Below are positions 1-30,442 of a stretch of DNA of 30,442 bases, piece by piece. A program made the translations under genes and the position numbers. The stretch is from Bacteroidota bacterium (GTDB lineage Bacteria > Bacteroidota > Bacteroidia > Flavobacteriales_D > Sanyastnellaceae). The notes beneath the pieces were generated by a model. That model had not been told where the DNA came from and did no database searches. It saw only the letters and a program-made list of their open reading frames with translations. Within the stretch, counting starts at the first letter, position 1. The number at the start of each line of letters is the position of its first letter. The stretch is from assembly GCA_046081505.1 (NCBI GenBank), contig JBJTWB010000275.1, forward strand, positions 1 through 30,442, given 5' to 3'.

Positions 1-1
1 T

Positions 2-706
2 TGGTTTTGGTGATGGTTGATAATAGAAGGGAAAAAGATAAATGAGTACAACAACAGGCGGAATAAATAACACAAAGAGAAAACGAAACTTTTTCAATAG
101 TATGAGATACGTAATACCACCAATAAGAAAGAAGAGAAGACCACTAATTGTTGCTGTTATGTACAAGAAGAACAGGCTGAGAGTAAGTAAAACGAATGGA
201 ACTAAACGATGGAATTGTTTATCAGATAATGTATGAAAGAACAATACAGATGCAAGTATTGAAAGCCGTATGTGAGAGATAAGGAAAGAGGCTTTCCGTG
301 GATCAGCTAAAGGATAGTGAATTAATCCATAAGCAATAGATGCAATGAGCGAGACTACTACCCCTATCACTAATGCGTTCCAAATGAATTTTGTTTCATT
401 TGTTGTGAATGAATTGGGAGTAGAAAATAAGAATGGTGCTATACAAAATGGTAATATGGTTTTTGCTTCGTTAAAAACAGTTGAGTCGAAATGAAAAGTA
501 GCCGAAACTAGAATTGAAAGGAGAAGAAGAATGAAATATTTTGACTTTGTTAAAGAAGGGTATTTTTTGGTTTTAATAGCAATGGTAATTGTTGCTATAA
601 ACAATAACCCCATGGCGATTGAGGCCCCAACGTTCCAAATGGGAATAAAGAGAGCCCATAAAGCAAGGGTGAGTGAGATTGGGGATAGAGAAAGAATTTT
701 TCTCAT
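2..706 (-). CDS. O-antigen ligase (Wzy_C/WaaL)-like polytopic membrane protein, 3' end beyond window
   Basis: Not in ORF track. Manual translation from ATG at 706 (TAA-ATG abutting the upstream stop) gives 235 open codons to the edge: MRKILSLSPISLTLALWALFIPIW...DPRKASFLISHIRLSILASVL...; many hydrophobic segments. The ISHIRxS motif is one I recognise from Bacteroidota O-antigen-ligase-family proteins. Confidence 0.7.
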   Translation of the reverse strand, partial: MRKILSLSPISLTLALWALFIPIWNVGASIAMGLLFIATITIAIKTKKYPSLTKSKYFILLLLSILVSATFHFDSTVFNEAKTILPFCIAPFLFSTPNSFTTNETKFIWNALVIGVVVSLIASIAYGLIHYPLADPRKASFLISHIRLSILASVLFFHTLSDKQFHRLVPFVLLTLSLFFLYITATISGLLFFLIGGITYLILLKKFRFLFVLFIPPVVVLIYLFPFYYQPSPKP

Positions 707-2380
707 TTATTTTTTATCTGTAGCGACAGAGGATAGGATCGTTGAGTATTGGTTACTTGTCAAAACTTCTGATGATTTTTGAATAAAAAAATCACGATCT
801 AGCGAATATTCCAGTGCTCTTACCTCATGAAAGTACATTTGTATGATTTTTTTTTCTAATTCAGGAAGTATACTTTTTTTATCAACGAGAAGTGTATTGA
901 GAATTGCACCACTTAGAGATTCTTTCAGTTGAGTCAAGGAATTGCTTACCTCTTGGGTAGAAATAGCAGAAAGATCTTCGGTTAACTTTTTATATCCTTC
1001 GAACCATTCAGGAAATATTTTCTCGCCATTTTCCGAAGTTAATTGTGCGAACTCAAGATATTCAGCATCTGAAAGCATAAAGTTCATGGAATCAATGGTT
1101 TCATGCTTCAATCTGTAATTTACACCGAAATTGAAATACGCATAATTCTTGTCAAGAGATTTGAATAAAAGTTGTTTATCTGAAGCGGTTAGTTCAATGT
1201 CGGGTTGAATACCCCGACCATCTTTGACAATTCTACCATTTTTTGTTTTAAAAAGGCTTTCATTGTGCTCTTCAGTTAACTGAGCTTTTCCATTTTGCTT
1301 ATTTCCGTAATCGAGTTTTTGAATGCACCTACCGCTGGGAGTGTAGTATTTGGCTACAGTGATTTTCATTTTTGAATTGTAGCTTAAATCGAGCGTTTGT
1401 TGTACCAAACCCTTTCCAAAAGAGTTGTTACCGATAATAACCGCCCGATCTAAATCTTGAAGAGCCCCGCTAACAACCTCAGATGCTGAAGCCGAGCCCT
1501 CATCTATGAGAACAACGATTGGGATTTGGGTATCTAAAGGTTCGTTCGATGCTGTGTAAACTTGTTCCCATTCATTAGCCTTACCTCTTGTCTTGGTTAT
1601 GACTGTTCCTTTCGGAACAAAGAAGTTTACTATGTTCACCGCCTCCATTAATAGACCACCACCATTTCCTCTTAAATCGAGTATAAGTTGTGTAGCTCCC
1701 GCGCCTTTTAACTTTCTAAAGGCAGTGGCCACCTCATTTGATGCGGTTTGTGTAAAACCATCAAGTTTAATATAACCCGTGGTAGATCCAATGATTTTAG
1801 ACAAGGGTACATCAGGGTTTTTTATTGATTCTCTCGTAAGTGTTATTTGCTCTGGAGTATCTTTACCTAATTTCTTTACTGTTATTGTTAATTGAGAGCC
1901 AGGCGCCCCGGTTATTCCGTCTTCGAGTTTATCTAAATCTACACCTTGAATACTTTTGTTTCCAATATGTGTAATGATATCACCAGCCCTCAATCCAGCC
2001 TTGTCTGCAGGAAAACCTTTAAAAACTTCTAGCACGGTATTTTCATTATTAACAAGACTTATTCTACTTCCAATTCCGCCATATTTTCCCGTTTGTAAAT
2101 AAAAAGCATCTTCAATTTTAGATTCAGGATAGTATACTGTGTAAGGATCGAGGTTCCTTAACATGGCCTGTATTGCTTCAGTAATAACACTACCTGGGGT
2201 TGTATTTTCAACGTAGAGCTGATCAACTTGCTTGTATGCATCAATGAATATTTCAAGCTGTTTATTTATTTCGAAATAATCAGAGGTGGGCTGGGCTTTT
2301 AAAGCTAGGCCTTGGAACATGAAAACGGATAGAATGACACAAATTGCAATTCTATTTAGGCTGGAAATATTGAAGAACAT
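707..2380 (-). CDS. S41A carboxyl-terminal processing protease (CtpA/Prc-like), signal peptide + PDZ + protease domain
   Basis: 557 aa; N-terminal hydrophobic signal, GIG-type PDZ start (YGGIG), DLRGNGGG, catalytic SASASE and FGKGLVQ motifs. Confidence 0.95.
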   Translation of the reverse strand: MFFNISSLNRIAICVILSVFMFQGLALKAQPTSDYFEINKQLEIFIDAYKQVDQLYVENTTPGSVITEAIQAMLRNLDPYTVYYPESKIEDAFYLQTGKYGGIGSRISLVNNENTVLEVFKGFPADKAGLRAGDIITHIGNKSIQGVDLDKLEDGITGAPGSQLTITVKKLGKDTPEQITLTRESIKNPDVPLSKIIGSTTGYIKLDGFTQTASNEVATAFRKLKGAGATQLILDLRGNGGGLLMEAVNIVNFFVPKGTVITKTRGKANEWEQVYTASNEPLDTQIPIVVLIDEGSASASEVVSGALQDLDRAVIIGNNSFGKGLVQQTLDLSYNSKMKITVAKYYTPSGRCIQKLDYGNKQNGKAQLTEEHNESLFKTKNGRIVKDGRGIQPDIELTASDKQLLFKSLDKNYAYFNFGVNYRLKHETIDSMNFMLSDAEYLEFAQLTSENGEKIFPEWFEGYKKLTEDLSAISTQEVSNSLTQLKESLSGAILNTLLVDKKSILPELEKKIIQMYFHEVRALEYSLDRDFFIQKSSEVLTSNQYSTILSSVATDKK

Positions 2381-2756
2381 CTTGAATTAAGATTTGTGTT
2401 TTTTGATTGATATATGCTTGGTTAGGTAGGGTCTTACCGGTAAATATAAAGGCTAACGAAATTTGAAGCTGCTTGTTGCTTGCCAATTCTATAATGGGAA
2501 ACTTTTGATGTCGATATGCTTCGCGAAATAGGCGTTTTATTCTATTTCTGTCGTGGGCTCTTTTGTATTTCTTTTTTGGAGCGGTGAACATGGCTTTTAC
2601 ATCAGCAGTACCAGGCTCTGCATGGGCAAGCACAATAATAGCGGGAGCTTTGAAAGCCACCCCTTTTTCATACAAAACCTCTATTGCCTTTTTTTTCTTG
2701 AGGCGTTCAGTTTTCTTTAATGAATGACCAAGACCACTATTTGAAGAACTGCTCAT
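2352..2756 (-). CDS. rnpA: Ribonuclease P protein component
   Basis: Basic 134 aa; KTERLKKKK N-terminus and KKKYKRAHDRNRIKRLFRE (RNR motif); overlaps both neighbours. Confidence 0.93.
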   Translation of the reverse strand: MSSSSNSGLGHSLKKTERLKKKKAIEVLYEKGVAFKAPAIIVLAHAEPGTADVKAMFTAPKKKYKRAHDRNRIKRLFREAYRHQKFPIIELASNKQLQISLAFIFTGKTLPNQAYINQKTQILIQDVLQYFQPK

Positions 2757-4365
2757 AATTCTCTAGCGCATTAATGGCAGAGGAGACGTCGCGATCAGAC
2801 GTGTTAATAAATTCAATCATTGCCTTTTCACCGTATATAGAACGGGTTATCTGAGCTTTCATTCTCTCAGAAACAAGCATCTTTATTTTGTTTTTTTCGT
2901 TTTGACCAACAGTAATATTTTGTAGTTCTGCAGCTGTAAAAACCTCTTGTATCAAACCTTCCGGAACACTGTATTTCAGCATGAAGTCATTTGAGCCAGA
3001 GAATTTATTTGTAATGCTTTTGTTGTGATCCAAATAATCGAAGCCAACATTTCGAATGATTCCGAAGTTTACAATTTGCGCAAAGTTGTATGAGCTTTTT
3101 GTTGAATCATATGGAGCGAAAACATCTGGAATAATACCACCCCCTCCGTAAACAGCTCTTCCTTTAGGGGTAAGTTTTTTCATGGAGTCATTTTTTACAA
3201 TTTGTGACTCGTTATACATTTCACCTGAATTCCACCTGTTACTTGTTTCTTGATGATATAACTCCTTTTGATCATAAGGCTTTTGTATGCATCTTCCAGT
3301 AGGTGTATAATATCGGGCCGTTGTAAGTCGAATGGCGCTATTGTCGGGCAAAAGAACTTCATTTTGAACCAACCCCTTACCGAAAGATCGTCTTCCTACA
3401 ATGAGGGCGCGATCCCAATCTTGAAGTGCCCCGGCTAATATTTCACTTGCAGAGGCGCTATTTTCATCAATTAACACCGCCAATTTCATATCAACGAATT
3501 CACCTCTTTTTTGAGTCACATAATCTTTTCTTGGAGAATGTAAGCCTTCGGTATACACCATGAGTTGGCCAGCCTCTAAAAACTCTTCGGTAATTGCAGT
3601 TGATTGTTCTAAAAGCCCTCCGCCATTGTCACGAAGGTCTATGATGAGAGAGGTGCACCCATCATATCTGAGATTACGAACGGCAGATACAAACTCGTTG
3701 TGGGTATTTTGACCAAAGCGCTCAAGTTTTAAATACCCAATACCCGAGTTTATTGCATAAGATGCAGTAACGCTTGGAAGAGGAAGGGCTCCTCGCTGAA
3801 CGGCAATTCGTAATGTCTCTTTTTTTCTTTTGATGTCGAGATCAACCGTGGTTCCGGATTTTCCCTTCAGCAGCTTCATTACAGATTCATTGGTTAAACC
3901 AATATGAGCAATGTTTTTTCCATCGACCTGTACTATGCGATCTCCAGCCTGCAGCCCAGCTTGCATGGAGGGTCCATTTTCAATAACCCGGTTTACCATA
4001 AGCGTATCTCGAAGTATGATAAACTCAATTCCAATGCCGTCATATGAACCATTTAATTCTTCTTGTGCTTGAGCATATTGTTCAGGCGTAAAGTAGCTAC
4101 TATGAGGGTCTAGTCTATTTAATATAGCCGCAATAGCATCGTCAATTATGAGTTTTTTATCGACGCTATCAACGTAATTTTCCTCAATGAAATCAATTAA
4201 GCTAACAAGTTTGTTTGGGTTGTCTTCAGCGCCGATTTTAATACTGAACAAATTCTTATCGGCTAAAAATATTCCAATTAGAATTCCAAAAATAAGTACC
4301 GCAGCATAGTAAAAAGGCTGAAACGGAGACTTCCCAGATTTGATATTATCTATATCTTCTGTCAT
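2737..4365 (-). CDS. Second S41A carboxyl-terminal protease, N-terminal membrane anchor
   Basis: 542 aa; TM segment YYAAVLIFGILIGIFL, YDGIGIEF PDZ, DLRDNGGG, SASASE, FGKGLVQ; ATGA overlap with upstream gene. Confidence 0.95.
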   Translation of the reverse strand: MTEDIDNIKSGKSPFQPFYYAAVLIFGILIGIFLADKNLFSIKIGAEDNPNKLVSLIDFIEENYVDSVDKKLIIDDAIAAILNRLDPHSSYFTPEQYAQAQEELNGSYDGIGIEFIILRDTLMVNRVIENGPSMQAGLQAGDRIVQVDGKNIAHIGLTNESVMKLLKGKSGTTVDLDIKRKKETLRIAVQRGALPLPSVTASYAINSGIGYLKLERFGQNTHNEFVSAVRNLRYDGCTSLIIDLRDNGGGLLEQSTAITEEFLEAGQLMVYTEGLHSPRKDYVTQKRGEFVDMKLAVLIDENSASASEILAGALQDWDRALIVGRRSFGKGLVQNEVLLPDNSAIRLTTARYYTPTGRCIQKPYDQKELYHQETSNRWNSGEMYNESQIVKNDSMKKLTPKGRAVYGGGGIIPDVFAPYDSTKSSYNFAQIVNFGIIRNVGFDYLDHNKSITNKFSGSNDFMLKYSVPEGLIQEVFTAAELQNITVGQNEKNKIKMLVSERMKAQITRSIYGEKAMIEFINTSDRDVSSAINALENYEQFFK

Positions 4366-4802
4366 TGGTAAATTGGATTTCGTTGTACCACCTCAACACC
4401 AGCATTTTGAAGAAAATCAATGGCTGTTCTGTCTTTATATGCATCTACATAAACCATTCGTTTAATTCCAGCTTGAAGAATGAGTTTACAACAGTCTTTA
4501 CACGGGCTTAAGGTAATGTAAAGGGTTGAGCCGAGCGCATTATTTGTTGATTTTGCCACTTTTAAGATGGCATTAGCCTCTGCATGTAACACATACCAAT
4601 GGGTTTCACCCTGCTCATTTTCGCAACAGTTCGGAAAACCACTTGGGGTTCCATTGTAGCCATCTGAAATAATGACTCCATCCTTGACTAAAAGTGCTCC
4701 AACCTGCTTTCGAGAACAGTGGGAAAGTTTCGCCCACTCTGTGGCCATTCGCAAATACGCAAGGTCATAGCGAAGTTGTTTTTCTTCAGAAACAGAGGGC
4801 AT
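4362..4802 (-). CDS. dCMP deaminase / ComEB-family zinc deaminase
   Basis: HAEAN and PCKDC zinc motifs, GYNGTPSG signature. Confidence 0.92.
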   Translation of the reverse strand: MPSVSEEKQLRYDLAYLRMATEWAKLSHCSRKQVGALLVKDGVIISDGYNGTPSGFPNCCENEQGETHWYVLHAEANAILKVAKSTNNALGSTLYITLSPCKDCCKLILQAGIKRMVYVDAYKDRTAIDFLQNAGVEVVQRNPIYQ

Positions 4803-4814
4803 TAACGAAGTGTA

Positions 4815-5036
4815 TTAATATTCGTCTTCGTTAAAAAAGAAGTCTTCTTTGGTGGGATAATCTGGCCAAATGTCTTCAATGCTTTCGAAAACCTCTTCAT
4901 CGTCTTCAATTTGTTGAAGATTTTCAACTACTTCAAGAGGAGCACCGGCACGCATGGCATAGTCAATTAACTCCTCTTTCGTTGCGGGCCATGGGGCGTC
5001 TTCTAAATATGATGCTAATTCTAAGGTCCAGTACAT
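4815..5036 (-). CDS. DUF2795-family small acidic protein
   Basis: MYWTLELASYLEDAPWPATKEELIDYA... matches the conserved DUF2795 sequence as I recall it; has its own upstream promoter motif. Confidence 0.85.
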   Translation of the reverse strand: MYWTLELASYLEDAPWPATKEELIDYAMRAGAPLEVVENLQQIEDDEEVFESIEDIWPDYPTKEDFFFNEDEY

Positions 5037-5064
5037 AGTAATTCGTATAAGTTCTATTCTTACG

Positions 5065-5094
5065 CGAAAATAACATTTTTAGAATACGAAGCAA
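5065..5094 (-). promoter_or_regulatory. Bacteroidota sigma70 promoter for the DUF2795 operon (TTG-N19-TATTTTCG)
   Basis: Minus strand TTG (5094-5092), 19 nt spacer, TATTTTCG(C) (5072-5065); consensus TTG-N19-21-TAnnTTTG with T>C variant. Confidence 0.7.
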
Positions 5095-5108
5095 GTATTA
5101 AATGCGGT

Positions 5109-6149
5109 CTATTCGGAAATGTTTGTGTTTACCTCTTGAATTGGAAATCTGCCTTTTTTGAAAACGTTTCGATTTACAGGTTTGTCTTTCCGAATTTTTC
5201 GTTGCTCTTCAATGGGAAGATGAGTAATTTCCTTACACGCATTTGAACAGCAATTTTCAAATTGTTCTTTGCATTTCGGACATTGAATGAATAAAATATG
5301 ACAAGCTAGATTCGCGCAATTGGTGTGTAAGTCAAAAGGGTCACCACACTGATGACAATGGGCAATGACCTCTTCAGAAACACGCTCTGCTAGGCGCTCA
5401 TCAAAAACAAAATTAACTCCCCTGAATTTATTTTCCAGATGATTCGCCTTGATGTCGCGGGCGTATTTGATGATGCCACCTTCTAAATGATAGACGTTGT
5501 CAAACCCTTTATGTTTCATGAAAGCGGTAGCCTTTTCGCATCGAATTCCCCCCGTGCAATACATAAGTACGTTCTTGTCTTTATCCTTTTCAAGGATTTC
5601 TTCAACCACCCTTAACTCTTCTCGAAACGTATCAACATCGGGCATGAGCGCTCCTTGAAAATGCCCTACCTCACTTTCGTAATGGTTACGCATATCTACT
5701 ACCACGGTGTTGGGGTCTCTCATTTTTTCATTCCACTCTTCCGCCGTTAAATACTTTCCGGTATTTGAGGGGTTGAATGTTGGGTCGTCAATGCCATCAG
5801 CAACAATTTTGTTTCTCACTTTTACTTTTAGGGCGAAAAATGATTTTCCGTGTTCCACAGCAGTGTTTAAGCGAACACCGTTCAGAAAGGGTATAGCGTA
5901 TAACTGTTCTACGAATGTGTTGAATTGACTTGAGGGTATGGAAATTTGTGCATTTATTCCTTCACTAGCAATATAAGTTCTTCCCAAGACCCCTATTTCA
6001 GACCACGCGGCATAAAGTGCGTCTCTGAAGAGTTGTGGCTCTGAGATGGAGTGGTATTTATAGAAGGAAATTGTTGTTCGCTCTACATTTTCTTCGAGCA
6101 TGCGTTGACGCAGAATGCGCTTATCAATGGTATTATGCAGTTTATTCAT
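5109..6149 (-). CDS. trhO: Rhodanese-related tRNA uridine(34) hydroxylase (TrhO/YceA family)
   Basis: 346 aa; GRTYIASEGINAQ, DMRNHYESEVGHF, YCTGGIRCEKA rhodanese loop, Cys-rich C-terminus. Confidence 0.9.
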   Translation of the reverse strand: MNKLHNTIDKRILRQRMLEENVERTTISFYKYHSISEPQLFRDALYAAWSEIGVLGRTYIASEGINAQISIPSSQFNTFVEQLYAIPFLNGVRLNTAVEHGKSFFALKVKVRNKIVADGIDDPTFNPSNTGKYLTAEEWNEKMRDPNTVVVDMRNHYESEVGHFQGALMPDVDTFREELRVVEEILEKDKDKNVLMYCTGGIRCEKATAFMKHKGFDNVYHLEGGIIKYARDIKANHLENKFRGVNFVFDERLAERVSEEVIAHCHQCGDPFDLHTNCANLACHILFIQCPKCKEQFENCCSNACKEITHLPIEEQRKIRKDKPVNRNVFKKGRFPIQEVNTNISE

Positions 6150-6178
6150 CTGAACAAGTGTATATTATTCGAGAGCTG

Positions 6179-6210
6179 CAAATTTATTAATTAGACCATT
6201 ACAAGCGCAA
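6179..6210 (-). promoter_or_regulatory. Bacteroidota sigma70 promoter for trhO (TTG-N21-TAAATTTG)
   Basis: Minus strand TAAATTTGCAGC at 6186-6175, TTG at 6210-6208; overlaps dusB 3' end. Confidence 0.72.
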
Positions 6211-7168
6211 TTTCTTTTAATTTTTCTCGGATGAATTGGGGATCTGGGCTAGTTACCAAATCCATGCGAAATGGTTTGAAATGAGGAATACCTTTGAAGT
6301 AATTGGTGTAATGCCTGCGCATTTCAAGAACTCCTAAAACAGGCCCTTTCCATTGTATAGAAAATTCAAAATGTTTTAAACAAGCCTCAACACGTTCATG
6401 AATGGTAGGGGGCGGTAAAAGTTCTTTGGTGTTGAAATAGTGTTTAATTTCTCTGAAGATCCAGGGATATCCGATGCTTGCCCTACCAACCATTATTCCA
6501 TCAACCCCAAACCGCTCTTTATATTCCCATGCTTTTTCCGGAGAATCGATATCTCCATTTCCAAAAATGGGAATATGTATTCGAGGGTTGTCTTTTACGC
6601 GTCTAATTAGCTCCCAATTGGCTTCACCCTTATACATCTGAACGCGGGTTCTGCCGTGTATTGTCAGCGCTTGAATGCCTATATCTTGCAGCCTTTCAGC
6701 CACATCTTCAATGTTCTTTGAACCCTCATCCCAACCCAAACGGGTTTTAACTGTAACAGGAAGTTTTGTTGCCTTCACCACAGCCTCGGTCATACTGACC
6801 ATTTTTGGAATATTCTGCAAAATTCCTGCACCTGCACCCCTGCAAGTCACTTTTGAAACTGGACATCCATAGTTAATGTCAAGAAGATTGGGTTGAACAG
6901 ACTCAATAATCTCCGCTGAGCGGACCATTGATTCAATCTCACTTCCAAAAATCTGCACGCCAATTGGTCTTTCATATTCGAAAATGTCAAGTTTTTTTTT
7001 GCTCTTAATAGCATCGCGAATTAACCCCTCACTACTAATAAACTCGGTGTACATGAGATCTACCCCCTGTTCTTTACATACCAGTCTGAAAGGTGGATCA
7101 CTCACATCTTCCATTGGGGCTAAAAGCAACGGAAAGTCGGGAAGCTCAATGTCTCCAATTTTAATCAA
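6191..7168 (-). CDS. dusB: tRNA-dihydrouridine synthase B
   Basis: LLLAPMEDVSD, DINYGCPV, TVKTRLGW, IHGRT, FGNGDI motifs; TTG start. Confidence 0.93.
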   Translation of the reverse strand: MIKIGDIELPDFPLLLAPMEDVSDPPFRLVCKEQGVDLMYTEFISSEGLIRDAIKSKKKLDIFEYERPIGVQIFGSEIESMVRSAEIIESVQPNLLDINYGCPVSKVTCRGAGAGILQNIPKMVSMTEAVVKATKLPVTVKTRLGWDEGSKNIEDVAERLQDIGIQALTIHGRTRVQMYKGEANWELIRRVKDNPRIHIPIFGNGDIDSPEKAWEYKERFGVDGIMVGRASIGYPWIFREIKHYFNTKELLPPPTIHERVEACLKHFEFSIQWKGPVLGVLEMRRHYTNYFKGIPHFKPFRMDLVTSPDPQFIREKLKEIALVMV

Positions 7169-7180
7169 AGCGAAGTTGAA

Positions 7181-7744
7181 TTAAATGGTCATGATGTCCT
7201 TGTCTTTTGCAGCAAGAACCTCATCAACTTTTTTATTGAAGCGATCTGTTAACTCTTGAACTTTTGTTTCTCCAGATTTTGCTTCATCTTCTGGTAAACC
7301 ATCTTTTTGAGCCTGTTTTAGGAAGTCAATCGCCGCTTTTCGAGAGTTACGAATTCCAACTCGTGCGTGCTCTCCTTCTGCGTGTGAACGCTTTGAAAGT
7401 TCTTTTCTTCTCTCTTCGGTTAGCATGGGCACGGCAATCATAATAACGTCTCCGTTATTTTGAGGATTTAAGCCCAAGTTTGCCTCCATTATGCCCTTAG
7501 AAATAGAGTCTAACATTCCCTTTTCCCAAGGTTGAACGGTTAATGTTCTTGCGTCAGGCGTGGTAATGTTGGCAACATTTTTAAGAGGGGTAAGACTTCC
7601 GTAATAATCTACACGAACACCTTCCAGCATAGCAGGTGTTGCCTTTCCGGCTCTAATTTTATTCAATTCAAATTCAAGGTGCTCAATGCTTTTATTCATG
7701 GCATCTTGTGCCTCATCTAAAGCCATTTTAACTTCGTCAGACAT
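7181..7744 (-). CDS. frr: Ribosome recycling factor
   Basis: KIRAGKATPAML, VDYYGS, PMLTEERRKEL; follows pyrH. Confidence 0.97.
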   Translation of the reverse strand: MSDEVKMALDEAQDAMNKSIEHLEFELNKIRAGKATPAMLEGVRVDYYGSLTPLKNVANITTPDARTLTVQPWEKGMLDSISKGIMEANLGLNPQNNGDVIMIAVPMLTEERRKELSKRSHAEGEHARVGIRNSRKAAIDFLKQAQKDGLPEDEAKSGETKVQELTDRFNKKVDEVLAAKDKDIMTI

Positions 7745-7756
7745 ATTTATTTTTGT

Positions 7757-8464
7757 TTAAAATTCTACTTTTGTTCCTACTGCATCACCCTGAACCAATC
7801 GCATTAAATTTCCCGACTTATTCATGTCAAAAACAATGATGGGCAGTTTATTTTCATTGCAAAGGGTAAATGCGGTCATGTCCATAACATTCAACCCTTT
7901 TTCAAATACTTCAGAAAAAGTAACAACATCATATTTTTCTGCAGAAGGATTTTTCTCTGGATCTGCGGTATAGATTCCATCAACTCGAGTTCCCTTGAGA
8001 ACAACGTCTGCCTCAATTTCAATGGCCCGCAATGAAGCTGCTGTATCCGTTGTGAAAAAAGGATTACCCGTACCCGAACCGAAAATAACCACGCGATTTT
8101 TTTCAAGATGGCGAACAGCTTTGCGTTTAATAAAAGGTTCACAAATCTGTTTCATCTCAATAGCACTTTGAAGTCGTGTGGGAACTTCAACGCTTTCAAG
8201 CGCACTTTGTAACGCCATGCTGTTAATCATGGTTGCAAGCATGCCCATATAATCACCTTGCGTTCTCTCCATTCCACCTTGTTCTGCTTGAACCCCACGG
8301 AAGATGTTTCCACCACCAATGACAATTGCTATTTCAACCCCCTTTTCCCAAACAGCTTTAATTTCTTGTGCGTACTGCATAATGCGCACATTGTCTATTC
8401 CGAACTGTTTGTCGCCCATTAAGGCCTCACCACTTAATTTGAGAAGAATGCGTTGGTATTTCAT
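7757..8464 (-). CDS. pyrH: Uridylate kinase
   Basis: [39 protein letters not shown]. Confidence 0.97.
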
Positions 8465-8470
8465 ACTTCG

Positions 8471-8478
8471 CGAAGTTA
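8471..8478 (-). promoter_or_regulatory. -7 promoter element (TAACTTCG) for pyrH-frr-dusB
   Basis: Minus-strand TAACTTCGC, 6 nt before the pyrH ATG; lies partly in a 12-bp palindrome. Confidence 0.55.
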
Positions 8479-8501
8479 GTGAATTAGGTCATTCTGCACC
8501 C

Positions 8502-8509
8502 TATCTTCG
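8502..8509 (+). promoter_or_regulatory. -7 promoter element (TATCTTCG) for leuS
   Basis: TATCTTCGC 20 nt upstream of the leuS ATG in a 65-bp divergent intergenic region. Confidence 0.6.
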
Positions 8510-8529
8510 CATACGATTCTACACGATTT

Positions 8530-11337
8530 ATGGAATACGATTTTAGAAACATTGAAGTTAAATGGCGCAAGAAATGGGCGCAAGACGAGTATTATAAAGT
8601 TACAGAAGACCCGAATAAAAAGAAATTTTATGTTTTGGATATGTTCCCCTATCCAAGCGGAGCTGGGCTGCATGTTGGTCACCCGCTCGGTTATATTGCC
8701 TCTGACATTTACACACGATACATGCGTCACAAGGGCTTTAACGTGCTTCACCCCATGGGTTATGATTCATTTGGTTTGCCCGCAGAACAATACGCTATTT
8801 TAACGGGCCAGCACCCCGCTAAAACCACGGAACAAAACATAGAACGTTATCGAGAACAGCTAGACAAAATTGGGTTTTCGTATGATTGGAGTAGAGAGGT
8901 TCGAACCAGTTCTCCCAATTACTATAAATGGACACAGTGGATTTTCGGATTGTTATTTAATTCTTGGTATGACTTGGAGTTGAATAAAACGCGTCCGGTC
9001 TCTGATCTTATTAGCAAGTTTGAAGAGAATGGTTCGTATGGTGTGAATGCCCATATGGATGAAGAGTGGTGGAAAAATTATGTTCTAGAAGCTGACCATA
9101 TTTTCTCTCCTCAATTTGAAGGCGAATTCACTGCGACCGATTGGAGGAGTATGAATGAGGCGCAAAAAGAAGCTTTGCTCATGAACTATCGCATTGCTTA
9201 CCTAGCTGACTCTGTTGTGAATTGGTGCCCGGCCTTAGGAACTGTTCTAGCGAATGATGAAATTAAAGACGGAGTTAGCGAACGCGGCGGACACCCCGTT
9301 GAGCAGAAGAAAATGCGTCAGTGGAGCATGCGAATTTCTGCTTTTTCTGAACGATTGATTTCTGATTTAGACACTATTGATTGGCCCGAGAACATTAAGG
9401 AAATTCAACGCAATTGGATTGGAAAATCTTCTGGTGCACGGGTGCGTTTTCAAGCTGAGAAAGAAGTTACCATTGAGGTTTTCACTACACGTCCGGACAC
9501 GCTTTATGGCGTATCATTTTTAACATTAGCTCCTGAGCACGAAAGTGTGGAGATTCTAACCACGGCTGAACAGCGAGAAACTGTGGCAGAGTATGTGGCA
9601 AGCGCTAAAATGAAAACAGAGCGTGATCGTATGGCCGAGAAAAAGATTTCAGGTGTGTTCACTGGAAGCTATGCGTTGCATCCGTTTACGGGTGAACAAA
9701 TTCCAATTTGGATTGGTGATTATGTTTTGGCAGGTTATGGAACAGGCGCTGTAATGGCCGTTCCTGCAGGGGATCAGCGCGATTATGATTTTGCGAAACA
9801 CTTTAATTTAGAGATAAAAAACATTTTTATCGATTCAGATTTATCAGAGAAAGCGGAAACATCGAAAGATACTTTTCTTGCCAATTCAGATTTTCTGAAT
9901 GGAATGAATTACCATTCGGCATTCGATGCGGTGTGTGAACGATTAATGGAAATAGGTGCCGGTGAAAAACGAATAAACTATCGCTTACGCGACGCCGTGT
10001 TTAGTCGTCAGCGATACTGGGGAGAACCCTTTCCTATTTATTATGAAAACGGCATTCCTCGTTTAATCAATACGGAAGATCTTCCAACAGAATTACCAGA
10101 TGTAGACGCCTATCTTCCTACAGAATCGGGTGAGCCACCCCTGGCTCGTGCGAAGAATTGGGAGAGAAATGGCATGGCAATGGAGTGTAATACCATGCCC
10201 GGTTGGGCGGGGTCTTCATGGTATTTTTTGAGATACATGGATCCGCATAATACCCATGAAATAGCGAGCAAAGAAGCTATGAATTATTGGGGCCAGGTGG
10301 ACTTGTACATGGGGGGTGCAGAGCACGCAACAGGCCACTTGTTGTATTCCCGTTTTTGGACGAAAGCGCTATTCGATTTGGGATATATACCATTTAATGA
10401 ACCGTTTAAAAAAATGATTAACCAAGGAATGATTCTTGGTCGAAGCAGCTTTGTTTATCGCATTAAAGACACCAACACGTTTGTTACATACGAAAGAAGA
10501 AAAGAATACGAAACTCAGCGGTTGTATGCAGATATTTCTTTGGTAGATAATGATAAATTGGATATTGAGGCCTTTAAGAATTGGCTTCCTGAATATGCCA
10601 ATGCTGAATTCATAATGAATGAAAACAGCGAATATACGTGCGGCTCTGAAGTTGAGAAAATGTCGAAGTCGAAGTACAACGTACAAACCCCTGACGAGTT
10701 AGTGGAAAAATTTGGAGCAGACACATTGCGTTGTTATGAAATGTTCTTGGGCCCCGTTGAGCAGAGCAAGCCCTGGGATACCAAAGGAATTAACGGTGTC
10801 CACAATTTCTTGCGAAGGTTCCACAGATTGTTTTTAGAGAACGAGGTGTTTTCAGTTTCTTCAGAAGAGCCAACGGCGGCTGAAATGAAAGTGGTTCACA
10901 AGACCATTAAAAAGATAACCGAAGATCTAGAGCGCTTTTCTTGGAATACAGTTGTAAGTGCTTTCATGATTGCAACGAATGAACTTACAGATTTGAAATG
11001 CAACAAACGGACGGCATTAGAGCCACTGGTAATTATGCTTTCGCCATATGCACCTCATTTGGCAGAGGAAATTTGGAGTGAGTTAGGGCATGCTGGTTCG
11101 GTTATGAATGAGACTTGGCCCGCTGTTGAGAACAAATATTTGGAAGACGATAATTTTGAATATCCAGTTTCTTTCAATGGGAAGACACGCTTCTTCTTGT
11201 CTTTACCAGTAGGTATGAGTGCTGCAGATGTTGAGGCGCAGGTATTGGCGCATGAGAGTACGGCCAAATATTTGGAAGGAAAAACACCGAAAAAAATCAT
11301 AGTTGTTTCAAGGCGAATTGTAAATGTTGTTATGTAA
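8530..11337 (+). CDS. leuS: Leucine--tRNA ligase
   Basis: MFPYPSGAGLHVGH (HIGH), CP1 editing FTTRPDT and GTGAVMAVPAGDQRD, EKMSKS. Confidence 0.98.
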   Translation: MEYDFRNIEVKWRKKWAQDEYYKVTEDPNKKKFYVLDMFPYPSGAGLHVGHPLGYIASDIYTRYMRHKGFNVLHPMGYDSFGLPAEQYAILTGQHPAKTTEQNIERYREQLDKIGFSYDWSREVRTSSPNYYKWTQWIFGLLFNSWYDLELNKTRPVSDLISKFEENGSYGVNAHMDEEWWKNYVLEADHIFSPQFEGEFTATDWRSMNEAQKEALLMNYRIAYLADSVVNWCPALGTVLANDEIKDGVSERGGHPVEQKKMRQWSMRISAFSERLISDLDTIDWPENIKEIQRNWIGKSSGARVRFQAEKEVTIEVFTTRPDTLYGVSFLTLAPEHESVEILTTAEQRETVAEYVASAKMKTERDRMAEKKISGVFTGSYALHPFTGEQIPIWIGDYVLAGYGTGAVMAVPAGDQRDYDFAKHFNLEIKNIFIDSDLSEKAETSKDTFLANSDFLNGMNYHSAFDAVCERLMEIGAGEKRINYRLRDAVFSRQRYWGEPFPIYYENGIPRLINTEDLPTELPDVDAYLPTESGEPPLARAKNWERNGMAMECNTMPGWAGSSWYFLRYMDPHNTHEIASKEAMNYWGQVDLYMGGAEHATGHLLYSRFWTKALFDLGYIPFNEPFKKMINQGMILGRSSFVYRIKDTNTFVTYERRKEYETQRLYADISLVDNDKLDIEAFKNWLPEYANAEFIMNENSEYTCGSEVEKMSKSKYNVQTPDELVEKFGADTLRCYEMFLGPVEQSKPWDTKGINGVHNFLRRFHRLFLENEVFSVSSEEPTAAEMKVVHKTIKKITEDLERFSWNTVVSAFMIATNELTDLKCNKRTALEPLVIMLSPYAPHLAEEIWSELGHAGSVMNETWPAVENKYLEDDNFEYPVSFNGKTRFFLSLPVGMSAADVEAQVLAHESTAKYLEGKTPKKIIVVSRRIVNVVM

Positions 11338-11349
11338 TATTTAATTTCG
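11318..11349 (+). promoter_or_regulatory. Promoter for dnaG (TTG-N21-TAATTTCG)
   Basis: TTG 11318-11320, TAATTTCG 11342-11349, 7 nt before ATG 11357. Confidence 0.55.
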
Positions 11350-11356
11350 AAATAGA

Positions 11357-13306
11357 ATGATTTCAAGAGCCACCATTGATCGAATTTATCAGGCCATTCT
11401 CATAGAGGATGTAATTGGTGAGTTCGTTCATTTGAAGAGAAGTGGCTCGTCATTTCGAGGGTTATCTCCTTTTGTGAACGAAAAAACACCGAGCTTCTTT
11501 GTTGTTCCGGCGAAGGGAATTTATAAAGACTTTAGCTCGGGTAAGGGGGGAAATGCCATTGATTTTTTAATGCAGCACGAAAAACTCTCTTATCCAGAAG
11601 CGTTGAGATGGTTGGCGGCGAGGTATAATATTGAAATTGAAGAGGAACAGGAAAGCGAAGAACAGCGTGCTGAAAAATCCGAAAGAGAACAATTAGCTGT
11701 TGTTACGGAATTTGCAAACAAGTATTTTCAGGAACAACTGCATCATTCCGAAATTGGAAGAAACATTGGGCTATCTTATTTCGAAGAGCGTGGCTTCAGA
11801 GAAGACATCATTAAAAAATTTCAATTGGGTTATTGTCCTGAAGGTTGGGACAAAATGTCTCAAGCGGCTTTATCTGCAGGTCATTCATTAACCTATTTGT
11901 TAAAAACAGGTTTAACGAGAGAAAAAGATGGCGCACCCTATGATTTTTTTAGGGGGAGGGTTATGTTTCCAATTCACAATGTGAGCGGAAAAGTCATAGC
12001 GTTTGGTGGTAGAACACTGAAGGTAGAAAAGGAAATTGCCAAGTATTTCAACAGCCCTGAGAGTGATCTATACCACAAGAGCAATGTGTTATATGGTATG
12101 CATTTGGCAAAAAATGCCATGGTGAAAGATGACAATTGCTATTTGGTTGAGGGATATACAGATGTAATAGCATTGCATCAAGCAGGTGTAGAGAATGTAG
12201 TGGCGAGTTCGGGAACAAGCCTCACAGAGGGGCAAATTCGATTAATTAAACGATTCACCTCCAACATTACAATCTTGTATGACGGAGATAAGGCCGGTAT
12301 TAAAGCAAGTTTTCGAGGTATTGATATGATTTTGAAGGAAGGGTTGAATGCGCGAGTAGCAACTTTTCCAGATGGTGATGATCCAGATAGCTTCGCGAAA
12401 AAACATTCTAGTGAAGAGATTACAAATTATATAGCTACTAACGCCAAAGATTTTATTCGTTATAAAACATCTCTTCTTCTTGAAGAAGTTGGAAATGATC
12501 CCATTAAAAAAGCGGGATTAATTAAAGGAATTGTAGAGAGTATTGCGCTAATTCCAGATGCAATTAAGCGATCCGTTTTCATTCAAGATTGTGCGCAGAT
12601 AATGCAGATTGGTGAATCTGTTTTGCTGTTGGAATTAAACAAGATTTTACTCTCTAATAAAAAGGGTAAGGAGGAAACACCAACAATACCAACTTCTCCG
12701 GATGTACAACAAGAGGTTCCAATTGAACCGACTTCTTTGGACGAAGGATTTACCACGCTTCCAATAGAAAGGGAGTTAATTCGATTGCTTATAACCTATG
12801 GAGAGTATGCCATTTCAATCAACATCATACAAGAAGACATGACGGTTAAGGCTCAGGATATTTCTGTTGCAGACTATATCATTGGAACCATTGAAGAAGA
12901 TAAAATAAAGTTTCAATCTGAATTGTATCAACTCATGTTCAATGAATACGTTTCATTGGTTAATGAAAAATCGCTTTTCGAAGAATCTGAGTTTACTCAG
13001 CATGGAAATGAAAGGGTGCGAAATGAAGCGGCAGATATATTCACCCCAAAGTATCAACTGAGTGAAAACTGGATGAACAAGCACGGTGTTTATTCAGAAA
13101 AAGAAGAAGACCGCTTAGCAATTACAATCAAAGATTGCTTGTTTCGATTGAAATTGAGAAATGTACAATTGCGCATGAAAAGCTTGGAAATGGAGTTGGC
13201 AGAGTCGAAATCAGATGAAGAGATTTTCATGTTAATGGCTGAGAAGAAACGTCTCGATTTTGTTCGTGCAAAAATTGCCGATTACTTTGGAATTATCACT
13301 TTATAA
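11357..13306 (+). CDS. dnaG: DNA primase
   Basis: FFRGRVMFPI, IAFGGR, KYFNSPES, TOPRIM LVEGYTDV and YDGDKAG; N-terminal ZBD fold without Cys ligands. Confidence 0.97.
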   Translation: MISRATIDRIYQAILIEDVIGEFVHLKRSGSSFRGLSPFVNEKTPSFFVVPAKGIYKDFSSGKGGNAIDFLMQHEKLSYPEALRWLAARYNIEIEEEQESEEQRAEKSEREQLAVVTEFANKYFQEQLHHSEIGRNIGLSYFEERGFREDIIKKFQLGYCPEGWDKMSQAALSAGHSLTYLLKTGLTREKDGAPYDFFRGRVMFPIHNVSGKVIAFGGRTLKVEKEIAKYFNSPESDLYHKSNVLYGMHLAKNAMVKDDNCYLVEGYTDVIALHQAGVENVVASSGTSLTEGQIRLIKRFTSNITILYDGDKAGIKASFRGIDMILKEGLNARVATFPDGDDPDSFAKKHSSEEITNYIATNAKDFIRYKTSLLLEEVGNDPIKKAGLIKGIVESIALIPDAIKRSVFIQDCAQIMQIGESVLLLELNKILLSNKKGKEETPTIPTSPDVQQEVPIEPTSLDEGFTTLPIERELIRLLITYGEYAISINIIQEDMTVKAQDISVADYIIGTIEEDKIKFQSELYQLMFNEYVSLVNEKSLFEESEFTQHGNERVRNEAADIFTPKYQLSENWMNKHGVYSEKEEDRLAITIKDCLFRLKLRNVQLRMKSLEMELAESKSDEEIFMLMAEKKRLDFVRAKIADYFGIITL

Positions 13307-13323
13307 TTGAATCAGTTTTCTTT

Positions 13324-13331
13324 TATCTTCG
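13324..13331 (+). promoter_or_regulatory. -7 promoter element (TATCTTCG) for clpP
   Basis: TATCTTCG in the 43-bp dnaG-clpP gap, 18 nt before ATG. Confidence 0.55.
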
Positions 13332-13349
13332 AACCAAATTAGAAAGGAC

Positions 13350-14027
13350 ATGAATAGAAAGGAATTTAAAAAATATGCAACGGGCCACTTGGTCATGAAC
13401 AGCACTACGGTTGACGATGTGGTATCACATATGTACGGCCCTGAAATGATGACCAGAACGGTCATTGAAGAGAGAAATATGCCCTTCAGGGAAGTGGATG
13501 TCTTTTCAAGACTCATGGCTGATCGCATTATTTTTCTCGGCACTGAGATTGACGATTACATTGCAAACATCATTCAAGCCCAATTGCTCTTTTTAGAAAG
13601 CACAGATTCCAAGAAAGACATTCAGATATACATCAACTCTCCAGGGGGAAGTGTATACGCAGGATTGGGAATTTATGATACCATGCAATACATTAACCCA
13701 GATGTAGCCACAATTTGTACGGGAATGGCCGCCTCTATGGGTGCTGTTTTGTTGTGTGCAGGTGCAGCGGGAAAAAGAACAGGTTTAAAGCACTCTCGCG
13801 TCATGATTCACCAACCGTTAGGAGGTGCTAGAGGTCAGGCTTCAGATATTGAAATTACGGCCAGAGAAATACAAAAATTGAAGAAGGAGTTGTATGATAT
13901 CATTGCCACCCATAGTGGTCAAACGTATGATAAAGTATGGGAAGACAGTGACCGTGACTATTGGATGATTGCACAAGAAGCGAAGGAGTATGGAATGATA
14001 GATGAAGTTTTAGAAAGAAAGAAATAA
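13350..14027 (+). CDS. clpP: ATP-dependent Clp protease proteolytic subunit
   Basis: [29 protein letters not shown] (Ser), MIHQP (His), DRD (Asp); N-terminal extension. Confidence 0.97.
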
Positions 14028-14040
14028 ACACCGCTTACAA

Positions 14041-14080
14041 AAACAGGGAAGAGACACGAACTTCGTGTCTCTCTTTGTTT
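14041..14080 (+). terminator. Stem-loop after clpP (intrinsic-terminator-like)
   Basis: AAACAGGGAAGAGACACGAA-C-TTCGTGTCTCTCTTTGTTT: perfect 11-bp inverted repeat core (AGAGACACGAA/TTCGTGTCTCT) extendable with one bulge and G-U pairs; A-rich 5' and T-rich 3' flanks. Confidence 0.7.
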
Positions 14081-14088
14081 CTAAAAAA

Positions 14089-16551
14089 ATGAAAACATAT
14101 TTTGTAGATGTGGTTGTGCCACTTGCAGTTCCGAAGCCATTGACCTATCGTGTGCCAATGGAGTGGGAGTCATATGTGAATCAAGGAAGTAGGGTGGTTG
14201 TTCCTATCGGAAAAGCAAAGAAATATACCGGTATCATTTGGCGTGTGCATGAAGAAGTTCCAAAGGACCATGCAGCTAAATACATTGATGAAGTGCTCGA
14301 TGACTTGCCAATTCTATCTAAAAAACAAATGGAATTGTGGAATTGGATGTCTCAGTATTATGCTTGCACGTTGGGCGAAATCATGTCTGCGGCACTTCCC
14401 ACGGGATTAAAATTATCAAGCGAAACCATTTATGTATCGAATCAGGTTGACGACTTGGTTTTGGAGCCACATGAATTGCTTTTGGTAGAATTCATATCAA
14501 AAAAAAATCAAGGTGAAGGGGTTTCAGCACAGGAGCTTCAAGTACACCTGCCGTTGATTCAAGTTCAAAAAACCGTTCGGTCATTGTTGAAAAAAGGAGC
14601 ACTTTCTGCACTGGAAGAGGTCAAAGAGAAATTCGTTCCAAAGCGAATTACCTACCTCATGTTATCTCCTTCTTTTTGTTCAGATGATGCGCTTCAAACC
14701 TGTTTTAATCAACTGGAAAAAAGAAATGCCGACAAGCAACACGCTGCTCTAATGACTTTTATTCAATTGAGCAACTGGAACGGAATAGAGGGAGTTGCTG
14801 TGAGAAAAAAAGATTTGATTCAAGCATCAAAAATAGATCATGCAGCAATTCAAGGATTAATTAAAAAGGGAGTTCTAATTCAAGAAGAAAGAAATGAACG
14901 CAGGGTTGTAGGTGAAGAAGCTACTCGTGATGAAATGCCCGTATTGTCTAAAGAGCAAGAGGAAGCAAAAGACAAGATTTTGAATCACAAAGGAACAAGT
15001 TTGTTATTTGGTGTTACTTCCTCAGGAAAAACAGAGGTGTACATTCACCTCATTGAAGAACAGTTGAAACAGGGTAAACAAGTTCTTTTTTTACTTCCGG
15101 AAATAGCCTTAACCACGCACCTTATTCATCGAGTTCAAGCATATTTTGGTGAGCAGGTTGGTGTTTATCATAGCGGTTACAGCACCCATGAACGAACAGA
15201 AGTTTGGCATCGTGTATTAGGAGGAAAATACAGATTCAATGTGGTTTTAGGGGCAAGAAGCGCGCTATTTCTCCCCTTCGAAAATCTTGGTCTAATCATA
15301 GTAGACGAAGAACATGAGGGTACATTTAAACAACAAGACCCCGCCCCTAGATATCAGGCTCGTGACGCAGCAGTTATGTTGGGGATGATGCACGAAATTT
15401 CTGTGGTTCTAGGAAGCGCTACTCCATCTATAGAATCAATGTATAATGCCAACTCAGGAAGGTATCAGCGAGTAGATTTAACCCAACGATTTGGTTTAGC
15501 ACAACAGCCGAAGATTGAACTTGTTAATTTGAAAGCAGAGCTAGCAGCGAAACGTGTAACGGGAACATTTTCTCAAACATTGATTGATCAAATTTCCGAA
15601 ACAGTAAAACAAGGAAATCAAGTTATATTATTTCAAAACAGAAGGGGCTACACACCGCTTTGGGAGTGCGTTATGTGTCACCACATTCCCGAATGCAAAA
15701 ATTGCGATGTGAGCCTAACTTTTCATAAATCGAGTAATGAATTAAAATGTCATTACTGCGGCTTCGTTCAAAAACCACCTACCCAATGCCCAGCCTGTGG
15801 TGTGCAAAATTTTAAAATGATGGGCGCAGGCACTGAAAAGATTGAAGAAGAGCTGCAAGATATTTTACCTCATGTTCGTGTGGGGCGAATGGACATGGAT
15901 GTTGCCAGGGGAAAGCACGCACACAAACAGTTATTAAATGAATTTGAAGAAGGTAAACTAGACGTGCTTGTGGGCACACAAATGGTAACCAAAGGATTGG
16001 ACTTTTCAAAAGTTCAATTGGTTGGTGTGTTGAATGCCGATCGAATGATGAAACACCCAGATTTTCGGGCGTTGGAGCGGGCATTTCAACTGCTTGTTCA
16101 AGTGGCAGGAAGAAGTGGAAGAAGAGAAGAAATGGGTCGGGTGTTGATTCAGACTTACGACACAGATCATTGGATTTTCCCCTACGTCATTCAAAATGAT
16201 TATGAAGGGTTTTATAGGATAGAAGTCAACGAACGGGAACAACACGCTTATCCACCATTCAAGCGTATGATAAAACTTACTGTGAAGCATAAGGATAGGG
16301 CGGTTGTTCACAAAGCAACGCAACAAATTTTCGAATGGTTGAAAACCGCATTGAACGGACATTTTTTTGGACCCGAAGAGCCGTATGTGAGCAGAATTAA
16401 TAATTATTATATCCGTGTTTTTTGGATTCGCATTCCAAAAATGACCGAACATTTATTGGTTAAACAATTTTTGTTGGATTGTAAATTGAATTTATTGAAA
16501 GATCCTGAATTTAAAATGGTTCGTTTCGCTATTGATGTTGACCCGTCTTAA
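14089..16551 (+). CDS. priA: Primosomal protein N' (replication restart helicase)
   Basis: [18 protein letters not shown], four CxxC (CVMC, CKNC, CHYC, CPAC), [20 protein letters not shown]. Start moved from the track's GTG 14065 (inside the hairpin) to ATG 14089. Confidence 0.96.
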
Positions 16552-16563
16552 GAAGTAAATTCT

Positions 16564-16571
16564 TACCTTTG
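16564..16571 (+). promoter_or_regulatory. -7 promoter element (TACCTTTG) for clpX-mutS
   Basis: Perfect TAnnTTTG in the priA-clpX gap; the track's TTG start (16569) lies inside it. Confidence 0.65.
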
Positions 16572-16589
16572 ATCTCTAAACAAATTCGA

Positions 16590-17819
16590 ATGTCAAAACA
16601 AGATATTTCTTGCTCTTTTTGTGGAAGAAAGAAAAGTGAAGCAGGTCTTTTAATCGCCGGGGTTTCAGGTCATATTTGCGCTGATTGTGCGGTTCAAGCC
16701 AGTGAAATAGTCAAAGAAGAGTCGAAACCCAGAGAAGAGGAATCATTTCAATCTTCCGAAATTTTAAAGCCAAAAGAAATTCAGCATTTTTTAGATGAGT
16801 ATATCATTGGTCAAGAAGAAGCAAAAAAGGTACTCAGCGTTGCCGTATACAACCACTATAAAAGGTTAGCTCAAGGCGTTTCAAAGAAACAAGATGGGGT
16901 TGAAATTGAGAAATCTAATATTGTATTGGTTGGGGAAACAGGAACAGGAAAAACACTTTTGGCGAAGACAATAGCGAAGATGCTACACGTTCCTTTTTGC
17001 ATTGCAGACGCCACGGTATTGACACAAGCGGGATATGTTGGAGAAGACGTTGAAAGCATTCTTTCACGCTTGCTACAAAATGCTGATTACGATGTTCAAA
17101 AAGCAGAACGAGGAATTGTTTTCATTGATGAAATAGACAAGATTGCGCGTAAAAGTGACAACCCAAGTATAACCAGAGATGTGAGCGGTGAAGGGGTTCA
17201 ACAAGCTTTATTGAAACTTTTAGAAGGCGCGATAGTGAGCGTACCACCCCAAGGCGGACGCAAGCACCCCGAACAAAAAATGATTCAAATTGACACCAAA
17301 AATGTTCTGTTTATTTGTGGAGGGGCTTTTGACGGTATTGATAAACACATTGAGAGAAGAATGAATACGGCTTCCATTGGTTTTAGAAGCGCCTTGTCTC
17401 AAGAAGAAGTGCAAAGTTGGCTTCAGTTTATTTCTCCAGCCGATTTAAAACAGTTTGGTTTGATACCAGAATTAATTGGCCGCTTTCCGGTATTAACATT
17501 TTTGAATACACTCAATGCTACTGCCTTAAGACGAATTTTAACGGAGCCTAAAAACGCATTGGTACGTCAGTACATGCGTTTATTTGAAATGGATGGTGTA
17601 AAGCTTTCTTTCGATAAGCAAGTACTTGATTTCATTGTTGAACAAGCCATGGAATACCAATTGGGCGCACGTGGACTACGCTCCATTTGTGAAGCCATTT
17701 TGTTAGATGCCATGTTTGAAATTCCAAATAACAAAGACCAGAAAGAATTCAAGGTGACATTGACCTATGCAAAGGAGCAATTTGGAAAATCAAAAATCAG
17801 TAAATTGAAAGTGGCCTAG
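16590..17819 (+). CDS. clpX: ATP-dependent Clp protease ATP-binding subunit
   Basis: CSFC...HICADC zinc finger, [28 protein letters not shown] loop, GARGLR. Start taken as ATG 16590. Confidence 0.97.
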
Positions 17820-17820
17820 C

Positions 17821-19170
17821 ATGTCTGAAGAGAAGCAAGATGTGGTGGAAACTCCACTCATGAAACAATACAACGGAATTAAGGTACAGTATCCCGATGC
17901 CTTGCTGTTGTTTCGTGTTGGTGATTTTTACGAAACGTTTGGTTCTGACGCGGTTGAAGCCGCGCGCATTCTTGGTATTACTTTAACAAAAAGGAAAAAC
18001 GGCGCAGCTGCATTTGTTGAGTTAGCGGGTTTCCCACACCATGCGTTAGATACGTATTTGCCGAAATTAGTTCGGGCTGGAAATAGAGTGGCTATCTGTG
18101 ATCAGTTGGAAGATCCAAAACTCACCAAGAAAATTGTTAAACGCGGTATCACTGAACTTGTAACGCCCGGGGTGAGTTACAATGAAAAAACGTATGACAG
18201 CTCAAACAATCAGTTTTTAGCCGCTGTGGTCATGCGAAACAATTTAGCCGGTGTGAGTTTTTTAGATATTTCTACGGGAGAGTTTTATTTGGCAGAGGGA
18301 TCATATCAACATGTAGCGAAGTTGTTACAAAGTTTTAGACCGAATGAGGTGTTGTTTCAAAAGCACACAGATCAAGCTTTTCGCGAGGCATTCGGAGATA
18401 CCAAATACTTTACTTTTCGTCTTGATGAATGGATTTTTTCATCAGACTATGCCGAAGAAGTGCTGCAAAAACAATTTGGAACCAAGTCTTTAAAAGGCTT
18501 CGGTGTAGATGATTTAAAATTGGGTGTTATTGCAGCCGGAGCGGCAATGCACTATCTGAAAGATACCCAACATGATAAAACCGCACACATACAAAAAATT
18601 GCTCGGTTAGAGCAAGACGCGTACATGTGGTTAGACCGATTCACCATTCGAAATTTAGAATTGGTGAATAGCCTGCACGATGAAAGCGCCACACTTTACC
18701 ATGTCTTAAATCAGACGTGCACCCCCATGGGGGCGAGGTTGTTGAGGAGGTGGATTTTACTTCCACTAAAAGAAATTTCAGCCATTGAGAAAAGAAGCAA
18801 TGCTGTAAAAATCTTAACAGAGAATCAGGAGTTTTTGGCAGAACTGCGACTGCATTTGAACGGTCTTGGAGATACTGAAAGGCTGGCTTCCAAAGTGGCA
18901 ACCTCGCGAATAAATCCAAGAGAATTGCTCCAATTGGCGAAGGCTATGAATACCAGCAACGCCATTCACCAATTGATAAAAGACAAAAACTTTCCTGCTT
19001 TATTTCATTGGGCAAAAGATCTGGTAGAACTTGAACCCTGGGTGAATGAAATAATGAACACCTTAAATCCAGATGCTCCCATTGCCTTGAATAAAGGTGA
19101 GGTCATAGCAAAAGGAGGTGTTCGATTGGTTGGCAGGAGTGCCACTTCCAGAAGGTCAAAAACCTTTTGA
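17821..19170 (+). pseudogene. mutS: DNA mismatch repair protein MutS, N-terminal half only (truncated)
   Basis: ETPLMKQY, LLFRVGDFYE (mismatch-binding Phe), TPMGARLLRRW; MutS-like sequence stops at about residue 432 (GEVIAKG), then 17 residues read out of frame from the next gene; no Walker A/B ATPase domain. Confidence 0.88.
19111..19120. other. Apparent deletion or assembly junction between mutS and ricT
   Basis: AAAGGAGGTG: left side reads MutS K-G, right side reads RicT E-V-F-D-W-L in the +1 frame; in-frame TAG at 19106-19108 leaves no room for a RicT N-terminus. Confidence 0.7.
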
Positions 19171-20218
19171 TGTTGCAGAATTGCGTTTTAAAAACGGACG
19201 TAAAGGCTATTATCGTAAAGGAGCCATGGACTTATATCAGGGCGATGTAGTAGTTGTTGAAGCACAATCTGGATATGATGTTGGAGTGGTTTCATTAACA
19301 GGTGAGCTTGTTCGAATTCAAATGAATAAGCGCGATGTTAAAGACAACTATGAGCTGAAGAAAATTCTTCGCAAGGCAGAGCAAACAGACTTTGAAACGT
19401 GGCAAAATGCCCGGAAAGAAGAGCAAACCACCATGATTCGTGCTAGAGAAATTGTGCGTGAATTGGGTTTGAATATGAAATTAAGCGATGTTGAATTTCA
19501 AGGAGACAGAACGCGCGCAACATTTTACTACTCAGCGGAAGAGCGCGTAGATTTCAGAGAGCTTATTAAACGCTATGCCGATGCGTTTAAAGTTCGAATT
19601 GAAATGAGGCAAATTGGTCTACGGGTGGAAGCGGGAAGATTGGGCGGAATTGGTTCTTGTGGAAGAGAGTTGTGCTGCTCAAGTTGGTTAACGGATTTCA
19701 GAGCAGTTTCAACCAGCGCTGCGCGATACCAGCAGTTGTCATTGAATCCGGGAAAACTTGCAGGGCAATGCGGAAAATTAAAGTGTTGTTTGAATTATGA
19801 ATTGGATCAATACTTTGAGGCGGTTAAGAAATTGCCCCCCTCAAATGTGAAATTAAAATTGGCGAAGGGAACTGCAATTCATTTTAAAACAGACATTTTC
19901 AACGGCGTGTTGTATTACAACATTGAAGGAGTATACGGAGAGCCGCTATTGGCTTTAGGTGCAGATACCGTTCGCGATATCATTGAAAAAAATAAAAAAG
20001 GAATTGTAGTTGGAGAAGTTGTTTCCATTCAGCAGGACATGGAGCCTGTTGCAAAAACAGATTTTGCTGAGGTGGTTGGTCAAGATGATTTGCACCGCTT
20101 CGACAAGAAAAAGAAGCCAAACAAATCAGGAGGAAAAGGTGGAAAGCGCCCCTTTAGAAATAAAGGAAATAATCAAAAACCGAATCAATCCAATAACGCT
20201 GGAAACAAACCAAAATGA
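19118..20218 (+). CDS. ricT: RicT/YaaT (PSP1-domain, 'stage 0 sporulation family') protein, probably 5'-truncated
   Basis: ELRFKNGRKGYY, KLSDVEFQGD, RVDFRELIK, GSCGRELCCSSW, GQCGKLKCCLNYE; K/N/G-rich tail; begins abruptly at VFDWL. Confidence 0.85.
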   Translation: MFDWLAGVPLPEGQKPFDVAELRFKNGRKGYYRKGAMDLYQGDVVVVEAQSGYDVGVVSLTGELVRIQMNKRDVKDNYELKKILRKAEQTDFETWQNARKEEQTTMIRAREIVRELGLNMKLSDVEFQGDRTRATFYYSAEERVDFRELIKRYADAFKVRIEMRQIGLRVEAGRLGGIGSCGRELCCSSWLTDFRAVSTSAARYQQLSLNPGKLAGQCGKLKCCLNYELDQYFEAVKKLPPSNVKLKLAKGTAIHFKTDIFNGVLYYNIEGVYGEPLLALGADTVRDIIEKNKKGIVVGEVVSIQQDMEPVAKTDFAEVVGQDDLHRFDKKKKPNKSGGKGGKRPFRNKGNNQKPNQSNNAGNKPK

Positions 20219-20682
20219 AGCCTCTCTATTTAAGCATCTTTTTGTTATCTATCCTCTTCTCATCATGCTCAGACGAGGCGGTTTATGAGGGAAATAAGGT
20301 TATTGAAAACGGAATTTGGGACAGTCAGAACGTTGCTGTGTTTGAATTTGATATTATGGACACCGTTAATCTTCACGATTTCTTTTTAGATATTCGAAAC
20401 GGGGAAGAATATGAATTCAGTAATTTGAATGTATTTATTGAAATGGAATTTCCGAATGGAAAGCTAGCCGTAGACACTTTAGAGTGTCCCATGGCAGATG
20501 AGCTGGGAAATTGGTACGGAAAAGGCGGTCTAGGTGATTTGTATGACAACCGAATTATTTACAAATCGAAAAAACAATTTCCAATTGCAGGACATTATAA
20601 AGTGAGTATTCATCAAGGAATGCGCGTAAACCCTTTGCCAGGAATTTACGACATAGGCTTTCGTCTAGCGAAGTCGAAGTAA
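20215..20682 (+). CDS. gldH: Gliding motility lipoprotein GldH
   Basis: Lipobox LFSSC; IRNGEEYEFSNL, DTLECPMAD...GNWYGKG, YKVSIHQGMR; ATGA overlap with ricT. Confidence 0.88.
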   Translation: MKPLYLSIFLLSILFSSCSDEAVYEGNKVIENGIWDSQNVAVFEFDIMDTVNLHDFFLDIRNGEEYEFSNLNVFIEMEFPNGKLAVDTLECPMADELGNWYGKGGLGDLYDNRIIYKSKKQFPIAGHYKVSIHQGMRVNPLPGIYDIGFRLAKSK

Positions 20683-20685
20683 AAC

Positions 20686-21426
20686 CTATTTCAGATTTTT
20701 TTTGCTCCAAATGTTGTATTTCATAATACACCAAATGGCTCTAAATCCATCTTTCCATCCAATTTTTTTACCTTCTTCATACGTTCTTCCGTAATAAGAA
20801 ATTCCAACCTCGTATATGCGAATGTTTGGAATACGTGAAAGCTTGGCAGTTACTTCAGGCTCGAACCCGAAGCGTTTTTCTTTTAACAACAAACTTTTTG
20901 CAATGTCTGCACGCATCAGTTTGTAACAGGTTTCCATGTCTGTTAAATTCAAATTGGTGAACATGTTACTTGCAAAAGTTAGCCACCCATTTCCAATGCT
21001 ATGCCAGAAGAATAGAATGCGGTGGGGTTTTCCACCCATGAAACGAGAACCGTACACAACATCTGCCCCTGCTTTAAATACCGGTTTAATGAGTACGTTG
21101 AACTCTTCTGGATCGTATTCCAAATCAGCATCTTGTACAATGACAAAATCGCCAGAGGCAATTTCAATAGCCTTGTGAATAGCGGCACCCTTTCCCTGAT
21201 TTACAGGCTGAGAATAAAATTTAAAATCACGCTCTGGATGATTGGCGATATATGCCTCAACAACTTCAACTGTGTTGTCGCGAGAAGCATCGTTTACAAT
21301 GACAATCTCCATTTGTATGTTGTTCGGAAGAACAACTTCGCCAATTCTATCTAGAATATGATGAATGGTAGCTCCCTCGTTGTATGCTGGAATTAATACA
21401 GAAAGTTTATTGAACGGATGATTCAT
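20686..21426 (-). CDS. Glycosyltransferase family 2 (DPM1-like polyprenol-phosphate glycosyltransferase)
   Basis: [46 protein letters not shown]. Confidence 0.92.
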
Positions 21427-21716
21427 TTTTGCTTAATCATTTTAGGAACACGAAAATAATACATGTCTTTTGCAGGGGCATTGCTTAGTGCTTCCGCTTG
21501 GGAAATAGTTGATTTTACTTCATCTTCGCGAAGCACGGTGTTTGAAGACGTCATAAACATGAGAGGCTCTACACTCGTGGTATCAAGCTCTTTTAGCTTA
21601 TCCACGAAAGCAATCATTTCATTTAGCCCCTTCACCATTTCGTTTTCCTCCTCATTGGTAAAGGAAAGCTTACTCAACTTCGCTAATTTTTGAACTGTGG
21701 CCTTATCTACTTCCAT
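21423..21716 (-). CDS. gatC: Asp-tRNA(Asn)/Glu-tRNA(Gln) amidotransferase subunit C
   Basis: [32 protein letters not shown]...YFRVPKMI. Start taken as ATG 21716 (track start 21737). Confidence 0.9.
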
Positions 21717-22449
21717 TTGCGTTGAGTTCGAGTTCAATTATTTCTCGAACATGATTGCGCAAAGTTAATACATCTCTTGCTTTTTCAGTGTTGGGATAGA
21801 TTGGCTCATGAATAACCACATCAACCACCTGAGGAGATGAAAATTGAAACAGTTTACCGGGGTCTAAAAGAATCTTATAATTTGATTTGAAGGTGATGGG
21901 AACAACGGGAACCTGATTTTCAACAGCCACCTTGAAAGCACCGTTTTTAAAAGGAAGCAGACCGGGCGCATGATCGGGAATAGTACCTTCTGGATACATA
22001 GCTACAGGCATTCCGTTTCGCAAACTTTTGGCTACGCGGTCCATGGCTACCAAGGCCGCTTTCGTTTGTCCGCGTCGAATGGGGATGTCTTGTTTTCGGA
22101 AAAATAAATTGAACAGGGGCCACTTCAGTAACTCACCTTTTCCCACAAAAAGAAAAGGCCGTTGAATAACTTCATACATGAAAACGGTGTCTAGGTAACT
22201 GCTGTGATTTGCAACAATAAGAAAAGCACCTTCCGGTAGTTTTGCTTTTTGATTGATTTGAATGGGACAGAAGATAAATTTTCGAATACAAGTACCCCAC
22301 CAGCGCTTCAAAGGAAAAGCTCGCCAATGTCTTTCACGGTTCTTATAAATCCAAACAAAAGGGATGTAAAGTAGAATGAGACTGAACCAAAATACAAGAC
22401 CTATCCACAATTTGTAGAGGAAATACAAAGGACGAAATAGAAGGCTCAA
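21703..22449 (-). CDS. Lysophospholipid acyltransferase (PlsC family)
   Basis: ANHSSYLD (HxxxxD), FIPIRRG-like DIPIRRG, YPEGT, FKNGAF, PVVPI; TTG start. Confidence 0.9.
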   Translation of the reverse strand: MSLLFRPLYFLYKLWIGLVFWFSLILLYIPFVWIYKNRERHWRAFPLKRWWGTCIRKFIFCPIQINQKAKLPEGAFLIVANHSSYLDTVFMYEVIQRPFLFVGKGELLKWPLFNLFFRKQDIPIRRGQTKAALVAMDRVAKSLRNGMPVAMYPEGTIPDHAPGLLPFKNGAFKVAVENQVPVVPITFKSNYKILLDPGKLFQFSSPQVVDVVIHEPIYPNTEKARDVLTLRNHVREIIELELNANGSR

Positions 22450-22488
22450 GTTTAATAGGTTCTTGTTGTGAAGTTATGAAGGCACGAG

Positions 22489-23469
22489 CTAAACTTCACT
22501 ATAACCCAAATTTTTTCTTACCCTGCTTAAAGTAGCTTGAGCGGTAGAGCGAGCCTTTTCAGCGCCTTGAAGTAAAATTTGATTCAGCGTTGCCTTATCT
22601 TGAATGAGTTCAGTATAAGCTGCACGCTCTTGTGAGAAGCGATCTAAAATTAAACCCAGCAATTCTTTTTTAGCATGTCCCCAGCCGTATCCGCCTGCCA
22701 TGAGTTGCTCTTTCATTGTTGCTGAAAACGCAGGACCGCCAATTAAATCAACCAAGGCACAAATGGCGTTTGCGTTGGGGTCTTTTGGGTCCTCAAGCGC
22801 TGTTGCATCGGTTACAATCTGCTTGTTTATTACATCTTTCAATGCTTTTTCAGGAAGGAAAATATCTATGTAGTTTCCATAACTTTTGCTCATCTTTTGA
22901 CCATCTGTGCCTGGCACGTACATGGTTGCTTCGTTCACTTTTGATTTAGGAAGAACAAAGGTTTCACCCATCTGATGATTGAAAGCTGCGGCAATGTCTC
23001 GTGTTATTTCTAAATGTTGCAGTTGATCTTTTCCCACAGGAACTTCTTCAGCATCATATAAGATAATATCAGCAGCCATAAGAACAGGATAAGTAAAAAG
23101 CCCGGCATTCACGTCTTTTAATCGGTCTGACTTGTCTTTGAAGCTATGAGCATTAGCCAACATAGGGAAGGGCGTAAAACAATTCAAATACCAAGTCAGC
23201 TCAGCAACTTCAGGCACATCACCTTGTCTATAAAACACGTTTTTATTCGCATCGAAACCACATGCTAGCCAAGCTGCGGCAACGCTATATGTATTTTCTT
23301 TTAAGAGTTCAGCGTTTTTAATTTGAGTTAAGGTGTGAAAATTTGCTATAAAAAGGTACGCCTCATTATTTGGCAAATTACTCATTTCTATTGCGGGTAA
23401 AATTGCACCTAAGATATTCCCCAAGTGTGGAGTTCCAGTACTCTGAATGCCTGTTAATACGCGTGCCAT
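22489..23469 (-). CDS. trpS: Tryptophan--tRNA ligase
   Basis: TGIQSTGTPHLGN, YPVLMAADI, VPVGKDQLQH, KMSKS. Confidence 0.97.
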   Translation of the reverse strand: MARVLTGIQSTGTPHLGNILGAILPAIEMSNLPNNEAYLFIANFHTLTQIKNAELLKENTYSVAAAWLACGFDANKNVFYRQGDVPEVAELTWYLNCFTPFPMLANAHSFKDKSDRLKDVNAGLFTYPVLMAADIILYDAEEVPVGKDQLQHLEITRDIAAAFNHQMGETFVLPKSKVNEATMYVPGTDGQKMSKSYGNYIDIFLPEKALKDVINKQIVTDATALEDPKDPNANAICALVDLIGGPAFSATMKEQLMAGGYGWGHAKKELLGLILDRFSQERAAYTELIQDKATLNQILLQGAEKARSTAQATLSRVRKNLGYSEV

Positions 23470-23499
23470 AATTCTATTTTTCGATGCAAAGAAAGGTCA

Positions 23500-24816
23500 T
23501 TATTTGCTTTTTTCTTTATCGTATTTTTTCTTGTACAACAGATACATTTCAGTTTGCATGTTACTTAATTCAATGCTTCTTCCGTTAATGTAGGCCAGTC
23601 GAAGTTGGTTGGTGGTAACATTTAATGCGTCACCATAAGAAACGAAAAGTGTTGCACTTTTTCCAACTTCGAGACTGCCGAATTGGCTATCAACACCAAG
23701 TATTTTTGCTGCGTTTAGCGTAAGTGCTTTTACAGCCTCTTCGTAAGGAAGGCCATGGGCAACGGCGGTTCCTGCCATGAACGGAAGGTTCCGTGTTCCC
23801 ATACGTTCCATGTCTCCTTCATTTTGAAAAGCAAATACAATTCCAGCGTCATATAATTTTTTTGCAAGAGCGAATGAGGCGTGTGGATCATCTTCATCAA
23901 GGGTGGCAAGGTCATGCACGCGACGAAGCAGAACAGAAATATTTTCTTCTTTTAAGATTGATGCAGCAAGTGGAGCGTCATACCCCCCAACCAGCACCAT
24001 TTTTACAATACCCATATTTCGCTTGAATTGAACAGCTTCGTGAATTGATTTTAATTCATCTGCGTGAACATAAAGTGTTTTGGATCCATCGAAGAGTCCT
24101 TTCATGGCTTCGAAGCGCAACTCAGTAAGTTCACCTTTAGGCGCTTTTGTGTATGCTTTTGCGTCTGTGAGAAACAATTCAATTTCTCTTTTTTGTTGTT
24201 CGTAGGTTTTCACTTTTGACACAAGTATTCTGCCTTTGTCATAGTGTCTGTGAATGACTTGAGGCCAGTTTAGATGCAGGCCGTCGTCTGCACGCACCAC
24301 GGCGTCTTCCCAATTCCAGGCGTCGAATTGCATGATAGAGGAGGAACCTGAAATTATTCCGCCACGCGGCGTTACTTGTCCAAGTAACACACCGTTTGAA
24401 CGAACGGTGGGAATAATTTCGGAATCGGCATTATATGCAATAACCGAACGAACGCTCGGTTTAAATGTGCCCACTTCATACAAATCGTTCTGTGCACGAA
24501 TTGCATCTATTTCAACCAAACCTAGTGAAGTATTTGGCGCAATGAATCCAGGGTATACGTGCTGACCTTCTATAGGAATGACCTTGTCGAATTTACTCAC
24601 GTCTAAGCGAGAAACAGTAGCGTCTGCAACCAATGTAATGACCCCCTTCTCAAAGGCAATGTAGGCGTTTTCTATCACCTTTCCATTTCCCAAATGCGCA
24701 TAGCAGTTGGTCAATAGAATGGAGTTGCTTTGCGCTGGTGCAGGTGTAGGGCGGTGTTGTGCTTGAACAGCAATTGCTGAAAGTAATGCAAGTGATATAA
24801 CTATTTTTCTAATCAT
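23500..24816 (-). CDS. Exported amidohydrolase-family protein with degenerate metal site
   Basis: Signal peptide; PGFIAPNT in place of PGxIDxHxH; ALTLNAAKILG...GSLEVGKSATL superfamily C-terminal motif. Confidence 0.85.
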   Translation of the reverse strand: MIRKIVISLALLSAIAVQAQHRPTPAPAQSNSILLTNCYAHLGNGKVIENAYIAFEKGVITLVADATVSRLDVSKFDKVIPIEGQHVYPGFIAPNTSLGLVEIDAIRAQNDLYEVGTFKPSVRSVIAYNADSEIIPTVRSNGVLLGQVTPRGGIISGSSSIMQFDAWNWEDAVVRADDGLHLNWPQVIHRHYDKGRILVSKVKTYEQQKREIELFLTDAKAYTKAPKGELTELRFEAMKGLFDGSKTLYVHADELKSIHEAVQFKRNMGIVKMVLVGGYDAPLAASILKEENISVLLRRVHDLATLDEDDPHASFALAKKLYDAGIVFAFQNEGDMERMGTRNLPFMAGTAVAHGLPYEEAVKALTLNAAKILGVDSQFGSLEVGKSATLFVSYGDALNVTTNQLRLAYINGRSIELSNMQTEMYLLYKKKYDKEKSK

Positions 24817-24822
24817 TGTTTC

Positions 24823-27800
24823 TTATTCTTTAATGAAAATGCCTTTAGAAGTTTCGTCCATACTATTACAATGAAAATGAAATGGGTTTTTTGGTTGAGG
24901 CTTTCGTGTGGAAGCTCCGCCATTTTTTGCCTCCTCCATTTTCTGGATAATTCGTTCACGTTCAGATGCAAAGGCCACCCTTGCTTTTTCATCATCTTCC
25001 AAGTTGAAATAACAAGCTCCATCTATGTACGTCTTTTCTGCTCGAGCATAAATACTTAAGGGCTCGTTGTTCCAAACCACAAAGTCTGCATCTTTTCCAA
25101 CTTTTAACGAGCCCATGCGATCATCTAAGTGTAAAAGTTTAGCCGGATTCAAGGTTACCATCTTCAAGGCTTCTTCCTCCGGAACACTTCCATACTTTAC
25201 AATTTTTCCTGCTTCTTGATTTAAGCGAGCGCCCATTTCCGCATCATCTGAATTGATGGCAACAATAATTCCTTGCTCATACATAACAGCGGCATTGTAT
25301 GGAATAGCATCTTTAACTTCTGCTTTGTATGCCCACCAATCGCTGAATGTGGACGCTCCCGCTCCGTGAGCTTTCATTTTATCTGCGACTTTATAACCCT
25401 CTAAAATATGTGTGAATGTATTTATTTTGAAGTTGAAACTGTCTGCCACATGCATGAGCATGTTTATTTCACTTTGCACATAGCTGTGACAGGTAATGAA
25501 ACGTTCTTTGCGAAGAATTTCTAAAATGGTCTCCAATTCTAAATCCCTTCTTGGAGCGCTAGGCATGGGAAGACCTTTCTTGACTTTCTTACAAGCGGCG
25601 TAGTAATTTTCCCAGGTTTTTCCGTATTCCAACGCGCGGTAGAAATGATCGTAATACACCTGCTCAACTCCCATGCGGGTTTGTGGGAAACGCGTTACTG
25701 CGCGATCTCCCCAATTGCTTTGTTTGACGTTTTCCCCTAAAGCGAATTTGATAAATCCAGGTGCGTTCTCAATCTTCATTCCTTCTGCATTTGCTCCCCA
25801 ACGGAATTTTACCAAAGCACTTTGTCCACCAATTGGATTGGCACTTCCGTGAAGCAACTGCGAAGCCGTTGTACCACCAGAGAGTTGACGGTAGATGTCA
25901 ATGTCTTCCGGATAGATGACACTTCCTTCTTCAACTTCTGCACTGCTAGCTTGTGTGCCTTCATTTACACTCGAAAGCGCAATGTGGCTGTGCTCATCAA
26001 TAATACCAGGTGAAATGTGTTTTCCTGTGGCTTCTATTTCTTTCACAACCTCACCTTTCGGAATTACAAGATCTAAGCCTATTCCAGCAATTTTTCCGCT
26101 TTTTACCCAAAGGTCTCCTTCTTGAATTTTTCCATTTTCACAGGTCCACAATGTGGCATTGCGAAACACCACGTTTTCTTGTTGGGGCAGCGAGGTTCTT
26201 CCGTAGGCGGTGAACGGATAAATGATTTCGCCGGGAAGTGATTTTGTTTTTTCACCCTTTTTTACTTCTTCTTTTTTCGGAAAAGAAGTAACGGTTGCAC
26301 GCATTGAAAACGGAAGTTTTCCAAAGGTGACAAGATCTAAAACAAGCTCTTTTTCAGTTGAATGAATATTTCCTGAAACACGTGTAAAAGCCGTGCTGTC
26401 GAGCATTATTTCTCCAACTGGAAAACCATCTTTTAACTGTAATTTCAATTGAACAAGTGTGCTGTCTTTCGAACTAGAACCAAGCGCCTCATGAAGTTTT
26501 TTTAATTCCTCAGTTGTCTTCAATTTAGAACTAACTATTATTTCTTCCCCCTTACCTTTTTTACTTTCTGCTTTTATGCCGGTTCCTAAGACAGAAATGG
26601 CGTAAGTCCCTTCAAGAGAAATGGCATCAGCACTTGAAACAAAGTATGGTTTCCCGTTTACCCATGTTTCTAGCACCTTTGATTCAGATGTAAAAAGCTC
26701 TTTATTGGTAATAATAAAATTGGCGTCATACCCAGCAAGAATAGACCCCACGCGATGTTGAGCGTTCAAATATTGAGCTGGACGAGTAGTCAATGCGGCT
26801 AATGCAATATTCGCGGGTAGTCCGTTGTCAACAGCAATACGAATGTTTTCAAGCAATTGGCTTTTGTCTTCAAGTCCGCTAGAGGTAATACAGAATTCAA
26901 TTCCAGCTTTATTCAAATAGGCTAAGTTAAAAGGCGCCAATTCCCAATGTTTTAATTCTGCTGTAGAAATATATCGGTTGCTTGCAGGATCGCTCACATC
27001 AAACGCTTGGGGGTAATTTACAGGAACAATAAACTTACCTTTTGTGGCTTTCATTTCCTCGATGCGCTGGTATTCGTTTCCTCCTGTTTTGAACAAATAC
27101 TGCACACCAAACTCATCACCAATAGCGTCAGCACGAAGAATGTTCCATTTGTCATTGGCTTCGAAAATTTGAGCAAGATTGCTATTCACGTTCATTGCGC
27201 GAAGAGAGAGGTTTGTTTCAACCGATTCCTTCAAATTCGCGTACCAGCTTGCATCGCAGTAGGTTTGTCGAAGTAAAGCAATGCTTCCCATAATTGAAGA
27301 TGGGTATTGTTGTGGACTACTTCCTTTGTTAAACGAAAAATAAGCAGCGGCTTCAGCACGAATAACGTCGGTGTGTATCTCATTGCCAAGGGCGATCAAT
27401 GCACCAGTACCGCGAGAAATGCCGTCTGCCTTGTGCGCACATACCGCCGTTATTCCGGCATTTCGATAACTTGTCGCATCGTCATCATTGTGTTGAATTT
27501 GCAAGGAGGCATTATACTCAGGATGAATAGCAGCGTTCCAGCCTAAAATACTTTTTCCTGTTTCCTCGGTTTCTTCGCCGTGATTGTCATTTTGTTTTTT
27601 AGGAATTCCGTAAGTGGAAAAAGCATCAATGAATCCGGCGTAAATGAATTTTCCGCTGGCATCAATAATAGCGCAGTGTTTGGGTATGGGAATGTTTTTA
27701 CCTACAGAAATTATTTTCCCCTTTTCAACAATAACAGTTGCACCTTCAAGTTTAATCTCAGGTGTGGAATAGATAGTTGCATTCGTTAAGGCATAGGCGC

Positions 27801-27900
27801 TAACATCTTTTGGTCGAATACCATTGAATGGAAAGGTGTCTTGAGCAAACAAAAAGCATGAGTGCGAAGCAAGAAGGATTAAAAACAAAAGTTTTTTCAT
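24823..27900 (-). CDS. Exported tandem two-domain amidohydrolase-family protein
   Basis: MKKLLFLILL signal peptide (start moved to ATG 27900); domain 1 GFIDAFS...GSILAGYDANF, domain 2 PGIIDEHSH...INSD...GSLKVGKDADF. Confidence 0.88.
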   Translation of the reverse strand: MKKLLFLILLASHSCFLFAQDTFPFNGIRPKDVSAYALTNATIYSTPEIKLEGATVIVEKGKIISVGKNIPIPKHCAIIDASGKFIYAGFIDAFSTYGIPKKQNDNHGEETEETGKSILGWNAAIHPEYNASLQIQHNDDDATSYRNAGITAVCAHKADGISRGTGALIALGNEIHTDVIRAEAAAYFSFNKGSSPQQYPSSIMGSIALLRQTYCDASWYANLKESVETNLSLRAMNVNSNLAQIFEANDKWNILRADAIGDEFGVQYLFKTGGNEYQRIEEMKATKGKFIVPVNYPQAFDVSDPASNRYISTAELKHWELAPFNLAYLNKAGIEFCITSSGLEDKSQLLENIRIAVDNGLPANIALAALTTRPAQYLNAQHRVGSILAGYDANFIITNKELFTSESKVLETWVNGKPYFVSSADAISLEGTYAISVLGTGIKAESKKGKGEEIIVSSKLKTTEELKKLHEALGSSSKDSTLVQLKLQLKDGFPVGEIMLDSTAFTRVSGNIHSTEKELVLDLVTFGKLPFSMRATVTSFPKKEEVKKGEKTKSLPGEIIYPFTAYGRTSLPQQENVVFRNATLWTCENGKIQEGDLWVKSGKIAGIGLDLVIPKGEVVKEIEATGKHISPGIIDEHSHIALSSVNEGTQASSAEVEEGSVIYPEDIDIYRQLSGGTTASQLLHGSANPIGGQSALVKFRWGANAEGMKIENAPGFIKFALGENVKQSNWGDRAVTRFPQTRMGVEQVYYDHFYRALEYGKTWENYYAACKKVKKGLPMPSAPRRDLELETILEILRKERFITCHSYVQSEINMLMHVADSFNFKINTFTHILEGYKVADKMKAHGAGASTFSDWWAYKAEVKDAIPYNAAVMYEQGIIVAINSDDAEMGARLNQEAGKIVKYGSVPEEEALKMVTLNPAKLLHLDDRMGSLKVGKDADFVVWNNEPLSIYARAEKTYIDGACYFNLEDDEKARVAFASERERIIQKMEEAKNGGASTRKPQPKNPFHFHCNSMDETSKGIFIKE

Positions 27901-27918
27901 GTTGTCGTTTAAAAAGAA

Positions 27919-27932
27919 AATCGATTTCGATT
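27919..27932. repeat. Inverted repeat AATCGA-TT-TCGATT, operator-like
   Basis: Perfect 6-bp arms with 2-nt spacer, 4 nt downstream of the minus-strand -7 element. Confidence 0.35.
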
Positions 27933-27936
27933 CTAA

Positions 27937-27944
27937 CAAAAATA
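27937..27944 (-). promoter_or_regulatory. -7 promoter element (TATTTTTG) for the amidohydrolase operon
   Basis: Perfect TAnnTTTG on minus strand 36 nt above ATG 27900; the track's TTG start (27939) is inside it. Confidence 0.6.
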
Positions 27945-27992
27945 GTGGGATTCAAATGAACATGGCGTGTAAATGTTATCCTTGAATGCAAT

Positions 27993-28000
27993 TACATTTG
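27993..28000 (+). promoter_or_regulatory. -7 promoter element (TACATTTG) for nfu
   Basis: Perfect TAnnTTTG only 4 nt before ATG 28005. Confidence 0.55.
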
Positions 28001-28004
28001 TATT

Positions 28005-28643
28005 ATGAGCGAAATAAAAAAAATACCTACCGCATTATATGCCGAAATGACCCCGAATCCCGCGACCATGAAGTTTGTGGCGGATAGACTATTACTAGCG
28101 GGTGGCTTGCAAGTAGAATATCAGAATAAAAATGAAGCAAAAGGCTCCTCCCCTCTTGCAGAAGAACTATTTAACTTTCCTTTTGTAACAAATGTTTTCA
28201 TAGCTAACAATTTCGTTACCGTCACTAAAGATGAATCTTTAACCTGGGACATGATAGTTATGCAATTGAGGGAGTACATGAGAGAATGGTTAATGGATAA
28301 TGAAATTGCCGTAACAACGGTGCCAGCCCATTTGATGAATAGGGCCCCACAGTCCATTGCGAGTGACAATGATGAAAAGACAAGTTCAAACCCCCTTCCA
28401 AAGTTTGAATCCACAGAATTAGACGAAGCCATTCAAGCCATTCTTGAAGAATATGTAAAACCAGCGGTTGAGCGCGATGGCGGCGCAATAGATTTTATTG
28501 GATTTAAAGATAAAACGGTATATGTCCAAATGAAGGGTTCTTGTGCGGGTTGTCCATCTTCAACAGCAACGCTCAAGGGGGGTATTGAGAATTTATTAAA
28601 AGCGAAATTTCCTGAATCCATTGAATGTGTAAGTTCTATTTGA
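28005..28643 (+). CDS. Nfu/NifU-family Fe-S cluster carrier (Nfu_N + NifU-C domains)
   Basis: EMTPNPATMKF, SPLAEELF...FIANNFVTVTK; YVKPAVERDGG, GSCAGCPSSTATLKGGIE (CxxC). Confidence 0.92.
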   Translation: MSEIKKIPTALYAEMTPNPATMKFVADRLLLAGGLQVEYQNKNEAKGSSPLAEELFNFPFVTNVFIANNFVTVTKDESLTWDMIVMQLREYMREWLMDNEIAVTTVPAHLMNRAPQSIASDNDEKTSSNPLPKFESTELDEAIQAILEEYVKPAVERDGGAIDFIGFKDKTVYVQMKGSCAGCPSSTATLKGGIENLLKAKFPESIECVSSI

Positions 28644-29743
28644 TGAAAAAAAACCTCTTTTTACTTGCAAGCGTCACGTTGAGTTGTGTTGCGTTGAACG
28701 CACAAATAACTGCCCCGAAATACGTAAATGAATTTTTACAGATTGGAGTAGGGGCCCGATCATTCGGAATGTCAGGAGCTCAAGTAGCATCGGTTTCAGA
28801 CGTAACCGCCGGTTATTGGAATCCGGCAGGCCTGTTACAATTGACAGACCAATGGGAATTTGCAACTATGCACAATGAATACTTTGCCGGAATTGCCAAG
28901 TATGATTTTATTTCTGCAGGTAAGAAGGTAGATGATAAAACGGCCGTAGCGGGCACGGTTATACGTTTTGGAGTAGATGATATACCAAACACCCTTGATT
29001 TATACGACCCAAACGGGAACGTTGATTATTCTAGAATAACAACGTTTAATGCCGCTGACTATGCTTTTATTTTTTCTATAGCCCGTGACGGATTCGCCAC
29101 CAAATCGAACTTCGTTAACCAGTTGAAATTTGGAGGAAATGTTAAACTGATTTACCGCAATATTGGCTCATTTGCAAATGCTTTTGGTATTGGTTTCGAT
29201 TTGGGAACCCAATTGAAGAAAGAGCACTGGAGTGCAGGACTTGTTATTCGTGATGCAACAAGCACCTTCAATGCATGGATGTTCAATTTGAATGAATCAG
29301 CAATTACTGTTTTTCAGAATACAGGAAACGCACTCCCCGAAAACGGCCTAGAGATAGCTCTTCCGCGGTTTATAGCAGGAAGTGCTTATCACGGAAAATG
29401 GAATAAAAAAATAAAAGGAGAGGAGCTTTCGTACCTCATTGAATCCAATGTTCAACTTACTACAGATGGACAAAGAAACACGTTGGTTTCAATGAAAGGA
29501 TTGAATCTGGATCCAAACGTAGGATTTGAACTGGGCTATGCCAATACGCTGTTTCTTCGGGGTGGAATAGGTAACATTCAGCGTTCTGTCGATTTCGACA
29601 ATACCCAATACATGTCTTTCCAACCCAACATTGGCGTGGGAATTCGATTGCGCAAATGGTTTTTAGATTACGCATTGTCTGATGTAGGAAATCAATCAGA
29701 TGTTCCTTATAGCAACGTGTTTTCTCTGAAAATCAAAATCTAA
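28643..29743 (+). CDS. PorV/PorQ-family outer-membrane beta-barrel (T9SS-associated PorV paralogue)
   Basis: Signal peptide; FLQIGVGARSFGM...AGYWNPAGL N-terminal signature; alternating beta-strand C-terminus. Start ATG 28643 in a TGATG overlap with nfu. Confidence 0.8.
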   Translation: MKKNLFLLASVTLSCVALNAQITAPKYVNEFLQIGVGARSFGMSGAQVASVSDVTAGYWNPAGLLQLTDQWEFATMHNEYFAGIAKYDFISAGKKVDDKTAVAGTVIRFGVDDIPNTLDLYDPNGNVDYSRITTFNAADYAFIFSIARDGFATKSNFVNQLKFGGNVKLIYRNIGSFANAFGIGFDLGTQLKKEHWSAGLVIRDATSTFNAWMFNLNESAITVFQNTGNALPENGLEIALPRFIAGSAYHGKWNKKIKGEELSYLIESNVQLTTDGQRNTLVSMKGLNLDPNVGFELGYANTLFLRGGIGNIQRSVDFDNTQYMSFQPNIGVGIRLRKWFLDYALSDVGNQSDVPYSNVFSLKIKI

Positions 29744-30441
29744 TCCACTACGAATCGAACAGATTGATTGGTCTGCTCACCTTTTATTTGGAGGGTGTAC
29801 AATCCTCTTGGTAAATTCAAATCAAAAGTCTTTGAAAACATTCCCCCAGGTATGCCAACGCTCTCCGTGTAAACTTGTTTTCCAGTTAAATCGAAAATGT
29901 GAACATTTGTTTTATCAAATCGAGGTAAGAACGTATTTAATGTAAAAGAACCGGCATTTGGATTGGGGTAAATTAAACTTTCGGTTATCGAGTTATGTGA
30001 TTCATTCACACTTACAATTGGCTCAACAACAATATTTTCATCGCCATTTACATAATAAGTGTAACAATAGAAAACAATCATCATTTCATCACCTGTTTCT
30101 TCACCGGCAACGACTAGCTGTGGTGGGTTGTTTGGGTTATACGGATTGGCTGAAGTGTTGTCATAGAAAGCCTCAGCTCTCAACTGTGTTCCCTGCGGAA
30201 TTGGAATGAGTTGTGGGTAATTGTAGCTCAGTTGCCAATCAAAACGCCAATTTGGAATGCTAATAAGTGGCTCTGTACTTCCGCCAGATAGTTCAGCCCA
30301 ACTGCTTATGCTTCTTCCAATCAAATGCATATGTGGAAAGCAACCAATAAGCGTAACATCATAAGGAACATTGTACGTTTCAGTGAACGTAGCCGTTTGG
30401 TTGGCCGGAATGAATAAAAAGTTTTGATCCAACACACCCGG
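29740..30441 (-). CDS. T9SS type-A CTD protein with copper type II monooxygenase C-terminal-like domain; 5' end beyond window
   Basis: Frame open to the edge (P-G-V-L-D-Q...); FPHMHLIG, NWRFDWQLSY, GEETGDEMM; C-terminal IYPNP...IFDLTGK...GLYTLQI sorting domain. Confidence 0.82.
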   Translation of the reverse strand, partial: PGVLDQNFLFIPANQTATFTETYNVPYDVTLIGCFPHMHLIGRSISSWAELSGGSTEPLISIPNWRFDWQLSYNYPQLIPIPQGTQLRAEAFYDNTSANPYNPNNPPQLVVAGEETGDEMMIVFYCYTYYVNGDENIVVEPIVSVNESHNSITESLIYPNPNAGSFTLNTFLPRFDKTNVHIFDLTGKQVYTESVGIPGGMFSKTFDLNLPRGLYTLQIKGEQTNQSVRFVVD

Positions 30442-30442
30442 T

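Follow-up and report, generated by a model that had tools for sequence, protein, structure and literature searches.

Loss of the mismatch-repair gene mutS is not lethal, and mutators carrying spontaneous null alleles of it are well documented in nature. Mutator alleles of this kind have reportedly been found in natural Escherichia coli and Salmonella, and mutS-null mutators are also said to occur in Pseudomonas aeruginosa in cystic fibrosis. Lineage-wide loss of mutLS is known from streamlined plankton, namely SAR11 and some Prochlorococcus. A MutS stub that has neither clamp nor ATPase nor dimerisation region cannot support repair. The second gene considered here, ricT (yaaT), codes in Bacillus subtilis for an Fe-S protein of the PSP1 family that belongs to the RNase Y specificity complex (PMC6751060, PMC10470536), and the six cysteines of the Bacillus protein, arranged as CX4CCX30CX4CC, ligate the Fe-S clusters (PMC6751060). 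Finally, short-read metagenome assemblies and uncurated MAGs are known to contain local errors that do not have even one supporting read (Chen et al. 2020, Genome Res, PMC7111523).

The window analysed here is a whole contig of 30,442 nucleotides (C275 in what follows) from a freshwater planktonic bacterium related, among named organisms, most closely to Fluviicola and Crocinitomicaceae MAGs. The genome consists of 296 contigs (1.80 Mb, 84% complete). On the forward strand, an intact clpX (16569 to 17819, with AAA_2, zf-C4_ClpX and ClpB_D2-small domains) stops one nucleotide before the ATG of a 449-aa ORF (17821 to 19170) that corresponds to MutS domains I to III only. The Pfam matches in this ORF were MutS_I at residues 11-121 (E = 1e-38), a complete MutS_II at 131-258 and MutS_III at 275-431, the last covering profile positions 2-154 of 194, which leaves a shortened domain III. 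The Phe-x-Glu mismatch-binding motif (GDFYE) of domain I is kept, as read in the translation. No Pfam match was obtained in the 449-aa ORF for domain IV (clamp) or domain V (ABC ATPase), and the C-terminal dimerisation region is also absent; the intact relatives have 871 aa.

Real mutS sequence extends over 432 codons (17821 to 19116; domains I, II and most of III) and its last MutS-like residues are NKGEVIAKG, with codon 432 at 19114-19116. From 19117 to 19170 there follow 17 codons read out of frame over ricT DNA and then a TGA (19168-19170), so that the translation ends in IAKG GVRLVGRSATSRRSKTF. The +1 frame from 19115 reads E-V-F-D-W-L of RicT, and the two genes follow each other without a spacer. 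The ricT (PSP1/YaaT family) remnant goes from a GTG at 19118 to 20218 on the forward strand, its first in-frame ATG being at 19226. It has lost the native start and the Cys-rich leader (~31-40 aa), and its frame is closed upstream of the junction by a TAG (19106-19108) located within mutS-derived DNA, 12 nt before 19118. What is left contains the full PSP1 profile (PF04468, E = 8e-31, residues 81-166) and, in the translation, an exact CX4CCX30CX4CC motif (C-GREL-CC, 30 residues, C-GKLK-CC). An intact gldH lipoprotein gene (20215 to 20682, forward strand; GldH_lipo, E = 1e-36) comes next, its start overlapping the ricT stop (ATGA, 20215-20218). Elsewhere in the window the large ORFs are uninterrupted and lie close together. 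All this agrees with the initial annotation, which had described a mutS cut in half and fused out of frame to a headless ricT near 19114, with the MutS sequence ending at codon 432, the TAG at 19106, no spacer, no clamp, ATPase or C-terminal domains and all other ORFs intact. By its domain content, the window mutS is a fragment of a MutS1 gene, predicted to be non-functional as a member of that family.

The extent of the loss could be measured in a conspecific contig (L096; JBJTXU010000318.1 of the NCBI MAG GCA_046082425.1) found via an exact look-up of the GldH protein. The retained mutS part of the window is collinear with L096 from position 121 onward, with 99.1% identity in this left flank and 99.7% in the right flank, and in L096 the frame continues to an 871-aa MutS that is followed, with 9 nt between the called genes, by a 406-aa RicT. 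The window is shorter than the intact alleles by exactly 1,448 nt between the breakpoints (L096:1416-2863); this equals 482 codons plus 2 nt and explains the frame shift. A single loss of this size accounts for the truncation of both mutS and ricT, as the initial annotation had proposed. Its further idea that intervening genes had been lost does not hold, the two genes being natively adjacent. Since L096 is intact at more than 99% flank identity, the deletion post-dates a divergence of under 1%, and the event, if real, would be very recent given an intact allele this close.

The intact arrangement extends to the genus. Among the congeneric loci (L004-L014), 11 of 11 have a leader-bearing ricT followed by gldH, and the 3' half of mutS lies directly upstream of ricT in the 10 of 10 that reach that far. 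Logan contigs of other runs, retrieved by the exact GldH look-up, also carry a full-length ricT wherever the region is reached, and a scan of a genome collection gave relatives of at most 61% identity among the matches listed. One could imagine a lineage whose native MutS is short and split and whose RicT starts at VFDWL, with both ORFs open and the neighbour genes intact as they are here, but the frames are out of phase, the mutS end is a nonsense tail and ricT has neither start nor spacer. Relatives organized in this way, which the initial annotation had named as a possible refutation of its proposal, were not found: the 11 congeneric loci, the conspecific MAG (>99% identity) and the Logan contigs are all intact, and we reject the native split gene, leaving it hardly any probability. 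On these comparisons, the intact mutS-ricT arrangement is the native one and the window state a derived one, so far private to this assembly.

Four metagenomes, each from a different study, were compared with positions 17400-20800 of the window by aligning their Logan contigs. In all four, every contig entering from the left fits up to 19115 and then continues into intact mutS sequence, and every contig entering from the right begins to fit at 19114 and has the ricT leader before. In two long contigs (12.1 and 22.7 kb) both flanks are present, separated by 1,446 additional letters. One of the four, X1, has contigs that are 99.3-99.7% identical to the flanks. No contig in these metagenomes bridges 19114/19115, and the depth accounting leaves no room for such a contig in any of them. 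A 60-nt run-index query centred on the junction listed no run, a weak result in which only two words were sampled, and the exact-protein look-up of the truncated 449-aa MutS product gave no record elsewhere. Exact look-ups of ClpX (two starts), of RicT from its first ATG and of the tRNA synthetase gave no record either. The junction has thus not been reproduced in independent assemblies, all of whose contigs carry the intact allele. Such a pattern is in favour of an artefact, which could have arisen from a chimeric molecule in the library, from an error of local assembly or from some later step that left no record, and the true sequence would then be an intact mutS-ricT. The documented existence of assembly errors devoid of read support (Chen et al. 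2020, PMC7111523) points the same way.

The breakpoints themselves are more difficult to reconcile with an error of assembly. On the left side the intact sequence reads AAAAGG|GGTG and on the right side AATGG|AGGTG, so that the letters common to both are only GG (19114-19115), not the GGAG microhomology at 19114-19117 that had been suggested initially. More precisely, the nearest intact alleles have GCAAAAGG|GGTGAATG at the left breakpoint and GCGAATGG|AGGTGTTC at the right one, and the window has GCAAAAGG|AGGTGTTC. The window type of left flank is marked by a C at 19086 and a T at 19087, and the intact mutS continues past the breakpoint with GGTGAATGCAG. No repeat of at least 10 nt is common to the two breakpoint zones, the longest shared word being of 9 nt and out of register, and the 15-, 17- and 21-mers of the junction have no second occurrence anywhere in the genome. 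A short-circuit of the de Bruijn graph through a repeat is therefore not available as an explanation and was rejected. The 9-nt word is a direct repeat, TGAATAAAG, found at positions 305-313 (32 nt upstream of the left breakpoint) and 1664-1672 (at the ricT start) of the contig C263 described below; not being in register with the deletion, it is probably due to chance. The join shows no trace of repeat, gap or scaffolding, with a 2-nt exact overlap and no Ns anywhere in the genome.

The missing piece is present in the same bin. The sole MutS_V match of the genome is on C263 (also L001), a contig of 1,925 nt with a 5'-open mutS frame that goes from domain III to the C terminus and is followed by the first 87 codons of ricT with its Cys-rich leader. 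Positions 1-336 of C263 match the window at 18784-19120 (93.8%) and positions 1773-1925 match it at 19108-19260 (96.1%); the part between these two ends covers the domain IV/V region of mutS and the leader of ricT. The terminal exact overlaps between C263 and the window are of 66 and 47 nt. Among the 296 contigs, C263 alone has its two ends placed within another contig, the behaviour expected of a bubble whose branches differ in length and cannot be collapsed by bubble-merging. The initial annotation had considered that finding the missing halves on another contig would indicate an artefact. They were indeed found, but because C263 overlaps both flanks of the junction with a different SNP haplotype, it should be seen as an alternative allele and not merely as a misplaced piece. 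On the other hand, calling the strain mismatch-repair null, as was also suggested initially, overreaches, since the bin holds an intact mutS allele (the 3' half on C263); mutL is intact in the genome as well.

C263 has a mosaic sequence. In its left flank there are 20 sites (94% identity) at which the window and L096 have the same letter and C263 another; identity to L096 is 98.96% in the middle and 98.7% in the right flank. The 20 substitutions lie in about 240 nt (positions 67-304, equivalent to window 18850-19087) and change only three amino acids, and the 1.4 kb after this divergent tract are 99% identical to L096. From the distribution of these substitutions, the tract looks like a recombined segment in mutS domain III, adjoining the left breakpoint. 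Mosaicism of mutS has reportedly been described in E. coli. That the missing piece sits in the same bin, with a middle so similar to L096, a relative of the window type, again favours an artefact.

Much depends on how the genome was assembled. The exact terminal overlaps between contigs peak at 59, 69, 79 and so on up to 129 and at 141 nt, which we take to be the multi-k series of MEGAHIT ending at k = 141; the two C263-window overlaps match no k of this series. The all-against-all comparison of the contigs gave in addition ~85 pairs whose ends overlap over 150-900 nt, with 88-98% identity. The ends of the window itself (1-666 and 29954-30442) overlap contigs C262 and C148 at ~91%. The overlap statistics thus characterize the bin as a strain-mixed (mosaic) multi-k de Bruijn assembly. 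In such a mosaic, the overlap between C263 and the window resembles those found between neighbour contigs, one more point in favour of an artefact. However, each k-mer of a de Bruijn contig derives from the reads or from contigs of an earlier k, and a false path requires a shared (k-1)-mer. Two shared bases are less than that, so the assembler cannot create a false path at this junction, and reads of real DNA molecules presumably cross it. Neither would a chimeric library fragment be an easy solution: such a fragment must connect in cis two places separated by 1.4 kb, with the orientation preserved, and the chimeric edge must exceed the true one in depth for C275 to remain unbroken. The case is also single among the 296 contigs, which speaks against a systematic tendency of the assembler to such joins.

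The continuity of the two contigs can be used as a further argument. C275 crosses the junction without a break, and C263 likewise passes without a break from its divergent left flank to its middle part. Two unbroken contigs with distinct flank SNPs are the pattern that would be expected of two haplotypes, both supported by reads. A true link, at full depth, between the window type of flank and an intact mutS would have been expected to break C275 at 19115. Weighing these points, we lean towards a real and recent deletion haplotype of one strain, a reading drawn from contig sequences. That the junction is an artefact is a serious possibility, to which we grant clearly less than an even chance. 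These two readings, a recent event or an assembly artefact, are the ones the initial annotation had left standing, and they are still the ones that remain.

If the deletion is real, one event of 1,448 nt with a GG microhomology of 2 nt would have removed mutS codons 433-871, the mutS-ricT spacer and the first ~40 codons of ricT. The product would be a MutS stub with domains I to III plus 17 nonsense residues, predicted to be incapable of DNA clamping and ATP hydrolysis, and fused out of frame to a ricT that would have neither promoter nor start codon. The deletion allele would be one haplotype of a strain-mixed freshwater Flavobacteriales population; the second haplotype of the bin (C263), like all the other populations sampled, retains an intact mutS-ricT-gldH. 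Cells with the deletion allele would be deficient in mismatch repair. We see roughly an even chance that the bin has captured a mutator subpopulation, null for mismatch repair, beside its repair-proficient parent and just after it arose, and that the same deletion has taken the RicT leader and may be polar on gldH.

A mutator might be expected to leave a footprint, and none was seen. Over ~6.3 kb of polarised SNPs, a count with very low power, the window branch had 8 derived changes (6 transitions) versus 13 (11 transitions) on the L096 branch, with no excess on the former and with transitions making up a similar share in both, and this lack of a footprint is on the side of the artefact. A lineage that is losing mismatch repair by genome streamlining, as happens in some planktonic bacteria, might be suspected from the freshwater plankton habitat and the small genome (1.8 Mb at 84% completeness). 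But mutL is intact, the retained half of mutS has suffered no further decay, all congeners and the conspecific contigs keep mutS, and the deletion is absent in strains that are >99% identical, all of which makes streamlining very improbable as an explanation.

The native RicT leader before VFDWL is ~31 aa long, contains 6 Cys (the congeners have 5) and is present in C263, L095, L096, L098 and the 11 congeners, in good agreement with the Cys-rich leader of about 30 aa that the initial annotation had expected. Its pattern in the genus is MGCSSC-x8/9-GC-x-SNG-x-CGTC before MEVFDWL (L001 1690-1782; L004-L014, L095-L098), and this conserved leader is possibly a further metal or cluster site. In the deleted version, a restart of translation would be needed, for example at the ATG at 19226, and ricT would be transcribed from the mutS promoter. 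The order mutS-ricT-gldH is conserved in the congeners examined (L004-L014), and ricT stop and gldH start overlap, suggesting that gldH expression is coupled to that of ricT. Because of this overlap (ATGA), expression of gldH may depend on the damaged upstream genes, and the deletion may be polar on this gliding/T9SS gene. Expression of ricT and gldH would perhaps be impaired in the cells with the deletion, and such a disturbance, which is probable, argues against a long-lived deletion lineage.

As a side observation, the large amidohydrolase gene that codes for 1,038 aa in the window (24823-27939) is called as two genes, of 112 and 920 aa, in L095 (8182-9043), a Logan contig from another lake sample. 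It could be a frameshift of that contig or a strain difference.

The event is in any case of an ordinary kind, be it a mutS deletion allele that arose spontaneously or an error in a MAG, and its main value is one of caution for the annotation of a species-representative MAG. Taken at face value, the annotation (no functional MutS and a short RicT) would be wrong for the species, and probably for most of the cells in the sample. If the deletion is real, it would be a datable mutator arising in a wild planktonic population, with a frequency that could be tracked in lake metagenome series. It would also be a natural double lesion, of mutS and of the RicT leader/gldH, whose spread or extinction might be traced in time series from lakes. 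Besides, the locus draws attention to the conserved and uncharacterised Cys-rich leader of the Flavobacteriales RicT and to the mutS-ricT-gldH order.

When compared with the described systems, the window shares with SAR11 and Prochlorococcus a small-genome aquatic bacterium with no functional mutS on this contig, but here the loss is not lineage-wide, as congeners, conspecific MAG and co-binned contig keep mutS and mutL is present. The local assembly errors of MAGs (PMC7111523) are similar in that the join is private, breaks conserved genes that are intact in near-identical organisms and comes from a strain-mixed and fragmented bin. They differ in that the window join has no Ns and no repeat, and in that the k-mer signature indicates an assembler of the pure de Bruijn type, which makes a 2-nt join only where reads include it. 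With the natural mutS-null alleles the locus has in common a recent loss-of-function deletion of mutS in a subpopulation whose relatives are intact, together with an intact mutL. It departs from them in being known from one metagenome-bin contig alone, in a mutation-spectrum footprint that was not detected (at low power) and in that the deletion also beheads ricT and removes its promoter region. As for RicT itself, the window ORF has the PSP1 domain and the CX4CCX30CX4CC motif of the B. subtilis RicT/YaaT with exactly the same spacing, whereas the leader of the Flavobacteriales protein (MGCSSC..GC..C..C), which the deletion removes, is an extra element not described for the Firmicute protein.
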